A stretch of DNA of 38,839 nucleotides from UHGV virus genome UHGV-0037042; one strand, given 5' to 3'. Positions within the stretch are counted from its first letter, which is position 1; each line of letters opens with the position of its first letter. The notes under the pieces are model-generated. The model saw only the letters and a list, made by a program, of their open reading frames with translations, had not been told where the DNA came from and did not search any database. Origin of the DNA: a virus. Positions 1 to 38,839 of the stretch are shown in pieces. The position numbers were made by a program, and so were the translations under genes.

Positions 1-2
1 GG

Positions 3-25
3 TCTCCCTATAGTGAGTCGTATTA
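3..25 (-). promoter_or_regulatory. Phage RNAP promoter φ9 (split across the window wrap-around)
   Basis: Exact 23-bp consensus TAATACGACTCACTATAGGGAGA (revcomp), overlapping the gene 8 stop. The transcript leader continues at the window's 3' end. Confidence 0.95.
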
Positions 26-1633
26 AATACCAGGCTGTAGACCCACGGAATCAGCGGCAGCAGCCATAGCCTCAGGTGAAGCTGTAGCCTGTGCAGCCAT
101 ACCTTGAGCCAGCGCAGCGGCACCATTATCCATACCCATCTGCATAGACTGTTGGGCCATCTTCTGTTGCTTCTGTTCTTCGGTGAGAAGAATACCAGAA
201 GTGTCAATACCGATAGCGTTGGCAATACGCAACTTAATCATCGCTAAGTTGATATCAGGGTCATCACGCATAGGAGCAAGAGCAGCCCACGCAGTGACAC
301 ACCGCTCCAGCTTATCAAGGTCTTGACCACGACCGATTGCTTCCAGACCTGTACTAATGGTTGGCTCTACGGCTTCCTTAGGTAACTCAGGAATCTGTTG
401 CGTGGCTTGTAGTTGCTTCAAGAGCACTCGTACCAGAGGCAATTGTAATTCTTGAGAAAGGATAGAGTAGACACCGCCTAAAGTATCTTCAAGTTCTGAC
501 GCAACGTACCGAATCTCTTCGGCGGTCACACGTTCACCTGTACGCTGAACAGCGGAGTTCAACATGAAGGCAAACGAAAGTCGAGCCTCAATAGCGTCAC
601 TTACAGCCTTGGCTACGGTAAAGTCTGCTTGCTTCTCCAATTGCAGGAATGAGATGTCCTCTGGACGACCAGTAACGAAGTCACCAGTCTGAGCCTTAGT
701 CAGTCGGCGTGGCTGGGTGATACCAGCAGGATTCACTAAGCCGATAACCTTCGAGCTAATCATGGACATCTTAACGATAGCCTCTTGGAGATTCTCAAGG
801 GACCTCAAGTCGCCTAAGTATTCCTCAATGTACGAACGACCGTAGGATTCCCCATCTAGTCGAACCATTCGAATCGGGATGTACGGGCAAGCCTCTTGTG
901 GGTAAGACCCATCGGAGCCTTGTACCTCCATACCCTCAACCTCTTCGTAGCGGAGATACTCACCTGATTCTTCGTCCAGATAGATGTGAGTGTACACATC
1001 AATGGTCTCATCAGCTTTCTTCTCGCCGCCCTGTCCTTCAACTGCCTTGCGGATGTCCTCAGGGAGCGCACCAAAAGCTATCTGGTCACGAGTCACCATT
1101 TGCAGAACGTTGCCGAATGCGTCTCGTTGGACCACATAAGAAGACAATCGGTACAGCTTCATTGGATTGTAATTTGACCCGTCTGGTTCCGGCAGGTATA
1201 GCAGGACGTTACCAGCAACGACTAACTGCTTGAGAGCCTCAAATAGCGTCACTCGGTAGCTGTTAGACTCAATATAGTTCATGATGATACGCTCTACCAT
1301 TGAGAGTCCCTCATCTACCTTGGCGAGTCCATCGGGGTCGTTCAGTAACTGTTTGGCCTCAAACTCAGAGATGGTCAGCTTCATCCACGTTTGCATCGGG
1401 AAGAGAGCCAGCATGAGCTTAGAGGCTAAGTTATTGAGACCGCGAGCACCCACAGCTTGCCACGGCGTAGTGTAGTCTGTGGATGAGTTATCGGAGTCCT
1501 TAGGGAAGAGGGACGGAATGGTGTACTGAGCGCAGTTTTGAGCGCGAGTCTCATAGGGTGCACGGTCGTTCTTCAAGCGGTCATAAACTGACTTTGCTCC
1601 CTCCTCGGCTAGACCTGTACGCTTCTCAGCCAT
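23..1633 (-). CDS. 8: Head-to-tail connector (portal) protein gp8
   Basis: 536-aa ORF. Length and sequence match T7 gp8. The stop overlaps the φ9 promoter at the window start. Confidence 0.96.
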   Translation of the reverse strand: MAEKRTGLAEEGAKSVYDRLKNDRAPYETRAQNCAQYTIPSLFPKDSDNSSTDYTTPWQAVGARGLNNLASKLMLALFPMQTWMKLTISEFEAKQLLNDPDGLAKVDEGLSMVERIIMNYIESNSYRVTLFEALKQLVVAGNVLLYLPEPDGSNYNPMKLYRLSSYVVQRDAFGNVLQMVTRDQIAFGALPEDIRKAVEGQGGEKKADETIDVYTHIYLDEESGEYLRYEEVEGMEVQGSDGSYPQEACPYIPIRMVRLDGESYGRSYIEEYLGDLRSLENLQEAIVKMSMISSKVIGLVNPAGITQPRRLTKAQTGDFVTGRPEDISFLQLEKQADFTVAKAVSDAIEARLSFAFMLNSAVQRTGERVTAEEIRYVASELEDTLGGVYSILSQELQLPLVRVLLKQLQATQQIPELPKEAVEPTISTGLEAIGRGQDLDKLERCVTAWAALAPMRDDPDINLAMIKLRIANAIGIDTSGILLTEEQKQQKMAQQSMQMGMDNGAAALAQGMAAQATASPEAMAAAADSVGLQPGI

Positions 1634-1647
1634 GTGTCACCTCCTGA

Positions 1648-1950
1648 TTAAATGTTGATGCCGCCACCGGAGCTACGAGCCACACTTAAGGACTTCTTAC
1701 CGCCAGCGCGAGCTTTCTTACGTCCGCTTTCGGTCTGTGCTTCGTCCTCAGTGGAAACCTCTTTCTCAGGTACGTCAACAATCTGTGCCGCTGGGGTTGC
1801 GGCTGGTTGTGGCACTTCGACTACCTGTGCTTCACCAGCACCACCAGCCAGACCACTAGCAACCTGTTTAACCGGACGAGCCACTTCCTTAACGACTTTC
1901 TTAACGGACTTAGTGACTTTCTTCACGGCCTTCTTAATTTTCTTACCCAT
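1648..1950 (-). CDS. 7.3: Tail/host-range protein gp7.3
   Basis: 100-aa Lys/Ala-rich ORF, syntenic with T7 7.3 and of matching length. It abuts gene 8 directly (no gene 7.7). Confidence 0.88.
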   Translation of the reverse strand: MGKKIKKAVKKVTKSVKKVVKEVARPVKQVASGLAGGAGEAQVVEVPQPAATPAAQIVDVPEKEVSTEDEAQTESGRKKARAGGKKSLSVARSSGGGINI

Positions 1951-1953
1951 AAC

Positions 1954-2355
1954 TTATACCTCCTTAAAGTATACACGCATTGTCTCGCCTTCATGTTTAC
2001 AGCGGGACACCCAATCGCAATCGTGGAGTTCTGCAAGATACTTAAAGCGTTTCGCTAGGAATCGCTGTAAGCCCTTAGAGTCTGCCTCAGGATTAATGAC
2101 AACTGACGTTACATCCAGAATGTCTCCTTTGTGGTGAATGTCACAGCTTACGCACCACGCGAAGTACGCTACATGTTTTCCGGTAGAGTCCAGAATGTAC
2201 TCTTCACGACAACCAGACATGTCCATAACTTCGTCAACGTAGAGGCTGTATCCTACAAAGTGTCCTTCGAATCCTTTAGGCAGCCCAAGGTGCTCTACCG
2301 TCCACCGGATTGCACGGAAGCGACTTTTGGCCTCCACACATGTGAACTCAGACAT
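1954..2355 (-). CDS. 7: Host-range / virion protein gp7
   Basis: 133 aa from ATG at 2355, with GGAGG upstream. The track's extra leading M comes from a GTG. Syntenic with T7 gene 7. Confidence 0.88.
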   Translation of the reverse strand: MSEFTCVEAKSRFRAIRWTVEHLGLPKGFEGHFVGYSLYVDEVMDMSGCREEYILDSTGKHVAYFAWCVSCDIHHKGDILDVTSVVINPEADSKGLQRFLAKRFKYLAELHDCDWVSRCKHEGETMRVYFKEV

Positions 2356-2621
2356 CACTTCTTGCCTCCGAATGCGGATTTACGGATTGAAGATTTCATA
2401 CGAGCGGAACCAGTATTCGTAGCTTTATACTTCTCTACGGAATCATCGCGTTCGACCTTGAGGTCTTTGCGTCCAGACACTTCGGTGCCTTCGGTATCCG
2501 TCTCATCAGAAGACCCACCGAACTCCACGCTTGACACTTCTTGGGTCAGGGGCGCTGGCTCAACGGCTCGAATCTGATTGGTATCCATCTTCGGAACTTT
2601 AACTTTCGGTGAGAAACACAT
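2355..2621 (-). CDS. 6.7: Virion protein gp6.7
   Basis: 88 aa starting MCFSPKVKVPKMDTNQ, with a GGAGG RBS 8 nt upstream of ATG 2621. The track ORF is longer because of upstream in-frame Met codons. Confidence 0.82.
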   Translation of the reverse strand: MCFSPKVKVPKMDTNQIRAVEPAPLTQEVSSVEFGGSSDETDTEGTEVSGRKDLKVERDDSVEKYKATNTGSARMKSSIRKSAFGGKK

Positions 2622-2625
2622 AAGG

Positions 2626-2880
2626 TCAATCCTCCCCATCATCTCTTAGTTGTTCCTTACGTATCTCAATCTCGTCAATGACGTTAGAGGCATACTGTAG
2701 ACCCTGAATGAAACCCAAGATGTGGGCCTCACTACAGCCATTAGCACGCATAAGTCCTATATGACCAGACGCTTCGAGGTACGCATAGTTGAATCGAACC
2801 TGTAGATACTCAGCGGTTGCACGAGGTACATCTGGAATATCGTTAGGGTTCTTAAGTAAATGGTTAATAGGTGTTAACAT
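2626..2880 (-). CDS. 6.5: gp6.5 hypothetical protein
   Basis: 84-aa ORF immediately downstream of φ6.5/R6.5. Syntenic with T7 6.5. Confidence 0.85.
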
Positions 2881-2910
2881 GATAAAGATTCCTCTTAGAG
2901 TTAAATCTTA

Positions 2911-2981
2911 AAGTAATAATCATAAAGGCCCCTATCTCCCTATAGTGAGTCGTATTAATTTAGGGACCTTGAGTTTATCAC
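2911..2981 (-). promoter_or_regulatory. RNase III site R6.5 (hairpin enclosing φ6.5)
   Basis: GTAATAATCATAAAGGCCCC...GGGACCTTGAGTTTATCAC inverted repeat. Confidence 0.75.
2935..2957 (-). promoter_or_regulatory. φ6.5 promoter
   Basis: Exact consensus (revcomp), embedded in the R6.5 hairpin. Confidence 0.95.
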
Positions 2982-3067
2982 TTATCGTCGTGTAACGACT
3001 TGATTATTTGGGCTAGGTCCCAAAGGCCCCACGCAATGAGGCACACTCCGAGACCACAAAGACCCAT
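2978..3067 (-). CDS. 6.3: gp6.3 small protein
   Basis: 29-aa ORF (MGLCGLGVCLIAWGLWDLAQIIKSLHDDK) overlapping the 3' end of gene 6, as T7 6.3 does. Too short for the ORF track; read by hand. Confidence 0.55.
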   Translation of the reverse strand: MGLCGLGVCLIAWGLWDLAQIIKSLHDDK

Positions 3068-3078
3068 ACCGATATACG

Positions 3079-3981
3079 CTACGGTCTCCACAGGTAAATC
3101 TCCTTGTCGATAAAGTTGTACTCGTTGAACCGTAGGATTCGAGCCATCTGTCCCTGCTTGATGATATCCTCTTCGGACATACCAGCCTTCGCACCGATGG
3201 ACTTAATGCAGTCCCAAAGCGTCTCATGAGGCTCAGGGTCGCGTTTAACCCACTTAGTTACCTCCTGCCCCTTATTCTTACCAGACTTAAGCACAGAGGT
3301 CTTAGGCTCGGTAATGAACGGGTTATTCAAGAAGTCCTCAGCGGTATCACCCCATCCGGCAATCCCTGAGTAACCATCGGTAATATCACCCTTGATGGTC
3401 TGGAAGAGGTGCCACCAGTCAGCGGACTCTTCGGTCTGAGTCAGGATGTTGCCAGTGGTACACCACAGGAAGTCACAGTTAGGGATGGTCTTAAAGTCCT
3501 TATCGCACGAGATGATTACCGCCTTACGAGCACCGAATGCAGACGGGTTGGAAGCAATAACTCCCATAACGTCATCACCCTCAAGCATCGGCTCACGAAT
3601 GCAGTAGAACTCTTCTCGTTCGAAGAGAGCCTCAAGGAACTCAAAGTAACCTACAGGTTTCTTCGTGGCCTTACGGTTAGCCTTATAGTTCGGGTCAACT
3701 AGTTCTTTGCGCCAGTTAACACTATCGGTGAACGCGAGGACAATCGGAGCGCCTACCCAAGCCTTCTTACGGGTCTCATAGGACTTGATAGAATCCTCAA
3801 GAATCTGACGGGCCTTGGCGTGGTCACAGCAGCGGTGCCAAATCTCTTCCTCCCAAGAGACATCAAACTCAGCAGCACTCATAGCTTGGAAGACCAGCCA
3901 GTCGCCATCCATCACAAGGATGCCTTTATCGTTACAGCCTTCACGTAACTCGTAGAATTGTTTAATGTCAAGAAGCGCCAT
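3079..3981 (-). CDS. 6: 5'-3' exonuclease gp6
   Basis: 300 aa. Same length as T7 exonuclease and near-identical sequence. Confidence 0.96.
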   Translation of the reverse strand: MALLDIKQFYELREGCNDKGILVMDGDWLVFQAMSAAEFDVSWEEEIWHRCCDHAKARQILEDSIKSYETRKKAWVGAPIVLAFTDSVNWRKELVDPNYKANRKATKKPVGYFEFLEALFEREEFYCIREPMLEGDDVMGVIASNPSAFGARKAVIISCDKDFKTIPNCDFLWCTTGNILTQTEESADWWHLFQTIKGDITDGYSGIAGWGDTAEDFLNNPFITEPKTSVLKSGKNKGQEVTKWVKRDPEPHETLWDCIKSIGAKAGMSEEDIIKQGQMARILRFNEYNFIDKEIYLWRP

Positions 3982-4087
3982 TAAGTTTCTCCTCTAGTTC
4001 AGCTACGTACTCGTCAGCTTCCATAAGCTGGTTCTTAAGGCTATCGTTCCACGCATCACGGGGAATAGTTACAGTGTCACGTACCAT
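3968..4087 (-). CDS. 5.9: gp5.9-like (RecBCD inhibitor position)
   Basis: 39-aa ORF (MVRDTVTIPRDAWNDSLKNQLMEADEYVAELEEKLNGAS) read by hand. Its ATG overlaps the 5.7 stop (TAATG) and its 3' end overlaps the gene 6 start, the same arrangement as T7 5.9. Confidence 0.6.
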   Translation of the reverse strand: MVRDTVTIPRDAWNDSLKNQLMEADEYVAELEEKLNGAS

Positions 4088-4296
4088 TAGACACATCCTC
4101 CCATTCGTTTCAGAAAGCGAGTACCAGATGCGGTAATTTCCCAAGCGCCACCGTTACGTCCACTTGTAGTCAGACACGAGATGTGACCACGGGAAGCGGC
4201 CTCCGCTACGAGGCTCGCATTGTTCCGTACATAGTTGGACTGGAAAGTCTTAGGGCAACCCTTGATTGCTTGCAGTACTTTCAGGTAGTCAGACAT
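4087..4296 (-). CDS. 5.7: gp5.7
   Basis: 69-aa ORF MSDYLKVLQAIKGCPKTFQSNYVRNN... Matches T7 gp5.7 in length and sequence. Confidence 0.88.
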   Translation of the reverse strand: MSDYLKVLQAIKGCPKTFQSNYVRNNASLVAEAASRGHISCLTTSGRNGGAWEITASGTRFLKRMGGCV

Positions 4297-4595
4297 CAGA
4301 ACACCTCCCGTACTGTTGCAGGAGATAACTTGAAGCAGTCCTTATCGGAATACTCTTCGTGCATATCCTTGATAGCCTCACGAAACGCTGTACGCACTAC
4401 GAACGTCATTACGCCTTCCATACCGTGTGTCAGGAACTGGACAATCATTTCCTTCTGCTTACCATCTGGGACAATAGCACCGGAGCCAACCTGCTTACAC
4501 AAGTGCAGCATGTCTTTCTCGATGATTTCCTGAACGTCAGATGGCATCTTAGCGGTAACGTCAAAGGACACTTTAAATTTCTTGGTCATAGCCAT
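4296..4595 (-). CDS. 5.5: gp5.5 (H-NS-binding protein family)
   Basis: 98 aa from MAMTKKFKVSFDV..., with ATG at 4595 preceded by AGGAGA. The track's longer ORF overlaps the gene 5 end and is an upstream extension. Lies ~20 nt after gene 5 (no 5.3). Confidence 0.8.
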   Translation of the reverse strand: MAMTKKFKVSFDVTAKMPSDVQEIIEKDMLHLCKQVGSGAIVPDGKQKEMIVQFLTHGMEGVMTFVVRTAFREAIKDMHEEYSDKDCFKLSPATVREVF

Positions 4596-4614
4596 AATGA
4601 TTTCTCCTATAGAA

Positions 4615-6729
4615 TTAGTGACATACGGCCCAATTAGGACCCATCTTACCTTCGGTATCCAGAAGACACCGGAAGTTCCAGTGGTCTCCAACCCAGCGCA
4701 TTGCTTCTTGTGCGGTCTCAATTACCACCTGAGCAATCTCTTCGGTACGGCAACCTACTTGGATTTCATCGTGTACCCACGCCATGTACGCAAAGTCCCC
4801 ATCCCAGCCATGCTTCAAGCCTTTCTCTACGAGCATCTCTTCTGTCTTGATAATCCACAGTTTGCAGATGAGAGCACCAGCAGATTGAAGGAGGGTATTC
4901 AACGCAGCGTGCGGACTACGAACGTGTACTTTACGACCATCCAGACCTTTAATCCAGCGGCGTTTCCACTTGACTCGTTGCTCACCAGCGACCCACTGAG
5001 AGGACTCCACAAGTGTCTGTTGGATAGACTCACGTAATGCAGCAATCGCTGGGGTGTTCTCAAGGAATTTCTTCTTGAGTTCCTTACCGCGCTCTTTACC
5101 AGCACCAACAATCTGTCCAATCTTCTCGTCCCCAGCACCGTAGAGGAACCCATAGATGAACGTCTTGGCGTTATCGCGGGTTGGTAACTCAGCAGCCATC
5201 TGGTTCTTCGTGTGGATATCACCGTTCAGGATTTCGTGAGCGTACTCACCGTTGTCGAAACGAGCCATGAAGTGGGCCAAGCAGCGTAGCTCCAGACCGG
5301 ATGCGTCGATACCAGCCTGAACCCAAGGCTTACCAGTTACCCCATCCAAATGGTGCTCAGCGCCAAAAGCAGCGCGACACTGCTCTCCATAAGGAGAACG
5401 TACACCCGGAATTTGCGCAAGGTTGGGGAACGCATGGGTCGCACGACCTGTAACTGCTCCATTAGGGTTAACAGAACCATGAATCTTACCGTCCTCAGCA
5501 ACGTAACGAAGCCAAGCCTTATCACCCTCAGCAGACTGACCGATTCGCTTCTGAATCATCAAATACTCTTTAATGAGGTCGATAGCAGCTTGCTTCTCAG
5601 GGTCATCTACACGTACTCCTTCGAGTACCTCATCGTCCACCACAGGAGCACCCTTATCGGTGAACTTAGTCGGGACCCATCCAGCCTCTTGGAGTTTCTT
5701 CTGAATGTGGTCACGAGACGAAGGGTTAAACACTACGTGCTCGACCGGAGTATAAGGAGCACCAGCAACGTACTCACGGGTATCCAGTTCGCAAGGCTCA
5801 CGACCTTCTCGCTGTGCCTTGTTCTTAGGCTTCTTAAAGATGCCACCAACTTTAGGTGTCTTAATGCGAGGATACTTAGGAAGTGGTTTACCAGTCCTCG
5901 GATGGCAGAACATTTCAGTGCCGCCTTTAGGTTGATACCACGAACCGAACGTTTCGGTCAATTTACGCAGCAACTCAGAGCGTCGAGAAGCTAACTCTAC
6001 GTACAACTCTTCGATTGCTTTCGTGTCAAACGGGAACCCATTACGCTCCTGTTTGGCTAGTAACCATGCAGCACGATGTTCAACGTCAACGGCCTCAAGG
6101 GATTCTGACCAGAAAGTAGTGTATCCTACGTCCGTAAAGTCAATCTCAGGAGGAAAGTAATGTTTGTCAGAGAGTAGCTTCTCAAGGAGAGCCTTAGTGA
6201 CCACAACGTCCTGAACGTTATAGGCCATCATCTCTTCGTTGAAGTTCCACCATTCCATTCCGTCAACATATTCTTCACCCTGCTCTTCGAGCATACGCTT
6301 AAAGTCGTCTTTGTATTCACCCTTCATTTCGCCTAAGCGATAGCCCCATGCTTCCAGAGCGTGAGACCCAAAGCGTTTCCCAGGCAACTTGCCGGAACGC
6401 AGTAGACCCATATCGGTGTCTTTGAGGTTGGAGTGAATCAAACGTGACAGCACAAGGGTGTCGATACAGTTCTCACGAGGAATGTGGAACTCTCGGTTCA
6501 ACTGTAACTTAGCCAGTTTGGTCAATGCAGGAACGTCATACTTGTGACCGTTGTGGAACACAATAAGACCGCCTCGTGCAACCTCGGCTTCCAGCGCATC
6601 CAGATACGCACCGAAGTCACTCGGACGGTAGCTTACGTACTCGGCGGTGGAGTAGTCGTAGATAACCCCGCAGTGGAACTTAGTGACGCTCTCTAAGAGG
6701 GCGTTAGCTTCGATGTCAGAAACGATCAT
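4615..6729 (-). CDS. 5: DNA polymerase gp5
   Basis: 704 aa, same length as T7 DNA polymerase, with near-identical sequence including the thioredoxin-binding region. Confidence 0.98.
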   Translation of the reverse strand: MIVSDIEANALLESVTKFHCGVIYDYSTAEYVSYRPSDFGAYLDALEAEVARGGLIVFHNGHKYDVPALTKLAKLQLNREFHIPRENCIDTLVLSRLIHSNLKDTDMGLLRSGKLPGKRFGSHALEAWGYRLGEMKGEYKDDFKRMLEEQGEEYVDGMEWWNFNEEMMAYNVQDVVVTKALLEKLLSDKHYFPPEIDFTDVGYTTFWSESLEAVDVEHRAAWLLAKQERNGFPFDTKAIEELYVELASRRSELLRKLTETFGSWYQPKGGTEMFCHPRTGKPLPKYPRIKTPKVGGIFKKPKNKAQREGREPCELDTREYVAGAPYTPVEHVVFNPSSRDHIQKKLQEAGWVPTKFTDKGAPVVDDEVLEGVRVDDPEKQAAIDLIKEYLMIQKRIGQSAEGDKAWLRYVAEDGKIHGSVNPNGAVTGRATHAFPNLAQIPGVRSPYGEQCRAAFGAEHHLDGVTGKPWVQAGIDASGLELRCLAHFMARFDNGEYAHEILNGDIHTKNQMAAELPTRDNAKTFIYGFLYGAGDEKIGQIVGAGKERGKELKKKFLENTPAIAALRESIQQTLVESSQWVAGEQRVKWKRRWIKGLDGRKVHVRSPHAALNTLLQSAGALICKLWIIKTEEMLVEKGLKHGWDGDFAYMAWVHDEIQVGCRTEEIAQVVIETAQEAMRWVGDHWNFRCLLDTEGKMGPNWAVCH

Positions 6730-6747
6730 ATTGATTTCTCCTATTGA

Positions 6748-7155
6748 TTATCGCGACTTAACAATCTCTTCATACGAGACAACTGTCAAGAAGCCTGTGT
6801 GAATCATGCTGGTCTTATCAGCAACGATTGCTCCTCGTGGAGTAACACCTGTGATATATGACACTTGTGCGTATTTACCACTAACTGAGCGGACATAGCC
6901 ATATCCACCAACAACTCCCATATCCACCTTCACCCAATCGCCAGCTTTGATGTGGGTCATTGTGTCCTTATCGAACACTTTATGGCTAAGCTTGGTAACT
7001 TCTGGTTTCTTCCAGCCAGTCTGTCTTGTCCAAGTCCAACCTAAGTTCTTCAAGATGTGAACAGCGGAGCGAGCCTTAGCTTCATGGTACTTAACGTCCT
7101 CCAATTCAGCTTCCAGTTTAGCGATTTCTGCTTGGATAACTTTAGGGTCACGCAT
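6748..7155 (-). CDS. 4.7: gp4.7
   Basis: 135 aa from MRDPKVIQAEIAKLEAELEDVKYHEAK, starting at ATG 7155 with an RBS, just downstream of φ4.7. The track's 163-aa version is an upstream extension running through the promoter. Confidence 0.8.
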   Translation of the reverse strand: MRDPKVIQAEIAKLEAELEDVKYHEAKARSAVHILKNLGWTWTRQTGWKKPEVTKLSHKVFDKDTMTHIKAGDWVKVDMGVVGGYGYVRSVSGKYAQVSYITGVTPRGAIVADKTSMIHTGFLTVVSYEEIVKSR

Positions 7156-7161
7156 GATAAT

Positions 7162-7184
7162 GTCTCCTATAGTGAGTCGAATAG
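7162..7184 (-). promoter_or_regulatory. φ4.7 promoter
   Basis: CTATTCGACTCACTATAGGAGAC (revcomp), immediately upstream of gene 4.7. Confidence 0.9.
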
Positions 7185-7226
7185 TATTCATGAAGGCCAC
7201 CACTTGGGCGACCTTGAGTATACCAC
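7185..7226 (-). promoter_or_regulatory. RNase III site R4.7
   Basis: TATTCATGAAGGCCACCACTTGGGCGACCTTGAGTATACCAC, the same motif family as the other R sites. Confidence 0.7.
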
Positions 7227-7235
7227 TCTTAGCTA

Positions 7236-7502
7236 TCAATCAATCTTGTCGAGGATAGCCATAGCTTCATCTACGCGACCAGCTTCATGAATTGCTGTCA
7301 CGGCAGCTTTGGTAAGCGCATTGACCAGACGCAGTGCCTGCTCATCTGTCAACGTCATACGCTGAGTGTGATTCTTAGAGGACTTAGAGTCCTTCCAGCG
7401 GTAAACCATAGTCGCCTTACCGTTGCGAACGTTGATGTGGACTCGACGGTTCCACTGGTCAGCGGTATCGGATAGGCGGATAGTTTCGGCTACGTTAGAC
7501 AT
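7236..7502 (-). CDS. 4.5: gp4.5
   Basis: 88 aa from MSNVAETIRLSDTADQWNRRVH, with a GGAGA RBS. It sits 20 nt after the 4.3 stop, the same spacing as T7. Confidence 0.8.
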   Translation of the reverse strand: MSNVAETIRLSDTADQWNRRVHINVRNGKATMVYRWKDSKSSKNHTQRMTLTDEQALRLVNALTKAAVTAIHEAGRVDEAMAILDKID

Positions 7503-7521
7503 AATGGTTTCTCCTGTTTGA

Positions 7522-7734
7522 TTACTCAAAGAATTTGGAAAGCTGTTGGGCTTGGTTAGCTACACTGGCAGCTTTGGTAACTTTAGTGGATGCGCTATCA
7601 GCCAGTTCGTTGGAGCGAATCGCCAGAGCGCGTGACTGTGTGGCCTCTTTACGAGCCTCATCGTTCAGGCGTTTGGCTTCCACGTTGTGCATACGAACCA
7701 GCAGTTGGCCTAATTTCTTAATCAGTTTTAACAT
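7522..7734 (-). CDS. 4.3: gp4.3
   Basis: 70-aa ORF directly downstream of φ4.3. Length equals T7 4.3. Confidence 0.8.
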   Translation of the reverse strand: MLKLIKKLGQLLVRMHNVEAKRLNDEARKEATQSRALAIRSNELADSASTKVTKAASVANQAQQLSKFFE

Positions 7735-7740
7735 TGTGTG

Positions 7741-7763
7741 TCTCCTTTAGTGAGTTGTATTAA
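7741..7763 (-). promoter_or_regulatory. φ4.3 promoter
   Basis: TTAATACAACTCACTAAAGGAGA (revcomp), upstream of 4.3. Confidence 0.9.
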
Positions 7764-7826
7764 TTTCTGAATACGCAATAGGAGCACAGACACGAATCGT
7801 CCGGTCTGTGCCCATATGGGTTCACA

Positions 7827-9545
<1,719 letters not shown>

Positions 9546-9577
9546 TCAACAATGCGAACAAAGGGAAACCGTTGTGG

Positions 9578-9600
9578 TCTCCCTTTAGTGAGTTCAATTA
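9578..9600 (-). promoter_or_regulatory. φ3.8 promoter (drives gene 4 directly here)
   Basis: TAATTGAACTCACTAAAGGGAGAC (revcomp). Only ~45 nt separate it from the gene 4A ATG. Confidence 0.9.
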
Positions 9601-9601
9601 A

Positions 9602-10057
9602 TTAACCTCGGTCAGATGTGACCAACTCATTCTTCTCCCACCAACGCTTAAGGTCGAACGAAGGGCAAGCCTTCGGTGCCACATCGTGGTGAGCTTTCAG
9701 CACAGAGCCTTCGTACTTAGCCAGCAGTGTGACAAGCAGTGAGCGAAGGGATTGCATTTGGGCTGGCGTAAAGTTAGCGTCGAACTTACCTTTATCGTCA
9801 ATGCCACCAACAAGGCAGACACCGATTGAGTTGTGGTTGTGTCCCTTAGCGTGGGAACCTACAGCCATCTCGTCTCGACCTTCCTCTACAGTACCATCGC
9901 GCTTGATGATAAAGTGATATCCTACGTCCAACCAACCTTGCTCTTTATGCCACTGACGAATCTCACGGACACCTACGTTCTGGCTAGGTTTAGTCGCTGA
10001 GCAGTGAACAAAGATTGCTTCGGTAGATTCACGCGGTTTAAACTGTACACGGGCCAT
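9602..10057 (-). CDS. 3.5: Lysozyme / N-acetylmuramoyl-L-alanine amidase gp3.5 (RNAP inhibitor)
   Basis: 151 aa, near-identical to T7 lysozyme (MARVQFKQRESTDAIFVHCSATKPSQNVGVREIRQWHKEQGW...). Confidence 0.96.
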   Translation of the reverse strand: MARVQFKPRESTEAIFVHCSATKPSQNVGVREIRQWHKEQGWLDVGYHFIIKRDGTVEEGRDEMAVGSHAKGHNHNSIGVCLVGGIDDKGKFDANFTPAQMQSLRSLLVTLLAKYEGSVLKAHHDVAPKACPSFDLKRWWEKNELVTSDRG

Positions 10058-10512
10058 TATTTCTTTCCTCCCTTAGATTGCTTTAACTTGTCAAATGGCA
10101 CCTCCTTTTTGGGTTCTTTGAGCCATTCTACAGGAATTAATTTGTCAGCAAACAGTATGCCGTGCTTCTCGCACCACTCACCGTAACTGGTCGGAGACCC
10201 TTTGTACAGCTTGGTGCGGGAGCTTGAGAACACCAGACGAATATCTAGTTCAGGAAACTGTTCGCGAATCAGTAAGTGTTTCTTTCGGTCGTCACTCTCC
10301 CATAAACCTTTGGTTTCAATAAAGATTCCGTTCGGCAGCAGGAAGTCTGGAGTATACACATGGTTGCTCGCAGGGACAACGTAAGGGATTTTCCATAGTT
10401 CATAGTCGAACTTGATACCCTTACCCTCTAGCTGCTTAGAGACTTTATCTTCTAGGCCGGAACGGAATGTCCCGACCTTTCGGATTCCACGCGCAGCGTA
10501 TGCGCCAGCCAC
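10057..10512 (-). CDS. 3: Endonuclease I (Holliday junction resolvase) gp3
   Basis: 151 aa, T7 gp3-like. Starts with GTG immediately after the gp2.5 stop (GGAGAC RBS lies inside the 2.5 C-terminus). There is no gene 2.8 between 2.5 and 3. Confidence 0.88.
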   Translation of the reverse strand: MAGAYAARGIRKVGTFRSGLEDKVSKQLEGKGIKFDYELWKIPYVVPASNHVYTPDFLLPNGIFIETKGLWESDDRKKHLLIREQFPELDIRLVFSSSRTKLYKGSPTSYGEWCEKHGILFADKLIPVEWLKEPKKEVPFDKLKQSKGGKK

Positions 10513-11214
10513 TTAGAAGTCTCCGTCTTCGTCTGCTTCTTCGGACTCATTATCGTCGTCTTCGTCCCAGCTTTCTTCGTCGCGTGGTTTGCTCGCTTTG
10601 GCAGAACCAGAGGCAACATAGCCGTTCTCTTCAACTTCGTCAGCCCAATCGTCTTCACCGCCACCAAAGGTAGCCAGTTCGACCAGCATCACGGATTCCA
10701 GTTGCAGCTTAACGCTGGCACCTACAGCAGTGTTCCACTTGTACGGAACCAGAGAGTACTTGACTTTCAGCTTAGAGCCACCACCGATAATCGGAACGTC
10801 TTCCATCTTCTTGCCCTTGGAGTCCACCACTACCAGATTGATGTGTTTGGTCTCTTTGGTCTTCTTGTCTTGGAAAGACGCGTAGCATTTGAACTTAAAG
10901 GTAGTCGTACCGTCACCGTTATCGAAGAACGGCATGTCGCCCTCATACGGTTTCAGCGGTTTCTTACCACGAGCTACGGCTGGTGGGTTGGCCTCATATT
11001 CCTCAACGGCAGCAGCATAAGCCTCTTCGTGACACTTCACGATTTCATCGACCATACGTTGACAACGAGGGTCTTTGTTAGGAATGGTCAGGTCAACTTT
11101 ATAAACACCACGAGGGTTCCCAAAGCCACGCTCTTCGTTGCCGTAGTCCGGCTTGGAGATGTAAGCGTAAGGTTCAGCAGTACCCAGCGCAGAGGTGAAA
11201 ATCTTCTTAGCCAT
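10513..11214 (-). CDS. 2.5: ssDNA-binding protein gp2.5
   Basis: 233 aa with an acidic C-terminal tail ending ...DEDGDF, near-identical to T7 gp2.5. Downstream of φ2.5. Confidence 0.96.
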   Translation of the reverse strand: MAKKIFTSALGTAEPYAYISKPDYGNEERGFGNPRGVYKVDLTIPNKDPRCQRMVDEIVKCHEEAYAAAVEEYEANPPAVARGKKPLKPYEGDMPFFDNGDGTTTFKFKCYASFQDKKTKETKHINLVVVDSKGKKMEDVPIIGGGSKLKVKYSLVPYKWNTAVGASVKLQLESVMLVELATFGGGEDDWADEVEENGYVASGSAKASKPRDEESWDEDDDNESEEADEDGDF

Positions 11215-11259
11215 AATGTTAGTCTCCTTTCGGTTTCATTTAGTTTCTCAAAGGGAGTC

Positions 11260-11280
11260 TTCTCCCAATAGTGAGTCGTA

Positions 11281-11282
<2 letters not shown>
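11260..11282 (-). promoter_or_regulatory. φ2.5 promoter
   Basis: TAATACGACTCACTATTGGGAGA (revcomp). Confidence 0.9.
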
Positions 11283-11582
<300 letters not shown>

Positions 11583-11596
<14 letters not shown>

Positions 11597-11687
11597 ATTC
11601 CACCTCTATGGCCCAATACATTAAGCGAAGTAACGCGCCTGCTCCAGCGAAAATTAACCCTAAGTACAGAACATCGTTAAGAGTCAT
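11583..11687 (-). CDS. 1.8: gp1.8 region, proximal small ORF (34 aa)
   Basis: MTLNDVLYLGLIFAGAGALLRLMYWAIEVEYGKA. Its ATG overlaps the 3' end of gene 1.7, as in T7 1.8. Confidence 0.45.
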
Positions 11688-12216
11688 AGCACTTGTCCTT
11701 ATGTTTCTCATACAGTTCACCATAGAACCCCGCTTTCGCCATATCCTTCTCTAAGTAAGCCAGTTCGGACTTCTTACCAGCACGTAGTCGGTACTTAAGG
11801 ATGTTCCCCAAGCAGTACCCTTTGAACTGCTCACGGGTCATCGAACGGGCAATCACTTCGATAACCTCAATGTCGTCAAACAGCATGTAATGGGACGGCT
11901 TAGTGACACCTTCGATTGCCTCAGCGGAAGGCTGGTCATCTGTAGGAGTTACCTCAAGTTTATTCAGGTGAGGTTTACGCGGGTCCATCGCTCGGATTTC
12001 ACCTAGAGTAATGTGCCCATCGTTTGTCACAGGACACTCACCGCAAGGTACTCCAGCGCAGAACAGTCCGCAACCAGATGTGTCTCCGCTACGACCCTCG
12101 TTATTATCTATCAACTGAATGATGATCTCTTGTTCACGTTCGGTCATATTGTTAGCTCCTTTGTTGCAAGTGTGGGGATAACGGTCGTCTTTCTCTAAGC
12201 AAGCTATGCAACCCAT
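11677..12216 (-). CDS. 1.7: Nucleotide kinase gp1.7
   Basis: 179 aa, syntenic with and similar to T7 gp1.7. Confidence 0.88.
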   Translation of the reverse strand: MGCIACLEKDDRYPHTCNKGANNMTEREQEIIIQLIDNNEGRSGDTSGCGLFCAGVPCGECPVTNDGHITLGEIRAMDPRKPHLNKLEVTPTDDQPSAEAIEGVTKPSHYMLFDDIEVIEVIARSMTREQFKGYCLGNILKYRLRAGKKSELAYLEKDMAKAGFYGELYEKHKDKCYDS

Positions 12217-12476
12217 TAGAACACCTCCTTGATGCGTTTGAGTAACAGACGGACGAACGGGAAGCGGGTCACTGCCACACTAAGAACCGGACGTTTCTTG
12301 TCTATTGCTTTCTCAAAGTCACCACGAGTGATAATGATGTGGACGCTCGGTGCCAAAGGAACTGTGTCACCAATAAGAGGTAGCTTAGCTCGGCGCTCGC
12401 TCGCACATACGATTGAACGGTCAGCACGGCGAACTGAGAAACCCTTAAGGCTTTTGTTGTAATGAAGTCGAAACAT
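12216..12476 (-). CDS. 1.6: gp1.6
   Basis: 86-aa ORF directly downstream of φ1.6. Confidence 0.85.
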
Positions 12477-12483
12477 ATAGTGT

Positions 12484-12505
12484 CTCCTTTAGTGAGTCGT
12501 ATTAG
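12484..12505 (-). promoter_or_regulatory. φ1.6 promoter
   Basis: TAATACGACTCACTAAAGGAGA (revcomp). Confidence 0.9.
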
Positions 12506-12511
12506 AAGTAT

Positions 12512-12604
12512 TAAGCGTGACCATCTGGCATGTTGTCGTCGTCATTAAAGTGGAGCGCAAGGCATCCAACGATAACAATCAGTAGTGGCATTAAGTACAT
12601 CATT
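12512..12604 (-). CDS. 1.5: gp1.5
   Basis: 30-aa ORF MMYLMPLLIVIVGCLALHFNDDDNMPDGHA between φ1.5 and φ1.6, with an AAGGAGG RBS. Read by hand. Confidence 0.6.
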
Positions 12605-12610
12605 GTGTAC

Positions 12611-12633
12611 CTCCTTTAGTGAGTCGTATTAAC
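12611..12633 (-). promoter_or_regulatory. φ1.5 promoter
   Basis: TTAATACGACTCACTAAAGGAGG (revcomp). Confidence 0.9.
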
Positions 12634-12784
12634 AGTTGACGAAGCACCACACGCAAGCACAGGCTGCCGCTAGGCAACAAGCACCGACTACTATGAGTGC
12701 TACTTGAGGATATACCGCTAGAAGATATGCAAACGTCAGGATAGCTGCCCAAGCCGCAAGGAATTTACCAACCTTCTTAAACAT
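12629..12784 (-). CDS. 1.4: gp1.4 small membrane protein
   Basis: 51 aa from MFKKVGKFLAAWAAILTFAYLL..., with a TAAGGAGA RBS and ATG 12784, downstream of terminator TE. Confidence 0.75.
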   Translation of the reverse strand: MFKKVGKFLAAWAAILTFAYLLAVYPQVALIVVGACCLAAACACVWCFVNC

Positions 12785-12796
12785 ATAGTGTCTCCT

Positions 12797-12830
12797 TATA
12801 AACGCAGAAAGGCCCACCCGAAGGTGAGCC
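12797..12830 (-). terminator. Early host-RNAP terminator TE
   Basis: GGCUCACC-UUCG-GGUGGGCC hairpin followed by UUUCUGCGUUUAU, lying between ligase and 1.4 at the same position as T7 TE. Confidence 0.85.
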
Positions 12831-12837
12831 AATGTGA

Positions 12838-13860
12838 TTACATTTTCTCTTGAGGGTTGTCCTCGGTGCCACGGAACATTACGAACGATGGGTGACGCAG
12901 AGAGCCGTCAGGAGTTTCCTCCATGTAGCTAATCTGACAAGCGTGTCCGTTGTAGAAGTCACGGCCTTCAATGTTTACGGTATTGGTGAACTCATCCATT
13001 AAGGCGCGAGAGATGTTTGTGGCGTTAACTACACGACCACTCTCAAGAAGCACCTCAAAGCCAATCACTTTGCCATCATTAGCCAGACCTTCGGTCCCCC
13101 ATACCAGACCTTGAATGATACCATCAGCCTCATTCTCTGGCTTCATTTTCCACCAGCCGGACTTCTTGCCTCGCTTGTAGATGCTCATCGGGTCTTTCAC
13201 AATAAGACCCTCGTTGCCTTCCGCGCGCTTCTTCTCATACAGTTGCTGTAGTTCCACCATGTCGTAGACCTCGTAAGATTCAGCCGCTTGCCATTCTATT
13301 TCAGGGAAGTATTCCTGTAGCAGAGGCAGCATATTCTTAACGTGTTCCTGCATGAGTAACGTCATGATGTCACAGTCTTCTCCAGACTCTACGATGTGTA
13401 GCGGCAGTACAGCATACAGTTTGACGTGAAGGTGTCCAGTGTGCAGCTTAAAGGGAACTTTATCTTTCTTACGGACTGGTTCAACGAATAACTCTTCGTG
13501 GAACTCTTGGTTCTTAGTGTCAGTCCATTTGGTACGCAGTATGCCGGACCCTGTGTTAAAGTCTACGCCCTTGACCATAAGTTCGCCATCCAGCATAAAG
13601 CCATCTTTGTAGAAGCATCTGTCGTCATTCAGCAGGCGCTGCCAGCGAACATCGAAACCGTTTAAGTGCTCCAGTGCTGGAATCGTTTTAGATACACGAG
13701 AGAGCCAGCAACCGTTAGCGGTATTGTCTACGCAGATGTTACCACGGACACCATCATATTTAACGTCAGCGATAAGATACCCAGCGTTGTCAAGAGCTTT
13801 CTTAATGGAAGACTCTACGAAAGACACAGCTTTGAATGGGTTAGTCTTAATGTTCATCAT
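12838..13860 (-). CDS. 1.3: ATP-dependent DNA ligase gp1.3
   Basis: 340 aa with the KYDGVRG adenylation motif (active-site Lys). T7 ligase-like. Confidence 0.96.
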   Translation of the reverse strand: MMNIKTNPFKAVSFVESSIKKALDNAGYLIADVKYDGVRGNICVDNTANGCWLSRVSKTIPALEHLNGFDVRWQRLLNDDRCFYKDGFMLDGELMVKGVDFNTGSGILRTKWTDTKNQEFHEELFVEPVRKKDKVPFKLHTGHLHVKLYAVLPLHIVESGEDCDIMTLLMQEHVKNMLPLLQEYFPEIEWQAAESYEVYDMVELQQLYEKKRAEGNEGLIVKDPMSIYKRGKKSGWWKMKPENEADGIIQGLVWGTEGLANDGKVIGFEVLLESGRVVNATNISRALMDEFTNTVNIEGRDFYNGHACQISYMEETPDGSLRHPSFVMFRGTEDNPQEKM

Positions 13861-13884
13861 AATGTTTATCTCCTGTTGAGGTTA

Positions 13885-13924
13885 AATGACTAAGGCCACT
13901 CGGTTAGAGCGACCTTAAGCATTG
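13885..13924 (-). promoter_or_regulatory. RNase III site R1.3
   Basis: CTAAGGCCACTCGGTTAGAGCGACCTTAAGCATTG between φ1.3 and the ligase. Confidence 0.7.
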
Positions 13925-13945
13925 TCCCTATACTGAGTCGTATTA
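13923..13945 (-). promoter_or_regulatory. φ1.3 promoter
   Basis: TAATACGACTCAGTATAGGGACA (revcomp). Confidence 0.9.
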
Positions 13946-14215
13946 CTTCCAGTGCTTCAAGTCTGCGTGTATCTTGCGGAGCCACTCAGTCTGGGCGTTG
14001 CATCGGACATCTTCGTCTGACTGTTCGAAACACTTGGATGTCAGCACGAGGCCATTGCGTAGGACAATACGGAGAGTCTCACCGGATACCCATCGGCGCT
14101 GTGCGTAGTTCTCATAGCGATAAGTCTCAGTGACCACACTAACATCGTGGTCTTCTTTAAGCCTCTCTATGGCATCCTTGAACGCCACTAAGCTGCCACT
14201 GTATAAGCGACCCAT
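13943..14215 (-). CDS. 1.2: dGTPase inhibitor gp1.2
   Basis: 90 aa from MGRLYSGSLVAFKDA... The ATG lies immediately after the 1.1-frame stop (CAATAATATGGG). Confidence 0.88.
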   Translation of the reverse strand: MGRLYSGSLVAFKDAIERLKEDHDVSVVTETYRYENYAQRRWVSGETLRIVLRNGLVLTSKCFEQSDEDVRCNAQTEWLRKIHADLKHWK

Positions 14216-14216
14216 A

Positions 14217-14346
14217 TTATTGACCCTCCCAGCTACGCTTGTGAGAGAGGTCACACTTAGTCTTATTCATCTTGCGACCTTTGGTTGCCTCGAAGTCATG
14301 AGCGTTACGGTTAGAACGTTTGGTCATCTTTTCGAAGTTACGCATA
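14217..14346 (-). pseudogene. 1.1: gene 1.1, apparently frameshifted
   Basis: The T7 gp1.1-like sequence (MR.FEKMTKRSNRNA.DFEATKG..NKTKCDLSHKRSWEGQ) is spread over three reading frames. ATGCGTGTAACTTCG has an extra GT relative to T7 as remembered, and CCAAGG lacks one A. The frame from ATG 14346 terminates after 7 codons. Confidence 0.5.
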
Positions 14347-14448
14347 CTTAAAGTCCTCTCTTAGTAATCTTTAATTTATTATCTCTAATTAACACTTAAA
14401 GGTCTTAAAGTTAAACCTTAAGGTGTCTACTTTAGTGAGTCGTATTAA
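14347..14448 (-). promoter_or_regulatory. Primary replication origin region (φ1.1A promoter at 14425..14448 plus an AT-rich stretch)
   Basis: TTAATACGACTCACTAAAGTAGAC promoter directly after gene 1, followed by an ~80-nt AT-rich segment. Corresponds to the T7 primary ori. A second, φ1.1B-like, promoter was not recognisable. Confidence 0.6.
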
Positions 14449-17100
14449 TTAGGCGAACGCAAAGTCTGACTTAAGGATGTCTTGGAGGTTCAAGTTACCC
14501 TTAGCCGGAAGTGCTGGCATCTTATCCAATTGAGACTCATGAAGTTGGTCTGCGAACTGCCCGTAGAAGTCAGCCAGTACATCGCAAGACTCATAAGTGT
14601 CAACCATAGTTTCGCGCACAGCTTTGAACAGGTTGGCAGCGTCTGCCGGAATGGTCCCGAAGGAGTCGTGAATCAACGCAAAGGATTCGATTCCGTACTT
14701 CTCGTGTGCCCACACTACGGTCTTGCGCAGGTGGCTACCATCTTGGCTGTGTACAAAGTTAGGAGCGATGCCGGACTCCTGTTTGTGTGCATAAATCTCG
14801 CTATCCTTGTTGGTGTTAATGGTTGGCTGTAAGCGGAACTGACCGAGGAACATCAGGTTTAAGCGGGTCTGGATAGGCTTCTTGTATTCCTGCCACACAG
14901 GGAAACCATCAGGAGTGACCCAATGTACCGCGCAACGCTTACGAAGAATCTCTCCAGTCTTCTTATCTTTGACCTCAGCAGCCAGCAGCTTAGCGGCAGA
15001 CTTGAGCCAGTTCATAGCTTCAACCGCAGCGACCACCGTAACGCTCACAGATTCCCAAATCAGTTTCGCCATGTACCCAGCGGCCTGATTAGGTTGAGTG
15101 AACATCAGACCCTTGCCGGAATCAATAGCTGGCTGAATGGTATCCTCAAGTACTTGCTGGCGGAAGCCGAACTCTTTGGACCCGTAGGCCAGCGTCATGA
15201 CTGAACGTTTAGTCACACTACGCGTTACACCGTAAGCCAGCCACTGACCAGCAAGAGCCTTAGTACCCAGCTTGATTTTCTCAGAGATTTCGCCAGTGTT
15301 CTCATCGGTCACGGTAATTACTTCGTTGTCGGTCCCGTTGATTACGTCAGCTTGCAGAATCTCGTTAACTTTCTTAGCAACAATCCCGTAGATGTCCTGA
15401 ACGGTTTCACTAGGAAGGAGGTTAACAGCGCGACCACCTACCTCATCGCGGAGCATTGCGGAGAAGTGCTGGATACCTGAGCAAGACCCATCAAACGCCA
15501 GTGGCAGCGAGCAGTTATAGCTTAAGCCGTGGTGCTGTACCCCAGCGTACTCAAAGCAGAACGCGAGGAAGCAGAACGGAGAATCTTGCTCAGCCCACCA
15601 AGTGTTCTCCAGCGGAGACTTAGCGCAAGCCATGATGTTCTCGTGGTTGTCCTCAATGAACTTGATGCGCTCAGGGAATGGCACCTTATCAACTCCAGCG
15701 CAGTTTGCACCGTGAATCTTCAACCAGTAGAAACCGTCCTTACCGATTGGCTTACCTTTAGCCAGCGTCAGCAGCCCTTTGGTCATGTCGTTACCTTGCG
15801 GGTTGAACATTGACACAGCGTAAACACGACCACGCCAGTCCATATTGTAAGGGAACCAGATAGCTTTGTGGTTAGCGAACTTGTTGGCTTGCTCAAGCAT
15901 GAACTCAAGGCTGATACGGCGTGACTTGCGAGCCTTGTCCTTACGGTACACAGCGGCAGCAGCACGTTTCCAAGCGGTGAGAGCCTCAGGATTCGTGTCG
16001 ATGTCTTCCGGTTTCATCGGGAGTTCTTCACGTTCAATCGCTGGGATGTCTTCGACCGGACAATGCTTCCACTTAGTGATTACGTTGGCGACCGCTAGGA
16101 CTTTCTTGTTGATTTTCCATGCGGTGTTCTGTGCAATGTTAATCGCCTTGTATACCTCAGGCATGTACACATCTTCGTAGCGCATCAGTGCTTTCTTGCT
16201 GTGAGTACGCACCAGAGCCAGAGGACGGCGACCGTTGGCCCAATAGCCACCTCCAGTAATACCAGTCCAAGGCTTAGGAGGAACTACACAAGGTTGGAAC
16301 ATTGGGGAAATACCAGCCAGTGCACCCGCACGAGTGGCGATAGCCTCAGCGTATTCCGGTGCGAGTTCGATAGTCTCTGAGTCTTGGCCCACAACGCCAG
16401 CGTTCTGACGATGTAAGTTAACCATTCCGGTTGACTCAATGAGCATCTCAATGCAGCGCACACCTACGTGAATTGAGTCCTCCTTGTGCCACGAAGACCA
16501 CGCCTCGCCACCCAGTAGACCTTTGGAGAGCATGTCAGCCTCGACAACTTGCATAAATGCTTTCTTGTAGACGTGACCTACGCGCTTGTTAAGCTGTTCC
16601 TCAACGCGTTTCTTGAAGTGCTTAGCTTCAAGGTCACGGATGCGACCAAAGCGAGCCTCATCCTCAATAGCTCGACCGATTGCACTGGCTACAGCCTGAA
16701 CGGTTGTATTGTCTACGCTCGTGAGGCAAGCCAGAGTGGTCTTAATGGTGATGTACGCTACGGCTTCCGGCTTGATTTCTTGCAGGAATTGGAAAGCTGT
16801 TGGACGCTTGCCGCGCTTAGCTTTTACCTCTTCAAACCAATCGTTGATGCGTGCAATCATCTTAGGGAGCAGGGTAGTAATCAGAGGCTTTGCAGCAGCA
16901 TTATCAGCAACTTCACCTGCCTTAAGTTGACGCTCAAACATCTTGCGGAAGCGTGCTTCACCCATCTCGTAAGACTCATGCTCAAGGGCCAACTGTTCGC
17001 GAGCCAAACGCTCACCGTAATGGTCAGCCAGAGTATTGAACGGGATAGCAGCAAGTTCGATGTCAGAGAAGTCGTTCTTAGCGATGTTAATCGTGTTCAT
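14449..17100 (-). CDS. 1: DNA-directed RNA polymerase (single-subunit) gp1
   Basis: 883 aa, same length as T7 RNAP and near-identical sequence, ending ...SDFAFA. Confidence 0.99.
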   Translation of the reverse strand: MNTINIAKNDFSDIELAAIPFNTLADHYGERLAREQLALEHESYEMGEARFRKMFERQLKAGEVADNAAAKPLITTLLPKMIARINDWFEEVKAKRGKRPTAFQFLQEIKPEAVAYITIKTTLACLTSVDNTTVQAVASAIGRAIEDEARFGRIRDLEAKHFKKRVEEQLNKRVGHVYKKAFMQVVEADMLSKGLLGGEAWSSWHKEDSIHVGVRCIEMLIESTGMVNLHRQNAGVVGQDSETIELAPEYAEAIATRAGALAGISPMFQPCVVPPKPWTGITGGGYWANGRRPLALVRTHSKKALMRYEDVYMPEVYKAINIAQNTAWKINKKVLAVANVITKWKHCPVEDIPAIEREELPMKPEDIDTNPEALTAWKRAAAAVYRKDKARKSRRISLEFMLEQANKFANHKAIWFPYNMDWRGRVYAVSMFNPQGNDMTKGLLTLAKGKPIGKDGFYWLKIHGANCAGVDKVPFPERIKFIEDNHENIMACAKSPLENTWWAEQDSPFCFLAFCFEYAGVQHHGLSYNCSLPLAFDGSCSGIQHFSAMLRDEVGGRAVNLLPSETVQDIYGIVAKKVNEILQADVINGTDNEVITVTDENTGEISEKIKLGTKALAGQWLAYGVTRSVTKRSVMTLAYGSKEFGFRQQVLEDTIQPAIDSGKGLMFTQPNQAAGYMAKLIWESVSVTVVAAVEAMNWLKSAAKLLAAEVKDKKTGEILRKRCAVHWVTPDGFPVWQEYKKPIQTRLNLMFLGQFRLQPTINTNKDSEIYAHKQESGIAPNFVHSQDGSHLRKTVVWAHEKYGIESFALIHDSFGTIPADAANLFKAVRETMVDTYESCDVLADFYGQFADQLHESQLDKMPALPAKGNLNLQDILKSDFAFA

Positions 17101-17170
17101 TTAATGCCTCTTCCAGTTAGTAAATCGTATCTATTCAGGCCACCCGTAGACGACCTGTAAGATAAGACTA
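17101..17170 (-). promoter_or_regulatory. 0.7–1 intergenic region (R1 RNase III site position)
   Basis: 70-nt non-coding gap at the position of T7 R1. The motif is less obvious than at the other sites. Confidence 0.4.
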
Positions 17171-18250
17171 TCAACCCATAAACATTGCGTCAAGTTTCTT
17201 ATCGATGTTCAGCGGTAGACCGTTAGCTATAGCCATTCTGTCAGCGTTGAACCAATGGGCTGCTATGCGTTCTTCAAGCGCCTTAAAGTCGGCAAGCTGC
17301 ATTTGTACCCATGCGTTTACGTGTCTGACCGTACCAATGGCATCCCTTGCTCTGACGTGATTGCGCCAGTCCTGGCCTCTTGCTATGTTCATCAGTGCAA
17401 CTTTTCGTTGGCATTTTTCGCGGTGTGCTTTGCGTACCTTACGGTTGCGACGTTTCATTCTACGCTTCTCTAAGCGCCCCTCGTGGCGTACCTTTCGTTC
17501 TTTAGCGCGGTCGATTGCCCTCTGTAGTGCTACTTCCTCTACTTCCTTAATGAGTTCCTCAGGGTCAATACTGAAAGCGCCACCGTCTTTCTTGTGCGAG
17601 AATGACACAGGGTCAGTAATGTACGGTACATCGTTATCGTCGAACATGATGTTACCGCTATGCATATCGAACGAGGCGATGCCCTCAAAGAACTTGCGGA
17701 TTAGCTTGCAAGTCTCGACGAACTCCCCATCCCATCCGGTACGCTTATCATATGCAGCCGATTTGCAATCAATAATATCACTTGCAATCCCAGCATATTT
17801 ATCGTGCACCTCGTTATCATACGATTCACAGTCGTTGAGTACATCAAGAACCACCGTATAGCACCCCGCATGACGCTGTACATCGTAGATGTTAGGAATA
17901 CCAGCGCGACCCTGATACATGCGGCAGAACGCGGTATACGCAGCGCCTGAGTCTTCTTTCTTAAAGCCCACCTTAATCACTCGTTTGGGTAGCAGAGGGT
18001 GACTATAGGCAGCCGAGAAGTGACCATTACCGAGCATCTTGAACCCAGCGTCAGCCGTGAGACACTTCAAGGTAGTCCACCAATCTTGATATTCAAGTGC
18101 CTGATTCAGTTCGGTTATCTCGCCATCGCATGTCTCGCTATTGACCATCTCAACCAGTAAGTCGATGAGCATACCTTGTCGCTTGTCAAGTTCACAGATT
18201 GGCAGTGCTTTGATTGCGTCGATAGCGTTCATGATGTCGGTAATGTTCAT
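17171..18250 (-). CDS. 0.7: Ser/Thr protein kinase / host shut-off gp0.7
   Basis: 359 aa, same length as T7 gp0.7 with conserved sequence. Confidence 0.95.
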
Positions 18251-18272
18251 TGTATTGTGTCCTGTATGTTCG

Positions 18273-18488
18273 TTATGAGATAGCGTTCAGTGTGTTAATG
18301 ACTGCCTGTTCAAGTGCTGCCAGTTTCTTGGCTTTAACCTTTTCCTTTCGCCGATGCCATGCAGCGCGCTCCTGTTCCCTACGGCGTTCGAGGTTATTTG
18401 CTCGCCACTCTCTCACAATCCGTCTATTTGCTGCATAAAGTGTCCCGTTAGGTATGTAGCCGCGCTTTAAACCTTCGGTGTTTTCCAT
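18273..18488 (-). CDS. Basic 71-aa ORF at the gp0.6B C-terminal-part position
   Basis: RBS GAGG. It is in the same frame as the 0.6A ORF, separated only by TGA plus 4 codons. Confidence 0.5.
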
Positions 18489-18500
18489 AGTGTTATTGCC

Positions 18501-18638
18501 TCAGATGTTATTCAGCTTACGGTTGGTGCGGAGTTCACGCTTAAGGCGTTCGATTCGTTGTTTCATTGCGAACCCATCAGGTGTGCATACAGTAGACCCA
18601 TTGCGTGTATGGATGGGCATGACGTAGTATTTCAGCAT
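18501..18638 (-). CDS. 0.6: gp0.6A-like
   Basis: 45 aa MLKYYVMPIHTRNGSTVCTPDGFAMKQRIERLKRELRTNRKLNNI. Its start overlaps the stop of the preceding 42-aa ORF (AAATGCTGA). Confidence 0.6.
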   Translation of the reverse strand: MLKYYVMPIHTRNGSTVCTPDGFAMKQRIERLKRELRTNRKLNNI

Positions 18639-18760
18639 TTGCGTAGTTCTCCTGCGATGATGCAAGATACCAAGTAAGCACCCACGGCTACACATACAGA
18701 CTTCCCTAAGGGTGCACCTACAACCAGACCTAGCGCGGTGAGTATACCGATAGTAATCAT
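18632..18760 (-). CDS. 0.5: gp0.5-position small hydrophobic protein (42 aa)
   Basis: MITIGILTALGLVVGAPLGKSVCVAVGAYLVSCIIAGELRKC, with a GAAGGA RBS. Read by hand. Confidence 0.5.
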   Translation of the reverse strand: MITIGILTALGLVVGAPLGKSVCVAVGAYLVSCIIAGELRKC

Positions 18761-18781
18761 GTGCGTTGATTCCTTCAAGTT

Positions 18782-18831
18782 AAGTGATAATCATAAAGGC
18801 CACTCATTAGGAGCGACCTTGAGTTTATCAC
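18782..18831 (-). promoter_or_regulatory. RNase III-type hairpin, copy b (downstream of the 66-aa ORF)
   Basis: AAGTGATAATCATAAAGGCCACTCATTAGGAGCGACCTTGAGTTTATCAC, ~96% identical to copy a. Confidence 0.7.
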
Positions 18832-18835
18832 GTTG

Positions 18836-19036
18836 TCAATCATTCCATCCTGCACACGTTGCTTGGTGTATCACACAGGCTTGATATTCCTCTTGCGCTA
18901 AAATCGGGTTTACCCAATGCGTGACTTGTTTACCGTACCGCACAACGTAGGTGCTTCCCATTGACCCGTGGTAGTACTCACGCAGCGTTACAGTGCATTG
19001 ACCTTTGATTTTAGATGTCGCCAGAAGTTTACTCAT
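18836..19036 (-). CDS. Hypothetical 66-aa early protein (Cys/His-containing), not assignable to a T7 gene
   Basis: ORF MSKLLATSKIKGQCTVTLREYYHGSMGSTYVVRYGKQVTHWVNPILAQEEYQACVIHQATCAGWND, bracketed by two RNase III-type hairpins. It corresponds to ~256 nt of extra sequence relative to T7 in this interval. Confidence 0.55.
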   Translation of the reverse strand: MSKLLATSKIKGQCTVTLREYYHGSMGSTYVVRYGKQVTHWVNPILAQEEYQACVIHQATCAGWND

Positions 19037-19057
19037 GGTGTTAGTCCTATTGCAAGT

Positions 19058-19108
19058 AAAGTGATAATCATAAAGGCCACTCGCTAGGAGCGACCTTGAG
19101 TTTATCAC
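19058..19108 (-). promoter_or_regulatory. RNase III site R0.5, copy a (after gene 0.4)
   Basis: AAGTGATAATCATAAAGGCCACTCGCTAGGAGCGACCTTGAGTTTATCAC. Confidence 0.75.
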
Positions 19109-19260
19109 TCAGTAGACTCCAAGGCTATTGCCTTGTTGTTTTCGTACAGTTCCTTAAGGTGTTCCATTGCGAGCGACCAGTTGAAGCCGCAGCGCACCAT
19201 GTCGCTATAAAACAGTACAGTTTGAGCGGTCAGACCGTATTGCACGTTGTCAGTAGCCAT
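19105..19260 (-). CDS. 0.4: gp0.4 (FtsZ inhibitor family)
   Basis: 51 aa [51 protein letters not shown], read by hand. The TAATG overlap with the 0.3 stop is the same as in T7. Confidence 0.85.
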   Translation of the reverse strand: MATDNVQYGLTAQTVLFYSDMVRCGFNWSLAMEHLKELYENNKAIALESTE

Positions 19261-19622
19261 TACTCTTCTTCCTCTTCGTAGTCTTCCTCTTCCTCGACTT
19301 CCTCAAGGTACTCGTTCAGCAAGTCCTCAGCGTCTTCCCAGAGGTCAATCGTGAGTTGCTCATAGATGCGAGCTTGCAGGATGCGAGTTACGTCCTTGGT
19401 GTCCGGCATAAGACCAGAGTCCTCGAACTCAAGGTCAATGCCCTCGCTTGCCATTACGCTGAAAATGTCGCTGTAATAGTGCGGAACGGCGCTATCGGCA
19501 GCCATATGAACAGCATCGTGCAGGTCATCAGTGTCGCGGATGTCATCATAACGAATGTTTTCTTTCAGCATTTCGTAAGCGTGGTCGAAAACGTTGTTGT
19601 AAGTCATGTTAGACATAGCCAT
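19260..19622 (-). CDS. ocr: Ocr, DNA-mimic anti-restriction protein gp0.3
   Basis: 120 aa [39 protein letters not shown]... with an acidic C-terminus. Near-identical to T7 Ocr. Confidence 0.96.
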
Positions 19623-19642
19623 CTTGTGTTACCTCGTGCAGT

Positions 19643-19697
19643 TATTAGTGAATATCATAAAGGGCACCTTGCGATACCCTTGAGTTATCCGCTATTC
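19643..19697 (-). promoter_or_regulatory. RNase III site R0.3 upstream of ocr
   Basis: GTGAATATCATAAAGGGCACCTTGCGATACCCTTGAGTTATCCGC hairpin motif between A3 and the 0.3 ATG. Confidence 0.7.
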
Positions 19698-19887
19698 GTG
19701 CACCCAAGAGCTATTTACCAGATTGTTAAAGAACTTTAAGCTACAGTTTCATCGAGCCGAGGCTATTTCAGTGTTAGCCGTCACTTGCGTTGTAAGTCCG
19801 ACAAGCTCTTTATTATCGTGGTCGCTTGTGCTTTCGACATCTATCCACTATGTCGCGTTTTTACACCTACGACACTCGGTGTCTTTC

Positions 19888-19930
19888 AATGTGGTACATC
19901 GTACCGTGTTTACTGCATGTTGTCAACCAT
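19888..19930 (-). promoter_or_regulatory. Host σ70 early promoter A3
   Basis: TTGACA-17-TACGAT (AAACAAGATGGTTGACAACATGCAGTAAACACGGTACGATGTACC). Confidence 0.85.
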
Positions 19931-20002
19931 CTTGTTTAACTTTGTGTGCCGTGGTGCGCTTAAGTCACCTAGAAGACACCGTTCATCCGGTTGACGCTAC
20001 GT

Positions 20003-20042
20003 TGTGTATCTTACTGCATGTTACTTCGTGTTGTCAATGCCT
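20003..20042 (-). promoter_or_regulatory. Host σ70 early promoter A2
   Basis: AAAAACAGGCATTGACAACACGAAGTAACATGCAGTAAGATAC (TTGACA-18-TAAGAT). Confidence 0.85.
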
Positions 20043-20129
20043 GTTTTTCGTATGACTTATCAGGCTGTCTACTTATCCGGTTGACTCCGGTATCTCAGGG
20101 AGTGGCTTTAAGGCCGTTGTCCCGTTGAC

Positions 20130-20170
20130 GAGATGAATAGTAACCTTTAGGACTCTTTAAGTCAACACTA
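20130..20170 (-). promoter_or_regulatory. Host σ70 early promoter A1
   Basis: TTGACTTAAAGAGTCCTAAAGGTTACTATTCATCTCG, with -35 TTGACT, a 17-nt spacer and a -10 element. Position matches T7 A1. Confidence 0.85.
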
Positions 20171-20218
20171 ATTTTAATAAATCTTTAAATTAATCTCTTT
20201 AAGGCCTTTAAGTAGTCT

Positions 20219-20240
20219 CTCCTTATAGTGAGTTGTATTA
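20219..20240 (-). promoter_or_regulatory. φOL promoter
   Basis: TAATACAACTCACTATAAGGAG (revcomp). Confidence 0.85.
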
Positions 20241-20437
20241 AAGAGATAATGATTAAAGGGTATCTCTTTATAGATAACAACAAGGCATCTTTAGGGATAG
20301 GCTTTAGGATGGTCTTTAGGCTGGTCTTTAGAAGATACTTTAAGATGGGGATTGACTCATGGTGTCTTTAGGTGTAGGCTTTAGGTGTTGGCTTTAGGAA
20401 GGACTTTAGGAGGTGACTTTAGGAGGCTGTAACAGAT
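20241..20437 (-). repeat. Left-end array of CCTAAAG-type short repeats (SRL) between the TR and φOL
   Basis: At least 12 copies of CTTTAGG (revcomp CCTAAAG) spaced 7–14 nt apart. Confidence 0.8.
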
Positions 20438-20583
20438 AGGGACAAGAAGAGACACTCAAGGTAACACTCAAGGGTCATCCCAACCCTTAGGGAACCCTCA
20501 AGGTCAACTGAAAGTTGACTTTAGGTGATTGGCTGGGCTTTAGGTACCCCTATGGGGGAACTTTAGGTCCGTACACTGTGAGA
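20438..20583 (-). repeat. Single collapsed copy of the terminal repeat. The mature left end is at 20583 and the right end at 20438.
   Basis: The revcomp reads TCTCACAGTGTACGGACCTAAAGTTCCCCCATAGGGGTACCTAAAGCCCAGCCAATCACCTAAAG...GTGTCTCTTCTTGTCCCT, which is the T7 left-end start and TR end as remembered. Right-end unique sequence lies on one side and left-end repeats on the other. Confidence 0.7.
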
Positions 20584-20822
20584 TAGTCACTCAGATTTTT
20601 ATGGTATATTTTAAAGGACCCTCTAGGAACTCCCTAGGCCCTCTCTAGGACTCTCTTTAGGTAACACTGATAGACTGGCCTATCTTTAGGTATAGACCTT
20701 AGGATAGACCATTAGAGGCTCTTTATGGGTATACTTTAGGACTTGACTCTATAGGGATGAAGTGGTGTGATGTAATCATACCGCTGAATCCCTCGGTGAA
20801 CCGTCAGTCGGTCAGGAAGACC
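20584..20822 (-). repeat. Right-end unique region with CCTAGG/CCTAAAG-type repeats (packaging / concatemer-processing region)
   Basis: GATAGTCACTCAGATTTTTATGGTATATTTTAAAGGACCCTCTAGGAACTCCCTAGG... matches the T7 right end preceding the TR. Repeated CTAGG/CTTTAGG motifs. Confidence 0.7.
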
Positions 20823-20972
20823 TTAATCAACACAAGTAAGTAAAGAGCAAACGGTAGACTCCAATGAACTGAGGTCTCCATTAAGAACTGCGTAACCAAG
20901 GGCAGCACAAAGTACCATAAGAAAGCGGTAGGTGACTCTATGCCGCAGTAGGTTCAACAATAAGCGGAACAT
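20823..20972 (-). CDS. 19.5: gp19.5
   Basis: 49 aa MFRLLLNLLRHRVTYRFLMVLCAALGYAVLNGDLSSLESTVCSLLTCVD, with a GGAGGAG RBS, downstream of φOR. Read by hand. Confidence 0.75.
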   Translation of the reverse strand: MFRLLLNLLRHRVTYRFLMVLCAALGYAVLNGDLSSLESTVCSLLTCVD

Positions 20973-21126
20973 GAGTCTCCTCCTTTATGTTGGTCTTTAA
21001 GTTAAGGTGATATTAATACAATATAATCACCATTCTTAGAGGTCACTTTAGGTACACTACTATGCATACTTTATGCACTCTATAAGTATTCATTCAGTAT
21101 CTATATAGTAACCTTTCGTCCCTCCT

Positions 21127-21149
21127 CTCCCTATAGTGAGTCGTATTAA
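21127..21149 (-). promoter_or_regulatory. φOR promoter
   Basis: Exact consensus (revcomp) between gene 19 and 19.5. Confidence 0.95.
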
Positions 21150-21229
21150 TTTATCGTGTCTTTTCAGTAACTTAAAGAACTGACCATCCGTGGTCTATAG
21201 TGCATCCCTATGCAGTCTCAATGCATAAA

Positions 21230-22990
21230 TCACCACTCAATGAAAGACGTACCGTAACCCTCATCGTCCTCAGAGTACACATCAATACCACCAACGGACA
21301 TCTCAATGATGTGTGTGGCAGCAACTGTAGGGCGCATCATGTGTTCCTCAAGGAAGTCAGCAAGCACTTCACCTTCGACCTTAACGGAATCCAACTGCAT
21401 GGACTCACGGAGATACTCAATGCCTAACGCAAGAGCATCCAATCGGTCATCGTGTGCCAGAGCGCCTTTCTCACGAGTGATACGGGTCATCTGGTAGAAC
21501 AGTGAGTACTTAACGTCATGCTTACCGTCTACGTCACGAGCGGACTGATAGTCTGCCCGAATGACCTCATCACGAATGACAAGGCGGTGAGTCTGCATGA
21601 CTGGCTCAAGGGTATCACAAATACGCATCTCCTTCATACCACGAGCACGAATCTCTTCCATCGCACAGTTGTGGTGTTTAAGAAGGATAGGACTGAATAC
21701 CTTACCAAACATACCGTCACCGAAGTTACTCTCGTAGACAACCGTCTGGACTCCCCATTGCTTGGCTTTCTTAGCGAGCAACTCAAGGGTCTTATCGGAG
21801 TAACCATCACGGAAACCTCCAGCTTCCATAAGGTAGATGTAACCGTTGAGGGTATACAGTACAGCGTAACCTGTTTCATCCTTACCGCGACCACTTGGGT
21901 CAATGACCAGAATCTTCTGTTGATACTGACCAGAGTTGTTGGAGCAATCATGGTACGTATGAAGGTCATCACCCTTAAGGCCAACGTTAGGAAGGTCCTC
22001 AATGATGTTCTGACGGTTCGGAAGCCACTGGTAATGCATTGGTGCCTTCTCTAAGTCTAAGGCCGCTACGATAGCGTCACGGAGCCTCAGAGGGTACTTC
22101 TCGGCATCACTCAGGTTAGGGTTAAGCATGAACTGTAGCGTAAAGCCAGCCTTACCGTATTCCAACTCACGCTCTCGAAGGTCATCACGGTCGAATCGCA
22201 CAGGGTCTGTAGGAGTCCCAGCAAGAATCTCAGGGTTCTCCTCGTACTCAGCACGAAGCATTGGTGCCAGACGCTGAGAGTAGTAGAGGTTCTCTTCGTG
22301 TGTCCTTGGATACAGGGCAGGCCAGATGATAGTGGTGTACCCACGGTTATCCTCAAGTTCCTTATAGAGAGTCATCTCAGTCTGAGGAGTACCAAGGTAG
22401 ATAACGCGGGAAGTAGGCAGCGGCTTAAGTAATGCAGCGAACTCCTGAACGAGAGTCCATAGTTTCTCACGGGCACCCATAGTTGCGCTGTTAGACGGAA
22501 TCTCAACGTCATCCGCAATGATAATGTCAGCACGGCTACCAGTTAACTGACCAGTGATACCTACTGATTTAACACTAGGAGAGTGGTCAGGCTTAGCTGG
22601 CCCTACATCGAAACTAATCACAGAATCACGCTGTCCGGGTCTCGGCTTCAACTCACTGAGAAACGGTAGCAGGTCGATGATGTTCTTGATGAAGATGGAG
22701 TTAGCGTCTGCACGTTCCTTAGAGGCCGATACAATAAGTATCTTCAACTGTGGGTCTCTCCATAAGGACCACACAACGAACGCACATGTAATGAACGACT
22801 TACCGATACCACGGAAAGCCTGTAGTATGAACTTCTTGTTGTCCCCGTTCGCCAGTACCTTAGCCATGTCAATTTGGCACTTAGTCGGTACAGGAAGGTT
22901 TAACGCCTTCCATAAGACGAACAGGAACGCCACGAAGTCACCTTTCAGTTGCGCCACAACGAGCGCATTACGATTGGCTTGAGCGGACAC
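21230..22990 (-). CDS. 19: Terminase large subunit gp19
   Basis: 586 aa, same length as T7 gp19 with near-identical sequence. Confidence 0.98.
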
Positions 22991-23001
22991 AGGGTTCCTC
23001 C

Positions 23002-23445
23002 TTACTTGATTTCCTGCTTACGTTGCAGTTCACGAATAGTATCTTGTAACGCACGAATCCATGCGTCACCCTTTTGGGTCACTGCGAGAATACGCTTAGC
23101 ATCTCGCTCGTCAAGTTCGGCTCGACCATCAGGCTCGAATCCACACTGACCATCGGAGGCTCCGGTAGTTTTGATTCTGACGCGCAACCGCTTATTGTCG
23201 CTACGCAAATCAGAAATAATCCTATCAGTGCTCCCCTCCAGCGCGGCAAGGTCTTCTTGATACTTAGCCGATATTTCATTGAGTGCTCTTTGAGTGCTCG
23301 CTGTAGCCTCAACTTTCTTAACGTACTCATTCTGTACCTCCTGTTTCCACTTGGCATCCATTGAGTCTGCCCCAAGTTGCCATCCCCATCCGAATAGCAT
23401 CCCAGCGAGAACCCAAGGGACCAGCTTACGTAAAAATTCCAGCAT
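23002..23445 (-). CDS. 18.5: i-spanin (Rz-like) gp18.5
   Basis: 147 aa with an N-terminal TM segment and coiled-coil. T7 18.5-like. Confidence 0.9.
23079..23330 (-). CDS. 18.7: o-spanin (Rz1-like lipoprotein) gp18.7, embedded in 18.5 in the +1 frame
   Basis: 83 aa from [10 protein letters not shown]..., with lipobox ATISGC. Lies entirely inside gene 18.5. Confidence 0.85.
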   Translation of the reverse strand: MSTLRKLRLQRALKEHSMKYRLSIKKTLPRWRGALIGLFLICVATISGCASESKLPEPPMVSVDSSLMVEPNLTSEMLSVFSQ

Positions 23446-23496
23446 AATGCCTCCCGTTAACTTTCAGATTTCACGTAGGAGCATCTCGTATAGACA

Positions 23497-23544
23497 ATGA
23501 CATCCATAAAGACCACTACATATAGTGGCCTTGAGCATATCACT
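23497..23544 (-). promoter_or_regulatory. RNase III site R18.5
   Basis: CATCCATAAAGACCACTACATATAGTGGCCTTGAGCATATCAC between genes 18 and 18.5. Confidence 0.7.
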
Positions 23545-23809
23545 GTAATGTGTAAATATCGTCATCCGTAAGACCGTTATCACCGACTTTCTCTTTGTAC
23601 TCTTCAAGAGCACCAGCAAGGCCGCCCAAGATGTGAACATCCGGCTGCAACTTACCAATCTGGAACTTGTGTCGGTCTAACAGTTTGTTAATAGCATTAT
23701 AGAGTTGCGGAGTCCGACGCTCATCATTGGATAAATCAGCAAGCATACGCTGAGCCATCGCAGTGTCCAACATCTCTAAGAATGTAATAAGGCTCTTATC
23801 CTTTTCCAT
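23540..23809 (-). CDS. 18: Terminase small subunit gp18
   Basis: 89 aa from MEKDKSLITFLEMLDTAMAQRMLADLS..., with a GGAG RBS. The track ORF begins at an upstream GTG. Confidence 0.9.
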   Translation of the reverse strand: MEKDKSLITFLEMLDTAMAQRMLADLSNDERRTPQLYNAINKLLDRHKFQIGKLQPDVHILGGLAGALEEYKEKVGDNGLTDDDIYTLQ

Positions 23810-23814
23810 ATGTT

Positions 23815-24018
23815 TCACTCCTTATTGGCTCTCTTCCAGTCAATCATCTTATCGACTACCTTGGCACCAATCTGAACCACTGTGTAGGCGATAGCGGCAA
23901 CGTAGAACCATTCGTTTAGCGACAATCCAAAGAAGAGACGGGCTGCACCATCAGCCACACCCGTCCCTACAATCGGAGCCGCCTTTACGATTTCGTTGTT
24001 GAAATCTAAAGACAACAT
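23815..24018 (-). CDS. 17.5: Class II holin gp17.5
   Basis: 67 aa MLSLDFNNEIVKAAPIVGTGVADGAARLFFGLSLNEWFYVAAIAYTVVQIG..., T7 holin-like. Confidence 0.92.
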   Translation of the reverse strand: MLSLDFNNEIVKAAPIVGTGVADGAARLFFGLSLNEWFYVAAIAYTVVQIGAKVVDKMIDWKRANKE

Positions 24019-24032
24019 TTAGTTTACCTCCA

Positions 24033-24416
24033 TTATCCCTCCCTAAGCGCACGAAGTTCAACCATCAGAGCCTCAAGGTCTGCTTGGATTTCCTCAGGTG
24101 TACGTTTAGGTGGCTTAGGGATATCCTCGAAGGACTCCCCGTTCCAAAGTTTAACACGTTGCCACTCAGGGTCGAACTCATCGGTGACAATCACCAGACC
24201 GCCCTCAGGTGGCGCATAAGTGCCGTTAACAGTACCATCGGAGAACCATGAGATGAATCCGTTCTTATCGATACCGACGACCCATCTCTCAGGTCGGTCC
24301 TCAAGTTCAACCATGAGTTCATACCAATCGGTCCCACAAGAGGCCGTCACGTCATAAGTGGCGATACCACCGTAAGCGGTAGTTACTTCGTATGTCCAGT
24401 TAGTAAATTTACGCAT
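24033..24416 (-). CDS. Hypothetical 127-aa protein between tail fibre and holin; possible tail-fibre assembly/chaperone-like accessory
   Basis: Clean ORF with a TAAGGAGA RBS 7 nt after the gene 17 stop. Compact operon spacing (ATG 14 nt after the upstream stop). No counterpart at this position in T7. The C-terminus (EEIQADLEALMVELRALREG) is helical. Confidence 0.75.
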   Translation of the reverse strand: MRKFTNWTYEVTTAYGGIATYDVTASCGTDWYELMVELEDRPERWVVGIDKNGFISWFSDGTVNGTYAPPEGGLVIVTDEFDPEWQRVKLWNGESFEDIPKPPKRTPEEIQADLEALMVELRALREG

Positions 24417-24425
24417 AATGTCTCC

Positions 24426-26090
24426 TTATTGGGAAGCAACCAATCGTTTATTACCGTTGTGATATCCAAGCCAAAGCGCTCGGAAGAATGCACCCGCAAC
24501 GTTACCGCTACCATCAGCGGTTACACCAGAGCAGGCTTCCCCAGCACCAGCAACTATGTCTGCATAACCTCCCCACTTTTGTACCCAGCGTTGAGGCCCC
24601 CAATAAACATCGCCGGGCCAGTTAGCCCTAATCCAATCATCAAGGTATCCGGTATTATACGCAGTACCCCAAATTCTACCATCAGGGTCAAAAGAGCCAT
24701 TCCGTACAACCACACGTCCACCATCGGCCCAAATCTCCCCAGGGACGCGGAAGTCTCCATTGGTATTGAACGTCCAAAGTTTATCACCTGCCCCTTCGTC
24801 TTTCATATGTACGTGGAATGACGGAGACGTACCAGTCAGTAATGTACCGATAGACCAGCATCCTGCCCACCGTCCAGATTGGTAAGTTCGTTGCTTTATT
24901 ATTGGGTGATATGAGCTTGTAGACTGTACATGAATCTGTTGGAAGAAAGGAGCTTTAGTGTTATACTGGTCAGCGAAAGCGTGAGCTATGCGATCATCAG
25001 CATCTGACTCTAACACACCGCCAGCTATTGTTAACTGATTAAGTCGAATCTGGTGACGATGTTGCCCAGTCTTGTCCGCTGCATACTCTATGAACCCTAT
25101 ACCGTCCGGTCGGTCCATAGCGAAGTCAGACTTAAGGAAGTCGCCTTCTTCCCAAAGATCCATACGGAACCTAAACGCGTGGTTCGTTTGTAGTTGGTAT
25201 ACGGGACCTCCGACCCAATAGCCGCTTCCTTTCCAGAATACACTATCACCCTGAACACTATCTACAGCACCAGCAAGTCCGTTCCAGTTACCAAGTTTAT
25301 CAGCCTCACGCTCGGCGCGGTCTGCTTGCTGTTCTGCCAGAGTAGCAGAGTTAGCGGAAGCAGTTGCGGAGTTAGCAGCGTTCACCTCAGATTGATGTGC
25401 GGCAGTAGCAGAGTTCCCAGCAGATGTAGCATATTGACCAGCCGTATTCTTGAACTGTTCGGCCTCATCTCGGAACCCCTTAGCCTCATTACGCCACTGA
25501 TTGGTATTCGAAGCGTTAGTGCTGGACTCGTTCTTAAAGCCCTCCGCTTGATTACGGAAAGTCTCAGCCTCATTACGGAACTGTAAGGCTTCATTACGAG
25601 CTTGCCATGAGTTCTGGTTCATGGTCTTAAGTTGACCAAACGGAACAGCGTCACGGTCGTCCACGGCGTTTGCTAGGTTGACGATACGACGACCACGAGC
25701 ATCCAAGTGACCATCATTATTGACACCAATCGTATCAGCAGTTAGGTCACGAGCTTCTTCTGCTACATGCATTGTCTGAATCTGGGCCACGTTAAGGTCA
25801 TAAGCACGGAGGATTGAGCCATCCGTAAAGTCGACCAAGCGGTCTGTAGTGGAGGTTACTCGACGCAACTCAATGGTTGTATAACCATCGGCTGGACCCC
25901 AAGCCTTGGTCAGAGAGATGGTAGTGCGTGTAGCAAAGCGATAGTCTGTATTAATCGTAAGGACCTTACGGTCTACGCCAATAAGAGTTACCACTACGAA
26001 CTTACGGGCTAGATACTCAAACGGAATATTAAAATCACGCGTAGAGCCATCCAGCGGGTAAGTCAAAACGGTCTTAATTACGTTAGCCAT
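24426..26090 (-). CDS. 17: Tail fibre protein gp17 (T7-like N-terminal ~270 aa, divergent distal part)
   Basis: 554 aa. The N-terminal adaptor and coiled-coil region matches T7 gp17. Sequence after ~KLGNWNGLAGAVD...VFWKG is unrelated to the T7 distal domain. Confidence 0.93.
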   Translation of the reverse strand: MANVIKTVLTYPLDGSTRDFNIPFEYLARKFVVVTLIGVDRKVLTINTDYRFATRTTISLTKAWGPADGYTTIELRRVTSTTDRLVDFTDGSILRAYDLNVAQIQTMHVAEEARDLTADTIGVNNDGHLDARGRRIVNLANAVDDRDAVPFGQLKTMNQNSWQARNEALQFRNEAETFRNQAEGFKNESSTNASNTNQWRNEAKGFRDEAEQFKNTAGQYATSAGNSATAAHQSEVNAANSATASANSATLAEQQADRAEREADKLGNWNGLAGAVDSVQGDSVFWKGSGYWVGGPVYQLQTNHAFRFRMDLWEEGDFLKSDFAMDRPDGIGFIEYAADKTGQHRHQIRLNQLTIAGGVLESDADDRIAHAFADQYNTKAPFFQQIHVQSTSSYHPIIKQRTYQSGRWAGCWSIGTLLTGTSPSFHVHMKDEGAGDKLWTFNTNGDFRVPGEIWADGGRVVVRNGSFDPDGRIWGTAYNTGYLDDWIRANWPGDVYWGPQRWVQKWGGYADIVAGAGEACSGVTADGSGNVAGAFFRALWLGYHNGNKRLVASQ

Positions 26091-26140
26091 TTGACCTCCT
26101 TAAAGTAAATCTAAAATACTACAGGGAGAAGACCTTCTCC

Positions 26141-26163
26141 TCTCCCTATAGTGAGTCGTATTA
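26141..26163 (-). promoter_or_regulatory. φ17 promoter
   Basis: Exact consensus (revcomp), overlapping the gene 16 stop. The leader contains a GGAGAAG/CTTCTCC stem. Confidence 0.95.
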
Positions 26164-29100
26164 TTTCCGACGCTCCTTCAAGTTGACACCGTTGGCCTCA
26201 TAAATCTTCAACACAAGCTGTTGAGTCAGAGGGTCGTTAGGTACTAACTCTTTTGTAGAGTTCATTAAGCCAGTCATGAAGTCCTGCTCGGTAGCCTTGT
26301 TTGGGGCATTAACCACACCAGCAGTGTTCAGTAGGGTAGCACCAACGTTAGCCACAAAGCCAGCCGAAGGCATCTGCTCCAGAAGGTTTGAACCCATAGC
26401 ACCCATTACCTCCCACGAGGTGTATGGCTTGTTAGGGTCTCGTTTCTTCATGGTGTCCTTAGGCAGAATCGTGGAACGAGCCATCTTAGAGGACTCGACA
26501 CCGAACGCACCACCGATAAGGTCAGCCATAGCTAAAGGTGCACCCAATTGAGAACTACGAGACAAGGAAGCGTGAGCAATCATGGTTGGGTCAAGTGCTC
26601 GCTCTAAGTACTCCTTACGTTTCTCCTTAGGCATTCCGTATGCTTTGACGTGTGCAGCCATTGCATAGTAGCCACCAGCAAGCCCCATGGAGATGATACC
26701 TGTCAAGGCAGCATCAACCGCACGGCTATTCTTGTAGCCATCATAGAAGAGCTTGATGAACTTAGAGTTCAGCGACTTGATGGTAAACGATTTGAACTGC
26801 ATTACCATCTTACCAAGCGCACCAAAAGCATGGGAATCCTGTAAGGACACCTTATGTGGACGCAGCATCGCTTCATCTGCAACCTTATCAGCAAGTCGCC
26901 ACAGGTCCATAGCCCTAGGGTCCATAGAGAACGCTTGTTTGTCCTTGACAGTGTACTTACCGTCCTCACCGCGAACCATGTGTTCCTTGATGAGCGCCTT
27001 GATTCCTTTCATCTGTTCAGGCGTTACCGATGCACCACGGAGGAATCCTTCCTTCTCCCAGCGAGTAGTCTTACCAGATAGGGTGGCACTAATCACATCC
27101 CCAAGCATACCTTGACGGGCAGCATCAAGAAGATAGTTAGTGGTCCCATTAAGCATCTTCGTCCACGGAGAACGAGCAGCCAATTCCTGTGTGGAATACT
27201 TCAAGGTCCCTACGATGTTCGCAACCATCGGTCCTGTATCAGTTGCCTCCCGCAGTCGCTGAACAATGTCAGCACGTTTAGGCCGAATCAACTGGTCCAC
27301 TTCCTTCCCGAACAGAGACGCATGGAGTTCCTTGAGTTCCTTAGCGGAAACTGGTTTAGACTTATAGAGAGTATCACGAAGAATCGGAATACCGTGACCG
27401 AGAGCACGGACGTTACCAGTAGCAATCATCCCAGCAATCTCAGTAAGGTTCTGAGCACCCATATAGGCGTTCTTAGCGAAGAACCCTAAGTCATTGATAG
27501 AACGCAGTGAGGTTTCCCAAACTGTGTCGTGATTACGTCGAGCACGTCCGGTGAGAATCTTAACGGTATCCATAAGAGCATGAACCTCGCCAGTCTTCTT
27601 ACCGTTACCCTCAGCACTTGCTTTGAGAGCTAGAATCTCGTCCTTAAGTTCCTGAGTGGTTTTACCGGTAGACCCCATGATAGCAATGTCGCCATTGATA
27701 CGACGGTCATATGCAGGCATGATGCGGAACATGTCGAAGTCCCTTAGGTCATTCACGGCAAACTGTTGTCCATCAGGCATCGTGATAGATAAGTCAGAGT
27801 CAAACAAGTTACGAGCTTCAAGGAACGAGTTGTTCTCAATACCTACTAGGCCCTCAATGTTCTCTTCAATCACAGAACTGTTAGTGAACTGGTCTGAATG
27901 AGAGATACCGTATGCCTTGTCCATAGCGTACTTCTCAACCATCTCCGGCGTAACTTCCTTTACCCCATGAACTTCCTTGAGCATCTCATCAACACGTGCT
28001 TTGACCTCAGGGCGGGAGGCATAGCTGTTCAACCAAGAACGGGCAATACCTTCCTGTAACCCTTCGGCACCGTACCGTTGAATCATCAGAGCCTTGGCGT
28101 GACGGTCGTAAACGTGCGGGATGTAGGTTCCTTTATGGCGACTCTCAGGGAAGATGCTTACAGCCTTCGTATTACCGAAGATTGCTGGATTCTCCATGAG
28201 TTCACGCTTAGTATCAAAGTGGCGCTTAATGATGTCCATTACGATACGCTCAGACGGAGTGAGAACCTTCTGTAGTTCTGGACGCTCAATAGCCAATGCC
28301 GCTCTACGGTAGATAGTGTAACGAGCCTCTTCTCGTGACATCTTAGAGCCACCCGTAGAGAACTCAGGGTCTTTCATAGCGTCTGACATTGCTTTGTACA
28401 GGTCGTTGTAGGTTCTCTGGTCGGTACTGTGGAGTCTCTCGTGGATGTCAGATGCAGTAGCCCCAAACTTACCTGAGGCACCCGATTGCATCCCAGTAGG
28501 AGAACGCACAAGGTCAATCGCTATCCTGCGAATATTGGCATCGTCAGACCCTAAGGTCTTCAAGCCAATCTCAGTGAACCCTGCCAGTTTAACGCCCCAC
28601 GCAGCCTTCTCAGGGTCAACCTCAGAGAACTCTTTGAGTGTCTTAGGGTTGATTGGGTTACTTGCGCTAATCACAGAACCGTCATGGAGTACCACAGCGC
28701 CCTTCTCAGTAGGAAGGTCTTCATAAGGTACACCATTGTGCTCACCTTCAAACTTCATGTTTTCTGTGTTCATCCGAGAGAGGTCCGTAGAGTTAGCGTT
28801 ACGCGCTGTCTCACGGGCTTCCATTCGCATCATAGGGCCAATGAACTCATTGTCGAACTCGGCTTCTGGTTTACCACGTTTGAGTCCAGCAGCTATAGCG
28901 TCACTGATTGCAGACATACCAGCACCGAACACAAAGCCACCTAAGGCAGCACCTGCATAGTCTGAGTCACCACCAGCCACAGAGGTTAGAAGTCCTTCGG
29001 AGGCTACGTTAAGTGCTGCACTCTCAGCGCCTACAACAAGTGCCTTATTGATTAGCTTAAAGCCTTTACCAGTTACACCGACCATCGGAACGTAGCTCAG

Positions 29101-30117
29101 CGGGTCCACACCAGCACCAATAACACCAGCACTCAGCTTAGCACCTAGACCAGCATCAGCAGCGCGGGAGTCAGCCTCAAAGTTCTCGTTGGCTAGCTTA
29201 ATGAGGGCATCAAGATTCTCAGGAGAACCACCAGTCACCACGTTGATGTACGCAGGGTTCTTAACCTCGGTTCGAATCTTCTCTAACTCTTCTGGAGTCC
29301 AGATGTGAGAGTTCCAGCGAGTCGGCGTAATGGTGTCTTTAAACACATCAAAACCATTATCGAGACGACCAGCACGGAAAGCCATCCCAGCGACTGAGTT
29401 GGAGAGTTCAGCTTCGGCAGCATCTTTGAATCCGAAGAAGGTTGAACGATTGTTGTACTCGTCAAGCGTTTCTCCGTGGGTCTCCCAAAAGTCCTTGGCG
29501 AATGGTTTCGCCGGAGCCTCCTGTTCGATACCCTTAACGTCGAAACTTGTGGACTCAGGAAGTTCCTGTGTAACCTTCTGCTTATGTCCAATACCAGCAA
29601 GTCCTACCTCAGCCGGAATGCCTTTACCCTTTGGGGTGATACCACCGAATGCTTCCAACTGTCCAGCCATAGGAGACTTGGCAACATCCAGAAGATTACG
29701 TAGGTAGTTTCGTCCCTCCTCGGAGATAGCCGAGAAGTCACCCTTAGAGTATGCCTCAAGTTGAGGATTCCCCAAGCGTCCCTCACCTTGGTTATACGCA
29801 AGGGCAGCTTTAAGTTCATCGCCATCAAACTTACCAACCAGACCTGCAAGGTGCTTAGCGGCAGCGTTGATAGCCAACTCAGGGTTCAGTCGGTCATCGT
29901 CTGGACCATCAGTAACGCGCAATCCCATTGCCTTGGCGGTTGCCTTGGTGAATTGCATCATACCTAAGGGTCCAGTCTTAGATTTAGCTGTTGGTTGGAA
30001 TCGTGATTCTGTCCAAGCGACTTTACGTAAAAGGTCATAAGAGACCCCGTTGGCATCAGCCGCCTTTTGGAACAGACCATCATAATCACTTGGTACGTTC
30101 TTATCGTACTTATCCAT
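26161..30117 (-). CDS. 16: Internal virion protein D gp16 with N-terminal lytic transglycosylase
   Basis: 1318 aa, same length as T7 gp16, with the N-terminal SLT motif (...VAWTESRF...). Confidence 0.97.
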   Translation of the reverse strand: MDKYDKNVPSDYDGLFQKAADANGVSYDLLRKVAWTESRFQPTAKSKTGPLGMMQFTKATAKAMGLRVTDGPDDDRLNPELAINAAAKHLAGLVGKFDGDELKAALAYNQGEGRLGNPQLEAYSKGDFSAISEEGRNYLRNLLDVAKSPMAGQLEAFGGITPKGKGIPAEVGLAGIGHKQKVTQELPESTSFDVKGIEQEAPAKPFAKDFWETHGETLDEYNNRSTFFGFKDAAEAELSNSVAGMAFRAGRLDNGFDVFKDTITPTRWNSHIWTPEELEKIRTEVKNPAYINVVTGGSPENLDALIKLANENFEADSRAADAGLGAKLSAGVIGAGVDPLSYVPMVGVTGKGFKLINKALVVGAESAALNVASEGLLTSVAGGDSDYAGAALGGFVFGAGMSAISDAIAAGLKRGKPEAEFDNEFIGPMMRMEARETARNANSTDLSRMNTENMKFEGEHNGVPYEDLPTEKGAVVLHDGSVISASNPINPKTLKEFSEVDPEKAAWGVKLAGFTEIGLKTLGSDDANIRRIAIDLVRSPTGMQSGASGKFGATASDIHERLHSTDQRTYNDLYKAMSDAMKDPEFSTGGSKMSREEARYTIYRRAALAIERPELQKVLTPSERIVMDIIKRHFDTKRELMENPAIFGNTKAVSIFPESRHKGTYIPHVYDRHAKALMIQRYGAEGLQEGIARSWLNSYASRPEVKARVDEMLKEVHGVKEVTPEMVEKYAMDKAYGISHSDQFTNSSVIEENIEGLVGIENNSFLEARNLFDSDLSITMPDGQQFAVNDLRDFDMFRIMPAYDRRINGDIAIMGSTGKTTQELKDEILALKASAEGNGKKTGEVHALMDTVKILTGRARRNHDTVWETSLRSINDLGFFAKNAYMGAQNLTEIAGMIATGNVRALGHGIPILRDTLYKSKPVSAKELKELHASLFGKEVDQLIRPKRADIVQRLREATDTGPMVANIVGTLKYSTQELAARSPWTKMLNGTTNYLLDAARQGMLGDVISATLSGKTTRWEKEGFLRGASVTPEQMKGIKALIKEHMVRGEDGKYTVKDKQAFSMDPRAMDLWRLADKVADEAMLRPHKVSLQDSHAFGALGKMVMQFKSFTIKSLNSKFIKLFYDGYKNSRAVDAALTGIISMGLAGGYYAMAAHVKAYGMPKEKRKEYLERALDPTMIAHASLSRSSQLGAPLAMADLIGGAFGVESSKMARSTILPKDTMKKRDPNKPYTSWEVMGAMGSNLLEQMPSAGFVANVGATLLNTAGVVNAPNKATEQDFMTGLMNSTKELVPNDPLTQQLVLKIYEANGVNLKERRK

Positions 30118-30143
30118 TTAGGGCCTCCTTATGTAGCCTTTAG

Positions 30144-32387
30144 TTACTCCTTACGTCCATAGATGAACTTCGGAGTCTGTTTACGTTTCTCTCGGACTCG
30201 TTTAGCACCAGCTTCACGAGCCTTGGTGGCAGCAGTGATAGGTGCTCGCTTGTTGACATCCTTCAATGCTTTCTCACGAGCTTTCTCTTCAAGTTTCTTC
30301 TGGTTCTCACTCCAGACCTTAGAGAGTAGCTCTTTGTCATACCGGATTCGCACTTGACCAGTGGTGTCCATAAGATAAATGGAGTCACCTTGGGAATACA
30401 TGGTCAGTTGCTTGTTGGTAATCCAGGGGTTGTTCGCTATGATTCCCTTACGTGCTTCCTCCAAAATATCACGACCTTGTTCCCACGATTTAGGGTCCGA
30501 GTTGACTTGCATCATATTCTTAGGGATTACACCAACGGTATCACCATCAACATCGTCTCCGGTAAACGTGTATGTAGATTCCTTAAGGAACTTTGACATC
30601 TGCTCCATAGCCATGCTTTCGTTACCTGAGCGGTATTTAACGGAGTCATAAATCTTACGAGCAGAGTCACGAAGCTCCGCTGGCATACGGGCAATCTCAG
30701 GTGCGGTTGAGCTATTCAGGGCAGACTCGAACGCCTTATCGTCTTCGAAGCGTTGCTCCTTGGAGCGTTTGGCACTCAGTCTGTCAGCATCAAGAATAAC
30801 CTGAGGGTCGATACCTTGCTTGTCCATCATGTCCAACGTTAAGAACAACTCGGCTTGGTCTGGATACAACGCAGCAATCAACTGTGGGTCAGCATTACGG
30901 ATTCTACGTAGAGCGTTCATCGCTGGAGTATTGCTAGGCAGCTTACCGTTAATCACAGCGGCAGACCACTCTTGACTAGCGTCTGTTACCATAGTTCCGA
31001 TTGCTGTACGAAATGCACCGTCCTTAGAGTCAGCTTGAAGGTACTTCAACTTCATAGCGTCCTTAGCGCCATCTGGAATATCCATACGGTCAATCTCAGC
31101 TAGTTTCTTATTGGCGTAGTTAACCATATCGCTATGCTTGAACTCCCCAGTGTTCTCGTTGGTAGGCATGTCCTTGAAGTCCGTTGAGACCCACTCACCG
31201 TTGATTCGCTTCTGGAACTGCTTATCGATTACATCAAGTTTGTTCATCGACTTCATGGAATCATCCAGAGCCTTGGCCTGAGCTTTCGTCCATGCATTCA
31301 TCTGGTTCTGAACTTGCTCCTGTGCCGAGATTAACCACTGACGCTGAGGTGTCATCTGTTCATCAGGTTGCACCTTATCGAGTTCCGCTTTGATACCTTG
31401 AAGCATCTCCCACGCAGTACGAGGGTCTTCTTGGTTCAACGCAGAGTTAATCTTTAAGCGGTACTGTTCGTTCAACTTAGCGTCGTTCTCAAACTGAGAC
31501 CGTTGCGCTGTGACCATAAGTGCATTCCACTGCTCTTCACCCATCAACTCTCGGTAAGTCGTAGTGGCCCCGTTGAGTGTTACCTTCTTGTCGCCAACTC
31601 GCATCAGGAAGTCAGCACCACCAGCACGGCTGGAAGCATCACTGAACGCTTGACCAATAAGCTGTGTAGCCTGAGCGTCAGACGGGATAGCTCCAGTAAC
31701 CAGACCATTGTCGATGTACTTCTCAAAGAAGTCAGCGGAGTCTGGACGACGAAGCATATCAGGGTCTTGAAGTACACCGTTGAGTTCCACTCGGCTGTTC
31801 ATGATGGCACCCTTCTGAGCTTGTTGGCTCAAGAAGTTATCGTGTGCACCATACAGCGAAATGTTACGCTCGGTAATGTCTCCGTTGAAACCACGCTGAT
31901 AGTCAACATCCTCAGGGTCAATCCCGAACTGCTCAGCGTATGCCTTCGCGCCCTCTTGAAGACGACTATGACGATACTGTTCCATCTCTTCACGAGTACG
32001 GAAGACACCTTCTTTAACCTTCTGCATAACGTCATCGTCAACGAGGTACGCAGCGTTGCGACCAGTCTTGACTCGTAGTGCTTCCATAGCGTATGGGTCA
32101 TCCTGATACAGAAGGGTCCCGTTATTGAGGGCCTCTCGACGTTGCTCAGGGGTCAACTTACGGATAATCTCGTTAGAGCGTTCATCAGCAAGGTCGCGTG
32201 CTCTTTGCTCCTTTGCTGCATACATGTCAGCACCTGCCTTAGCAAATCGACCAATGGTGTCCAATAGGCTGGACTTAGGTTGCTCAGCTTGTGTTGATGC
32301 GGCTCTGTAGCCCATACCACCAGCGCCACTACGTAACCGAGAGAGTCCCGGCTGTGCCGCTTGAAGGGCAGATTCAATCTTACTCAT
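30144..32387 (-). CDS. 15: Internal virion protein C gp15
   Basis: 747 aa, same length as T7 gp15, syntenic. Confidence 0.95.
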   Translation of the reverse strand: MSKIESALQAAQPGLSRLRSGAGGMGYRAASTQAEQPKSSLLDTIGRFAKAGADMYAAKEQRARDLADERSNEIIRKLTPEQRREALNNGTLLYQDDPYAMEALRVKTGRNAAYLVDDDVMQKVKEGVFRTREEMEQYRHSRLQEGAKAYAEQFGIDPEDVDYQRGFNGDITERNISLYGAHDNFLSQQAQKGAIMNSRVELNGVLQDPDMLRRPDSADFFEKYIDNGLVTGAIPSDAQATQLIGQAFSDASSRAGGADFLMRVGDKKVTLNGATTTYRELMGEEQWNALMVTAQRSQFENDAKLNEQYRLKINSALNQEDPRTAWEMLQGIKAELDKVQPDEQMTPQRQWLISAQEQVQNQMNAWTKAQAKALDDSMKSMNKLDVIDKQFQKRINGEWVSTDFKDMPTNENTGEFKHSDMVNYANKKLAEIDRMDIPDGAKDAMKLKYLQADSKDGAFRTAIGTMVTDASQEWSAAVINGKLPSNTPAMNALRRIRNADPQLIAALYPDQAELFLTLDMMDKQGIDPQVILDADRLSAKRSKEQRFEDDKAFESALNSSTAPEIARMPAELRDSARKIYDSVKYRSGNESMAMEQMSKFLKESTYTFTGDDVDGDTVGVIPKNMMQVNSDPKSWEQGRDILEEARKGIIANNPWITNKQLTMYSQGDSIYLMDTTGQVRIRYDKELLSKVWSENQKKLEEKAREKALKDVNKRAPITAATKAREAGAKRVREKRKQTPKFIYGRKE

Positions 32388-32393
32388 AGTTCA

Positions 32394-32984
32394 TTACCTC
32401 CCCGTCTTGGTTCCTTTAGCGGCAACTATAGGTGCCTTAGTGGTTGACTTAGAGTCGAACGCTCCAGATGCATAAGCACTAGCAGCGGAAGACCCCATGA
32501 TAGCCAGTGGGTCAAGAACCATCTGTAGCTTGCTCTTCTGTTTCTGTTCGCCTCTGTAGATTTCGTCAATCTGGCTTGCAGCACTTTGAGTACCACCAAG
32601 TTGTTGCGCGAAGATTGCTTGATAGTCTCGTCGGTAGTTCTCAGTTACCATGTTGGCTTCCCGAATGAACTGACCTTCTGTGACTCGCTTAATGCGGTCC
32701 ATTGAGGAACCTTCAAGCATACTCTCTCCGATAGCCGCTCGGATTGACCCCATAGCCTGAACCTTCTGCATGTTCTGAGAGGTCAACTCCGAGGACGCTT
32801 CCTCAAGTTTACTTCGAGCTTGCAACGATAGGTCAGCATTCTGAATGTTCGTCTGCTTCATTAGTTCGATAGCTTGACGACGCCCAGCAGCGGTCTGAGC
32901 GGCAATCATTTTGGCCTGAGAGTTCTGACCACTAATAGCCTGAGCACCAGCCAATGCGATTGGAATTGCAGCCATCCAGCACAT
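32394..32984 (-). CDS. 14: Internal virion protein B gp14
   Basis: 196 aa, same length as T7 gp14, syntenic. Confidence 0.92.
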   Translation of the reverse strand: MCWMAAIPIALAGAQAISGQNSQAKMIAAQTAAGRRQAIELMKQTNIQNADLSLQARSKLEEASSELTSQNMQKVQAMGSIRAAIGESMLEGSSMDRIKRVTEGQFIREANMVTENYRRDYQAIFAQQLGGTQSAASQIDEIYRGEQKQKSKLQMVLDPLAIMGSSAASAYASGAFDSKSTTKAPIVAAKGTKTGR

Positions 32985-32988
32985 ATGG

Positions 32989-33405
32989 TTATCCTCCTTT
33001 CGTTATTGTAAATAATTGAAATTGACCCTCCTGTGTGTACTCTTCATGGAATACCGCACCGATAGTCTTGAGGAAACGAATGTGGGACGTATTGCCAACC
33101 CATACGTAATTCCAAAGAGTATCATACTTCTCAAGCATCTTATCGCGATACTCCATGATTAACTTACGGAACTCTCGCTTAGCCTTTCCGCTAAGTCTCC
33201 ACACTTGGTCGCTCGTAACGAACCAGCATTGGTCCCCACAGTTACCTCCAATGGCTAGAGGGAACCCATAGAGGCTCAACGTGACACACTCGGAAGCATC
33301 AGGGAAACTCGGCTCAATACCAGCAGCCTTAGCTTCAAGAATGTCATGGTGAGCCGGAGTGAATACCTCAAAGTCTGTACTTTTAGTAGGTCTTATAATC
33401 ATCAT
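32989..33405 (-). CDS. 13: Internal virion protein A gp13
   Basis: 138 aa from MMIIRPTKSTDFEVF..., with a GGGAGGG RBS. Downstream of φ13. The track ORF extends upstream through the promoter. Confidence 0.85.
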   Translation of the reverse strand: MMIIRPTKSTDFEVFTPAHHDILEAKAAGIEPSFPDASECVTLSLYGFPLAIGGNCGDQCWFVTSDQVWRLSGKAKREFRKLIMEYRDKMLEKYDTLWNYVWVGNTSHIRFLKTIGAVFHEEYTQEGQFQLFTITKGG

Positions 33406-33433
33406 AAGAAAACCCTCCCGTAGTCGTATTGTT

Positions 33434-33456
33434 CTCCCTATAGTGAGTCGTATTAA
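33434..33456 (-). promoter_or_regulatory. φ13 promoter
   Basis: Exact consensus (revcomp), enclosed by the GTTCTCCCT...AGGGAGAAC inverted repeat (R13). Confidence 0.95.
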
Positions 33457-33483
33457 TTCCACACCACAGGGAGAACATTTTAA

Positions 33484-35874
33484 TTAAATACCAGAACTCC
33501 TCCGTAAGTAGTTTCCTTCCCAGCCACACCCAATGATGTTCAGCGGGGTAGTCTCATCGGACAAGATAGACACGGTATTGAACTTGGCATTACCCACCAC
33601 AGGGAAACGGTATTGTCCGGTCCCTAAGTTCAGTCGCCCAGCCCTCAGGGTGTTAGAACCTAAGCGAGCACCAGCCATTGTGTACTTCCAGTTGGACGAT
33701 TGGTTCTCAACATAAATGTCGAACGTACCAGACTCCTCATAGTTAACCCACGCTCGGCGTAACTGCAAGCGACCAATGTCTTCCGTTGAGGTGGACCCAT
33801 CGTCGGCAGTCTGCTTGATGAGAAACTTAGAGAACTCATAGACGAAGTTAATGTTGAACCCAATATACACCGTGCGTCCCTCTAAGTTACCGTTGAGTCT
33901 CAACCAAGGGTCATTATTCCATCCAGCCGTAGGTTGCTCAAACACTGTGATTTTACCATCAGGTTCAAGTACAGTGATTTTGCCCCTACCGAAGTTGGCG
34001 TTATAGATGGTTGGTATGTGGATGGAAGTTTCGTAGGTGTCATCGTTGTACGTTCCACTAGGAATCGTGTAGCGAATCTTCATGTCCATAAAGGCACGAT
34101 AGGGTTCACCTTGTAAGTCAATGGCGTTCTTCGTAAAGGAAACTCTCGCAAGGAACGTATTGAACTCATTACGCAGGATAATGAACATATCTGAGTTGAT
34201 GCTCTGACACGCCAAAACCTGCACGTTTGCCCCAAAGTCCCAGTGAGACCATGACTGTTGTCTTAACTCTTCGTTAAGGTACAGGAATTTGTACATGAAG
34301 ATTTTGCTAGGGTCTCCGTGAGATAATACCGAACAGAAGTTTTCCGTACCACTACCACAAATACTGAACACACCATTGGGGATGTAGTTAGGAACGTGTG
34401 CTGTAATGTCCTCAGCGTTCTTAACGGAACTTACATCCTGCACAGCGTAGTATCTGTGGATGGACGTGAAGCTGGACCTCGGACTAGCAAAGTAGACATT
34501 ACGCCCAATGCCATACGGTCTCGCTCTATCCTGTACGTCAAACTGAGTCGTTAGGTTCAACTCAACCGACTTAGACGTGAGAGTGCCAGAAGCTGTCAGG
34601 ACGAATTGTACCTCATCGGACCAGATGAGTAACTCTTCTGAGAACGGTACGGCGTACTTGAGGATTGCTATCCGGTTTGTACTAACAGCTACGTCTATAG
34701 GGTCATCGTCGCTTAGGTTAGCGACTGACGCTGGGAAGAAGTTGAAGTATTTTGCAGTACGGCTCAATATAATGTTCTCTCCGCTAAGGAACCCTAAACG
34801 GTTACGGAAGAAGAAGACATCGTTAATCGTAGAGCCTACGAATGAAGGATACGGGTTAGTATCAGCATCACCACACATCCTAGGGTTCCATGAGATTGTC
34901 TTGAACTCAAAGTTGCCGTCAGAGGCCCTGATTAGAGCGTGAGGCATTGTATCGTGCGTGTAGTGCAGCTTGGTGTTCCACCCAACAACTTCCTTCCATA
35001 CCTTACGACTGGCATCATACTGAACGTAATACTGGTCAGCGGACTTTGAGGAATCTCCTACAATCTTAACCATGTAACCATCTGGAGCGTTTGGTGGCAG
35101 CTTAGAGAACGACTGAGCGTAGTGGGTGACAGGACTAATTAGCTGGTCTGCATAACCATCCTCTGTCGATATGTTCCACACCTCACCACTGGCAGGTGCT
35201 ATCACATGGATGAACCCTTGACCAACATTGAATGTCCACCCGTGTGGTCCTAGGTTGTTCCTGAGTTGAGTAGCCAACTCGTTAGCCAGCCATTGAGCAT
35301 CAGTATTGTTGACGTGTTCTGGAGCGGACCCGTTAGGGATTGTGTACGATGCATATACTGCACCATTAATCAGCACCTTCAACGTTCTTCCGTATTGACC
35401 TCCCCTTACGTTAATCAAAGCGTCACCTTTATCCCTGAATGTGCCACCAGTTGAGATTTCTGTAGACTCGGTGACTGTGACGTTCCTGTTCACAACAAAC
35501 GTGTAGTCTGCCACAGTGACCATCCTCAGGTCATTCCGTGGGTTAGCTGTCTGTACATATGCTGCCCCTGTAGGGAAACGCACTTGTTTCTCGTTACCAG
35601 CTAAATCAAAAACTCGGATGGTACTTCCGGTAAACACTGCATAGTACCGCTCGTATTCGTCTCGGTTAATAAGGTGAATATAAGGCGCTTGCCCTAAGTC
35701 ACCACTTCCTCCCAATGTCTTAAGGAAAACCATAGGTGGACGCTTTTGGAGGCCCTCGGTCTCCGAAGACCAACCGTTAACTTGGCGTGACCCTTGGTCT
35801 GGATAACGAAGGATGTCAGGCTGCTGGCTGATACCACCCTTCAAGTTCTTGATTGATTGGCTAATGAGTGCCAT
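33484..35874 (-). CDS. 12: Tail tubular protein B gp12
   Basis: 796 aa (T7 gp12 ~794), conserved sequence. Confidence 0.97.
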   Translation of the reverse strand: MALISQSIKNLKGGISQQPDILRYPDQGSRQVNGWSSETEGLQKRPPMVFLKTLGGSGDLGQAPYIHLINRDEYERYYAVFTGSTIRVFDLAGNEKQVRFPTGAAYVQTANPRNDLRMVTVADYTFVVNRNVTVTESTEISTGGTFRDKGDALINVRGGQYGRTLKVLINGAVYASYTIPNGSAPEHVNNTDAQWLANELATQLRNNLGPHGWTFNVGQGFIHVIAPASGEVWNISTEDGYADQLISPVTHYAQSFSKLPPNAPDGYMVKIVGDSSKSADQYYVQYDASRKVWKEVVGWNTKLHYTHDTMPHALIRASDGNFEFKTISWNPRMCGDADTNPYPSFVGSTINDVFFFRNRLGFLSGENIILSRTAKYFNFFPASVANLSDDDPIDVAVSTNRIAILKYAVPFSEELLIWSDEVQFVLTASGTLTSKSVELNLTTQFDVQDRARPYGIGRNVYFASPRSSFTSIHRYYAVQDVSSVKNAEDITAHVPNYIPNGVFSICGSGTENFCSVLSHGDPSKIFMYKFLYLNEELRQQSWSHWDFGANVQVLACQSINSDMFIILRNEFNTFLARVSFTKNAIDLQGEPYRAFMDMKIRYTIPSGTYNDDTYETSIHIPTIYNANFGRGKITVLEPDGKITVFEQPTAGWNNDPWLRLNGNLEGRTVYIGFNINFVYEFSKFLIKQTADDGSTSTEDIGRLQLRRAWVNYEESGTFDIYVENQSSNWKYTMAGARLGSNTLRAGRLNLGTGQYRFPVVGNAKFNTVSILSDETTPLNIIGCGWEGNYLRRSSGI

Positions 35875-35895
35875 TAGAGCCTCCTTATTTAGTAA

Positions 35896-36486
35896 TCAGC
35901 GAGTCAGTAGACCAGAAGTGAACGCATCGCCATCCAACATATTGTACCCACCGTAGTCCACTTCGTACTCCATACAGAGACGTCTAGCCTCATCTTCCTC
36001 TTCTTGGAGTACACCCTCTACTTCTGGTGCCCCAAAGAATCGGTTGTTGAACTGACGGGAAGCCTTGGTGACAATCCAGTAGCGGAAGCATTCAGGCATC
36101 TCATCGTAGTCTCTGAGACGGATAATGTTCACAGTAATGCCAGAGTCAAAGCGGTCTGATTGACTCGTTCGGTCATACACATAGCCACCTCGGTTGACAT
36201 AGATTGATTGACCGGAAGTAGCCATTAGGGATAAATAGTCATCGCTGTACACAATCAGGTTGGAGTAAACATCAGGTAATAGCGTTATGCCTTCCTCAAT
36301 GTTGAACGTCCAGCCACGAGACTGAATCTGCCTGTTAATCTTGTTGAGAATACGTCGAGCGTTCGCTACGTCTGCGTTAGAGTCACCCTCAAGCGTCGAT
36401 ACCGGAGGTTCACCGATAGATGCCAGAATGTCGTTCACAGCGGATAACTCAGCGGCAGTCTCAACGTTCATATCGTATGAGCGCAT
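35896..36486 (-). CDS. 11: Tail tubular protein A gp11
   Basis: 196 aa, same length as T7 gp11, conserved. Confidence 0.95.
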
Positions 36487-36505
36487 ATAGTTTCTCCTTA
36501 TGAAG

Positions 36506-36553
36506 CAAAAAACCCCTCAAGACCCGTTTAGAGGCCCCAAGGGGTTATGCTAG
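36506..36553 (-). terminator. Tφ, phage-RNAP late terminator
   Basis: CTAGCATAACCCCTTGGGGCCTCTAAACGGGTCTTGAGGGGTTTTTTG (revcomp), the classical Tφ hairpin plus U-run downstream of gene 10B. Confidence 0.95.
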
Positions 36554-37743
36554 TTATTCACCCTCACCAGCAGAAGCCAACTCAGCTTCCTTTCGGGCTT
36601 TATTGGCAGCGCGCGTGCGTGCAGCTTTCTGTGCTGGCGTTAAGGTTTCTTCGGTTGAAGTAACACTCACCTCTTCGGAACTAGCAGCGACCGTTGAGGC
36701 CACTCCTTGCATTACTCCCCCTTGAAAACCACTGCACCAGCAGCTTCTGGGCGCAGACCGCCGTGACCCATTGCGTACTTGGCGATAATCTGGTCTGCTT
36801 GGAAGTTAGCACGGCGAGCGCGTTCCAGAGCCAAATCACGCAGCTTCACAGTACCAACGGCAGAGCGGTGCATGAACAGGCCGATAACGTTGTCCTTAGC
36901 AACCTTGTTGTTACCACCAACGGTTGCTGGGAAGGCGTGCTTCTGACCAGTTACACCATCGCGAGCAGTACCAGCGCCACCAGAGGTCAGGTGTGGAACC
37001 TCGACAACCTCAAAGCCCATAACGTTGCGGATAGAACCCTTCTCAGGGTCAATCAGAGCAGCGTAGTTTGCAGCGTTCGGCATCAGTGCTGCCAGAATCG
37101 CAGAGTAGCTATCTGGGTCACAGTAGAATACGCGGTCAGCAGCCGGAACGTAGTTCTTGGTCAGAGCCGCACGAGCCTTAGTCAAGGCAGCGATAATCTC
37201 TTTACCCAGAGCAACTTGGTCGGTCAGAGCAGCCTTGGTCTGAGACGCTTCGATAATCGTTGCAGTGCCGAGACCCTCAATGTTCTCATTAGAGGCGCTC
37301 GCCAAGTTACACAGGCCAGCAATCTCAGCCAGAACTGCACCATCGGCAGCCATTGCCAGAGACTCGCCCAACTGGGAGGTGTACTCAGAACGAACGTCGT
37401 AGTGGTTCATCGCGTCCTCGATATCGTAAATCAGAACGTCAGCCGTCAGGAGACCATCAATGGTGATTACCTTTTCGGTGTGCTTGATGTCTTTACGTTT
37501 ATCGTCGAGGTTCTCACCCGGAGCCAGATATGCTGCCTGAGTGCGACCCAGTACAGGGAACTGAGCAGATTTACCGCTGGAGATGGAGCGGACCATGTGT
37601 CGAGAAGTGGTCACGGAGGTACGAGCGAATGCAGTCAGGACTTCACCACCAAATACCTTTAAGAACAACGCCAGTTTATCAGAAGCACTTGCACCTTTAC
37701 CTTGGTTAGTACCCAGTTGCTGTCCACCGGTCATGTTAGCCAT
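36544..37743 (-). CDS. 10B: Minor capsid protein gp10B (programmed -1 frameshift near 36723)
   Basis: Slippery GGTTTTC sits just before the 10A stop. The -1 frame continues as ...GFQGGVMQGVASTVAASSEEVSVTSTEETLTPAQKAARTRAANKARKEAELASAGEGE and stops just upstream of Tφ, as in T7 10B. Confidence 0.65.
36712..37743 (-). CDS. 10A: Major capsid protein gp10A
   Basis: 343 aa with N-terminus MANMTGGQQLGTNQGKG..., downstream of φ10 and the s10 leader (AAGAAGGAGATACACATATG). Confidence 0.97.
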   Translation of the reverse strand: MANMTGGQQLGTNQGKGASASDKLALFLKVFGGEVLTAFARTSVTTSRHMVRSISSGKSAQFPVLGRTQAAYLAPGENLDDKRKDIKHTEKVITIDGLLTADVLIYDIEDAMNHYDVRSEYTSQLGESLAMAADGAVLAEIAGLCNLASASNENIEGLGTATIIEASQTKAALTDQVALGKEIIAALTKARAALTKNYVPAADRVFYCDPDSYSAILAALMPNAANYAALIDPEKGSIRNVMGFEVVEVPHLTSGGAGTARDGVTGQKHAFPATVGGNNKVAKDNVIGLFMHRSAVGTVKLRDLALERARRANFQADQIIAKYAMGHGGLRPEAAGAVVFKGE

Positions 37744-37803
37744 ATGTGTATCTCCTTCTTAAGAAAGTTAAACAAATTATTTCTAGAGGGAAACCGTTGT
37801 GGT

Positions 37804-37826
37804 CTCCCTATAGTGAGTCGTATTAA
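37804..37826 (-). promoter_or_regulatory. φ10 promoter plus s10 leader
   Basis: Exact consensus (revcomp), followed by GGGAGACCACAACGGTTTCCCTCTAGAAATAATTTGTTTAACTTTCTTAAGAAGGAGATACACATATG. Confidence 0.97.
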
Positions 37827-37838
37827 TTTCAGAGTCTA

Positions 37839-38762
37839 TCAGAAGTTCGAATCGATTACTTTCTGTTCGACTTGACGACGATAGTTGGCATCTGTGCGAT
37901 ACCGAGGGTCACTCATAGCTTTAATCATCTCGCTACGGTCTGCAAAGCCTTCACGCTTAGTAGCCTGAGGTTTAGCAGGAATAGCACGATTAGTTACACT
38001 ACGAGTTGGCTTACGACCGAACGCCTTAGCGCGAGACTCACCAGCCAAGTTGATGATAGCCTTAACGGTCGCTAAGTCACGATTGGTCAACGCATTGTCC
38101 AGCGACTGTGCGGCCTCAGGGTTGTGCGTCTCAAGGTGATTATACAGTGCGTCAAAACGGTCACGACCACCAGCATATTCAATCACACTGTTTACGTACT
38201 GTTCCACCAGAGCCTCTTGACCACGGATGTATGAGTCAATGAAAGCCTTAGTGTAACCAATTTCAGCCAACTTAGCGTAGGACGCATCGGACAACTCTTC
38301 GTTCTCCTCGTACTCACGCTGGATAGCCTCAATGGTTTCGGCACTCATACCACGCTCGGCAGCAATGTTAATCATCTCTTGGAAGCCCTCTTCGTGCTCA
38401 CCAAGTTGCTCAGAGGCAGCTACCAGTTCTTCTGGAGTCTCACCCAGCGGTGTAAACTCTTCGGAACCTTCGGTGCCCTCAAAGCCTTCTTCTCCAGTGT
38501 CCACATCGGTCGGCTCGGAGCCATCGCCAATACGAACCTGAATGCGCCCCTCATCGTCCTCTTGACCGAATGGGTCAGAGTTATCGTACAGGTCACGTTC
38601 AGTTTCCACTTCGTCGGACGCTAACTCGATTGCATCATCGCCATCACGGGCAGCAACATCCAGAGCCAGCATATTCTGTTCGTGTTCCTCAACGGAACCA
38701 CCAGACATCACAGCAGAGTTTACGCCGAAGGACGCATATACATCAGCATTAGATTCAGCCAT
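37839..38762 (-). CDS. 9: Scaffolding protein gp9
   Basis: 307 aa from MAESNADVYASFGVNSAVMSGGS..., with ATG 38762 and a TTTAAGGAGA RBS. The track's upstream extension is read-through of the leader up to the window edge. Confidence 0.95.
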   Translation of the reverse strand: MAESNADVYASFGVNSAVMSGGSVEEHEQNMLALDVAARDGDDAIELASDEVETERDLYDNSDPFGQEDDEGRIQVRIGDGSEPTDVDTGEEGFEGTEGSEEFTPLGETPEELVAASEQLGEHEEGFQEMINIAAERGMSAETIEAIQREYEENEELSDASYAKLAEIGYTKAFIDSYIRGQEALVEQYVNSVIEYAGGRDRFDALYNHLETHNPEAAQSLDNALTNRDLATVKAIINLAGESRAKAFGRKPTRSVTNRAIPAKPQATKREGFADRSEMIKAMSDPRYRTDANYRRQVEQKVIDSNF

Positions 38763-38839
38763 TATTGTTATCTCCTTAAAGTTAACCCATAGGAAGACTG
38801 AGGACTCCAACCTCTCGTCATCGCTCATTTCAAAGATGA

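Follow-up and report, generated by a model that had tools for sequence, protein, structure and literature searches.

Tail-fibre genes are mosaic, and it is established that fibre tips travel with chaperones. In the tail-fibre assembly proteins (Tfa), a conserved C-terminal domain is held to drive trimerisation and is regarded as the core that this chaperone class has conserved. In phage Mu, the N-terminal domain of Tfa is reported to bind the fibre, and its helical C-terminal part has been proposed to trimerise and register the chains (North et al. 2019, as summarised in PMC9608196); in cyanophage Pam3 gp25 (PDB 7YPX), the fibre is held by an N-terminal beta domain, and trimerisation is the task of a helical part at the C-terminus (PMC9608196). 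Gp60 of EmilieLinder (Bas103), the product of a Teseptimavirus gene between the fibre gene and the holin gene, has been reported as a 'Mu-like Tfa' forming a Mu-like hexamer with the fibre by AlphaFold-Multimer (PMC11990801). In T4, too, the order gp37-gp38-t puts a small gene between the distal fibre gene and the holin. Here, we analysed the 38,839-nt virus genome UHGV-0037042 (the window), in which a 127-aa open reading frame, ORF127 (24033..24416, minus strand), occupies the corresponding place between gp17 and the holin gene, and conclude that ORF127 is probably a short Mu-type Tfa that was acquired with a foreign distal fibre module and acts as a fibre chaperone.

The window is a Teseptimavirus (T7-like) genome in reverse-strand reading, with the genes of the fibre region all on the minus strand: gp16 (26161..30117), gp17 (24426..26090; 554 aa, matching Pfam PF03906 at ~3e-73 over the whole profile length), ORF127, the class II holin 17.5 (23815..24018; PF10746, 6.5e-35) and gp18 (23540..23818), followed by 18.5 and gp19 on the same strand. 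Megablast matches to a T7 record left ~9% of window positions 1-23838 uncovered.

Residues 1-289 of gp17 are 92.7% identical to T7 gp17, and the alignment to the solved T7 gp17 covers residues 1-299 with no alignment past ~299. The motif VFWKG occupies residues 284-288 and similarity to T7 collapses right after it, which places the break near residue 289. At the DNA level (blastn), homology to T7 was 88% up to window position 25226 and 92% again from 24012, six bases into the holin gene, so that a 1213-bp non-T7 segment (24013..25225, minus strand) stands in place of 861 bp of T7. This cassette comprises the distal fibre, ORF127 and short spacers; the virion-attachment domain and coiled-coil shaft (gp17 residues 1-288; 25227..26090, minus strand) form an unswapped T7-type backbone, and the holin is the right flank outside the cassette. 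In T7, only 58 nt separate genes 17 and 17.5, and this spacer contains no ORF. The original prediction had described a T7-like N-terminal part diverging after VFWKG and an extra 127-aa ORF before the holin where T7 has only a ~60-nt spacer, a layout confirmed here except that the genes lie on the minus strand and that the boundary, put at residue ~270, falls at about 289. Its description of the distal part of gp17 as unrelated to T7 holds for most of that region, but not for a 48-residue neck motif (DG.I.G....L.D..R), through which the tip profile matches T7 gp17 430-477 (E 5e-5). As this motif is still detectable in T7 gp17, a conserved linker appears to have been left intact by the swap. Distal gp17 showed none of the pyramid and tip domains of T7 type (PDB 4A0T, residues 371-553), profile comparison detecting only the neck motif. 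Base composition gives no mark of the swap, the GC content of the cassette being 0.494 versus 0.486 +/- 0.019 in stretches of the same size.

Beyond the break, gp17 residues ~289-467 (24690..25226, minus strand) form a foreign shaft module without T7 DNA homology, followed by the neck motif and, according to profile and sequence matches, a putative Mu-type fibre tip (residues ~468-554; 24429..24689, minus strand). Residues 369-489 resemble T4 gp37 686-804 (36% identity, E 1e-11), and residues 444-553 resemble the fibre tip of a Teetrevirus (35% identity, 8e-14) and the long tail fibre tip of the T4-like phage Cronus (30% identity, 2e-9). The tip profile also aligned with the C-terminal 65 residues of Mu gpS, with moderate support (hhalign probability 78%, E 1.8e-5). 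The fibres encoded upstream of ORF127 homologues have a homologous C-terminal tip in podovirus and myovirus morphotypes alike, and gp17 ~468-554 is the probable receptor-binding end and the predicted docking site of the chaperone. In intramolecular chaperone fibres, a self-cleaving chaperone domain lies at the C-terminus of the fibre protein itself. Pfam matched gp17 with PF03906 and, below threshold, with YadA_stalk, and showed no chaperone domain at its C-terminus, in keeping with a chaperone that is encoded separately. No match to the distal part of gp17 turned up among 5.8 billion proteins in a word-indexed search, and a single-sequence AlphaFold2 model of residues 285-554 gave no usable fold (pLDDT 32).

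Natural recombinants delimit the exchanged units. Relative to Escherichia phage C5, identity was 99-100% over 25250..23420, the shared near-identical block starting at ~25250, compared with 65-93% on the side of gp16 and the gp17 N-terminus and 87-98% past 23420. There were 12 differences to C5 in the cassette coding sequence (1179 nt) and 98 in the N-terminal part of gp17 (864 nt). The left junction of Pila lies at 25228, the same place as the T7 break. The DNA of N30 was 99-100% identical over 25245..24705, the foreign shaft common to both genomes, dropped to ~60% from ~24690 (gp17 residue ~467) across the tip and the ORF, and recovered at the holin. Since N30 shares the shaft but differs in tip and Tfa, the cassette is itself mosaic and appears to consist of a shaft module and a 'tip plus Tfa' module, with junctions at the conserved motifs VFWKG and DG.IWG...L.DW.

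A tblastn search with ORF127 matched 64 of 50,697 phage records. A word-indexed search of 5.8 billion proteins returned one 96%-identical cluster, and an exhaustive HMMER search of 1.84 billion representatives recovered ~20 clusters (50% identity) of relatives with 113-136 aa. Long repetitive proteins low in the HMMER list (P0021-P0027; Big_2, LVIVD and glycosyltransferase proteins) had accumulated summed weak stretches and were rejected as spurious. The family alignment contains ten invariant residues and a common C-terminal end, and its best-conserved segment is the C-terminal helix, RTKEDI.ADL..L..EL. If ORF127 were non-functional, either a chance open frame or the decaying remnant of a 175-aa Tfa minus its C-terminal domain, this would fit its being ~45 residues shorter than Mu-type Tfas and lacking their most conserved motif. 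However, a length of 125-136 aa, the C-terminal end and the ten invariant residues are kept across ~20 clusters and 64 phage records, the C-terminal helix is conserved best of all segments, the ribosome-binding site is strong and the AlphaFold2 model is confident, making a non-functional frame extremely unlikely. We regard ORF127 as a real, conserved gene. It differs from its closest relatives by 3-7 nucleotides, too few for an informative dN/dS.

Pfam assigned no family to ORF127, and Pfam and NCBIfam assigned none to 22 members of the ORF127 family. Against PDB sequences, phmmer with ORF127 found no match and the best match of the family profile was a nanobody (E 0.5); the relation to Mu Tfa was revealed by fold comparison, not by these searches. 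An AlphaFold2 model built on the family alignment (pLDDT 93) contained a beta-rich domain (~1-100) and one long helix (107-126). In a fold comparison with predicted viral structures, two ORF127-family members ranked first, and six of the next ten matches were myovirus proteins of 137-199 aa named tail fibre assembly proteins; two of the other four were unnamed, and the rest were annotated 'baseplate protein' and 'putative tail fibers proteins'. The N-terminal domain adopts the TfaMu fold in this predicted structure, with Mu Tfa as the unique fold match.

Profile searches pointed in the same direction. Mu gpU and gpU' are full-length members of PHROG 136 (6e-81), which was matched by 18 of the 22 ORF127-family members (best 4e-16) but by ORF127 alone only weakly (E 0.013), so that the membership of ORF127 is transitive, through its relatives, and concerns only the N-terminal ~130 profile positions. 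The matches span positions ~8-135 of 178, which in Mu comprise the N-terminal domain and, from the C-terminal part, its first helix. A direct hhalign comparison of the family with the single TfaMu sequence was weak (probability 0.9%, E 0.058). PHROG 105, which is matched by T4 gp38 (6e-45) and lambda Tfa (1.5e-99), did not match ORF127 or its family, setting these chaperones apart from ORF127 in sequence despite the T4-like gene order. Taking these observations together, we regard homology between the N-terminal domain of ORF127 and Mu-type Tfa as very probable.

The main difference from known Tfas lies in the C-terminal part. TfaMu (gpU; PDB 5YVQ chain B; PHROG 136) has 175 aa compared with 127 aa in ORF127, to which it is ~16% identical. 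ORF127 ends after a single helix, the counterpart in the alignment of the first C-terminal helix of TfaMu, and lacks both the W..YR..L..VD region and Caudo_TAP. The Pfam family Caudo_TAP (PF02413) was matched by Mu gpU (6.7e-37) and lambda Tfa (2.8e-43) but by none of the 22 ORF127-family members even at E<=1, indicating that the conserved C-terminal Tfa domain is missing; the remaining 45 profile positions, which contain the W..YR..L..VD region common to Mu and lambda Tfa, are absent from the family. We therefore describe ORF127 as a Mu-type Tfa in truncated form, not as a standard member of the group. The hydrophobic residues of its helix follow a strictly conserved 4-3-4-3 spacing (positions 110/114/117/121/124), which is a requirement of a coiled coil. 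This truncation to the N-terminal domain plus one heptad helix is the unusual point of the system, and it makes the ORF127 family a shorter sister family of the full-length Mu-like Tfas. ORF127 nevertheless shares with Pam3 gp25 the two-part plan of an N-terminal beta domain and a C-terminal helical part. Bas103 Gp60 is encoded, like ORF127, between the fibre gene and the holin gene of a Teseptimavirus, and the ORF127 family profile recognises its N-terminal domain at 21 bits; unlike ORF127, Gp60 has the full Tfa length of 175 aa and contains the canonical C-terminal motif, and the two are ~30% identical over ~57 residues only. In addition, ORF127 resides in a T7-like podovirus with no invertible G segment, whereas Mu is a myovirus.

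The genomic neighbourhood ties the family to the fibre. All 12 relatives examined carry the ORF127 homologue as the next gene after the fibre gene, in the same orientation and with the holin behind it, an order found in Teseptimavirus (C5, N30, Pila and AnnaIndermaur (Bas104)), in Teetrevirus (K19PH14C4P1, Koku, phiKp_31 and ViciousJeremy), and in Erwinia and Pantoea Studiervirinae. In the T4-like Erwinia phage Cronus, the homologue sits between the distal long-tail-fibre subunit and the holin t, which is the slot of the T4 gp38 chaperone. Across 12 fibre/Tfa pairs, Tfa identity correlated with tip identity (Pearson 0.86, partly driven by near-identical pairs among the 12 related phages; Spearman 0.58; Mantel p 2e-4), the correlation being much lower for the shaft (0.48) and for the N-terminus (0.27). 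These data bear on whether ORF127 could be an accessory gene (moron) unrelated to the fibre, encoding an ssDNA-binding, anti-defence or exclusion factor. Several records label homologues 'ssDNA binding protein', the closest records say 'hypothetical protein', and one family member has a weak NCBIfam SSB match (E 0.068). However, that match is single and insignificant (1 of 22 members), the fold matches Mu Tfa uniquely, and the gene always adjoins a fibre gene with a homologous tip, in podoviruses and myoviruses alike, and co-varies with that tip, leaving an unrelated accessory gene highly improbable. The original proposal was that a foreign receptor-binding module travels here with a Tfa-like chaperone or an accessory factor, a role that the helical C-terminus of the small protein would fit. 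The chaperone idea is supported by PHROG 136, the fold, the synteny, the Mu-like tip and the co-variation; T7, in which a homologue would have spoken against it, and T3 are absent from the 64 of 50,697 phage records matched by tblastn, the C-terminus is predicted as helix 107-126, and the structure prediction advised along with that proposal yielded a fold of the Mu Tfa chaperone type.

The sequence around the gp17-ORF127 boundary suggests that the two genes are expressed together. A T7 class III promoter equivalent to phi17 (26141..26163, minus strand; exact 23-nt consensus match) lies upstream of gp17, and the next perfect T7 promoter downstream on the same strand lies at 21126-21148, past gene 19. 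No promoter- or terminator-like excess was found within the cassette. With this promoter upstream and no internal signals, ORF127 would be expressed late, together with the fibre, and one transcript would cover gp17, the Tfa gene, the holin and genes 18-19. The gap between the gp17 stop and ORF127, on the same strand, is 9 nt. The strong T7-style ribosome-binding site that had been noted before ORF127 is present as described, TAAGGAGACATT followed by ATG, with the gp17 stop codon embedded in the Shine-Dalgarno sequence (24417..24428, minus strand, as read from the sequence): the stop TAA (24426-24428) lies inside TAAGGAGA, 5 nt upstream of the ORF127 ATG. This arrangement suggests coupled translation of gp17 and ORF127.

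By analogy with Mu Tfa, in which the N-terminal domain binds the fibre and the helical C-terminal part trimerises, we propose that gp17 and ORF127 would be expressed late, by transcription from the phi17 promoter and tandem translation, after which the beta-rich N-terminal domain of ORF127 would bind the Mu-like C-terminal tip of gp17 (approximately the last 65-90 residues). Three ORF127 copies, joined through their C-terminal heptad helices, would clamp the tip with a 3:3 stoichiometry and bring the distal ends of the three fibre chains into register; trimer folding would be nucleated there and run from tip to shaft. The new fibre would require ORF127 for folding; the T7 tip domain that it replaces has no partner gene of this kind. 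Several points weigh against this mechanism: ORF127 itself reaches only E 0.013 to PHROG 136, the comparison of the family with the single TfaMu sequence is weak as given above, the C-terminal trimerisation domain is missing and one helix may not replace it, and the structure of ORF127 is a prediction, with a pLDDT of 32 for the single-sequence model of distal gp17.

The new distal module would be the host-range determinant, and the cassette probably sets the host range of the phage. The receptor is probably a surface glycan, O-antigen or LPS, as judged from the O16 O-antigen dependence reported for the BASEL Teseptimavirus isolates Bas102-104 (PMC11990801), among which Bas104 carries a related cassette.

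A Tfa-like protein could also have its main role in the virion, as a cap or co-adhesin on the fibre tip that binds or masks the receptor, in which case ORF127 would directly shape host range. Virion-retained tip proteins of this kind include T2-type gp38, Mu Tfa where it is retained, and the 'chaperone caps' of Alteromonas. We considered such a role because retention of TfaMu on the fibre tip has been reported, together with an interaction between TfaMu and the LPS receptor that the fibre also uses (PMC10579305, citing North & Davidson 2021). The Cronus homologue occupies the gp38 slot, which encodes an adhesin in T2-type phages (T4 record), variation falls in the N-terminal domain and runs parallel to that of the tip, and the loss of the canonical C-terminal Tfa domain could reflect a changed role. 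However, ORF127 resembles neither the T2-type gp38 adhesins nor any carbohydrate-binding family, and a cap would be compatible with a chaperone role and hence more an extension of it than a true rival; as the main function of ORF127 we consider it rather unlikely. It is similarly doubtful, though conceivable, that the short Tfa family represents a distinct solution in T7-like and some T4-like phages, a three-helix-capped adaptor that is kept on the tip and joins in, or gates, O-antigen recognition. If so, host range would be set by the pair of tip and Tfa, not by gp17 alone.

For the chaperone reading, which we prefer, the cassette findings do not overturn the current view of tail-fibre modularity; the point of most experimental interest is the way in which a Tfa can function when the domain regarded as its conserved core is missing. 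A minimal Mu-type Tfa of this kind, lacking that supposed core, would offer a simple system in which to probe the need for the C-terminal domain. In the engineering of T7-type phages, a module of this class is probably not movable as gp17 alone: the unit exchanged in nature comprises the fibre tip and the small gene that follows, with two natural junctions at gp17 residues ~289 and ~467.

Near-identical cassettes are already present in sequenced phages. The distal fibre and ORF of C5 are ~99% identical in DNA to those of the window, and ORF127 is 97.6-99.2% identical in Escherichia phages 04922B and JB01, Serratia phage UFV01 and Bas104. In Bas104, the Tfa is 97.6% identical and the distal fibre roughly 85-90% identical from residue ~260 on, with a coiled-coil shaft (residues 150-260) that differs from that of the window. 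A scan of viral contigs added six further loci, all from already known phages. The findings also correct the annotation of relatives, whose homologues are called 'hypothetical protein' or, wrongly, 'ssDNA-binding protein', a label for which we found no support beyond the one insignificant NCBIfam match. The records of C5, 04922B, UFV01, JB01 and Bas104 label the ORF127 homologue only 'hypothetical protein', and a few others use the ssDNA-binding label; in some Klebsiella and Erwinia phages, the homologue is labelled 'tail fiber assembly protein'.

Independent comparisons of the window with T7, Pila, C5 and N30 at the DNA level repeatedly identified the same two positions within the tail-fibre gene gp17 as recombination junctions, the first at 25226-25257 (residues ~278-289; recovered with T7, Pila and C5) and the second at ~24690 (residue ~467; recovered with N30). 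Both junctions coincide with short conserved peptide motifs, VFWKG at the first and DG.IWG...L.DW at the second, and T7's own gp17 retains a recognizable match to the latter.

The near-identical block shared by the window and phage C5 spanned 23420-25250 and was larger than the fibre cassette, as it continued past the cassette through the holin and gp18 to ~23420, close to gene 18.5. This extent of near-identity indicates that the latest exchange with a C5-like phage involved ~1.8 kb, reaching beyond the 1.2-kb non-T7 segment alone.

On the minus strand, a stem-loop with a 15-bp perfect stem was predicted at 26118-26152 (ACTATAGGGAGAGGAGAAGG TCTTCTCCCTGTAGT), starting within the part of the phi17 promoter that is transcribed and followed by a T-rich run. 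On the gene-17 transcript, this structure would form at the 5′ terminus. As for the overall layout, the minus strand at 20554-20583, in the middle of the window, contained TCTCACAGTGTACGGACCTAAAGTTCCCCC, an exact match (0 mismatches) to the left-end sequence of the T7 genome. Its mid-window location indicates that the window is a complete T7-like genome in reverse-complemented, circularly permuted form, whose physical ends have been joined near 20583.

Homologues of the 127-aa protein, read as a tail-fibre assembly protein (Tfa), are labelled "ssDNA-binding protein" in MZ428229, MK542821/NC_048164, MN013074, OM103160 and MW600722, almost certainly an annotation error propagated from record to record. 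Another Tfa homologue lies in OM982647.1, the 171-kb "partial genome" of Escherichia phage ST2, classified within the small siphovirus genus Kagunavirus. This record contains a T7-like block comprising a fibre fragment, the Tfa homologue, a class II holin and a small terminase fragment, and it appears to be a chimera or a mixed assembly.
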